Source of the DNA: Phallusia mammillata
Taxonomy: Eukaryota
Assembly: GCA_965637545.1 (NCBI GenBank)
Contig: OZ281500.1
Span: 16,802,001-16,866,000, forward strand
Direction of reading: 5' to 3'
Length of the DNA stretch: 64,000 bases
Part shown: one piece after another, positions 1 through 64,000 of the stretch
How the letters are laid out: every line of letters begins with the position of its first letter
How positions within the stretch are numbered: the first letter of the stretch is position 1
Made by a program: the position numbers and the translations under genes
The notes under the pieces: model-generated
The model's input: the letters and a program-made list of their open reading frames with translations, nothing else
What the model was told of the DNA's origin: nothing
The model's database searches: none

Positions 1-1190
1 AATTGGCTGGAATTTGGATAGCTTGTATAGAGTATGACATTTATAGGTGTCGATTGTTGTGTTCAACCCTGTAGCCCCAACATATACCCCACAAGCCCCC
101 AAAGTGTAAAACGTATTTATATGTTACTGGGCACCACAAACGAAAGAATTCTGTGGCCCAATAGTGTTATAATGTCAACCAGTTGTCCGTTATGCTTGGT
201 GGGTTGCTTGGTGGACGTTTTTGCGCCATGACAATTAGGAGATTGTTAACAGCCCTATGACGTCAGAAGCATTAACGGTTGTTGCTCAAAACACCTCTAG
301 TGGTCAAAATTGTAAACATTGACAGATTGGGCTGAAATTTTACTATGGATTGAGTCATTGAGGTTTAATATTTTTTTAGTATAGTGTCAAACCCCATTAG
401 TAACTAGTGATGTACCGAATCGGCGAAATTTCGATTCGGCCGAAACCGAATATTCGGCGGTTTTGCCGAATAAATTCGGCCGAATCAACCGAATCATTTA
501 TGACGTCACGCAAAGTCGTACGCTACGCGTTTGACATGAAAAAATGTTTATCTACCAGGCAATTAGTGCAGAATAGTTGTGTTTCGTCCTCATTTCAGTT
601 CTGTGGGGTTTAAAATTGCCTCAAGCATGATTGGCAACCTGCCAATGAGTTGCTTATTTTTTTGACAACAGTGGGAAACCGATAATGTGTTGAAAAAGAT
701 AAAAATTGACGCGATTTTCGTTATGTTTGGGCTTTTGAAAGATTTGCGTGGTACCTTAAGCAGAAAAGACACGTTTAACGCTTTAAATTGGTGTTCGTAA
801 AAGATTCGGTTTCGGCCGAATCGCAACAAATTATTCGGCCGAAACCGAATCTTTGCAAAAATGACCGATTCGGCCGAATAAATCCGGCAAACCGAATATT
901 GGGTACATCTCTATTAGTAACCCAACTAGCCCCCTAAAATGGTTTCTAAAACAGTGTCGGAATTGGCTAAAATTTGGGTAGCATGGACCATGGTTGTCTC
1001 TTGAAATGCACTATTTTTAACTTTACATGTGTGGGGACCCATGAGTTTCTGCCTAGAGAAACAACTAAGGATATAAAGGACGATGGCTAATATGGGACCG
1101 AATACAAAATAAGCATAGGAAATATATTTATATTTTAAAATAGGTTATAGAGTAAATGCAACAACAAAATGTGCTAAGTCACCCTTCTAG
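1..1190 (+). mobile_element. Unclassified repeat, possibly the 3' part of a Helitron-like element inserted in intron 1 of collectin A
   Basis: The non-host sequence ends ...CCTTCTAG at 1190. Host intron resumes at TTAGGC (1191); the paralogous intron reads TTTTA|TTAGGC near 26955, consistent with an A|T insertion with a CTAG end. The terminal hairpin is weak. Confidence 0.3.
405..913. mobile_element. hAT-type MITE (TAGTGATGTACC family)
   Basis: TIRs TAGTGATGTACC / GGTACATCTCTA. Perfect 8-bp TSD TTAGTAAC at 397-404 and 914-921. Subterminal CCGAAT/ATTCGG repeats. Confidence 0.9.
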
Positions 1191-1351
1191 TTAGGCTTTG
1201 AGGTTGCTTGCCTACAATCGATGAATATATGGATCAGTGGTCGGTTACTTTTTTGACAAATTTCATTATCAACGAGTTTAAACGTATTTTTTACTTCCTG
1301 ATAGCCTGTGACACAGCGGTTCTCAAACTGGGGTCCGCGGTCCCTTAGGGG

Positions 1352-2382
1352 CAAGGATGGCAGTACGGTACGGTACGATACGCAGCAAATTTCATCAGTA
1401 CAATACGTAGGTACGGTACGCAAAGAAAGCTGAGGTACGGGTACGGTACGTGGTACGGTCCTTCGCTAGAGCGTACCACCGTACCAAAAGCGTACCGTAA
1501 GTTGTTTATTGTATGACTTTATCACACTGTCCTTTACACGCACAGTAGGCCTATTATTAAAACGCGCACATGACAAGAACAGAGATTAACTCGACATTTG
1601 TAATTGATTCTCAAGTTAGTTAAAAAAAACTATCTAGTATTGTTGTCTCTTTCGCAGCAATGATTTTAAGAAACACGCTGTTGAAAATTACACATTGTCG
1701 CTGCACGAGCCCATCGTAGAAAACACATCAACCTTACATTTCGAATAAGCTGGTTGTAGTGGGACAGGTTGAGTCAGGGTTGCCATACCGTCCTTATTTC
1801 TAAGATTTGTCCTTATTTTGATGGGCAATGTCTTAAAAAAGTTCATTGTCCTTATTTCTAAGAAATGTCCTTATTTTTGACTCGAGTCCTTATTTTGTCT
1901 TATTTTCAACAATTATACTGGTCAAATCTCTGCTACAAGTAAAAGTAAACCTAGACATGTTGTGAGATGCATAGGCCTACCATACCTCCTCTTTTTGGAG
2001 GACATGTCATCCTTTTTTTTAACGAAAAGCAAGTTGTCCTCCAAGGACAATAAATAATACCCAAATGCCCTCCTTTTTTAATTTTCTGCATTTACTAAAT
2101 ACCTAAATAACAATTCTTTCTTTAAAACCGGCCAAAGAGTGCGAGTTGTGGCAATTGTTAATTGAAATTCACAATTTATAGTAAGTTAAACTTCATCCAA
2201 ATTGGACTAAAACAATTGAAATTCGTTCAATATCTTGTGCCTTCATTTTCTTTGGGCACAAAAGTAAGTGTTAATGTTCTTACGGTGCGTTTTGATTTTT
2301 GACATTTGGTACGGTACGCTCTAAGTAACGAGGTACGTGGTATGGTCAATGCAATACGTACCGTACCGTGCTGCCATCCTTG
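1352..2382. mobile_element. Nested hAT MITE (CAAGGATGGCAGTACGG family)
   Basis: TIRs CAAGGATGGCAGTACGGTACGG / CCGTACCGTGCTGCCATCCTTG. TSD CTTAGGGG / TTTAGGGG. GTACG-rich subtermini; contains fragments of other MITEs near 1775 and 1971. Confidence 0.85.
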
Positions 2383-2514
2383 TTTAGGGGTCCGCCACGC
2401 GATTTCATGAGGCGCGCGAATTGTTAAAGTATTTCCGCAATCTTACCGTATGTAATATGAGATCTTGCGTGCGTACAAACCAAAATTAGATTGGCAAACG
2501 AGTTTTGTGTAGCA

Positions 2515-3081
2515 CAGGGGCGGGTAACTTCTCCAGTCGACGGGCCTGATATGGGAAAATGAAGTACTTGGCGGGCCGGATTCCTGAATCGATACATTAA
2601 TCGCGTATTTATCCAGTGATTTAAAACGGATTTTTGACCACCTAAAGTCCTAAACCAAATACAATCAAGAACGTCACAATTACAATGCGGTCCCAACAAT
2701 GTAACAGATATAACATAAAATTATTCACCACAGCAAATTTAATGCGTAACACCTCAGACTTAGATACTGCTGAAACACTAACTAGGCTACACGTGTGGAA
2801 ACAAAGGAAACCGTGAAAGCAGGCCACACACAAGGTTGGCAGCTATGTCGTAACAATGGGCGCATAGTGCAATCGTAACAACGGCGGGAAAGTTTTTTAC
2901 TATTGGGGAGCGTTACTGTCCGTTACAACTATAAATTTGCGCAGTAAGCAAGTAGTGGGGGATTGCGGCAGACTGTGGCCGCGGACCACATTATCTTGTA
3001 AGACCGGAAACTGACTGCGGGCCGTTCAAAATCCCGTCGCGGGCCGGATCCGGCCCGCGGGCCGTATGTTGCCCGCCCCTG
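2515..3081. mobile_element. Nested hAT MITE (CAGGGGCGGG family)
   Basis: TIRs CAGGGGCGGGTAAC / GTTGCCCGCCCCTG. Perfect TSD GTGTAGCA at 2507-2514 and 3082-3089. Confidence 0.9.
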
Positions 3082-3870
3082 GTGTAGCAAGAAGTGGTTC
3101 TTTACTTCATTTTCAAGTAACAAACAGAGGCAATTGTTCGCGCACTATGTTTGTATTGTTTTAGTCTTTTTTGTGACGTAATAAATTGCCTTTGAAACAT
3201 TCCCACGCAAAGTGATCTTACGAAACTAAACTAAATTCATTCTGTATTTTGTTGTGGGAATACTTTCGAAATGCAGAAATTAACTTTTAGTTTGGTAACT
3301 GGACAGTTTTATTTTGCCACGGTATTTTAAATTTTATGAATATATTTAGCTTGAACCGCGAGTGCTCGAAAAAGTTGCAAAGGGACCGTTATGACAAAAA
3401 AACCAAAAAATGTTAAGAACCGCTGCTGTAACACGATGTAAATCAGATAAATAACTCTAAATTGAACGAACATATAAAGGTTAGCCCAATATGCCGACTA
3501 GGACACCGATAACAAAACTATAACCGTTTGTATAAAACAAACGCCGAAGCGACAGTGAAGTTTGTTCTCTAAAGTTTTAAAATTCCCCACTGGGGAGAAT
3601 TTTTCGAACCACTGGGGTCAAGGTGAAAATTCTACTCATAAAAACATTGCAAGCTTGGATAAAGCTTTTTCATTAAACCAGTATTGAGCCTATTACACGA
3701 CAAGCTTTCCGGGTTCAACAAAGGCAAAGCGTACTTCAAGCTGCTTGTAAAAATGTAAATAATGCTACAAAAAACTTAAACGCAGCAGGAAGCGTTGTCA
3801 TTAACCCTTCCAAAAATGTTATCCTAAATACTAACCTATCCGCAAATTACTTGTTATAAGTATTGTGTCA

Positions 3871-5984
<2,114 letters not shown>

Positions 5985-6714
5985 TTCCATTGCCACGGAA
6001 TCCCATGGTTCCACGCATAATAAACTCTTCATCGTGATTCGAAGAGTTGTGGATTTCTCCATCGGTTTATTATAAAATTGCAATCACCATTACTAATTAC
6101 AGTTTATAAACCTAATCAATTGTTGCAGTTTTGTCGATTGTTTTCTTTTAATAATTTTAAACGTTGTAAGTTCGCTGGTTAACCTTATATAGTCGTGCAT
6201 TAAACCTGAATCATTATCGTCTATCATCTCCTACTATAGCATTAACATGGTATCTTTTCACGCCATTGCGCACGTTATCAGTCATTGATTATAATAATCA
6301 ATAAATGTAATATGTATAAAATGGTGACACGTTTTTCCAACATTACAAGTGAACAGAATAAAACTTCTTGCAAGCAAATTGTTGGATACTGCGCACCACC
6401 ATTAGATCACCAGCAGTTCCAACTTCCTAATTAGTTGGAAGTTAAGTGCATCCATAGGTCGTATCCTGGGTGCCTGTGGTCAAGCTGTATCAACGGTCCA
6501 AACCAGATCAAATAAATTAAGAGCATTAGTAACATCTTTGACATCGACGGGTCGTGTTTGTAAGACTTAGGATCTACTGCGCAAATGCAGCCTTATTTAA
6601 AAGCAGCAGCAAAGTTTAGGCGAGTAATTCAATAGCATTACTCAAAATCAATTCGTTAGGTTCGTGTCAAAGGTTGCCAAATGACAGTTGACTTTGTCGC
6701 GTCATAGTTCTGCG

Positions 6715-7780
6715 GAGAGTTGTAAGTCGGTTCTGGCTTATGTTTTTTTTTTTTTTGAAAAACGAGCTTGATTTTGTGTCAAGTTTTTTTATACATACAT
6801 TTTTGTAGCTAAATAGCCAGTTGTTGGACCTGATCTAATATCAAACAGTCATACGCTCTGTTCAAAACCAGTTGTCGATTGTTTTTGTTGTCTTGGTATT
6901 TTCTGAGGCTTCAAGTATAGGCCTGTCAATCACACTTCCGGGCCTAAACAGGCTTCTCATAAACGATTAGGGTTTGTAGTGTTTACAATTAGTATTAAAC
7001 GATCACTACGTTAACAGTATACCACGTGACCGTATGTGACCACGCCGTTTCAATCTATGAGCACGAGCAATAGCGAGAGCACATAAACAAACACTTTGTG
7101 TTATGTCTAGTCTCTGACAAAGCACTATGCAGCGAAACACTATAACTGGCGACGGGGATAATTAATAGTAATCAAGGATTGACAAAGATACTTTTAAAGT
7201 CACCTTGAAACTCGTAAAACACCTGAAAGTTGAGGAGAAAGACAGACGAAAAAGCTAAACAAATACAAGATGGCTGCTACACTGTCAGATAGTTTACCTC
7301 CATTTGACGTTACCGATCATTCAACAGCTGGTACACGTTGGACAAAATGGGTGAAACGCCTTGAAAACTTATTTGTGGTAAAAGACATCACAAATGACAA
7401 GATAAAACGTGCTTGTTTGCTACATTATGCAGGAGCAGAAGTATTTGACATTTTTGAAACATTACCAGATAATGGCAATACTGAAGAGTATGACAAAGCT
7501 CTGCAAGCTCTGAACAAATACTTTATTCCAATGAAACATATTGATTATGAAATATTCAAGTTTCGTGAGACAAAACAAGAAGAAGATGAAAACATGAATC
7601 AATTTTATTCATATCTTCGACAACTCTCTGTTGATTGTGATTTCAATGATCGAGACAAAGAGATCAAAAGTCAAATCATCAGCAAGTGCAGAGATACAAA
7701 GTTAAGATTAAGAGCACTTGAAAAGAGAGATATCAATTTGCCGGGTTCGGGCTCAAATTTCAAACCCGTTTACAACTCTG
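6715..7780. mobile_element. hAT-type non-autonomous element containing a Gypsy fragment
   Basis: TIRs GAGAGTTGTAA / TTACAACTCTG. Perfect 8-bp TSD GTTCTGCG at 6707-6714 and 7781-7788. The empty site CATAGTTCTGCGCTTGG is seen in the paralogous flank near 10863. Confidence 0.8.
6975..7741 (+). mobile_element. Truncated Ty3/Gypsy element: 5' LTR 6975-7144, PBS 7147-7154, gag from 7270
   Basis: LTR termini TGTAGTG...CACTATA followed by PBS TGGCGACG. ORF 7270 (PPFD..RWTKWVKRLENLF..LLHYAG..EIFKFRETKQ) resembles Gypsy gag and breaks at about 7741 into the hAT right end. Confidence 0.85.
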
Positions 7781-8607
7781 GTTCTGCGCTAGGTACTATG
7801 TGTACCTGACCATTTTTCCTGTTTTAGGACAATCTTTCCTAACCCCAATTTAAAAAAATCCCCATTTTTCCGATATAACAAAAAATGCTTCAAGTAATGC
7901 CGAAACTGGAACTATTTTCATGTAAATTCGACCGCTTAATTTTCAAGAAGACTTTAAACATTACCATGCAGCGTACATTATATTACGCTCAAGTGTTAGA
8001 ACCCAAAAGTTTATCTAATTTGGCCAATCTAATTCGCGTTAAAGCTTACCAGTTTGCAGAAATCAGTAAATTTTTGATTTTTTCCTGTACCCTTTTCCTG
8101 TATTATATTGGGCATAATATGTCATTCATGGGGCTCGATCGCGTAACAATGGGTTGGACAACTTGTATTTCATATAGATTTGAGTCGCAACTATTCAGTT
8201 TTAGATTTTTGCATCACAATGATTATAGATTGTGACACGCGATACCAAGCTGTACTGCAAAACATGCACAAAAGGTTGCGAACTATAACAAAAGCGTGTC
8301 ATATTTTTACACGTTTTGGGAAATCTTTATTTCTAGGTTAAAATCAGTTGTCAGTTTAAAAAACTCATAAAAACAATGCAAGCTTTGATGAAGCTATTTT
8401 ATTAAACCGGTACTAAGCCTGTTACACGATATGCATTTCAGGTTCAACAAAGGCGAAACGTATTCCAAGCTGCATCTAAAAATGTTAATAATGTCACAGA
8501 AAAAAAACTAAATCGCAGCAGCATGTGTTGCCATTACACCTTCCAAAAACGTTATCCCAAGTACAAATCTATCCGCAAATTACTTGCTTTAAGTATTGTG
8601 CCAGCTA

Positions 8608-9729
<1,122 letters not shown>

Positions 9730-12572
9730 TTTCATTGACTAACCGAATCGCTTGGTGTTTGTTATTTTATTTTAGATCGGTAAATAACTTTGTATCGAAT
9801 AGTAAACACCTTTTCACATAGTTGTGGCTTTCTCCAGCGGTTCATTATGGCATTACAGTCACCGTTACTAATTACGGTTTTTTAATTTAAATGTTTTAGT
9901 TTTGTTTCAATAATCGCAAACGTTGTTCCTAAGCTTGATGGTTAATCCTATTTAGTCGTGCATTTAAGCTGAAGCATTTTCATCGCCTATTTTAGCATTA
10001 AAAAAAGTATAACTTTTCATCGCCATTTCGCAAGTTTTCTGCCATCATTATATTATGATCAATCTTTTATTTGTATCAAATCATTTTTTTTGGTAAATCA
10101 TTATATTATGTAGAAAATGGTGACACTCTTTTCCATCCCTACAGTTGTTCAAAATAAAACTTCCAGAAAATATAGTGTATGTTGCTTGGATACTGCACGC
10201 GCACCACCTTCATCAGATCATGTATCCTGGATGCTTGAGCAAGCTCTAACAATGGTCCGAACCAGGTCATTTGTAATAAGAGTGACACAAAAAAAATTGA
10301 ATGAATTTAGATCTTTAGTGAATCTTTGACGTCCTAAAAACGAGTCGTGTTTGTGAGGGTTAAGATCTACTGCGCAAATGCGGTAGACCTTCTAACACAG
10401 GAACTCACAGCACACACGGTTGGCAAAATACCGATGGAGGGCGGAAAGAGCGCAGCTATTTAAAAACAGTAAAACTGGGATGGGGTTAGTGACTAAATTC
10501 AACATAAATAACTAGGTTTTTAGGTTAATTTTATTGTTATTATTATTATGAAACCTCAGACTAACCCTAATAGCCATAACATTAAGCAATTTTTGAACAA
10601 ACTGCATTTAAAATATTTGAGGGCGCAACCAAAGTACTGAATTTATCAAAACTGCGTGCAGTAAATTCCTGTACTAATACTTTTACCCGCAAATGCAACC
10701 TCAGTTAAAAGCTGAAAGTAAACGAAAAATCTTTATAACTGCCTGAGTATCGGTCAAGTTTAGGCGAATAATTCAATAGCATTACTCAAAAACAATTCTC
10801 TAGATTTGTGTCGAAGGTTGCCAAACGACAATTGACACACCTTTTTAATGACCTAGCCGCATCATAGTTCTGCGCTTGGTGCTTTGCGTACCTGACCATT
10901 TTTCCTGTTTTAGCTGCGAACTAATGCTACAGCACCGAAAATTTAGGGAATCATGTCAACAAAATAAATCAAAATTGAATGAGTCAATTGTTCTGAAAAG
11001 TGTTCCAACCATTTCAAGTTTGTTGTTGGGTTGTTCACGTGTTCATTGAATCGCTTTTTAATATCACTGCATTTTCGGGTTTAAAACTCCAATTTGTGTA
11101 GCTGCTGAGCCTCGTGTATCGGTACAAAAATTCGTGCAAAATAATATATTGATGCAAGCGCAGCAATACACATCGAAGGAGTTACTTAACTGAATATTAC
11201 TAATTGTCCTGGCAATTTTTGTAAATCGAAAATATCTACAGCGACAAAAAACTTGTGGACACGAAACGTTTCCAGGTGCTGATTAGAGTTGATAGTTTTG
11301 TTTTAGGTTATATTAGAATTTTTAAAGTTGCCTTTCTCTGATCGGTAATGTTTAATAAACAAATTTACGAGTGTATTTACTGATAACTTGGTAGCCTACA
11401 AGTTGGGTGATAGTTAAACATCATTTTTTTCGTTGTATTCAGAGCAGCGATCGAGTAATTTATAGGCCTAGTTTTTTTCAACGTAGCCTATACATCTCAT
11501 GAAACTTAACTTGTTGCAGTGCATAACACCATGCACTACTTTTAATTCCGTGATCCCTATTCTCGTCTGGGATGAAACACCTAAACAACTCACATGATGA
11601 AGCAACTTTTATCTCATACTAGGCCCCTGTTGTTTATGGTTTGTAATTGTTCTTATCCCTAGGTAAACTATCTGAAACAATTTAAGTTGCATTAGGCTAA
11701 TGCTCCATGTAGCAGTGGTTAATGGATTCTCCGGCTAAGTAATTTTCTGCCGGGACAAACAAACAAAGAACGGTGCATAATTCTTCAGTGCATATGCTGT
11801 TACCCCGTATTTGTTTTATTTTACAACACCAGATCGAATCACTTGTGAAAGTCGTTTACGAGTGTGCTACGCAGAAACATCAGTATATAGCCACCGAAAC
11901 GTCGTTTTGTAATTTCTGTATGCAAACAAGAAAATAGTGAAAGTAATTTTTACGCAGTCGGTTGCCACTTGTATATTTCAATTCGAAAGACCTTTGCTAG
12001 ACTACATATTGCGACACCACAAGTGTTTCCGTTGAACAATCAACGACACTTTCAACCATTCTCCCCTAATAGAGAATAATTGAAAATTATGAAAAGTAAA
12101 TGCCATAACGGTTAACGAGTAGACTTGTGAACACCCTGATTTCAATAAATATGTAACTGAAAACAAGTACGCTAGTATATTGTCTTAAACAACCACTAAA
12201 CAGGTTGACGATTTCTAATATGTGAATATGGTTTGGTACCAGTTGTTTTAAAGTCTAACAATAAATGGTATGTCATTAAAACTGTTGCAAGTTTGTACCA
12301 TCAAGCTTTGTACAATCACTATTAGGTGCATTTTAGGGTTAAAGGTGAAAGTGTATTTATAATCCTTGAAATAAAGTTACCATGTAAAAAAGTAAATTAA
12401 TTTGCACTTTGTTTGATCTGTGATGTACATTTCTTCACCTTTTTGATAAACCATGCAAGTATTAGAAAGATATTTACACATTACCAAATACTCTATGTTG
12501 TGTTATCAACAGCAAATAAAGTTAGATTTAGTTCTACAAGGAGTTAACAAAATTGGTTTAAGAACATAAAAA

Positions 12573-13095
12573 CTATAGAGCTGTTGGTCTTTCACAAAGG
12601 GTTTTGAGGCGACTAGAGCACGACACGTCAACCCACAACCCATGGTGACCAATGGTACAATCCTCTCCTCCACAACAGTTGTTTGGTTGACCCGAACGCC
12701 AGTTGGTTCACCCTTGACTCGCCGAAACACCATCTTCCCACACGAAACTTCCGTCCCATAGCTATATCAGTCAATCCATTATACGCGTTCCAATCGTCGG
12801 TGTAATGTGCGTTGATGCTCCTGCCAATTTAGGGAATATGCCTTATTAAAAAATGTGTTTTGTATGTTTTTGTTTATAATTACTAGTGTTGGCATAACGC
12901 AAAAAAAATTCAATTTATTATATTTAAAAAAAAATACTAACTGGTAAATAGTTTCATTTCTCATTCCCACAGATGCGACTTGGCCACCGATTTCAGCAGA
13001 TTTTGTTCTTCCGTTTTCATATCCAGCTTCATGGTTTACAAACTTGTACCGGTACCCATTCGGCGCCGGAAAATACCACTCTTACCAATAATTTT
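12573..13095 (-). pseudogene. Collectin fragment E (type II): CRD exons 12942-13095 and 12573-12820
   Basis: Homologous to F exons. TAA after ENYW in CRD1, a core Cys changed to Ser, and a +1 insertion plus TGG>TGA in CRD2. Upstream exons are absent. Confidence 0.85.
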
Positions 13096-14647
13096 CTGTG
13101 GCAGAAAACGTAGATGGTTAGACTAACTTGCTTGGACGCAATTTAAGACGCCGCTCGTGATAAGACGCCGCAATTTAAAACGCCGAAATTTAAGACGCCT
13201 GATTTTTCAGTTTACTGCATTTCTGTTGAACAGTCTTCATGACAATGAAAAATCAACACATTTATTTTTAAATAATTATCAGGCTCGAATAAGTTAATAA
13301 TAACACAACAGAGAGTATTTGGAAATGTGTAAATATCTTTCTAATACTTGCATGGTTTATCAAAAAGGTGAAGAAATGTACATCACAGATCAAACAAAGT
13401 GCTAATTTACTTTTTTACATGGTAACTTTATTTCAAGGATTATAAATACACTTTCACCTTTAACTCTAAAATGCACCTAATAATGATTGCACAAAGCTTG
13501 ATGGTAAATAAACAAACTTGCAACAATTTTAATGACACACCGTATTTTGATAGACTTTAAAGCAACTGGTACCAAACCATATTCACATACTAGAAATCAT
13601 CAACCTGTTTAGTGGTTGTATAAGACAATATACTTGCGTACTTCTTTTCAGTTACATATTTATTACCATCAGGGTGTTCACAAGTCTATACTCGTTAACC
13701 GTTATAGCTCATTAGTACAGGAATTTACTGCACGCAGTTTGATAAATTTAGTACTTTGATTGCGCCCTCAAGTATTTTAAATGCAGTTTGTTCAAAAAAT
13801 GCTTAATGTTATGGCTATTAGGATTAGTCTGAGGTTTCATAATAATAATAACAATAAAATTAACCTAAAAACCTAGTTATTTATGTTGAATTTAGTCGCT
13901 AACCCCATCCCAGTTTCACTGTTTTTAAATAGCTGCGCTCTTTCCGCCTTCCATCGGTATTTAGCAAACCGTGTGTGCTGTGAGTTCCTGTGTTAGAAGG
14001 TCTACCGCATTTGCGCAGTAGATCTTAACCCTCACAAACACGACTCGTTTTTAGGACGTCAAAGATTCACTAAAGATCTAAATTCATTCAATGTTTTTTG
14101 TGTCACTCTTATTACAAATGACCTGGTTCGGACCATTGTTAGAGCTTGCTCAAGCATCCAGGATACGTGATCTGATGAAGGTGGTGCGCGTGCAGTATCC
14201 AAGCAACATACACTATATTTTCAGGAAGTTTTATTTTGAACAACAGTAGGGATGGAAAAGAGTGTCACCATTTTCTACATATTATAATGATTTATCAAAA
14301 AAAATGATGTGATACAAATAAAAGATTGATCATAATATAATGATGGCAGAAAACTTGCGAAATGGCGATGAAAAGTTATACTTTTTTTAATGCTAAAATA
14401 GGCGATGAAAATGCTTCAGCTTAAATGCACGACTAAATAGGATTAACCATCAAGCTTAGGAACAACGTTTGCGATTATTGAAACAAAACTAAAACATTTC
14501 CGTAATTAGTAACGGTGACTGTAATACCATAATGAACCGCTGGAGAAAGCCACAACTATGTGAAAAGGTGTTTACTATTCGATAGAAAGTTATTTACCGA
14601 TCTAAAATAAAATAACAAACACCAAGCGATTCGGTTAGTCAATGAAA

Positions 14648-20588
<5,941 letters not shown>

Positions 20589-23137
20589 GATGGTCAAATG
20601 CAAGAGACACTTGCAAGAAGTAAAACACAAGAGACACTCCACAAACTTGTTTAAGTTATTCTCCTGCAACAGATATGCTTCATCACAATATTAAATACAT
20701 AACAACGCTTTTATTATATTTAATATTCCCTTTTTGTTGTTGCAATAATTGCTTTTCACCTTTAATATTGCTCTGAAATGCACAACTTCGTAAGAGGCAG
20801 GAAGATAATAACAGCTCGAGTGCATGTGCAAATCAAGTACAAACAGTCTCAGAAAGTCATACATCTATTTTGAACGCTGGTACAATTACCAAAAGCAATG
20901 TAAACGATTAGGTGGCTTGAATTGGCAAGGACATCAGGCCCTATTCAAGGAAATTTCTTGTTTCTAAAATAACTTCCTGAAATGCTTTTCCAAACACAAA
21001 TTACAACAAAGCCTGTATGAAAATGTTGTAGCTTTTTCCATTTGGGCACAAATCACAAAGTAATTGTACACATACAGTACGTGTCAATTCTATGCAACCA
21101 ATATTGCTATTCAGTAATGACTGATCATGTCTCGTCGCAGTTGAAGGGTTTACACATGGTATGTACCATGAAACCTTTTCTTACACAAACCCAGTCAAAA
21201 CTTAACTTCAAAACCTGTTGATGTAGTTCTAGGTTGTTCAACTAGATATAAATTATACCTCGAAAGTAAAGAGGTTAGTTTATTTTTTTAAGTGAAATGT
21301 GCTCACCAGAAGTGAAGCCATGCTCACGAAAACCCACAAATCAAACAAAAAATCTAATAAATAAAATAAATAGGCAAAAGATGAGCATTACTTCAAAAAT
21401 CAACTTGTTATCAAATCCTCGCCCTGTCAATTAGAAGTAAGAACGGGTGACAGCATTTTTTGTGTGTTGCCCAGTAAACAAAATAACTGCCAAAATGACT
21501 TTTCAAAGAATACGACTTTTTTAAATACGTTTCTGGACACTTGAAAATGATTTTTACAAAATGATTATGTCATAACCACAAATGCTGTAATGGTTTGGAC
21601 CAACACAAAAACTTCGACGGTACTTTTTGTTGCCATGCCAAATTGTTTTTTTTATCAGACAAACGGATCTTTTTTATCAGACTCAACTGGGACGGGACAT
21701 GATCAGTTATTACTGAAAAGCATTATTGATTGCATAGAATTGACACGTACTGTATGTGTACAATTACTTTGTAATTTGTGTCTAAACGGAAAAAGCTACA
21801 ACATTTTCATACAGGCTTTGTTGTAATTTGTGTTTGGGACAGTATTTCAGGAAGTTATTTTAGAAACAAGAAATTTCCTTGAATAGGGCCTGATGTCCTT
21901 GCCAATTCAAGCCACCTAATCGTTTGCATTGCTTTTGGTAATTGTACCAGCGTTCAAAATAGATGTATGACTTTCTGAGACTGTTTGTACTTGATTTGCA
22001 CATGCACTCGAGCTGTTATTATCTTCCTGCCTCTTACGAAGTTGTGCATTTCAGGGCAATATTTAAGGTGAAAAGCAATTATTGCAACAACAAAAAGGGA
22101 AGATTAAATATAATAAAAGCGTTGTTATGTATTTAATATTGTGATGAAGCATATCTGTTGCAGGAAAATAACTTAAGCAAGTTTGTGGAGTGTCTCTTGT
22201 GTTTTACCTCTTGCAAGTGTCTCTTGCATTTGACCATCATGCTTTGTAACGGCATTTTCTGTGTTGCAATATTCGTCTTGGCAAGTTTTCAACTCTTACC
22301 TGGGCGTGGACAGGAAATACAGCCATCTTGCTGTGTTTCAGCAGGAGCTCGTGATTTGCCTGGAAAAGGGGTAATTGACATCAAAATTAATCATTTTTGC
22401 GTTTTATTAGGCTTCAAGGCAGCGGTTTCCAACCTCTCGTGTGCCGTGGTCCCTTGATAACATCTGCCAAGTTGCGGTGACTCCAAGGATAAAGTTAATA
22501 GGCTATAAATTAACATTCACTGTATTCTTTCTTAAAAATAAAGTGCTCAATGATTTTATTGGGGCTAGTGGTCTATGCCCTAAAACGAGTTGGGAACCAT
22601 GCCTTAGGCGACCCCAACTGGAGTCGCGACCCATAGGTTGGGAACCGCTTCTTTAAGGTAATTGCTAGCTACAATGGATGACAGATCAGTGGTTGGTTAC
22701 TTTTTTGACAAATTTCATTATTGGAGAGTTTAAACGTATTTGTTACAATAACACAATGTAGATAAGATAAATAACTCTCAATTGAACGAACATCATTAAG
22801 GCGTTAGCCGCATTTGCCAACCAGGACACCGGTATGTATTGGCTTATGATTTCCACGTCTCAAAAAATTAGATGTGATCGAATACTTTTTGGAGCCAGTC
22901 ACTGAATGCTGTATCGTATTTATGTACTGTCCGATAACCACCTTGTGCATTGGTTAAAGGACATGATAGGACAAGATGGTCTGTATCTTGCTTATCTGCT
23001 CCACAGTGTGGGCATTACAAATTACTTCTTTCGCCCCAGCATTAAAGCATGTGGGCGGTGCGAGCAGGTTTAGATTGAAGTCGGTCCGCTGCTACACCGA
23101 GCACTTATTTTTGGTAACCATGAAATAAGGGTGGATT

Positions 23138-23930
23138 AAAAACACACGTCACTTACACCTCGGTAAAACTATTGTTTTTAATGTTAATTTTTGCACCGAT
23201 TTTGTTAAGCCACCTGCCTTTGGCTATATCCAGGTCCGCAGTACGTGGTTGTTCGACAAACACAACACAGTAGCAACGTTCAATTGGCTTTTCAAACTCG
23301 TTGGGGTGTCGGTCTTTAAAGTGGTGCAAAAGCGCCGCGTCATCATTACGCTGCGAAGTGTCGACCTTCCCCCAAATGGCATGGTGACCCAACCACCGAG
23401 TGGCAAACCGATTTTTAGTCTCGCCTACATATTGTTCTTGGCATAAGTGGCAAGTGGCGACATAAATGCCATAACTCTTACAAGTGAGATGTTGGGAGAT
23501 CTTAAAACTGCGACTTGAGGTTTGCAGAAATGCGCTTTGTTTAACCATGTCGGTTTTGTGGTTACCGTGGTTGGCCCTGGATATAGCCGAAGACAGGTGG
23601 CTTAAAAAAATCGATGCAAAAATTAACATTAAAAAATGGTTTTACCGAGGTGTAAGTGACGTGTTTTTTTTTTTCTTTGCCTTTTACGTTTTACTGTTTT
23701 TGTCTCTCTTGCGTTTCTTATCTATCATTGCGTGTTTACAGTCGGTTTAGTCTGATAGGTTTTCAGCTGAGAAAAGATCATGTGTGTAAAGGAACCATTG
23801 GCTTTTTCTAATTTTAATCCCTTTATTGCTCTCTGTAGACACTGAAGATGTTTTTTTAGCGAAATATAATTGTTTTTTTTAAACTGACAACTGATTTTAA
23901 CCTGGAAATAAAGATTTCCCAAAACGTGTA
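23138..23930 (-). mobile_element. Penelope-like element fragment (GIY-YIG endonuclease, 23153-23580) with inverted terminal repeat
   Basis: GIYVATCHLCQEQYVGETKNRFATRWLGH is a GIY-YIG motif. A ~100-bp inverted repeat lies at 23138-23238 and 23576-23675, followed by a plus-strand 3' UTR. Confidence 0.85.
23838..23874 (+). ncRNA. Candidate degenerate minimal hammerhead ribozyme in the Penelope pLTR
   Basis: GACA-CTGAAGA-T-GTT(TTTTT)AGC-GAAA-TATA-AT-TGTT: catalytic core boxes, a 3-bp helix II and a 4-bp helix I. The U16.1 position appears mutated. Confidence 0.5.
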
Positions 23931-25479
23931 ATATTTCCATTTGGGCATTAAACTTGATCCACTCTTTAGTGAAGGATCTTAGTCTGGTTACAGAGTTCAA
24001 TGGAGCCTATCCTGTTTTTTATGCTGCTGGGCTCTGTTGGTTTTTATCAGGAACTTGCACTTGTCCAAATTGGGTTGGACTTGATCTTAGACCCCCGCTA
24101 CACCAACGACAAGGTGTCAGGTCCGTCTGTACGGGTCACAAAACTATAACCGTTTGTACAAAATCACACACTGAAGCGATAGTGGAATTCGTCCTCTGAT
24201 GTTTTAAACTACCCACAAGGATTAATTTATCCCCACATTATAAGTATTGTGTCAGCAAAAGTTGTTTAAAAGTGTGTGTATATTCTTTAAATAGTGTTGT
24301 TTGTAGAATGGGCCAATTGGACATGCTGGGTCAACTGGACTCGTTGGAGAAAGTGGTATGAAAGGAGCGAAAGGGGAACCTGGAAAAAGGGTGATTGATT
24401 TTAAAACGACTCATTTTTGCTTTAATTAGGCTCAAAGATTGTTAAAAATGTTACAAAATGTCAACCAAAGTTAGGGTTACCAGGTTTATAGAGGTTTTCC
24501 GGCAAATGTATTTTTATTCTATATAGTCCTATTTTTGCCAAGATATAATTGTTATCTTGGAGACAAAAAGTCCAGTTTTGTTTGCTTATAAGTGACAAAA
24601 CGTAAATCTTTGCAAGATCCGATCACATTTAACAGTCAGCTTTTAATATGCCAAAAGTCACCAAAAAAAAAAATTTAGGTACGTTGTTCATCAAAAACAG
24701 CACAGACAGCAGTTAAAATGTAAACCTTTAAGTGCCTCAAGAAAAGAAATTGTAAGAACTACTGTACGTAAAACTACTAAGATGCTAAAATTCCGGACAC
24801 TATGAGTGGTTTTAAAAATTATTTCCGGAGATAGGTTTTAAGCTATAATTCCGTACATGTCTGGGAAATTTCTGAGGTCTGGTAACCCTATATTTTAAAT
24901 ATTGTGGTTTTTATAAGGGATTTACTGGGCTTACTGGACTTACTGGGTCAACTGGACTTACTGGACGAAGTGGAGCCAAAGGAGCTCCGGGTTTTCCTGG
25001 AAAAATGGTGATTGAATTTAAAATGGCTTATTTTTGTGTTTTATTACGCTTTGAGTTTACTTGCCTGCAATAGATGATTATGTTGATTAGTGATTAGTTA
25101 CGTTTTCGACGAATTTCATAATTGACGAGTTTAAACATGTTATTTGTTATGTTAAGTTATTTGTTACTCCCTGTTAGCCAAAAACGCAATGTAACTTAGA
25201 TAAAATAAATAACTCTTAATTGAACGAACATAATTAAGGTTAGCTCCATATGCCGACGGTGATAAAACTATAATCGTTTGTACAAACGAAGAATTTTTGG
25301 AACCACTGGCTCAAGGTGAAAATACTACTCATAAAACATCGCAAGCTTTGATGAAGCTTTTTTATTAAACCGGTAATGAGCCTGTTACACGACATGCATT
25401 TCGGGTTTCAAGCTGCTTTTAAAAATGTCAAAAATGTTACAAAAAATTTATACGCAGCAGCAAGTATTGCCATTTAAAC

Positions 25480-25696
25480 CAGGGGTCGGCAACCTTATTC
25501 CTACTGCGGACCGTTTTTGAAACTGAAATTTTATCGCGGACCGGCTTTTAAAAAACTAGAATCATTTAACATGAAAAACGCTTAAATTAGTTGATCATCC
25601 CCGGGATACATGGGCAAAATGATTTAAAGCATTTAACCTAAAAATTTATAAGGCCCGGTAACGAACTCGTCGCGGACCGGCGGTGGCCGACTACTG
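25480..25696. mobile_element. D-specific hAT MITE
   Basis: TIRs CAGGGGTCGGC / GCCGACTACTG. Perfect TSD ATTTAAAC at 25472-25479 and 25697-25704. C has the empty site near 17205. Confidence 0.88.
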
Positions 25697-26039
25697 ATTT
25701 AAACCTTTCCATAAATGGTATCATGAGTACTGATCTATTCACACATTACTTGTTTTAAGTATTGTGTCAGCTAAAGTTGTGGGGAACTGTATGTATATTT
25801 TTTAAATACGGTTGTTTGTACAAGGGGCCAGTTGGACCTTCTGGGCTACCTGGACCTACTGGGCCACCTGGACCTACTGGGCCAACTGGACTTACTGGGC
25901 CAACTGGAATCCCTGGACAAAGTGGTATGAAAGGAGCAAAAGGGGATCCTGGAAAACAAGTGATTGATATTGAAATGAATCGTTTTTGTGTTTTAATAAC
26001 TCTCAACTGAACGGACATAATTAAGATTAGCCCCATATG

Positions 26040-28130
26040 CCGACTAGGACACCGGTGACAAAACTATAACAGTTTGTACAAACCAACCGCCGAAGCGATA
26101 GTGAAATTCGTCCTCTGATGTTATAAATTAGCCACTGGGGAATAATTTTTAGAACTACTTGGTTAATATGAAAATTCTACTCATAAAAACAGTGCAAGCT
26201 TTGATGAAGCTTTTTTATTAAACCGGTATTGAACCTGTTACAGGACATGCATTCCGGTTCAACGAAGGCGAAACGTATTCCAAGCTGCTTGTAAAAATGT
26301 TAATGGTGTCATAAAAAACTTTAACGCAGCAGCAAGTATTGCCATGAACCCTTCCAAAACAGTTATTGTAAGTTAAGGTTATCATATCTGCGTGAGTGAA
26401 ATTCCGGGCGGAATATTTTAGGCGACACCAAACATGCGTCATGACGTTATATATTACCAACCCAAATAGTCGTATTTTTGCCAAGATAATTATAGTTATC
26501 ACAAAGAAAAAAAAGCCCAGTTTGTTTCCCACTAAGTTAAAACACGTAAATTTTTACAAGATCCAATCAAATTTAATAGTCAGCTTTTCAAACCAAATAA
26601 TCCTGTTTTTGTCAAGATATCATTGTTATCACAAAGATTGAAAGCCCAGTTTTGTTTGCCAATAAGTGACAAAACGTAAATTTTTACCAGATCCGAACAC
26701 ATTTAACAGTCAGCTTTCGAGGCGCAAAAATCACCAAATAGCCTTTATTTTATAGCTGATAAGTTGTTCGCTTAAGTGTAGGTACATCGTTTATCAAAAA
26801 CAGCACAGACAAAGTTAAAACCAAAACCTTTGATTTCCTCAAATCCACTATCTGAACAATATAGAGAATTAAATATAACTGAAATAAAAGGAGCTCAGGG
26901 TTTTCCTGGAAAAAAGGTAATTGAATATAAAATGACTCATTTTTGCGTTTTATTAGGCTTAAAGGTTGCTTGCCTACAATAGATAAATATATAGATCAAT
27001 GGTTGGTTGCTCTTTTTTCCGAATTTCATTATTGACGAGTTTAAACATATCGGTTACTTCCCGATAGCGTAAAACACGATGTAGATAAGATAAATAACTC
27101 TCAATAGAACGAACAGCATTAAGGCGTTAGCCGCATTTGCCAACCTGGACACCGGCATGTATTGTCTTATGATTTTCACGTCTCAAAAAATTAGATGTGA
27201 TCAAATATTTTTTTAAGCCAGTCCCTGAATGCTGTATCGCATTCATGTGCTGTCAGATAACCACCTTGTACATCATTGGTTGAAGGAAATGTTAGGACAA
27301 GATGATCCTTATCTTGCTTATCTGCTCCACAGTGTGGGCATTACGAATTAGCTTTTTCGCCTTAGCATTAAAGCATGTGGGCGGTGCGAGCATGTTTAGA
27401 TCGAAGTCGGTCCACAGCTACCCAGCACTCATTTTTGGTAACCATGAAATAAAGGTGGATTTCAATGCTGGGCGAAAGCCATGTAGTAAGGGTAGTGGTG
27501 GGTGGCCACGTACCCGGTGTAACGATTTTTTTACTTTGTTTCAATGAAAGTCCACACACATTAGCTAAACCAGAGTGCGGGAGTAATTGGCTTTAGTGGT
27601 GAGCCGTTATTGCAGGGTTCTGGACCAGACTGGTTGGAATATAAGACCGATTATCAGACCTGCCGAAATATTTCGGTAACATACCCTATGGTAATTTTGC
27701 TTCCGGCGACGTTGCTGTTGCGTGGGTTTCTTTGAGTCGAGCGATATCGACTTTGTGTTACTGGAGGATTTTCCCAAGATATTCCCATTTAGGCATTAAA
27801 CCTGCTTCACTCTTTAGTGAAGAATCTTAGTCTGGGTGCAGAGTTTAACAGAGCCTATCCTATTTTTTATACTGTTGCTGGGCTCTGTTTTTTTTTGCAG
27901 GAACGCGAAAGTTTTAATTCTGGGAAACGTTCGATCCAACCTTTTTCGCGCATTGCTGTTGGATTATTGGGTTGGACTCGATCGTAGTCCCCCACTACAC
28001 CAACGACAAGGTGTCAGGTCCCTCTGTACGGGTCACAAAACTATAACCGTGTGTACAAATCAAACACCGAAGCGATAATGAAATTCGTCCTTTGATGTTA
28101 TAAATTAGCCACTGGGAGAGAATATTTAGA
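26040..28130 (+). repeat. Internal partial duplication within D (intron blocks plus collagen exon remnant 26887-26916)
   Basis: Direct similarity to D intron segments at 22650-24250 and 25250-25450. The remnant AAAGGAGCTCAGGGTTTTCCTGGAAAAAAG|GT has no in-phase acceptor. Confidence 0.7.
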
Positions 28131-28356
28131 ACCATTGGGTCAAGGTGAAAATTCTACTCATAAAAACATTGGAAGCTTTGATGAAGCTATTTCATTAAAC
28201 CGGTACTAAGTCTGTTACACGACATGCATTTCAGGTTCAAAGAAGGCAAAACGCATTTCATGCTGCTTGTAAAAATGTTAATAGTGTTAGAAAAAAACTT
28301 AATCGCAGCAGCATGTGTTGCCATTACACCTTTCAAAAACGTTATCCCAAGTACTA

Positions 28357-28737
<381 letters not shown>

Positions 28738-28826
28738 TTAATTGTCAACTAATGTTGACGTTCTACATGCACATTTTTTTTTATTTCCCCGGTGTGCGGG
28801 ACAACGTGTATAACGATACCTTAGAT

Positions 28827-29043
28827 CAGGGGTTCTTAACCTGGGGTGCACGCACCCCCAAGGGGTGCGAGAACTGTTCCTAGGGGGTGCGGGGATGCTG
28901 AATCATTAAGGTTGGTTAGGTCTATTCTATTTAAGCAATTACAGAAGGGGGAGCGAAAATTGGTTAGTGATTTGAAAGGGGGTGCGAAAATTGATTAGTG
29001 ATTTGAAAGGGGTGCAGCAAGGAAAAAAGGTTAAGAACCACTG
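28827..29043. mobile_element. D-specific hAT MITE
   Basis: TIRs CAGGGGTTCTTAACC / GGTTAAGAACCACTG. TSD CCTTAGAT / ACTTAGAT. Empty site present in B and C. Confidence 0.85.
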
Positions 29044-29686
29044 ACTTAGATGCTTATAGCATATGCCCCTTGTCGTCATTTGTCTCAATTAATTTAGTTA
29101 AGTTGAAAAACGTATTTGACGCTCTGAGCAAACAAAAAGCCGACATTTGATTTTAAGGAAAGGCCATTTCAGTTTGACACATTTTTTTAAAATTTCGAAG
29201 TGATATGAAATAAACAGCGTATGACTAGTGTCATATTATCTCATTGATTGCCTTACCTTCAGATCGATTTCGTCGCCTGGAAGAACGTGCTAATCAGCTT
29301 TGGAGGTAGGTGAAAGGAGCGATGTACCGAATATTCAGTTTGCCGAATTTATTCGGCTGAATCGGCCATTTTTGCAAAGATTCGGTTTTGGCCGAATAAT
29401 TTGTTGCGATTCCGCCGAAACCGAATATTTTACGAACACAAAATTAAACCGTTAAACGTGTCTTTTATGCCAAGTAAGATACCAAGTAATCTTTTTAAAC
29501 TGCATCATAAGGAAAATCAATTTTTATATTTTTGACACATTACCTTTTTTCCCCCCAAAGGTAGTATTCTGCACTATTTGTCTGGTAACATTTTTTCATG
29601 TCAAACGCGTAGCGTACGACTTTGCGTGTTCGGTTTTGGCCGAACCGAAATTTAGCCGATTCGGCACATCACTAGTTTAAACTATA

Positions 29687-29993
29687 AGAACTTTAACCAA
29701 CACCTTTTAGATATATACCTTTGGTACTTTAACTATCGAACCTAATGAAATTCAAACCATACCTACCCAAAACCTTTATTCTTTTAACTCATGAACTACG
29801 CTACCCTTCTATACACACAAACTCTTAATAACTATATATATATATACCTTAAGAAAACCTGCAATCTGTCATCTTAGTGACTATGCGTAACATATCATCT
29901 GAAAACTTATCTCGCCCTCCTACCAACAACGGGTATTAGTTTCTAAGTTCTACTTTGTAAGTAGTCTTAATAATGAAAAAAAAAAAAAAAAAA
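29687..29993 (+). mobile_element. 5'-truncated poly(A)-tailed retroinsertion
   Basis: Ends in AATAATG followed by a poly(A) run; flanked by AAACTATA direct repeats. C has the empty site (reverse complement of 15575-15605). Confidence 0.75.
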
Positions 29994-32670
29994 CTATAGA
30001 ACAGTTATGTAACGCCTTGTGTGTTATTTAGCGAGTGAATTTGTAAAGACAAGACCACATTGTTTTACTAATGGCAGCCTCCTATTCGCAATAGGCAAAA
30101 AATGCTATTAATGATCTATTTACTGACCAGAATAATGATACCCTCCTTGACCAAAGTGACAATACTTTAAACACTGATAATGATTTTTCATCCTGCAATT
30201 ATGTTCTGTCCACTCAAATTGCAACAAATGCTCCTTCCAAAAATAGTTTCTCAGCTATGTGTGTCAATATAAGATCATTGGCAAACCCTAGAAATTTTTC
30301 AAAGCTTGAATCCCTTATTGCAAATATGAATATTAAACCCACAGTTATTTGTGTTAATGAAACCTGGATAAAACAAAATAACCCTGGAGCTCTTTAAACT
30401 TAACCCTGGTATTCATTGCTACCTCCCCGGATACAACTTTATTTCCAATAGTCGTGTTATCACAACAGGAGGAGGTCTAGGTCTATATGTTGACAACAAA
30501 ATACCACATTCTCTCTGCAACGACCTAACTATAATGAAAGAAAAAACTTTTGAATCACTTTTTATACAATTTGAAGTTTCTAACACAAAAATAGTTTGTG
30601 GAACCATCTACAGATCACCAGGACAGGACGGCAGCAGCTATAATGATTTCCATAACACATTAACTGCTTCGCTTTCAAAAATAAACAAAATGCGGCTACC
30701 CACATATATGTTAGGTGACTTTAACTTTAATCTTCTGGATACCAACAATATTCATGTAGACAACTTCACAACATCCCTTTTTGAAAACTCCTTTATTCCC
30801 TTAATAAACAAACCCACAAGGATCACTGGCACAGTTAGCACATGTATTGATCATATATGGACAAATAACCATAAGCACAAAACAACCAGTAGCATTTTAC
30901 TTGATGCAATATCAGACCACTTGCCAATTATGGTTTGCACAAATGTGAAAACAAAACATCGTAACATGGTACCAAGGCAACGAAACTTTTGTAACAAAAA
31001 CATTGAGAAATTCAAAACAAATCTTTCTGACATACACATTTCCGGAGTAATGACCCAAAATGACCCAAACCAGGGCTACAGTTTATTAACTCACCTCATT
31101 GGTCAACAATTTGTAAATTGCTTCCCCTTTAGCCCCACAAAATCAGAACATGAAACACAGGTATGGTTTGATCAGGGACTCCACAATATACAAATGCTGA
31201 AGCAAAGGTCTTACAAAAAATATATGAACAAAAAGACAGAATGTAGAAAAGAAAAATATAACAAAATGTGTAACTTGTATACACACATGCTGACTAAGAA
31301 AAAACAGGAACACTATCACAAATTGTTTACAAGCACTAAACAGAACACCAAAAGGACCTGGGCCACAATCAATAAGCTGCTTGGCAGGGTGAAAACAAAA
31401 TCAACCAGTCCGATGATAATTGATGGATGTATTACAACTGAACCCAGGAAAATAGCAAACCATTTTAACCAATATTTTGGCACAGTTTCAAAGAACCTGG
31501 CTGTAAAATTAAATCCACCAAAAAAACCATTTCACTCATACTTGTCAAAAGACTGCCCCAATTCCATGTTTCTGTACCCAACCTGTCCTGGTGAAATCGT
31601 TCAAACCATCCAGTCCATGCAACCAAAACTAAGTTGTGGATTTGATGAGATCCCTGTAAAAGTGATTAAAAACTTCAGTGAAAATATTATACTTGCCCTT
31701 AGTCATGTAATTAATTTATCCTTCTGTACAGGTAATTTCTTAACTGATTTTAAACAGGCAAAAGTCATTCCAATCTATAAAAACGGAGATCGAAAATTAG
31801 CATCAAACTATCGGCCAATAAGCCTGCTCTCAAACCTGTCAAAGGTAGTAGAAAGGTTGGTTTACAATAGAGTATACTCATTCTTAATAACAACGAACTT
31901 TTTTTCCAACTCCCAGTTTGGATTTAGAAAGCAACACTCGACAAGCCATGTAACAACTAAATTAATAGCGGAAGTAACTGAGTATTTAAACAATAAAAAT
32001 CACACATTAGGCATATTCCCAGATTTGTCAAAGGCATTTGATACAATTGATCATAAAATTATGTTAAAAAAACTATATGCATGTGGTATTAAAGGGATGG
32101 CGCTTGACTGGTTTGAGAGCTATCTTGGAGGCCGATTACAGCATGTTTTTTATAATGATTTTATATCAACTAATAAACAAGGCTATTCTTTAGGAGTTTC
32201 CCAAGGTTCCATTCTTGGTCCTCTGCTTTTTATTATATATGTTAATGACTTCCCAACTTGCCTACATTATAGCACTCCTTTAATGTTTGCTGATGACACG
32301 ACTATTATAGTAAGTGCTAAAACTAAAGACGAACTGGAAAAAAAGCTAATTTAGAAATAGAAACTACATATAACTGGTTAGTTGCCAACAAACTTACCCT
32401 AAATATAAGCAAGACAAAAACAATGGTGTTCCATTCAAGCGGACATCATACAATAAATGTAGCCATCAAAGGTCAGAGACTGGAACAGGTTAAATCGCTG
32501 TCATTTTTGGGTATAATTCTAAATGAAAGACTATCTTGGAAGGAGCATGTTAATAAGCTTTACCAGACATGCAAGCGTAACCTTGCAATAGTAACAAAGG
32601 TAAACAATTACTTACAAAAAGACACACTATTAAGCCTCTACCATTCCCTCATCATGTCACACATTCGAGG

Positions 32671-32710
32671 TAAAGTCTATATAAAACACATGTGTTTTAT
32701 ATGTACTTTG
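32671..32710. mobile_element. 40-bp palindromic micro-insertion with 8-bp direct repeats
   Basis: TAAAGTCTATATAAAACACATGTGTTTTATATGTACTTTG is a near-perfect hairpin, flanked by ATTCGAGG at 32663-32670 and 32711-32718. Confidence 0.7.
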
Positions 32711-32716
32711 ATTCGA

Positions 32717-33548
32717 GGGTTTGACTAAAAGCCTGACTGCCTGACTGGCCTGACTTTGGCGGCAGTGTTTCACAAAATATTTGTTGGACTGACTTGTTTA
32801 AAAAGTATGACTACTGTTGGTTAGGAAAGGCCAAACGCCTGAATGCGTAAAACGTCATCACAGAAGGCCTGACTTTCGTGATTGTCGATTGAGAAAGGCC
32901 TGACTGCGTAAAGCGTCATCAGAGAAGGCCTGACTTTCGTGATTGTCGACTGGAAAAGGCCTGACTGCGTAAAGCGTCATCAGAGAAGGCCTGACTTTTG
33001 TGATTGTCAAATGGGAAAGGCCTGACTGTGTAAAGCGTCATCAGAGAAGGCCTGACTTTCGTGATTGTCAAATGGGAAAGGCCTGACTGTTAAAAGCGTC
33101 ATCAGAGATGGCCTGACTGTTAAAAGCGTCATCAGAGAAGGCCTGACTTTCGTGATTGTCGATTAGGAAACGCCTGACTGCGTCAAACGTCTTTAGAGAA
33201 GGCCTGACTTGGGTGATTGTCGATTGGGAAAGGCCTGACTGCAATATTAAAAGCTTGACTTGGGTGATTGTCGATTGGGAAAGGCCTAAATGCAACATGA
33301 AAGGGCCTGACTGCAATATAAAAGGCCTGACTGCAACATAGAAGGTCCGACTTAGTTGATAGTCGATCGGGAAAGGCCTGACTTTCGTGATTGTTGATTA
33401 GGAAACGCCTGACTGCGTAAAACGTCATCAGAGAAGGCCTGACTTTCGTGATTGTCGATTGGAAAAGGCCTGACTTTCGTGATTGTCGATTGAGAAAGGC
33501 CTGACTTTCGTGATTGTCGATTGGGAAAGGCCTGACTGCGTAAAATGT
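32717..33548 (+). repeat. Left MULE TIR: tandem 20-31-bp units each beginning GCCTGACT
   Basis: Units such as GCCTGACTTTCGTGATTGTCGATTGGGAAAG, GCCTGACTGCGTAAAACGTCATCAGAGAAG and GCCTGACTGCAATATAAAAG. Confidence 0.9.
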
Positions 33549-33599
33549 CACGTTACGTTAAAACGTTTAAATGACCTTTTCAATCACACTTGACGGTTT

Positions 33600-35085
33600 G
33601 TCACCAACAAGTTTTCAGCATTTGGGGACGACATCGTGTGCACTAATAACATTTCTGAATCATTGAACAAAGTTTTTAAGGAATGGTCTGAATGGTCGGA
33701 GATGCCAGTGGACTGCACGGTACTTGCTCTATTCGTTATCAAGTGTATACATTGTATAAGTTTAAAAGAAGTTTTTGTGGTTTTGGAAATGGTACCATGA
33801 AATCGGAATTTCCTATTAAAGAAGCACAGGAATGCAAATGGGCCCACGAAAAAATACCATCGGCAGGATCGATTGCAAAAGAAATTAAGAGCAAGTTTCA
33901 ACCTATTGCAAAGTCTGTGGAAAATCACCCAACGCACCGCACGTCACAAAAAGCTTTGGCAGTTGATTGCCTAAAAAATAATGCCGTTACACTGTCATTT
34001 TCTGTCAAACATTTACAGTATACAACATGTTTTCTAAATTATAGCACGCAGTACAACTTTTTCTAAAATCAAGGTGTTCATGCAACAGTACTGGCAAGTG
34101 TTTCCACATTTACGCGGTAGAAATGGTAATCGGAGTTTCACTTGAAGACAAAAAAACATATTCTCTGTCCATGTTACGCAAAAGGTCTAGAAGAGGCGAG
34201 GGAAAGTCTGGGAAAAAAAAGGGGACCAGAGATTATGATTACGACACCATCCCAGCTCCAGATTCCACCCTTCCGACACCCCATTATTCAACGCCTATCA
34301 AAGAAAAAATAAATTCTGAGTTTAGTGAGCCAGCAAAAAGTCCAGCAGCATCTCCTATTCTTAAGAAAAAATATGTGAAGGAAGAAAACAAAATACCATA
34401 CCCGTGGGAAAATGTTTCAGATATGCCTATCAAAAAAGTTGAAAACCGACAACTTGGAACATTATAGAGCTGGTTAAAACAGCAAAATGGATAGATGACT
34501 ACTCAATAGAAATCTGCATTACAGAATTTATTAACGAGTCAACTTCCTATGCCTTAGTTGTACCTTCCCACATGTTCACTGCTTTAGAACATAATCGCTT
34601 AGACTGCATTATTGGATTTATTCAGCGCCATGCCCCGCTTAATCTTAATCGGGATATCATCTTTTTTCCCCGTTTGTCAAAAATCCTGTCATTGGTTGCT
34701 TGCAGTGGCAATTGTTCAAACACAACAGATTTACCTGTTTGATTCTGTGTCGAGAACGTCATCCACAAGGATAAAAAACATCGGTCAAACAGTTTTGAGA
34801 TTCATAAACTCGTTTTATGCTGCCGCTGGACTTCTGCGTGACATGGTTTCCTGGTCCGTAATTCGCTTTAACTCCGCACCCCAACAGACCAACAGCTTTG
34901 ATTGTGGTATTCATGTCATTGTCAATGCCTATTGTATTTTATCAAAATGCCCACTTGCCTCATTCGATTCAACTTGTACAAGAAATTATGCTGTACACAC
35001 GATGTTGACTACAAAAGATTCATCCTCCCTCAACCCAATCGTCAAGTTGACAACACAAGAAAAAAACGAATATGTGGGGCAATAA
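33600..35085 (+). pseudogene. Degenerate MULE transposase C-terminus + SWIM finger + Ulp1/SENP (C48) cysteine protease
   Basis: TNNISESLNKVFK at 33642 (MULE catalytic-Glu motif); CSCNSTGKCFH at 34075-34107 (SWIM CxC..CxH); KWIDD near 34488; catalytic HW 34690, FDS 34741, PQQTNSFDCG with Cys at 34903. Several frameshifts and stops. Confidence 0.8.
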
Positions 35086-35604
35086 CGGCGAAAATATTTG
35101 AGCCTTAGGTACGCAAAGTGTTGAATTTTAAACTGCAAAACCATTAATCGCGTTTTGCTGGTATAGGTCATCACTGAATCGGGCCATTATTTCTGGCCGA
35201 CAACCTTCATAACTCCATTAGTGGCTGGTCTGATTGTTCAGCGCCTTGGTGTAAAGGAGGTTTTACCGAAAAGGAGATCCAATACATGTGTTGTGTCGGG
35301 CGAAGATGGATTCACCCAACATGCGGAGAAGTTTCGTCCGCGTCATTATACTATGTTTGTAAATTATGCAATTATAATACTCCCCAAAACCGGCCACAGC
35401 ATGTTCAATACATACCTTTCGTTTTGTGTTGACCAGGTGTTTGATGCAAGCAGTAGGTGGCTGCGAATTACCTTTTTATTTACGTCTAAAATATTTTGTA
35501 TCGTTTGTAACTAAGCTTAGAATGGATTGCTCTAATTTTAAAAAACGATAAACGATGTGGTAATACATTAGTACAAAAAGCCTTTCTCCATAATCTTCTG
35601 CGCA

Positions 35605-37276
35605 GTCAGGCCTTTATCCAATCGACAATCACCCAAGCCAGGCCTTCTCTGATGACGCTTTACGCAGTCAGGCCTTTCCCAAACGACAATCGCCGCAGTC
35701 AGGCCTTCTCTGATGACGTTTTACGCAGCCAGACCTTTCCCAATCGGCAATCACGAAAGTCAGGCCTTTTCCAATCGACAATCACCGCAGTCAGGCCTTC
35801 TCTGATGACGCTTTACGCAGTCAGGCGTTTCACAATCGACAATCACGAAAGTCAGGCCTTTTCCAATCGACAATCACCGCAGTCAGGCCTTCTCTGATGA
35901 CGTTTTACGCAGGCAGGCGTTTCCCAATCGACAATCACGAAAGTCAGGCCTTCTCTGATGACGCTTTACGCAGTCAGGCCTTTTCCAATCGACAAGCACC
36001 TAAGTCAGGCCTTTCCCAATCGACAATCACCCAAGTCGGGCCTTCTATATTGCAGTCAGGCCTTTTATATTACAGTCAGGCCCTTTCATATTGCAGTCAG
36101 GCCTTTCCCAATCGACAATCACGAAAGTCAGGCCTTTTCCAATCGACAATCACCTAAGTCAGGCCTTTCCCAATCGACAATCAACTAAGTCGGACCTTCT
36201 ATATTGCAGTCAGGCCTTTTATTTTGCAGTCAGGCCCTTTCATGTTGCATTTAGGCCTGTCCCAATCGACAATCACCCAAGTCAGGCTTTGAATATTGCA
36301 GTCAGGCCTTTCCCAATCGACAATCACCCAAGTCAGGCTTTCTATATTGCAGTCAGGCCTTTCTCAATCGATAATCACCTAAGCCAGGCCTTCTCTGAAG
36401 ACACTTTACGCAGTCAGGCCTTTTCCAATCGACAATCACGAAAGTCAGGCCGTTTCCAATCGACAATCACCCAAGTCAGGCTTTCTATATTGCAGTCAGG
36501 CCTTTCTCAATCGATAATCACCTAAGCCAGGCCTTCTCTGAAGACACTTTACGCAGTCAGGCCTTTTCCAATCGACAATCACGAAAGTCAGGCCGTTTCC
36601 AATCGACAATCACCCAAGTCAGGCCTTCTCTGATGACGTTTTACGCAGTCAGGCGTTTCATAATCGACAATCACGAAAGTCAATCTTTTCTGATGACGCT
36701 TTACGCAGTCAGGCCTTTCCCAATCGACAATCACGAAAGTCAGGCCTTTCCCAATCGACAATCACCCAAGTCAGGCCTTCTTTGATGACGTTTTACGCAG
36801 TCAGGCGTTTCACAATCGACAGTGACGAAAGTCAGGCCTTCTCTGATGACGCTTTGCGCAGTCAGGCGTTTCACAATCGACAATCACGAAAGTCAGGCTT
36901 TTTCCAATCGACAATCACGCAAGTCAGGCCTTCTCTGATGACGTTTTACGCAGTCAGGCGTTACACAATCGTTAATTACGAAAGTCAGGCCTTCTCTGAT
37001 GACGCTTTACGCAGTGAGGCCTTTTCCAATCGACAATCACCTAAGTCAGGCCTTTCCCAATCGACAATCACCCAAGTCGGGCCTTCTATATTGCAGTCAG
37101 GCCTTTCCCAATCGACAATCACGAAAGTCAGGCCTTCTCCGATGACGCTTTACGTAGTCAGGCCTTTCCCAATCAACAGTAGTCATACTTTTCAAACAAG
37201 TCAGTTCGAAAAATATTTTGTGAAACACTGCCGCCAAAGTCAGGCTAGTCAGACAGTCAGGCTTTTAGTCGACCCC
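35605..37276 (-). repeat. Right MULE TIR: the same unit array in inverted orientation, about twice as long
   Basis: Dozens of AGTCAGGC-anchored units. The terminal ~120 bp is the reverse complement of 32717-32840. Confidence 0.9.
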
Positions 37277-40200
37277 CACATTCGATACTGCATAATAAAC
37301 TGGCATCATGGTCAATCAGTTCTTATTTCAAAATTACAGGGTATCTGTAGTAAATTTATTAAAATCATTTTTGGTGTAAGGGGCTCTAAAAACATCGAAC
37401 ATGTGATGCGAAATAATGGCTTGTTAACAATAAAGCAGCTATATATGCTTGAAATATTAACGTTTATGTATAAGCATAATAACAACATGCTTCCAGCCAT
37501 ATTTGCTGATTTCTTTAAAGTAAGTCATAAAAACATTACCACACGTGCCAACTCAAACTACCTTAAACCTTATTATGGCACTAGTGTCAATCAGCAAGCA
37601 ATGCAATATATTGGTCCAAAAGCTTGGAATGACATTCCCGACCAACTTAGGAATGCAAACTCTACAAGACAGCTCATCACAAACGTCACTGCGTTTTGTT
37701 TGCACGAGTTTTGAGCACCGATTAGCTAAAAAAAAAGGCCGTTTTCCAATCGATTTTCCAATATACTTGCACAAACTTCTGAATGTTATTTTTTTACTGA
37801 ACACAAGTTGTTTTCACAAAAACATTTTCTACTTGGAGTGGTGTAGTCTTGTACATGTGTTGCTAATTATTGCATTGCTTTTGTCCTGGAACCAGTTAAC
37901 TGCTGCTGTTTGTTTGTTGTTGCAGGACTATCATAGATTAACCATCCTTCGGTCATCATAGAAAACGGCTGAGCTGACAACGAGCTATTCAAATTTGAAT
38001 TATTCATTGCAATATTTCATTGCTGTTTGTTCTTTTTTTGTGTGTGTTTTTTTTTCTTTTGTGTTAATTGTTTATGCTTTATTATTACTATTATTATTAT
38101 TATTATTATTATTATTTTACTTTAATCTTTGGACGTGTCTAAACTAATATCCTTATTTAATTTAAACGACTAAATCAACTGCCAAAATACTCGTCAATAA
38201 TTTTAACTGCAAGTGAGTCCAAAGTTAACTATTAATGGCGACTAGGGATTTGTTGTGTGTTCTTCCTTCCGGCGCTTGAAACTATCCGGCAGGGTTTCTT
38301 TCGGTGGTTTCTTTTCCTGTCGAACCCCACCCTCTTTCCCTATCACGGGTGGTTAGATTCTAGGGCCCCCGCGACTGGTCCCACCATCGTTCCCCCCCAG
38401 TCGTGTTATACTCACTCTGCGCCACACTCACTTTCTTGTGAGCACCCGACACATAACGCCTTATAATACGGTGTAGCTGCAGCGCGTTCAACTACTATCC
38501 ACCAATTGTGCCCGACACTTTTTTGCGCTTCATAACGTCTTAACGTTGCGCAGCTATTTCCGGCTTGGTGATTGTTTTAGTGCAATTGTGTTGCTATGTT
38601 GTCTTTCACCAAGCGAAATAAACTCAACTCAACTCAATATGCAAGTACAGCCGCAGATTAAATATCTCTCAATTTTAAGTGTATCCCGCGTCGAATTGGA
38701 ATAATTAAAATTACTGCTGTTTGTGCGGCAGAAAAACAATGGCTGAGTGGAAAAGTCCGTACTGGAAAAAATAGATATCGTTACAAGGTCGTAGAACATA
38801 CACCCGGCTATTACAACGGGAAAAGGGCTTGCGCTGCAATTGGAGGCCAAATTGCTCATACTGGATTTGCAGACAAATCTACTTACTGGTTAGTTTTGTA
38901 AACTTAAACAATAAAATGTTATGATTGTTTTCTGGAAATACCTTCGTTTTACTGTAATGTCAAGGGTGATTGCCATCAACAGAAAAAAATAAACAGCTTA
39001 ACTGCGTAGTATTTTTAGAACTCGCGAATTGATAGTATTACAGAATTACTGCGACAGCCCTAGGAAAAAAGTGTTTGGGTGGCGCTTAACTTCGCCAAAC
39101 AAACACCAGAAATGTTCTCCCTAACTTTGTAAAGGCTCGAAACTTACTGTCATGGCATGTCACGAATGCTAAAACTACCAAAAATGGGTTAGTTTACGGC
39201 CGCAAGATGTATATTGTATAAAAAAATCCAACAACACTACGATGGACACATGAGCAAATCATCACGTTCTCAAAAAACACATTTACCAAAAAGACTTTCA
39301 TTGTACATTTTATAGGAGCGTCATGACAGACTTTTTGGACGGTTTGGAGGTATACATTGGATTGACAGATCTGGACGTCGAAGGTACGTTCGTGTGGGAA
39401 AACGGGGTTCGAGCGAGTCGAGGATTTACATACTGGGCTTGGGGTAGGCCCATCATAGATGGAGCAAGGGGTTGTACCTATGTTGTTTATGATGACGACC
39501 GGATTGACGCAAGTTGCCACTACCTCCGCCACACCCTCTGTGAAAGAGCCCCTCTGTCGTAATTCCATTGCCACATCGAATCCTATGGTGTTTGTTCTTT
39601 TCACAAAGTCATACATATAACTTTGTATCGCATAGTAAACTCTTTCGTGATTCGAAGAGTTGTGGATTTCTCCATCGGTTTGTTATAAAATTGCATTTAC
39701 CCTTACTAATTAGAGTTTGTGAACTTATATGCTGCACTTTTGTCGATTGTTTTGTTTTAATAATTCCAAACGTTGTTCCTAAACGCATTGGTTAACCATA
39801 TTTAGTCGTGCATTTAAACTGAATCCTTATCATATCACAATATAGCATTGAAATAATATAACTTTTCATCGCCATTTCGCATGTGTATAAATGTGTATGA
39901 TATGTAAAAATGGTATCGCTCTTTTCCAACCCTACAGTTGTACAAATTAAAACTCCCTGAAAGTAAGGTGTGTGTTGCTTGGATACTGAGCACCACCTTT
40001 ATTAGATCACCGTTATTTGCAACTTCAGAATTAGTTAGAAGTTAAGTTAATCAACAGGCCGTGTATCTTTTATTCAACATCTCATTTTTGCTGGTTGATT
40101 TATGATTTTTCGTGTGGCTACAGTTTTTCTGGTGATCACATTCAATACATATGTAACTGCAAACTACAGTAGGATGTTGGCTTATACGATCGCCCAAAAG

Positions 40201-40588
40201 GTTTACAGTTTGTAATATCAGAACATGGTTCGGTACCAGTAATTTTGATATCAATAAAAGATACTTTGTCATTGAGACTAACATAAATGTTTTATTTGCC
40301 ATCAAGTTTTTTACAGTCACTAATTGGCGAAATTTTGGATGACAGTGAACGTATATATATACACGTTCTTTGAAATAAAGTTAGCTTGTAAAAAAGTAAA
40401 TTAGGACTTTGTTTGATGTAGCTTTTGTTTAGTCATGTACATCAAAACCAGGCATGTACAATATGCAAGCTACAAACGTATTGACAATACGATAGTATCG
40501 CTAAATACTGTCTGTTGTGTTATCAACTGCAAATAAAGTTCAATTTGATTTCACAGAACGTGTAAAAAATGGTTAAAGAATAAAAGAA

Positions 40589-40835
40589 CTATGGAGCTGG
40601 TGGTTTTTCACAAAGGGTTTTGCTGCGACTAGAGCACGACACGTCAACCCATACACCTTATAAAACAACGGTACACTCCTCTCCTCCACAACAGTTGTTA
40701 CGTTTGCCCGAACGCCAGTTAGTCCATTCTTAAATCGCTGGAACTCCATCTTCCCACACGAAACTTCGTTCCACAGCTATATCAGTCAATCCAATAAATG
40801 CGTTCCAATCGTCGGTGTAATGTGCGTTGATGCTC
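40589..40835 (-). pseudogene. Collectin fragment E' (type II): isolated CRD exon 2
   Basis: 247-nt exon homologous to F with two in-frame stops; EPN is KRN. Only about 25 bp of CRD1 survives, near 41778. Confidence 0.85.
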
Positions 40836-41250
40836 CTGACAATTTAAAAAGTACTCCTCATTGAAAAAAATGTTTTTTGTGTGTTTGCTTAAACATTAAT
40901 TTAAGCGTCAAAACTTAGGCCTACCATATTTTTATCACCAAAAAGGAGGACACATTCCCGATAAAGAATTTTAGCAGCTACTCTTGTACCAAAAGAAAAT
41001 GAAAGCATACAAGATATTTGACGAATTTCACGCAGTCAATTTTTATAGTTCAATTTGAGTAAAGTTTAACCGTAAATTGGTATTTGCAATCAACAATGAC
41101 CACATTGTTATTGAGATATTAAGTGAATATAGAAAATTCAAAAACGAGGACATTTGGGCATTTTTTATTGTCCTTGGAGGAAAACTTGCTTTTTGTTAAA
41201 AAAGAGGACAGGTCCTCCAAAAAGAGGACGTATGGTAGGCCTAGTCCATA

Positions 41251-41642
41251 CAGACCAGCGATCACTTCACACCCAGCATATAACTTATAATCATAGTACA
41301 CCAGGCCCATTTAAGGCGTCGTGCCAAATCAACCCGGGTGGCAAGGCGTAGGCTAGAAAAATCTAGCCTACAGTGGGATTCGAACCCGCAACAGGAGTTT
41401 TTCCGGGATACTGCACAAGCGCTTCAGGGTTGATCCCAGTTATTAATTTGTGTTCATCTTATCTGTTTACTGGGTAATCTAGTGATCTTCCTACTACAAG
41501 GTTGACATGTGCAGCGTACCAGGATGGCAATAGTGCTTGTGATTCAATTTTCGGCTGATTCACAAGCTGGGCCTGTGTAGCTCAGTTACCAAAGCGCAAG
41601 TCTCGGAACGACTCCTGTCCTGGGTTCTAATTCCACCGCTGG
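41251..41642. mobile_element. Back-to-back tRNA-derived SINEs: minus 41251-41422 and plus head 41571-41642; same pair at 42830-43010 and 43160-43220
   Basis: Head GCCTGTGTAGCTCAGTT (A box) ... GGGTTC(T/G)AA (B box). The body is shared with the SINE at 57351-57547. Confidence 0.7.
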
Positions 41643-42504
41643 TCTTCCGTAGAGGAAATGCTTGTTGACCTGCTGATTTGTTATGCCGCCTTCAATGGGA
41701 CTAGTGCATAGTTTGATTTGCTTATGTTGGCATTACACAGAAAAAGACCAATCTATTATATTTTTTACAAATACTAACTGGTAAATAGTTGATTTCGATT
41801 TCTCGTTAAACAAGAATTTCTTCTTGAAATCGCACGAAAATTGCAAAATTAAACCAAAACGAATTTGCACAGAAAACGTTTCAAGAAAGAGAATGAGGTC
41901 AAACGACAATGCCAGGCGGAAATGAACTTAGAGAGCAGTCGATTCGTCACTCCAATAAACAATTTGGCGTGGCGACAAAAATATGACGTCGGTGTTTTGA
42001 TGATGGTCCAAATTGGGTCAATTGTGGACATGACACAACTGTTTTGCAAAAATCAGTTTCAAAATATTCGGGAAACTTATTTTAAACCATCGTAGGCTTT
42101 TTGAAGTCATTTTGGCATTTTTATTGTTCTCTATGCAACACAAGAAACCCGGTCTAACCACTAACTACCAGAGGATTTGATACAAAAAGGATTTGCGCTT
42201 TCAAGTTAGGCCCATATTTCTCTTTTGCCAATATCCTTTATTTAATATCTCATATTTGCTGGTTGATTTGTTTATCGTGTAGCTATAGTTTTTTTGGTGA
42301 CCACATTCAATAAATATGTAACTGCAAAGAACTACGCTAGGATGTTGTCTTATACGACCGCCCAAAAGGTTAATTGTTTGTAATATCAGAACATGGTTTG
42401 GTACCAGTAATTTTGATGTCAATAAAAGATACTTTGTCATTGACAAATGAAATGAGATTTTATTCCACAGGACGTTAAACAAAATTGAATGAATAATAAA
42501 ATAA

Positions 42505-44820
42505 TTATGGAGCTGGTGGTCTTTCACAAAGGGTTTTGTTGCGACCAGAGCAAGACACATCAATCCACACCCCTTGTGAGACAAAGGTACAATCCTCTCC
42601 TCCACAACAGTTGTTTGGTTCACCCGAATGCCAGTTAGTCCACCCTTGACTCGCTGGAATCCCATCTTCCCACACGAAACTTCCTTCCACAGCTATATCA
42701 GTAAATCCTACATACGCTTCCCAAGTGCCAGTGTAATGTGCACTGATGCTCCTGACATTTAAAAATTAGTCTCATTGAAAAACATGTTTTTTTCTGTATT
42801 TGCGTGAACGTAGATTCAAAACTCAGATCAGCCCAAAAGCGCCCATGCAAACCAACGATTACTTCACACTCATGTATAAATCATAGTACACCAGGCCGAT
42901 TAAAGACGACATACCAAATCTGCTCGAGTGGCAAGGCGTAGGCTAGAAAAATCTAGCCGGCGGTGGGATTCTAACCCACAACAGGAGTGTTTCCGGCATT
43001 TTTCATAAGCGTTTCATGATTGATCACAGTTATTAGTTGTGTTTATCTTATCTCTTTACTGGTTAATCTGGTGATTCTTTCGACTACAAGGCTGATATGT
43101 GCAGCGTACGCGGCAGGCAACGGTGCTTGTAATTGGACTTTCGACGGGTTCACAACTGGGCCTGTGTAGCTCAGTTACCAGAGCGCGATTCCAGGACCGT
43201 CTCCTGTCGTGGGTTCAAACTTGTTGACCGGCTGATTTGTTACGGCGCTATCAATGGGTCTGGTGTACCTCATGATTTATTTGTGCTGACATGATACAGA
43301 CAAAAAAACTATTCTTTTTGACAAATATACTTACTGGTAAATAGTTTGATTTCTCATTCCCACAAACGCGACTTGGCCACCGATTTCTGCACACTTTCTT
43401 CTTCCGTTTTCATATCCATCTTCATGACTTACAAACTTGTACCGGTATCCATTCGGCGCCCAAAAATACCCCTGGTACCAATGATTCTCTGTGGCAGAAA
43501 ACGAAGTCAAATAGCCTAACTTGCGTGTACGCACTTCAGACGCCGCTTGTACCATTGCTATTTATAATACGCACAGGTAGTATAATCTATTTGTATTTTT
43601 TTAAATTAAGTGTAATACACAAACAACTTCACAGAAATATTGAAAAATTAATTTTTAAACTAACATCGTGTCTATAACTTCACAGACAGTGTTATAAATA
43701 TCTACCTTGTGTTATAACTTTTCATCAAAATCTTACCTACCATTTAATAAATAGATGGAAAGACTTTCCAACTTTTGTAGGCGATCTGTAAGTATATCAT
43801 AATATTTAACAAAGTGTTGTAGTAGATCAGCTTTGAAAATGCGTATAGGAATTTGGAACCTGTAGTTTGTATTGCATAAAAGAGTTGACTTGTAGCGAGG
43901 TGTTTGTTCGAGGTACATCTTAATAGAATAACACAATGTGCGAATACGCCGCATGAGACGAGAGTCAAAGAAAGAAGGCAATCTGTCCGGTTCGCGGTAG
44001 TATGAAAGGCCGCTACAGACTTAAACATAGCCAACTTTAGTTTAACCTACGCTAAATGTAATGTGTTTTTAAACTGTCCTGCAAGTGTTTGTGGATTTAA
44101 ATACATTATTTGAAAGCCCTAAATATGGTGTTTGAGACGTCAAAATGCTTACAACTTTAGTGTTCAACTGTAAATCGGGTTTCTAAAAGCATAAAAATAC
44201 AAATTGATGATATATCACCCACTTTGAACATCCTCATTTTCATCAGGTTCTCTACCAGGCTCTCCTTTCTTTCCTTTCAAACCACTTGGTCCCATAGGTC
44301 CAGTTGGCCCCTAATTACATAATTAGCCAGTTTGTTAATAAACTATGCGACTAAAAGTGTTTTTAAACAACAAATAACTTAGTTTAATTATTATTAATAG
44401 AGGCTAACTAACACTTGTCTTCATGTCTTGTTTGGGTCTCAAATTTAGTTCAGTTTGTGTTTTTTGAACCAAAATATTTTTGCTATTTATAGGTTTGCTG
44501 CTAAAGCAGATTTGTTGTGCAACTAATATACCCTACTTCCTACTATACCCAGCATCCAGTAGCCATTCAATATAACACGAGCTGGTAGAAAAAAATCACT
44601 CACAATTTGTTACAAATTTCCTCACCTTTTTACCAGGAAAACCTTTGTCTCCTTTCAGTCCATTCATACTTATTTCTTTCCATTCTACAGCTGGCGGATT
44701 TTCACAAACCGCTGAAACGCGACAAGTTTGGGGTGACACTGTTCCTGCAACATGCCCATATATGGGCTTAAAGTTTGCCAAACCCAATATTGCAATACAG
44801 AAAGTCACCACACTTAACAT
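42505..44820 (-). CDS. Collectin copy F (type II), intact, 5 exons, 242 aa: 44820-44626, 44310-44223, 43785-43741, 43488-43335, 42751-42505
   Basis: 729-nt open frame. Signal peptide, CRVSAVC, 11 Gly-X-Y triplets including PGKKGP, neck NRLQKLESLSIYLL, and CRD with EPNNCCGGEDC and WID. Confidence 0.9.
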
Positions 44821-46685
44821 TTTGGCTGGTTAAATAAAGAACCTATGACCGTTGCCTGAATTTAAATCAAGACATATGCATGTATGCTGACACTGTGTAA
44901 AGCTCGCTGAACACCTATGATACAAGGTTGTTATACAGTACATATTTCGAAAACCCGCAAATTCTTATATTTTCGTGAGTTCAATGTCAAACACGATTCT
45001 GACGAACTCTTCTTTAACGCGCACGAAAGTTGCAAAATTGATCCAGAAACGAAACAGTGTGCACTGTCTGCAGCTGAAGCAACTTTGCACAAAAATGTTC
45101 CAAGAAAGAGAATGACGTCAATCGATAATGCCAGGCGGAAATGAACTTAGAAAGCAGTCGATCCGTTAGTCTGCCTAAAAAACAATTTGGCACGGCAACA
45201 AAAAGTAGCGTCGATGTTTTAGTCACATTTGTGGTTATGACATAATTATTTTGTAAACATCATTTTCAAGTTTCCTGACAACGTATTTAAAATAGTCGTA
45301 GGCTTTATGAAGTCATTTTGGCATTTTTCTTGTTTACTGGGTATAACACAAAAAAAGGCTGCCACCCGTTCTAATTCTTAATGAACAGGGCGAGGATTTG
45401 ATAAAAGATTGATTTTAAGTAATATTCATCTTTTGTCCGTTTGTTTTATTCATTATCTTATTTTTGTTTGATTTGTAGTTTTTCGTGTGCATGGCTACAG
45501 TTTCTAGTGACCAACTTTCACTAAAAAAGATAAAACTAACCTCTTTACTCTCGAGGTAAATTATTTGTAGATCTACATCAACAGTTTTGGAAGTTAAGAT
45601 TTGACCAGGTTTGTGTAAGAAAGGGTTTTATGGTGCTTTTTTGTTTTTATTATTTTTTTCGTGTTACTTTTGTCAGCCCTGCTGGGAATTTGGGAATAGT
45701 GTTTCTACCAGTGATTAAATAAAACTAGATGTTGTATTTGAGTGTATTATACACTTAGCATCCATCCTGTTTAGCACTTCAACTGCGGCGGGAGTTATTA
45801 CTGAAAAGCAATATTGTTTGCATAGAATTGATACGTATATGGACAACTATCTTGTGATTTGTTCAAAATGGAAAATGTTATCACACTCAACGTTTTGAAC
45901 AATTTCATATACAGGTTTTGCTGTAATTTATGTTTGAAACTGTATTTCAGGAAGTTATTTCAGAAACAAGAAATTTCCCTAAATGTGGCCAAGTCAATGG
46001 TCAGGATTGGTCAAGAATTTTCCGTAAATGTGGTCAGGAATCAAAACACATGTATGACTTCCTGATTTTGTTTTCCAACAGCACTCGATCTATTTATCGT
46101 AGTGCATCTTGCAAAGTTTTGCATTTCGGAGTCACATTAAACTGCGTGTCCGTTTTGTCATTTGGTCTTGTAAAAAATCGTTGTCGAAGCGTCGTGTTTA
46201 TGTAAATATATACTGGCTTGTTTGTTTCTGGTTAAGATTTGAAACCATGTATTCTGTATCTTAGGTTAATTATAATGTAAGCATTCTTGTCAATTTAAAG
46301 TTATAAAGCGTGTCTGCTGGTGCAGGAAAATAATTAAATTTTTCATTTTGTAGAAAAGGTCTCATGCATTTTGACCATCATGTTTTGTAACGGCTTTTTC
46401 TGTGTTGCAATGTTTGCCTTTGCAAGTTTTCAACTGTTACCTGGACATGGACAAGAAATACAACAATCCTGTCGTGTTTCAGCAGTTTGTGGAAATCCAC
46501 CATCTCAACAATACAGGGAGATAAATGTAAATGAATTGAAAGGAGATCGGGGTTTTCCTGGAAAAAAGGTGATTGTAGTTAAAATGTTTTAAAGCCTACA
46601 ATAGATGAATGTAGTTTGTAACGTTTTAACGAATTTCATTTTTTTGCGAGTTTAAATATATTAGTTACTCCCCCATAGTCTATGA

Positions 46686-47282
46686 CAGTGCTTTTTGCTC
46701 TGCGACCCCATTTTAAAACAGGAATTTCTACGCGACCCCTTGATGGGTAAAGCCCAGGGGTGCACAACCTTTTCGCTATGACGGCCGCATCACATATCTT
46801 TATTTCACAAACGGCCGCCTGCTTCCTTGTGTTTTAAAACTACTCATGTAAAGAAATACTTATATATTATATATATACCACCTAATGGCGCCTAAAAGTC
46901 TAAATTGGTTTCGAACTTGTTGCACAGATCGACAGCCTTAGCTTTTATGACGTCATAATCTATATTGTGACGCTTGTGGTATCTGCTTTTTTGCATTATT
47001 TGCCCACAATAGGCATAAAAAAGTCTGGCGCATATGGCTATTAAGCTGGTAGTATTCTTTCAAGTTCCACAATTTTTATTTACGTCATGGCCGCCAGTAC
47101 ATATATTTTAATAAACATGTTTACTGCCGTAGGTTGTGCACCCGTGGTATAGCTTATACACCGAAATGATGTTTAAACAATAAATGTACGCACGTATACA
47201 ATTTATTGTGACTAACGCATAATGTTTTGCGACCCCAAAATTATACTTCGTTGGGTCGCGACGCAAAGTTTGAGAAGCCCTG
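46686..47282. mobile_element. hAT MITE with nested MITE (46755-47146)
   Basis: Perfect TSD GTCTATGA at 46678-46685 and 47283-47290. The inner CAGGGGTGCACAACC element is the same family as 19641-20119. Confidence 0.85.
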
Positions 47283-47569
47283 GTCTATGACACAATGTAG
47301 AAAAGATAAACAGGACTAACTTTAACAAATATAATTAAGGAGAGTCACATTTTCGCACTAAGAATTTCCTATATGATTTAGAAACCACTGGGTCAATGTG
47401 AAAATTCCGCTCTAAAAAAAACATTGCATTAATAGGCCTATTGTTACACAACAGGGTTTAACGAAGGTAGAAGCTGCTTGTAAAAATATCAAAAATGTTA
47501 GAAAAAACACACAGAAGCATAAACTGCCGAAACCCTTGCAAAAACGTTATCTTAAGTGTTAATCTATCC

Positions 47570-48054
47570 CAGCGGTTCTAAACTTTTTTACAATTTTTTG
47601 TCACAACAGTCCCTTTTGCAATTTTTTCGAGCACTAGCAGTCCAAGCTAAATATATTTATAAAACTGAAAATACCTTGACAAAATAAAACTGTGCAGTTA
47701 CCGAACAAAAGTTTATTAATTCTTTTCAAAAGTAGTTCCACAGCAACATAAAGAATGAATGTAGTTGAATTTCGTGAGTTTACATTGCGTGAGATTTTTA
47801 AGGGCAATTCATTACGACACAAACAAAAACAATTCATTACGTCAGCACAACAAAAAATTGCGCGAACAAATGCCTCTTTTAAAGTAAAGGACCACATTTT
47901 GATAGAAAACTTAATTTATCTGTCACTTTTTGCTTGCACAGTTGCAAGACTTGATGTTACATAAGATTGTAGAAATACTTTAAGCTCTTCGCGTTCTCTG
48001 TGAAATCGCGTGATGGCCCCTAAGGGACCGGGGACCCCAGTTTGAGAACCGCTG
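47570..48054. mobile_element. hAT MITE (CAGCGGTTCT family)
   Basis: TIRs CAGCGGTTCT / AGAACCGCTG; TCTATCC is shared by both flanks. Both ends match the 1314-3425 element in reverse orientation. Confidence 0.8.
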
Positions 48055-51000
48055 TCTATCCACACATTGCTTGTTTTGATTATTGTGTCAGCAAAAGTTG
48101 AGTTAAGTTTATTTTGCTGGGTGAAACAAATCGTAGCAGCACAAATGCGCTGAATATATTCACCAACCGGAAATGGCTGTGCACCCTTGGGACGTTATAA
48201 AGCGCGTTATAGGTAAGGCCAAAGTTGATGAAAAGGTAAACGCTCTGCAGCTACACCTTTTCTAAACACGTTATGTCGCGAGAACTTACATTGAAGGGTG
48301 AGGTTGGCGCATTAGGACATCAAGACTATAGGAGGCTACGTTAGTGAAACCAGTCCAGTTGGGATCTTAAAGCTAACCACCCGTGTAAAGTTGTTTGAAA
48401 CTGTGTGTATATTTTTTTAATATATGTTGTTTGTACAAGGGGTCAACTGGACTTACTGGTCCAACTGGACCTACTGGGCGAACTGGATTGAAAGGACGAA
48501 GTGGTAGAAAAGGAGCGAAAGGAGAACCTGGGGCTGGAAGTCATTTCAACCCTATTCGCGCATTTGAAAGTGAGTTATCTCTTTAAATGATTGACTCTTT
48601 TGCCGTATGTTATGCACATTCATTTGTTTTGTGTTCCGTTCCCAGCGTGCGGAACAACGTGTATAGATGCTCATAACATAAGCCCCTTGCCGCAGTCTGT
48701 TTAACTTTATCAATTTAGTTGAGTTGTTAAACGTATTTGAAGCAGAGTGCAAAAAAAGGCCGACATGGATTTAAAGAAGGTCCATTCCAGTTCGACATTT
48801 TATGTTTGTCAAATTTTTATTAAATCCAAAGTCATGTGGAATAAACATCGTATAACTAGTGTCATATTATTTTAAAGATTGCCTTACTTTCAGATCGCAT
48901 TCGCCGCCTGGAAGAACGCACTAACGAGCTTTGGATAGGTAGGTGAAACCATAGAACAGTTGTATAACCCCTTTTTATGTTTTTATGTGTGTTATTTGAC
49001 TAATGGATTTGTAAAGACAAAACTACATAGTTTTACCAATTCTCATTAAACAAAAAATGTTTTTATAGTATGTTAGTACAGCCGCAGGTTGGATATGTCT
49101 TAGTTTTTCACATTTTTAAAGTGCAGCCTATACGTAGAATTGGAAAGTTTAAAATTACTGCTGTTTGTTGTGCAGAAACCCAATGGGTAACCGGGAGAGT
49201 CCGTATACTGGAAAAAATGGATATCGTTACAAGGTTGTAGAACATGCACGTGGCTATTACAACGGGAAAAGGGCTTGCGCTGCAATTGGAGGCCAAATCG
49301 CTCATACTGGATTTGCAGACAAATCTATACTTACTGGTTAGTTTTGTAAAATTAAACCATAAAGTGTTATGATTGTGTTCTGAAAATACCTGGAGATTAC
49401 TGTAATGTCGAGTTTAAATGTCATCAACACAAAGTGTTGGGCGGCGCTTAATTTCGCCAACAAACCCGAGAAATGTTCTCCCTAACCTTTTAAAGGCTCG
49501 AAACTTACTGTCATGACGTATCACGAATCCTCCCAATGCTAAAAGGGCTTAGTTTGCGGCCGCAAGAGGTATATTGTATAAAAAAATCCAACAACATTGC
49601 GAAGGGCACGTAAATAAATCCTCACGTTCTAACTTGCCACCCTGAAATCTTTTTCAAATTCACGACGCTCTGTTTGAAAGAAATTATAGGGGCAACGTTC
49701 AGTACTGTCGTCGTTCCTGGAAATGACCAAAAACCTACCAAAAAACGTGTTTCATTTTACATTTTATAGGAGCGTCATGACAGACTTTTACGATGGTTTG
49801 GAGGTATATATTGGATTGACAGATCTGGACGTCGAAGGTACGTTCGTGTGGGAAAATGGGGTTCCAGCGGGTGAAGGATTTACAAACTGGGCTGGGGGTG
49901 AGCCCAACAACTGCTGTGGCGGAGAGGATTGTACCTATGTTGCCTCTGATGGGGCCTGGTCTGACGCGAGGTGCTTCTCAAACCGCCGCTACACCCTCTG
50001 TGAAAGAGCCCCTGCTTCGTAATTCCATTGCCACACCGAATCCCATGGTGTTTGTTCTTTTCACAAAGTCCTGTAAATAACTTTGCATAACATAGTAAAT
50101 ACTTCAGCAGGATTCACTGAGTTGTGGCTTGCTCAACCTGTTTATTATGACTTTACACCCACCGTCACTAATTACGGTTTATGAACTTAAATGTTGTAGT
50201 TTTGTCGATTGTTTTTTTATATATTTTCAAACGTTGTTCCTAAGCTCGGTGGTTAACCCTAATAGTCGTACATTTAAATTGAATCATTATCATCTCCTGA
50301 TATAGCATTAAAATGTTATACCTTTCATCGCCATTTCCCACGTTTTCAGCCATTTGATTATAATCAATAGCCATAATATGCAGAAAATGGTGACACTCTT
50401 TTTCATCCCTACAATTGAACAAAATAAAACTTCCTGAAAGTAAAGTGTGTTTAGCTTACTGCGCACCACCTTCATTAGATCACCTTTATTTGCAGCATCA
50501 GAATTAGTTGGAATATCAATATGTTAATCAATATGTTGAATCCTGGGTGCTTGATCAAGCTGTATGACGGGTCCGAACCAGGTCATTTGTAATGAGAGTG
50601 ACACAAAAGAAAATATTGAATAAATTGAGATCTTCAGTAAATCTTTTACGTCGTAAAAACGAGTCGTGTTTGTGAGGGTTAAGATCTACTGCGCAAATGC
50701 GGTAGGAACTCACAACACACACGGTTAGCTAAATACCGATGAAGTGCGTAAAAAGCGCAGCTATTTTAAAAAAACAGTGAAACTAGGATAGGGTTGGGGA
50801 CTAAATTTAACATAAACAACTAGGTTTTTAGGGTAATTTTATTGTTATTATTATTATTATGAAATCTCAGACTAACCCTAATAGCCCTAACCGTCAGCAT
50901 TTTTACACAAACTGCATTTTAAATATTTGAGTACGCCACCTACCGGAATTTAGCAAACCTACGTGCAGTAAGTTCCTGTGTCAGTAGTTTTACCCGCAAA

Positions 51001-52987
51001 TGCAACCTCATTTAAAAGCTGAAAGGAAACGAAAAATCATGATAACTGCCCGACCAACGGTCAAGTTTAGGCGAATAATTTAATAGCATTACTCAAAACC
51101 AATTCGCTAGATTTGTGTCGAAGGTTGCCAAACGACAGTTGACACACCTTTTTAATGACATCGCCGCGTCATAGTTCTGCGCTTGGTACTTTGCGTACCT
51201 GACCATTTTTCCTGTTTTAGCTGCGAATTAAGCCTGCGGCACTGAAAATTTAAGGAATTCTGTCGCATGCCAACAAAATAAATCAAAATTCAATGAGTCA
51301 CTAATTGCTCGGAAAAGTATCCCAACCTTTTTTAAGTTTGCTGTTGGGTTGTTTACTGGTTCAATTAATCGCTTTTTAATTTCAATGCATTTCCGGGTTT
51401 AAAACTCCAATTTGTAAATTATGTGTAGTTGCTGAGCCTCGTGTTGCAGTACAAAAATTCGTACAAGATAATATATTGATGCAAGCACAACAAAGCACAA
51501 TGAAAAGGTTACTTAACTGTATAATTAACAATTGTCCTCGCAATTTTCTTGTGTTGCCAATATCTACAGCCCCCAAAAACTTGTGTGAACGAAACAATTG
51601 CAGGTGCTGAATAGAGTTGATAGTTTTGTTTTTAGTTAAATCACGGCAAGGCTGAGATCTTTAACTTAGAATGGCCGCATGGCACCCATAGTATAATCTA
51701 ATTTGAAAAACGTAAATAAGAGTCCCGTCCCTTGTTTAGTAATGCGCGACTTAGAATCTTCGTAAAAAAAACTTCAAAAATTTGTATTGCAAAAATATCT
51801 TACAATCCATTATACAAGTTTTCATACACTTATGTCGCAAAGCACTTATGATTTGGTCACATTCGGAATTACAGCAATGTGCTGTGTCAGTGTATTTGTC
51901 ACATATGTGTCTTGTTTCTGTGGTTGTACTGTATGTAAGTTTTGTAATGTATCAACAACACCACTCCAGCATGTACAAGGGAATTACCGCTTGAATTGCC
52001 TCGAGCAAAAATGCGTTTTAACCTTTCAATGTTACGGCGTCACAGATTAATTACTCCAGGTTATGCCTTGTCGTTTCAAAATTATGTGTCACTTCTTGTT
52101 GTTCCCTTATGCTATGAATAATACTTTTATTCCGTACATCAAATTTCAAGCGTTGTAGCGAGTAAATGGCCAATCAAATGTATTGCCTGTGATCATTTAG
52201 GTGCGCCAAATAAAGCTTTCGACGTAGGCAAGACATAATTAATGATAATTGCTGTTTTCCAATCGGTCCGACTCTGCGCTTTTCTTAAAAACGTCTTCAA
52301 AGGCAATTAGAGTAGGTTACAACAAGCTTCAAAGCGCTTTAAGCAAGTGCGTACTATTATTGGGTTTTATATTGTAAATTCTACGATGTTAAAGCTGTAT
52401 TTTTTTGCTTTACCGGTTTGCACTATGGTAAATTACGTTTAACACATCGCAAAATTTGTAATAAATTTTGAAAAAGAGAAGTGCTGACCATATAAAATAA
52501 ACCCCGATTAGTATATTTTTACCAATTCCTGGCCGCTTAAAACGTTTGTTCCATTTGCTATTGCGCTGAATCCCAAATGAAATGGCGCTTTGGATAAAAA
52601 TAGCTCAAATTCGTACAACCTTTACGAAACGAGCATATAACGACTTTCTGTAAAATAAAACATCGAATTGCAACTTTTGCAATAACAATTTTTTTTTGCA
52701 AACGGAAGTAAAAATGTGACTTTTAAACAAGATGGGAATGTTTTTGTTTCCATTGCTGCAAAGTTTAAAGCAGTATAGTCTGTGTTTGATTTTGGCACAG
52801 TATTGTCTTGTTTGCGGCGCTTCAAAACATACCAAGAAAGCAGCCCACATCATTTCCAATTAGCCACACGAGCCATTTCTCGCAATTAGACCGAAATGGG
52901 AAATACCGAGACTAAAGCGCCATGATTTAGGCGGTGATTCCCCAGCCTCTGCAAATAGATTAACATTTCTCGCAATGATTTCCCGAC

Positions 52988-52995
52988 TATATAAA
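52988..52995 (+). promoter_or_regulatory. Candidate TATA box of the vWA gene
   Basis: TATATAAA about 390 bp upstream of ATG 53378; a splice acceptor TTTTGCAACAG ends at 53353. Confidence 0.4.
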
Positions 52996-53377
52996 TACGT
53001 GACATTGCGACCACACTGCGTTTAGCAGCAAAAGACTGTATCTCGTTATTATTTAGTTTTAATCCGATTTAGCCACACTTTAAGAAAGAAACACAGAAGT
53101 TGTTTTAGAAACGCATTCAATCGGTGATATAGTTTTAAAAATGTTGCAAAATTCCAGTTCCAAAAATTTGGCTCAGCTGCCGCTAAAGGCATTGAACAGG
53201 TGGTAAATAGCAATGTAACCTTTTTTCAAGCAGAGAAGCGCAAGAAATAGTTAGATTTGTTTCGTGTTGCTACAAACTTTTTTGACAACCATCAATGTAT
53301 AACTTACTTTTAACAAGCATTTCATGTTTTTGTTTTGATGCATTTTGCAACAGGTTTAGAGCAACTGCAAGTTAGTC

Positions 53378-56300
53378 ATGGAGAAACTGATTTGCTTCGC
53401 TTTCTTCCTTGGTCTCACTGCACAATGTCAAGCTCAGTTCAACTTTGACCTTTGGGGCAGATTTGGTTAGTATTTGTTATGTTATACTTTGTTATGTAAT
53501 CCGTGTAGCTGGAAGGAAAAAAACACGCTATGAGCCTGCCAAATGGTTCCACATGAAATAAAATAAGAAGTGGTTAGAGCCGTAAGTTTTCCAACATGAT
53601 TTTACCACATAGCAAACATGATTATTACTTTTGCTGGCTGGTGATTATCTGTTCTCTGCAACAAAAACTTAAGCATTCTACAGAAAAAAGTAACGAAAAA
53701 TAATGTCAACAAATCAATATCATTTAATGCCATTATATCTATGATTAAATATTTGATAAAGTTGCAATTTCGTCCACAAACTTTAAAAATACCGGAACAT
53801 TACCTTTATTTCATTCTATTTAATATCAATCGAAAGAGTCAAAAAGTATCAGAAAATATGATGATGGTTTTTTAACGCCGTTCCTTTGACTGACATCATT
53901 TCACGACAAAAGGCGGCTTACATTTACCAAAATGGTTAGAAAGCCACAGCCTGTTATTTTGTTTTGTCTTTATGAGGCTCGGTCAACTTTGTTTACAAGT
54001 TACCTCCCAGGCCGTGGAAAACGTATTGCCGCATCAGGCGATTAATGATTATTAAAACTCGTTTAAATCTGTTTTTTTTTCTAATAGGGATTACCACTCG
54101 TCATCCAACCGTTCCACCCGCAACGACTAGTTCTGTGCCACCCTCTACCACTCGCTCTGTGCCACCTACAACACGAGATTTTTGCAAAAGCGTGTACAAG
54201 GAGGGCAAATGTTCACCTACCGACCAAGGAACATCCTACCGCACGTTGGAAGCACCTGCAAAACATCGGGTCAGGTGCCCTACAAGTAAGAAGCACATGT
54301 AATTTGTTTTGTTTGTTTGTACCTGGATAAAGAGCTCGGTACAACATCAAGCTATTATTCAAAATACACTAAGAACGCAAAAATGCACTTCTGTCAGTGC
54401 TTTATTTTTGCCTAATATTTCTTAGTTTTCCTTATTACCGAAACATTTTTTACTACATCAAAAAATACCAATAAAATAATGAATTGTCTGCCATGAAAAC
54501 TTCGTTGGTTGACAATTGTTTGTTTTGTGGCTAACAGTTTAAGGAAAAAGCATGTTTAGGAAAAAATGTTAACACTTCACAGTCATAAAGTAAAACAAAT
54601 AATTTGACTTCAAACATTGTATCTCCAGTGTCTTAAGCAAATACAATCTTTATTAAACATGAAAATAATATAGTCATCAAAATCATTTATCGTCCCAAAA
54701 GTTCAACTGTTTGGGGGTTTTTTTATTGTATTTTTCGACAATCAGGCGGCAGTCCGAGAACTGAAAATTGCCCTTTGTCGTTCACGGGATTTGAACCCAG
54801 GATACTCCCGGGGACGAAACCCGATCAGGTTTTGTACATGGGTCAGGCGCGCCAGGCCATTCGGCCAAGTTTCCCGTTTGGTTTTCGTATTGTCAGAATC
54901 AGATGTTTTGCAAAGATCTTTGTCAGGAGCGGGGCAATGTGTCTAAAAGTTTATTTCAATTGTTAACAGAACGAGAAGCCTGCAACGATGGTGAACTGCT
55001 GGGGCAGCTGTTTACAGAGAGTTTTTTGGGTCCGGCAGCGAAGAAAAAGGCTGGCCAAGGTGGTCAAGTGGGTCAAGGGGGCCAAGTCGATTTAGCAGGT
55101 AGAACTCATGTGATTGGTTCCCAAGCGAAGCCGGCCCCGACTCCTAAAATTCCGAAGAGATGCTTTGAATTCAGGAATGCTCAAGGAGAAATAATTACTG
55201 GTAGTTGCAACGATGAGAGCGAGTACGTAATTCCGTCGAGATCAAAACGCTCGGTAAGGACAATTTGTGGTAATAAGTCTTGTGTTTAAAAATAAACATG
55301 GTGCTAGCAAAGTTGTTGCATTTGAGTAGGTTGTAAAACTACTTACATTGTGAAGCTTAGTGTGTGTTTATAGCGTATCAGGAGTTAAGTCTGTTTATAA
55401 TACATGTGACTAGTAATTGAATGTTCTTGTAGGTCCCAGTACCTCCACCATTTATCATTCCGACGAGAAGAGATGTTCTGATTATTATGGACGAGAGTGG
55501 CAGCGTTGGTGTGTCAAACTATCACAAAGTTAGAAGAATCGCAGCAGCAATTGTTAAATGTAAGTTCAGTACAAGCAAATAGTTAAAAATAGAATAATGC
55601 AATTAGGAAGAACTTAAATGCCTAATCATCGCAATGACCCCAATTTATTTTAATTTTTATTTAAATTTTCTATTCGGTCAAATTTTGGTTACTTGGCGAT
55701 GCATTTATGTGGAAGGGTAACTTAAAAAAACATATATGTGTCGGTTCATTTCTGAGCGTTTCTTGCAGGTTTTTAAACATTTTTGCATTTTCCTTGTATA
55801 TTTCAAACTCACCAAAAAATTCGAAGTGTAATGTTGTCTATTTTTTGCGTTCAGTGCTTTGTGGCAATATTCGATACGACCAGAAGCTGACCAGAATTGC
55901 GATAATGTCCTTTGACCAGTATTATCACTTCCACGTCCCCCTGTTCAAATTCTACAGCAATCCAGATGCATTGGCATCATTCATCTTGAACAACATCAAG
56001 TTCGTCCTTATATTTTTACTTCTTTTTACCACTGCGCCTGAAGTGACACTATTCTTGCATGCATGTACGGCATCACAAAGACGATTTGAATGATTGCGTA
56101 TAAGTGACAATTGTGTTTGGTGACGTATTAATGGACCGATGGTTCGCAGTAAACCAGAGCACTGGCAACAGTTTCCTTTTGACGCTGTTGCATGTAGAAC
56201 ATTCCAGTAAAATGATAATGCACCTGAAAACTACGTTTGTTTTACGTTTTGTCTGCAAACTGTTTTTGCCCAGGTATCATTCCTACTCTGCAGGAAGAAC

Positions 56301-57807
56301 GTGTATGGCAAAGGCCTTACGTTTTGGTTACGAAATCATGCTTTCGACTGCTTTGGGAGGCAGAAGAAAAGAATTGGACGTGGAACAGGATATTATTCTC
56401 ATTACTGACGGGTCGGTAAAGTTACAGCAAAATTTAAGCCTACTAAGAGCAATTCGCAAACTTGTAGATAAATTATATTCGTTCGACTGTTAGAGCATTG
56501 TCCATCAACCCTGAGTTTAAATATACTTTAAAAGGGTTTCGTGAGTCCGCGATAATCCCCAATTTGCGAACCTATGTGACCGTTAAAGCAGTGTTTCCCT
56601 AAAATAAATATTTCAACTCCAGACTTTTTTATTTTATCTTACACTTTCGTTGACTGCGCATATAAGACCTAAAAATTTTAAGAAATATTTCTCTGATAGC
56701 AGTTTGCTTTAAACACTTTATCCGTATGCTCTTCAATGATTGCTTTTTACTGTTATTTGTACTGCAAAATAATGTCACTATTTACTAGATAAATTACCAA
56801 GCATGCTGCAAAGTATGTGTGATTAAATGCGCCAAGGTAACCCCTATTTGCCGTCTTTTTGTAGTTGTGCAAACTGTAGAAAAGGAGGTTCAATTCGGGA
56901 AACATTGGAAGCTGTGTCTTACGAAATGAAAGCAGTTGGAATCCATGTTTACGTTATCGGGATCGCCGTTGGTCGTGGAAGAGATGATTGCAAGAAGAAC
57001 TTACAGGTACAAGAATTCGTTAATAATTTACAAACAACGACTTAGTTCTATACTGCATATTAATTTCGTTGTACAAACCTCTTTCCAAACGTTCATTTAT
57101 GTGAATCTATAGCGTGCTGTGGTTGAACAAAATTCTGTCCGTTGTTGGTAAAATAATATGTATTTTGCATTTTCCGCCAAACTGTTTTTTATTTAAATAG
57201 AGCTAATACTTTTCTGAATAGGCTGGTAGCATATAATTCATCATAGGCAAAAAGCTAGATCATTAAATTGACTAAAACAAAGTAATACTGTTTTTTCATC
57301 TTAAGATGAACATAAATTTATACATCTGGATTAGCACCAAAACTTTCATGCAGACCAGCGATCGCGGCACACTCATTTATAAATCATAGTACGCCAAGCC
57401 TATTAGGTGTCATGCCGAACCAGTCGGTCAATGCGCGTTCTAATAAGGCAAGGCATGGGCTAAAAAGGTAGTATACATACGGTGGGATTCGAATCCACGA
57501 CATGCGTTATTTCGGGACTCGCGCTCTACCAACTGAGCAACACAGGCTCGGCGATGAGCCTGATTTTATCAAAGCCGGTTCTTGAACAAAACTATCAAAA
57601 ACAACAACTAAGATTTTTTAAAACAATTTTACTCGAATACAGGTCCTAGCTCAGGGTGGACGTTGCTATCATTTCTTCTATCTTGATCGATGGGATTACG
57701 ATGTTGACAATTTCCTTCAACAACTCGAGAAACCTCCTGGCAACCAATGTCTCAACACATTTGAACATCCTCTTGGACTTTGCCTTCCGGCAATTCCAGG
57801 TGGATAA
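53378..57807 (+). CDS. Secreted single-vWA-domain proprotein, 8 exons, 428 aa: 53378-53465, 54088-54285, 54970-55253, 55433-55559, 55855-55999, 56274-56411, 56865-57006, 57643-57807
   Basis: 1287-nt spliced open frame. Signal MEKLICFAFFLGLTAQCQA, Thr/Pro-rich segment, Cys-containing pro-region, RSKR, then vWA with DESGS, GRT and ITDG (MIDAS). AATAAA at 57886. Confidence 0.88.
54740..54876 (-). mobile_element. tRNA-derived SINE-like head in vWA intron 2 (duplicate at 59908-60044)
   Basis: On the minus strand, TGGCCGAATGG (A box) and GGGTTCAAATCCC (B box) with an over-long spacer. Confidence 0.55.
57351..57547 (-). mobile_element. tRNA-derived SINE in vWA intron 7 (duplicate at 62521-62717)
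   Basis: Minus strand GCCTGTGTTGCTCAGTTGGTAGAGCG...GATTCGAATCC; body shared with 41251-41422. Confidence 0.75.
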
Positions 57808-58175
57808 ATTTCGGAACATACCACCGTTTCCAGACCAAAGTGCATTTCCCTGATGGTTTAATTTTGCATACATAAACAACTTTTCAATAAATTCGTGTGT
57901 GTTATCACTTGGTTTTATGCAAGAAAATCAGTACGAAAAAATGAACTTTTTGAAACAAAGTTGCTCAAATTTTTTGTACTTTTGAATAATCGCATTTTGG
58001 TGCAGTCAGCAGGTGTCTTTGTTTTTTGGTGGGCAAAATTACACAATTACAATGAATGAAAAGAGTAACAGCCACCTGTATGCGGTGAAACCAACTATTC
58101 TTTAAATATAGCTGTTATAGAAGGGGCTAAACAAAATGCGGCATAGCTTTCAGCCTTTTTAGCCAATGCTATAGC

Positions 58176-58634
58176 CAGGGTGGCCATTGACATGGACCGC
58201 AAAATAAGAACAATCAAAAAATTAAATTATTACAGGAAACGAAACAAACCTTTATGAACAAAGCATTTGTACGAGCCATGACAAATTTTATTCTATATTT
58301 TTTGCCAGATACAATCTGTCCTAGCAACTCCTTGTTCGTAGAAAATACTTCGTGCATCTCATGACAGCTCAGGTATAGGTTTACTTGTATTTGTAGCAGG
58401 GATTTGACTAAAAAAAACATTCCCACATACGCTTTGATTGAATACCCTATGACGTGCAACTCCCCCGATATATCTTTTATCATGTCACAAAATCTCGGCG
58501 CAGAACATGATTTGGTATTTACGCAACACTGGATTGCATAGGATAAAGATAAAACTTTTGTAATTGTTGAGAAAAGGGCCATATCCCTCAAAACAAGGAC
58601 AAATCGTACAAATAAGGACGGTATGGCAACCCTG
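58176..58634. mobile_element. hAT MITE (CAGGGTTGCCA family); duplicate at 63346-63805
   Basis: TIRs CAGGGTGGCCA / TGGCAACCCTG. Perfect palindromic TSD GCTATAGC. Confidence 0.88.
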
Positions 58635-58703
58635 GCTATAGCCCATTTAAATCCCAATGCCCTATTTTCTTAAAGCAGTGGTTCTCAAACTTTTTTTGTT
58701 GCG

Positions 58704-61700
58704 ATGAAATAAAATAAGAAGTGGTTAGAGCCGTAAGTTTTCCAACATGATTTTACCACATAGCAAACATGATTATTACTTTTGCTGGCTGGTGATTATC
58801 TGTTCTCTGTAACAAAAACTTAAGCATTCTACAGAAAAAAGTAACGAAAAATAATGTCAACAAATCAATATCATTTAATGCCATTATATCTATGATTAAA
58901 TATTTGATAAAGTTGCAATTTCGTCCACAAACTTTAAAAATACCGGAACATTACCTTTATTTCATTCTATTTAATATCAATCGAAAGAGTCAAAAAGTAT
59001 CAGAAAATATGATGATGGTTTTTTAACGCCGTTCCTTTGACTGACATCATTTCACGACAAAAGGCGGCTTACATTTACCAAAATGGTTAGAAAGCCACAG
59101 CCTGTTATTTTGTTTTGTCTTTATGAGGCTCGGTCAACTTTGTTTACAAGTTACCTCCCAGGCCGTGGAAAACGTATTGCCGCATCAGGCGATTAATGAT
59201 TATTAAAACTCGTTTAAATCTGTTTTTTTTCTAATAGGGATTACCACTCGTCATCCAACCGTTCCACCCGCAACGACTAGTTCTGTGCCACCCTCTACCA
59301 ATCGCTCTGTGCCACCTACAACACAAAAGCCTGCATCTGACGGAGATTTTTGCAAAAGCGTGTACAAGGAGGGCAAATGTTCACCTACCGACCAAGGAAC
59401 ATCCTACCGCACGTTGGAAGCACCTGCAAAACATCGGGTCAGCTGCCCTACAAGTAAGAAGCACATGTAATTTGTTTTGTTTGTTTGTACCTGGATAAAG
59501 AGCTCGGTACAACATCAAGCTATTATTCAAAATACACTAAGAACGCAAAAATGCACTTCTGTCAGTGCTTTATTTTTGCCTAATATTTCTTAGTTTTCCT
59601 TATTACCGAAACATTTTTTACTACATCAAAAAATACCAATAAAATAATGAATTGTCTGCCATGAAAACTTCGTTGGTTGACAATTGTTTGTTTTGTGGCT
59701 AACAGTTTAAGGAAAAAGCATGTTTAGGAAAAAATGTTAACACTTCACAGTCATAAAGTAAAACAAATAATTTGACTTCAAACATTGTATCTCCAGTGTC
59801 TTAAGCAAATACAATCTTTATTAAACATGAAAATAATATAGTCATCAAAATCATTTATCGTCCCAAAAGTTCAACTGTTTGGGGGTTTTTTTATTGTATT
59901 TTTCGACAATCAGGCGGCAGTCCGAGAACTGAAAATTGCCCTTTGTCGTTCACGGGATTTGAACCCAGGATACTCCCGGGGACGAAACCCGATCAGGTTT
60001 TGTACATGGGTCAGGCGCGCCAGGCCATTCGGCCAAGTTTCCCGTTTGGTTTTCGTATTGTCAGAATCAGATGTTTTGCAAAAATCTTTGTCAGGAGCGG
60101 GGCAATGTGTCTAAAAGTTTATTTCAATTGTTAACAGAACGAGAAGCCTGCAACGATGGTGAACTGCTGGGGCAGCTGTTTACAGAGAGTTTTTTGGGTC
60201 CGGCAGCGAAGAAAAAGGCTGGCCAAGGTGGTCAAGTGGGTCAAGGGGGCCAAGTCGATTTAGCAGGTAGAACTCATGTGATTGGTTCCCAAGCGAAGCC
60301 GGCCCCGACTCCTAAAATTCCGAAGGGATGCTTTGAATTCAAGAATGCTCAAGGAGAAATAATTACTGGTAGTTGCAACGATGAGAGCGAGTACGTAATT
60401 CCGTCGAGATCAAAACGCTCGGTAAGGACAATTTGTGGTAATAAGTCTTGTGTTTAAAAATAAACATGGTGCTAGCAAAGTTGTTGCATTTGAGTAGGTT
60501 GTAAAACTACTTACATTGTGAAGCTTAGTGTGTGTTTATAGCGTATCAGGAGTTAAGTCTGTTTATAATACATGTGACTAGTAATTGAATGTTCTTGTAG
60601 GTCCCAGTACCTCCACCATTTATCATTCCGACGAGAAGAGATGTTCTGATTATTATGGACGAGAGTGGCAGCGTTGGTGTTACAAACTATCACAAAGTTA
60701 GAAGAATCGCAGCAGCAATTGTTAAATGTAAGTTCAGTACAAGCAAATAGTTAAAAATAGAATAATGCAATTAGGAAGAACTTAAATGCCTAATCATCGC
60801 AATGACCCCAATTTATTTTAATTTTTATTTAAATTTTCTATTCGGTCAAATTTTGGTTACTTGGCGATGCATTTATGTGGAAGGGTAACTTAAAAAAAAA
60901 CATATATGTGTCGGTTCATTTCTGAGCGTTTCTTGCAGGTTTTTAAACATTTTTGCATTTTCCTTGTATATTTCAAACTCACCAAAAAATTCGAAGTGTA
61001 ATGTTGTCTATTTTTTGCGTTCAGTGCTTTGTGGCAATATTCGATACGACCAGAAGCTGACCAGAATTGCGATAATGTCCTTTGACCAGTATTATCACTT
61101 CCACGTCCCCCTGTTCAAATTCTACAGCAATCCAGATGCATTGGCATCATTCATCTTGAACAACATCAAGTTCGTCCTTATATTTTTACTTCTTTTTACC
61201 ACTGCGCCTGAAGTGACACTATTCTTGCATGCATGTACGGCATCACAAAGACGATTTGAATGATTGCGTATAAGTGACAATTGTGTTTGGTGACGTATTA
61301 ATGGACCGATGGTTCGCAGTAAACCAGAGCACTGGCAACAGTTTCCTTTTGGCGCTGTTGCATGTAGAACATTCCAGTAAAATGATAATGCACCTGAAAA
61401 CTACGTTTGTTTTACGTTTTGTCTGCAAACTGTTTTTGCCCAGGTATCATTCCTACTCTGCAGGAAGAACGTGTATGGCAAAGGCCTTACGTTTTGGTTA
61501 CGAAATCATGCTTTCGACTGCTTTGGGAGGCAGAAGAAAAGAATTGGACGTGGAACAGGATATTATTCTCATTACTGACGGGTCGGTAAAGTTACAGCAA
61601 AATTTAAGCCTACTAAGAGCAATTCGCAAACTTGTAGATAAATTATATTCGTTCGACTGTTAGAGCATTGTCCATCAACCCTGAGTTTAAATATACTTTA

Positions 61701-63875
61701 AAAGGGTTTCGTGAGTCCGCGATAATCCCCAATTTGCGAACCTATGTGACCGTTAAAGCAGTGTTTCCCTAAAATAAATATTTCAACTCCAGACTTTTTT
61801 ATTTTATCTTACACTTTCGTTGACTGCGCATATAAGACCTAAAAATTTTAAGAAATATTTCTCTGATAGCAGTTTGCTTTAAACACTTTATCCGTATGCT
61901 CTTCAATGATTGCTTTTTACTGTTATTTGTACTGCAAAATAATGTCACTATTTACTAGATAAATTACCAAGCATGCTGCAAAGTATGTGTGATTAAATGC
62001 GCCAAGGTAACCCCTATTTGCCGTCTTTTTGCAGTTGTGCAAACTGTAGAAAAGGAGGTTCAATTCGGGAAACATTGGAAGCTGTGTCTTACGAAATGAA
62101 AGCAGTTGGAATCCATGTTTACGTTATCGGGATCGCCGTTGGTCGTGGAAGAGATGATTGCAAGAAGAACTTACAGGTACAAGAATTCGTTAATAATTTA
62201 CAAACAACGACTTAGTTCTATCCTGCATATTAATTTCGTTGTACAAACCTCTTTCCAAACGTTCATTTATGTGAATCTATAGCGTGCTGTGGTTGAACAA
62301 AATTCTGTCCGTTGTTGGTAAAATAATATGTATTTTGCATTTTCCGCCAAACTGTTTTTTATTTAAATAGAGCTAATACTTTTCTGAATAGGCTGGTAGC
62401 ATATAATTCATCATAGGCAAAAAGCTAGATCATTAAATTGACTAAAACAAAGTAATACTGTTTTTTCATCTTAAGATGAACATAAATTTATACATCTGGA
62501 TTAGCACCAAAACTTTCATGCAGACCAGCGATCGCGGCACACTCATTTATAAATCATAGTACGCCAAGCCTATTAGGTGTCATGCCGAACCAGTCGGTCA
62601 ATGCGCGTTCTAATAAGGCAAGGCATGGGCTAAAAAGGTAGTATACATACGGTGGGATTCGAATCCACGACATGCGTTATTTCGGGACTCGCGCTCTACC
62701 AACTGAGCAACACAGGCTCGGCGATGAGCCTGATTTTATCAAAGCCGGTTCTTGAACAAAACTATCAAAAACAACAACTAAGATTTTTTAAAACAATTTT
62801 ACTCGAATACAGGTCCTAGCTCAGGGTGGACGTTGCTATCATTTCTTCTATCTTGATCGATGGGATTACGATGTTGACAATTTCCTTCAACAACTCGAGA
62901 AACCTCCTGGCAACCAATGTCTCAACACATTTGAACATCCTCTTGGACTTTGCCTTCCGGCAATTCCAGGTGGATAAATTTCGGAACATACCACCGTTTC
63001 CAGACCAAAGTGCATTTCCCTGATGGTTTAATTTTGCATACATAAACAACTTTTCAATAAATTCGTGTGTGTTATCACTTGGTTTTATGCAAGAAAATCA
63101 GTACGAAAAAATGAACTTTTTGAAACAAAGTTACTCAAATTTTTTGTACTTTTGAATAATCGCATTTTGGTGCAGTCAGCAGGTGTCTTTGTTTTTTGGT
63201 GGGCAAAATTACACAATTACAATGAATGAAAAGTGTAACAGCCACCTGTATGCGGTGAAACCAACTATTCTTTAAATATAGCTGTTATAGAAGGGGCTAA
63301 ACAAAATGCGGCAAAGCTTTCAGCCTTTTTAGCCAATGCTATAGCCAGGGTGGCCATTGACATGGACCGCAAAATAAGAACAATCAAAAAATTAAATTAT
63401 TACAGGAAACGAAACAAACCTTTATGAACAAAGCATTTGTACGAGCCATGACAAATTTTATTCTATATTTTTTGCCAGATACAATCTGTCCTAGCAACTC
63501 CTTGTTCGTAGAAAATACTTCGTGCATCTCATGACAGCTCAGGTATAGGTTTACTTGTATTTGTAGCAGGGATTTGACTAAAAAAAACATTCCCACATAC
63601 GCTTTGATTGAATACCCTATGACGTGCAACTCCCCCGATATATCTTTTATCATGTCACAAAATCTCGGCGCAGAACATGATTTGGTATTTACGCAACACT
63701 GGATTGCAGAGGATAAAGATAAAAACTTTTGTAATTGTTGAGAAAAGGGCCATATCCCTCAAAACAAGGACAAATCGTACAAATAAGGACGGTATGGCAA
63801 CCCTGGCTATAGCCCATTTAAATCCCAATGCCCTATTTTCTTAAAGCAGTGGTTCTCAAACTTTTTTTGTTGCGA
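58704..63875 (+). repeat. Direct tandem duplicate of 53553-58704 (about 5.15 kb, about 99.5% identical by eye)
   Basis: Junction ...GTTGCG|ATGAAATAAAAT at 58704 joins a MITE left end (58676) to vWA intron 1. Confidence 0.9.
59238..62977 (+). CDS. Second vWA cassette, exons 2-8 only (59238-59453, 60138-60421, 60601-60727, 61025-61169, 61444-61581, 62035-62176, 62813-62977); no own signal exon or start
   Basis: All exons are open with intact splice sites. It differs from copy 1 by an in-frame 18-bp indel and a few substitutions. Confidence 0.6.
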
Positions 63876-64000
63876 CGCCTCTGGAAAAATTCCGTTGACT
63901 TGCGACGCACTAGCAAATAAAAGTTAATCAGGAAACTTATTATTAAAGTGGTGTTTATTGATACAACAACATAAAGTCACGAAACGGAACTTTTCTGCGA
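63847..64000. mobile_element. Left end of a hAT MITE running off the window
   Basis: CAGTGGTTCTCAAAC terminus; a truncated copy of the same end lies at 58676-58704. Confidence 0.6.

Follow-up and report, generated by a model that had tools for sequence, protein, structure and literature searches.

A decayed foldback-type Mutator-like transposon with remnants of a transposase-Ulp1-PHD gene in Phallusia mammillata

Ulp1-bearing and foldback-type Mutator elements

In the Ulp1-bearing Mutator-like elements (MULEs) of plants, the ULP domain generally occupies a separate or rearranged gene, often without a transposase. In the lineage considered here Ulp1 instead forms the C-terminal part of the transposase ORF and is followed by a PHD finger. 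KAONASHI/KI-MULEs of Arabidopsis and CUMULE of melon, in the works cited in PMC2836005 (Hoen 2006, van Leeuwen 2007), are likewise Mutator-superfamily elements with a C48 Ulp1-like domain. Ulp1 domains have already been published for Mutator transposons of hydra and lancelet (PMC2836005; its Fig. 1e aligns Ulp1 and PHD domains from Mutator transposases), and an Ulp1-bearing Mutator lineage of animals is not new. The MuDR-type elements of Hydra and Branchiostoma (Bao & Jurka, Repbase Reports 2008/2009, as cited in PMC2836005) share with our element an animal Mutator transposase with an Ulp1 C48 domain; compared by description only, they differ in host, and our locus holds one shortened copy. 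A C-terminal Ulp1 on a DDE transposase, in one family Ulp1 together with PHD, also occurs in Ginger1 of Hydra (PMC2836005), but that transposase belongs to an unrelated, Gypsy-integrase-like superfamily with short terminal inverted repeats (TIRs) and no foldback arms. Our literature search found no functional study of transposon-encoded Ulp1 in animals.

The foldback architecture has parallels of its own. Rehavkus MULEs (e.g. Rehavkus-1_TC of Tribolium) have a 9-bp target duplication (TSD), which our copy matches only in part, and share a single ORF, a transposase PHD finger (listed in PMC6446971, Table 1) and long inverted termini with variable numbers of subterminal tandem repeats (PMC6446971; 10.1101/2024.12.02.626372); compared by description only, they differ in being described solely from arthropods and annelids, with an Ulp1 domain unmentioned. 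As in foldback-type MULEs generally (Rehavkus, NOF, MuDR-F), unequal tandem-repeat arms are present in our copy, and the PHD finger is present in its relatives and damaged here. Muta1 of Aedes aegypti, an active foldback MULE, has a G-rich terminus (GGGTCTACCC, against GGGGTCGAC in our element) and TIRs of subterminal tandem repeats, which in Muta1 raise transposase binding, cleavage and excision; its arms are much shorter, having nine repeat copies where our element has 24 and 46 cores, and the excerpted description mentions neither a protease nor a PHD domain (PMC5499845). Tm1 Mutator/Foldback elements of root-knot nematodes combine variable-length composite TIRs of tandem motifs with 9-bp TSDs and a MULE transposase, and non-autonomous derivatives of them are numerous. 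They differ in belonging to the Phantom subclass, with a 496-aa transposase and a 14-bp unit, and excerpts of their description likewise mention no protease or PHD domain (PMC3169594).

A dead and shortened element in a LINE

The element at 32717-37276 of the 64-kb window (the whole stretch of DNA analysed) is real, but dead and shortened (Table 1). Our preferred reading, to which we assign a probability of roughly 0.9, is that the element is a decayed and non-autonomous member of a multi-copy family of foldback-type Mutator-like DNA transposons and inserted by cut and paste, with a 9-bp target duplication, into the tail of a LINE ORF2. The LINE ORF at 30534-32351 (606 aa) matched Pfam RVT_1 (1.1e-28) and, weakly, Exo_endo_phos, and the host reading frame is unbroken across the insertion (...SLIMSHIR / YCIINWHHG...). 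A search of the rest of the window found no recurrence of the element or the host LINE, nor of the element's termini or subrepeats. The locus is a dead transposon nested in another dead transposon, with no evident effect on host genes.

Table 1. Features of the element and its surroundings, in positions of the window
Feature	Position	Strand	Remarks
Host LINE (non-LTR retrotransposon) ORF2, upstream part	30534-32668	+	continues at 37277
Left 9-bp target duplication, exact copy CACATTCGA	32660-32668		identical to 37277-37285; final host sequence ahead of insertion
Filler, 48 bp, near-palindromic	32669-32716		between exact TSD copy and left TIR; ends ATTCGA; self inverted match
Left TIR, unique outer part (GGGTTTGACTAAAAGCC...)	32717-32826	+	100/110 identical to reverse complement of 37167-37276
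Left arm array, 30/31/61-bp subrepeats with CCTGACT core	32827-33551	+	cut mid-unit at 33551, the loose end of a contig
Internal deletion junction; 5' gene part including DDE core removed	33552-33593		1159-nt contig of another copy departs from window sequence at 33569
Transposase piece A, just 3' of DDE core	33594-33725	+	TNNISES 33642-33662; 40-53% identical to P0045 257-299, P0154 278-320 and others
Transposase piece B, frame differs from A	33726-34005	+	aligns with P0045 300-391, P0154 331-419
Piece C	34006-34464	+	stop 34042-34044, SWIM pattern CxC..CxH 34075-34107, basic linker 34174-34224, PAPDS 34252-34266; 35-53% identical to relatives
C48, N-terminal half (KWIDD...)	34443-34680	+	aligns with N-terminal half of relatives' C48; frame break in T6C4 run near 34662
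C48, catalytic half	34663-35082	+	His 34690-34692, Asp 34741-34743, Gln 34885-34887, Cys 34903-34905
C48-to-PHD stretch, stops in every frame (intron or decay)	35083-35234	+	indels in other copies at 35059, 35066, 35111, 35189
PHD finger, decayed	35235-35369	+	7/8 zinc ligands; 4th Cys to Gly (CCVG, against CV.C in relatives)
Right arm array, 20/31/51/61/92/153-bp subrepeats, inverted core AGTCAGG	35590-37166	-	about 2x left arm length
Right TIR, unique outer part (reverse complement GGGGTCGACTAAAAGCC...)	37167-37276	-	pairs with left terminus
Right 9-bp target duplication CACATTCGA	37277-37285		host LINE resumes, to about 37714

The sequence-only reading had described G-rich termini, kb-scale repeat TIRs and a 9-bp TSD, and the first two of these stand. 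The G-rich ends (GGGTTTGAC... and GGGGTCGAC...) open terminal stretches of 110 bp that are 91% identical, left against reverse-complemented right, with terminus bases 4 and 6 among the 10 differences, and these pass into arms of 0.83 kb on the left (32717-33551) and 1.69 kb on the right (about 35590-37276) built of 20/31/51/61/92/153-bp tandem units. The 7-mer CCTGACT occurs 24 times on the left (counted over terminus and array, 32717-33600) and, inverted, 46 times on the right (35550-37276), every copy strand-pure and with a modal spacing of 30-31 bp, while the remaining 59.4 kb of the window holds just two. The TSD stands in part: exact 9-bp copies lie on both sides, but the left one is 48 bp outside the terminus, and the 9-mer adjoining the left TIR, TTGATTCGA (32708-32716), agrees with the right flank CACATTCGA at only 6 of 9 positions. 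The intervening filler is unique within the window and has a predicted DNA fold of -13.3 kcal/mol (z -4.8); short non-inverted sequences outside the TIRs of Tm1 (PMC3169594) may be a parallel.

Loci of relatives have the same layout. Subrepeat arms of 1-2.5 kb, termini GGGTAACACTAA and GGACAACACTAAAAGG and perfect adjoining 9-bp TSDs were found in L002 and L003, with units of 71 bp in L002 and 22/61/83 bp in L003, and the left terminus of our element has ACTAAAAG in common with the terminus of L003, a relative from Ciona intestinalis. DNA comparison of three relatives' loci with the window gave no similarity; they and the family in the window share protein-level homology and a short terminal motif only.

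On its + strand the element carries the C-terminal ~60% of a Mutator-like transposase (TNNISES, SWIM motif CxC..CxH, basic linker, Peptidase_C48, PHD finger). The reading frame is now broken into five or more pieces and interrupted by an in-frame stop, the DDE core is gone and one PHD Cys is lost. We left the broken ORF unjoined and searched its pieces separately, using neither a consensus nor a repaired frame. The match to the MULE profile PF10551 by which the earlier reading could be checked was unobtainable from this copy, whose DDE core is deleted: Pfam MULE (PF10551 / PF00872) matched none of its open pieces, and residues 1-250 of the relative P0045, which hold PF10551, had no tblastn match anywhere in the window. 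Because the catalytic core is absent and the frame is shifted, the copy encodes no transposase-SWIM-Ulp1 protein and is a non-autonomous relic at best, unable to mobilise itself. The original description, a foldback Mutator element encoding such a protein, thus survives as regards a foldback-type animal Mutator-like element (termini, arms, collinear relatives) but not as regards what this copy encodes. An active autonomous element was rejected in view of the deleted core, the frame breaks, the stop codon and the lost PHD Cys.

This is a multi-copy family: each DNA run gave 83-110 short contigs at 88-100% likeness. At two of this copy's frame breaks, after 33732 and after 34005, other copies have an additional base, and at the T6C4 run near 34662 one copy is a base shorter; members 99-100% like ours over short contigs keep their frame at these break points. 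We saw no member of this exact family whose ORF is intact. RNA-labelled runs contained almost nothing of the stretch. A single 434-nt contig, 93% alike, came from a run only guessed to be RNA, and its variant also stands in DNA; we rejected it as proof of transcription or splicing.

As it still has its two termini and its subrepeat arrays, the copy might be mobilised in trans by intact family members, a reading that concerns current activity only and is compatible with our preferred one. The two termini with their 24 and 46 putative binding cores, the near-identical members with frame intact at the break points, and L002, whose termini are 100% identical and whose 881-aa ORF is intact, all speak for it; indeed, such termini together with such an ORF imply that L002-like elements can be recently active. 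Against it stand the 10 differences between the terminal 110 bp (mutations of the terminal motif of Muta1 lower binding and cleavage; PMC5499845), the left junction disturbed by 48 extra bp, and the failure to see an autonomous copy of the family. On balance we consider mobilisation in trans unlikely, with perhaps a minor chance of being correct.

The Ulp1-PHD tail as part of the transposase

Pfam gave no meaningful match on pieces A-D or on the PHD piece alone; these were identified by aligning them to relatives. Pieces A, B, C, E and PHD match P0045, P0154, P0157, P0158, P0153, P0161, P0162, P0165, P0171 and P0179 collinearly, and in P0045, P0154, P0157, P0165, P0171 and others pieces A-C align immediately downstream of the PF10551 domain. 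The TNNISES motif and the basic linker that the sequence-only reading had picked out are both present, the linker being conserved in relatives. Its SWIM finger fared less evenly: the pattern CSCNSTGKCFH exists and is conserved in the aligned relatives, but Pfam SWIM (PF04434) had no match on this copy and was sub-threshold in three of six aligned members (best E 7.5e-4).

The C48 protease was borne out, with PF02902 matched at E 1.7e-12 (48.1 bits, gathering cut-off 20.7) and all four of the proposed His/Asp/Gln/Cys residues found; a frame break near 34662 splits the domain. PDB matches of the C48 piece were Ulp1-like 6dg4 (9e-7), SENP8 and Ulp1; in canonical order and spacing, HW, FDS and QQTNSFDCG fall on the catalytic positions of 6dg4 and of SENP8, and 13 relatives keep residues H, W, S, W, Q and C with hardly any variation. 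The best PDB matches include SUMO proteases and the NEDD8-specific SENP8. As a word-index protein search with the C48 piece (candidates of 88-280 aa) returned nothing, we used an exhaustive search; among 1.8 billion proteins its top matches were PHD-tailed or MULE-linked at about 35% identity, with no near-identical host gene.

A possible decayed PHD-like Cys pattern had been placed at 35355-35514. A damaged finger does exist, but its real site is 35235-35369, in another frame; this finger is a homologue of the PHD tail that relatives carry. Its Cys4-His-Cys3 set is incomplete: the fourth Cys, whose conservation across the family alignment is 90% or more, is missing, whereas relatives have all eight ligands. 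Pfam PHD had no match on this copy alone, matched 8 of 11 aligned members and was above cut-off in P0165 and P0178. Searched against PDB, the PHD alignment profile matched PHF23, Alfin-like, MLL5, JARID1A and BPTF (best 7.6e-4).

The same succession of parts occurs within a single ORF in at least 10 diverged full-length proteins, whose sources are mites, molluscs, sea squirts and uncultured eukaryotes; Hydra vulgaris proteins were also among the relatives found. Several carry Pfam MULE and C48 above threshold, some also PHD and CG-1, and P0178 (Ruditapes) has all four above cut-off. Relatives are 25-50% identical to one another and the nearest proteins only 26-53% identical to this copy, so the full architecture of its family is inferred from distant relatives. 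The fusion of Ulp1-PHD to the transposase is old and widespread: the CG-1/DDE/SWIM/Ulp1/PHD transposase with foldback arms has been kept in mites, bivalves, a hemichordate, hydra and sea squirts, with the catalytic residues of the protease retained throughout these distant animals, and transposase relatives occur even in frogs.

This recurrence bears out the proposed transposase-Ulp1 fusion in an animal MULE lineage (in 10 or more relatives, C48 and a PHD finger belong to the transposase ORF), and it also bears on whether the protease, with or without PHD, is a fragment of a host SENP/Ulp gene captured in Pack-MULE fashion, with no functional transposase part. MULEs are known to pick up host fragments (PMC8277862), and the protease of this copy lies in another frame than the transposase pieces. 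Yet the order transposase-SWIM-linker-C48-PHD recurs in a single ORF in at least 10 proteins at 25-50% mutual identity, with catalytic H, Q and C nearly invariant, which makes the protease a component of the transposase and not the unlinked, captured host gene that would have overturned the sequence-only reading. Moreover, where the frame changes, this copy has single-base indels that other genomic copies lack, and even the best C48-piece match, PHD-tailed or MULE-linked, reaches only ~35% identity. With C48 in frame in these relatives and no near-identical host gene among the matches, capture is largely refuted and very improbable. Still less credible is a domesticated, transposase-derived host gene for a SWIM-Ulp1-PHD chromatin protein: the Styela clava NCBI models P0014, P0004 and P0153 are annotated as ordinary SWIM/linker-C48-PHD genes without a DDE core, but at this locus domestication is refuted by a coding part that is frameshifted and stop-bearing, belongs to a multi-copy family and is flanked, within a LINE ORF, by kb-scale inverted arms and a target duplication.

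Inferred mechanism and possible role of the tail

In intact relatives a single ORF runs from an N-terminal CG-1-like DNA-binding domain through the MULE DDE core, SWIM, the basic linker and Ulp1/C48 to PHD. Our copy kept the last ~60% of this ORF, from just past the DDE core, together with both arms, after an internal deletion starting inside the left arm had removed the catalytic core; the frame breaks, stop codon and loss of a zinc ligand would have come later. An intact transposase would bind the GG-rich termini and the CCTGACT-core subrepeats, putative sites spaced in either arm at intervals of roughly three helical turns, and by analogy with Muta1 (PMC5499845) the subrepeats would strengthen binding, cleavage and excision. 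It would then cut via hairpins on the flanking DNA and integrate with a 9-bp stagger.

As part of the transposase, the Ulp1-PHD tail appears to have been under long-term purifying selection, and Ulp1 most likely brings a putative SUMO-type (or related ubiquitin-like) deconjugating activity to PHD-read chromatin, where it might act in anti-silencing, in repair or in controlling the transposase. For the suggestion of the sequence-only reading that the protease could counter SUMO-dependent silencing, neither our analysis nor the papers searched yielded evidence. One could go further and see in it a putative counter-silencing or targeting module, in which PHD reads methylated H3K4 on open chromatin and the tethered deSUMOylase strips SUMO from local silencing or repair factors, shielding the element or a new insertion from SUMO-dependent heterochromatin. 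The PHD profile matches H3K4me3-reading fingers, and two Trp, one in CRKW.H and one preceding the first Cys, show little or no variation; we nonetheless regard this proposal as speculative and rather improbable. If it were true, a module kept from cnidarians to chordates would be a widespread anti-silencing device of animals. The present locus is one more data point on conserved Ulp1-PHD cut-and-paste transposases; P0154 (in L002) and P0045 (in L001), both intact, are better starting material for a functional test.

Foldback arms and the insertion site

The element is of the foldback type, with unequal arms. Its left terminus begins GGGTTTGACTAAAAGCCTGACTG... and its right terminus, reverse-complemented, GGGGTCGACTAAAAGCCTGACTG...; the outer 110 bp of the two are identical at 100 of 110 positions, and because they differ at the other ten the insertion is not recent. 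The window contains exactly two occurrences, one per strand, of a 25-mer taken from the terminal part, where zero are expected. Both arms consist of tandem units whose periods are 20, 31, 51, 61, 92 and 153 bp, and carry the 7-mer CCTGACT (modal spacing 30-31 bp) 24 times on the left, always on the + strand, and 46 times on the right, always inverted; the other 59.4 kb of the window hold only two copies. The G-rich termini and kilobase-scale repeat TIRs described in the sequence-only reading are thereby borne out, and with the collinearity of the transposase pieces to MULE proteins the element was correctly recognised as a foldback Mutator.

The element is inserted in a non-LTR retrotransposon, whose upstream ORF matched RVT_1 (1.1e-28) and, weakly, an endonuclease. 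The LINE frame resumes across the element, from ...SLIMSHIR on the left to YCIINWHHG... on the right, and no second copy of this LINE was found within the 64-kb window. The 9-mer CACATTCGA is present in exact copies on both sides, the right one directly adjoining the right terminus and the left one 48 bp away from the left terminus; the 9 bp truly adjoining the left terminus agree with the right flank at six of nine positions. The 9-bp TSD claimed earlier therefore appears real, yet is not clean. The filler forms an almost perfect palindrome (DNA fold -13.3 kcal/mol, z -4.8), ends in ATTCGA, which are the final 6 bp of the TSD, and has no other occurrence in the window. It may be repair filler or the leftover of a second small insertion; it may also represent a terminal extension, not inverted, that belongs to the family, by analogy with those that occur in Tm1 elements (PMC3169594). 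Counting adjoining host and TIR bases, the filler hairpin spans 32656-32725 (z -4.8).

Coordinates of the element, its host and an intact relative (window positions unless a contig is named)
Feature	Position	Strand	Remarks
Host LINE	30534-32668 and 37277-37714		ORF2 tail split by the Mutator element
Left 9-mer	32660-32668		
Filler, 48 bp	32669-32716		palindromic
Element	32717-37276		
Left arm	32827-33551		tandem units
Piece A	33594-33725	+	contains TNNISES
Piece B	33726-34005	+	
Piece C	34006-34464	+	in-frame stop 34042-34044; SWIM pattern CSCNSTGKCFH; basic linker LRKRSRRGEGKSGKKKG; PAPDS motif
Pieces D + E	34443-35082	+	Peptidase_C48 domain
Cys/His finger	35235-35369	+	follows a stretch with stops in every frame
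Right arm	about 35590-37166		tandem units
Right 9-mer	37277-37285		
L002 element	4170-11987		1.7-Mb contig, ENA metagenome assembly ERZ22157276

Coding remnant and intact relatives

The gene pieces between the arms were searched separately, without joining frames. All lie on the + strand, in agreement with the single orientation proposed for them, but they are spread over three frames and interrupted by an in-frame stop. On this copy Pfam recognised the C48 catalytic half alone (PF02902, E 1.7e-12, 48 bits, cut-off 20.7); the SWIM finger is seen as a pattern in piece C. The C48 piece matched the Ulp1-like SUMO protease 6dg4 (9e-7), SENP8 and yeast Ulp1 in the PDB, and the predicted catalytic His, Asp, Gln and Cys align with those of these proteases. 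The TNNISES motif and the basic linker are likewise present as read. Across the linker between SWIM finger and protease (34150-34270), an alignment of this copy with relatives revealed a conserved TY.LS.LRKR..EGKSGRKKPRK.D..(I)PAPDS rather than a random spacer, common to this copy, mite proteins, Styela clava models and one metagenome protein; it resembles a nuclear localisation signal together with an additional conserved motif.

A word-index search with the C48 piece returned nothing within its length range, so an exhaustive protein search was run, giving 302 matches, the best about 35% identical. When all pieces were compared with these 302, pieces A, B, C and E and the finger matched, in the same order, P0045, a protein of 843 aa whose ORF runs uninterrupted on a metagenome contig of 4.7 kb, and in which Pfam found MULE (29.0 bits against 27.6) and C48. 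Searching again, now with P0045, yielded 67 relatives, with named sources including Ciona intestinalis, Tetranychus urticae, Leptotrombidium deliense, Pinctada imbricata, Ruditapes philippinarum, Ptychodera flava, Hydra vulgaris and two frogs. The window pieces are collinear on at least 10 proteins (26-53% identity), whose Pfam architecture is CG-1-like / MULE / (SWIM) / C48 / PHD; four named domains all exceed the cut-off in the Ruditapes protein P0178, and three in another relative, P0165. The proposed transposase-Ulp1 fusion thus holds as a linkage conserved within one ORF of relatives, although this copy is itself truncated and broken. In the protease region, aligned for 13 relatives, conservation reaches at least 90% at the His-Trp, at the Ser that follows the catalytic Asp, and at the Gln and Cys.

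The suspected PHD-like finger proved to be a real PHD homologue, lying about 120 bp upstream of the interval first suggested (35355-35514): ten relatives have tails that align with it, the profile of this alignment matched almost exclusively PHD fingers in the PDB (PHF23, Alfin-like, MLL5, JARID1A, BPTF, PHF2/8/13 and Pygopus), and Pfam PHD was found in 8 of its 11 members. In this copy Gly replaces the fourth cysteine.

One relative, P0197 (1043 aa; CG-1-like, MULE and C48), is an NCBI 'Ulp1 family isopeptidase' of the bacterial MAG Candidatus Thiodiazotropha taylori, and is most likely transposon DNA of the animal host, a clam, binned into the symbiont genome. The frog relatives, P0156 and P0213, are annotated in the genomes of Ascaphus truei and Mixophyes fleayi; the Ascaphus protein (644 aa, MULE and Transposase_mut, on a 491-Mb chromosome) is 38% identical to P0045 across 74% of the latter. 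Almost no MULEs have been reported in chordates (PMC6446971).

At locus L002 an intact MULE-C48 protein, P0154 (881 aa), is flanked by arms of 2.5 and 1.1 kb with 32 and 12 copies of a 71-bp unit; the termini (GGGTAACACTAA...) are 100% identical, the 9-bp duplication TAAAAGTTT is perfect, and the protein cluster has 41 member sequences. This element is apparently young and possibly active. At locus L003 (Ciona intestinalis AP043581.1) the arms consist of 22/61/83-bp units, the termini read GGACAACACTAAAAGG and the duplicated sequence is CCCAAATTA. The transposase clade as a whole is therefore characterised by foldback arms, 9-bp duplications and GG-rich termini that end in ...ACTAA.

Ulp1 domains encoded in Mutator transposons have been documented in hydra, lancelet and plants, and the Ulp1 and PHD domains of Mutator transposases aligned (PMC2836005). 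Rehavkus elements, which are related to MULEs, make a 9-bp TSD, have a PHD finger and carry tandem repeats within long inverted termini (PMC6446971; 10.1101/2024.12.02.626372). Our element resembles both Rehavkus and NOF, a likeness drawn from descriptions, and is hence assigned to neither. It is a real foldback Mutator, in a truncated, broken copy of an already known kind, and the intact relatives are better material for asking what the conserved Ulp1-PHD tail does.

Candidate role of the Ulp1-PHD tail

Structure and conserved domain linkage are the directly observed parts of the mechanism. MULE transposases are reported to cut through hairpins on flanking DNA. Muta1, a foldback MULE, owes higher binding, cleavage and excision to its terminal motif GGGTCTACCC and its subterminal repeats (PMC5499845). 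The CCTGACT-core units would be binding sites for the transposase of this family. The Ulp1-PHD tail may act on chromatin, with the PHD finger reading histone tails and so bringing a SUMO-type deconjugase there. In the finger alignment the Trp of CRKW.H is invariant and the Trp before the first Cys nearly so; the two resemble the aromatic cage of H3K4me3 readers. Candidate roles for the tail are that it counters silencing, as the sequence-only reading suggested, regulates the transposase or, as proposed in PMC2836005, assists repair after transposition. The C48 substrate could be either SUMO or NEDD8.

Loss and decay of this copy

Residues 1-250 of P0045, including the DDE core, had no match anywhere in the window. 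The left arm stops mid-unit, and the coding remnant begins about 40 bp past its end. When contigs from three DNA runs of this organism were mapped to 33520-35620, they revealed a multi-copy family (83-110 short contigs per run, 88-100% likeness), and a 1159-nt contig of another copy departs from the window sequence at 33569. Other copies carry single-base differences at 33732, 34005 and 34662, the frame-break sites of this copy; the breaks are therefore copy-specific damage, and introns are ruled out as their cause. The stretch 35083-35234, with stops in all frames, could be read as intron or decay. A 434-nt contig from X22, which is guessed to be an RNA run, spans the protease region in a variant copy (34599-35066, about 93% alike), in which 17 bp stand in place of 118 bp; this variant is present in a DNA run too. 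The contig hints weakly at transcription of some family member.
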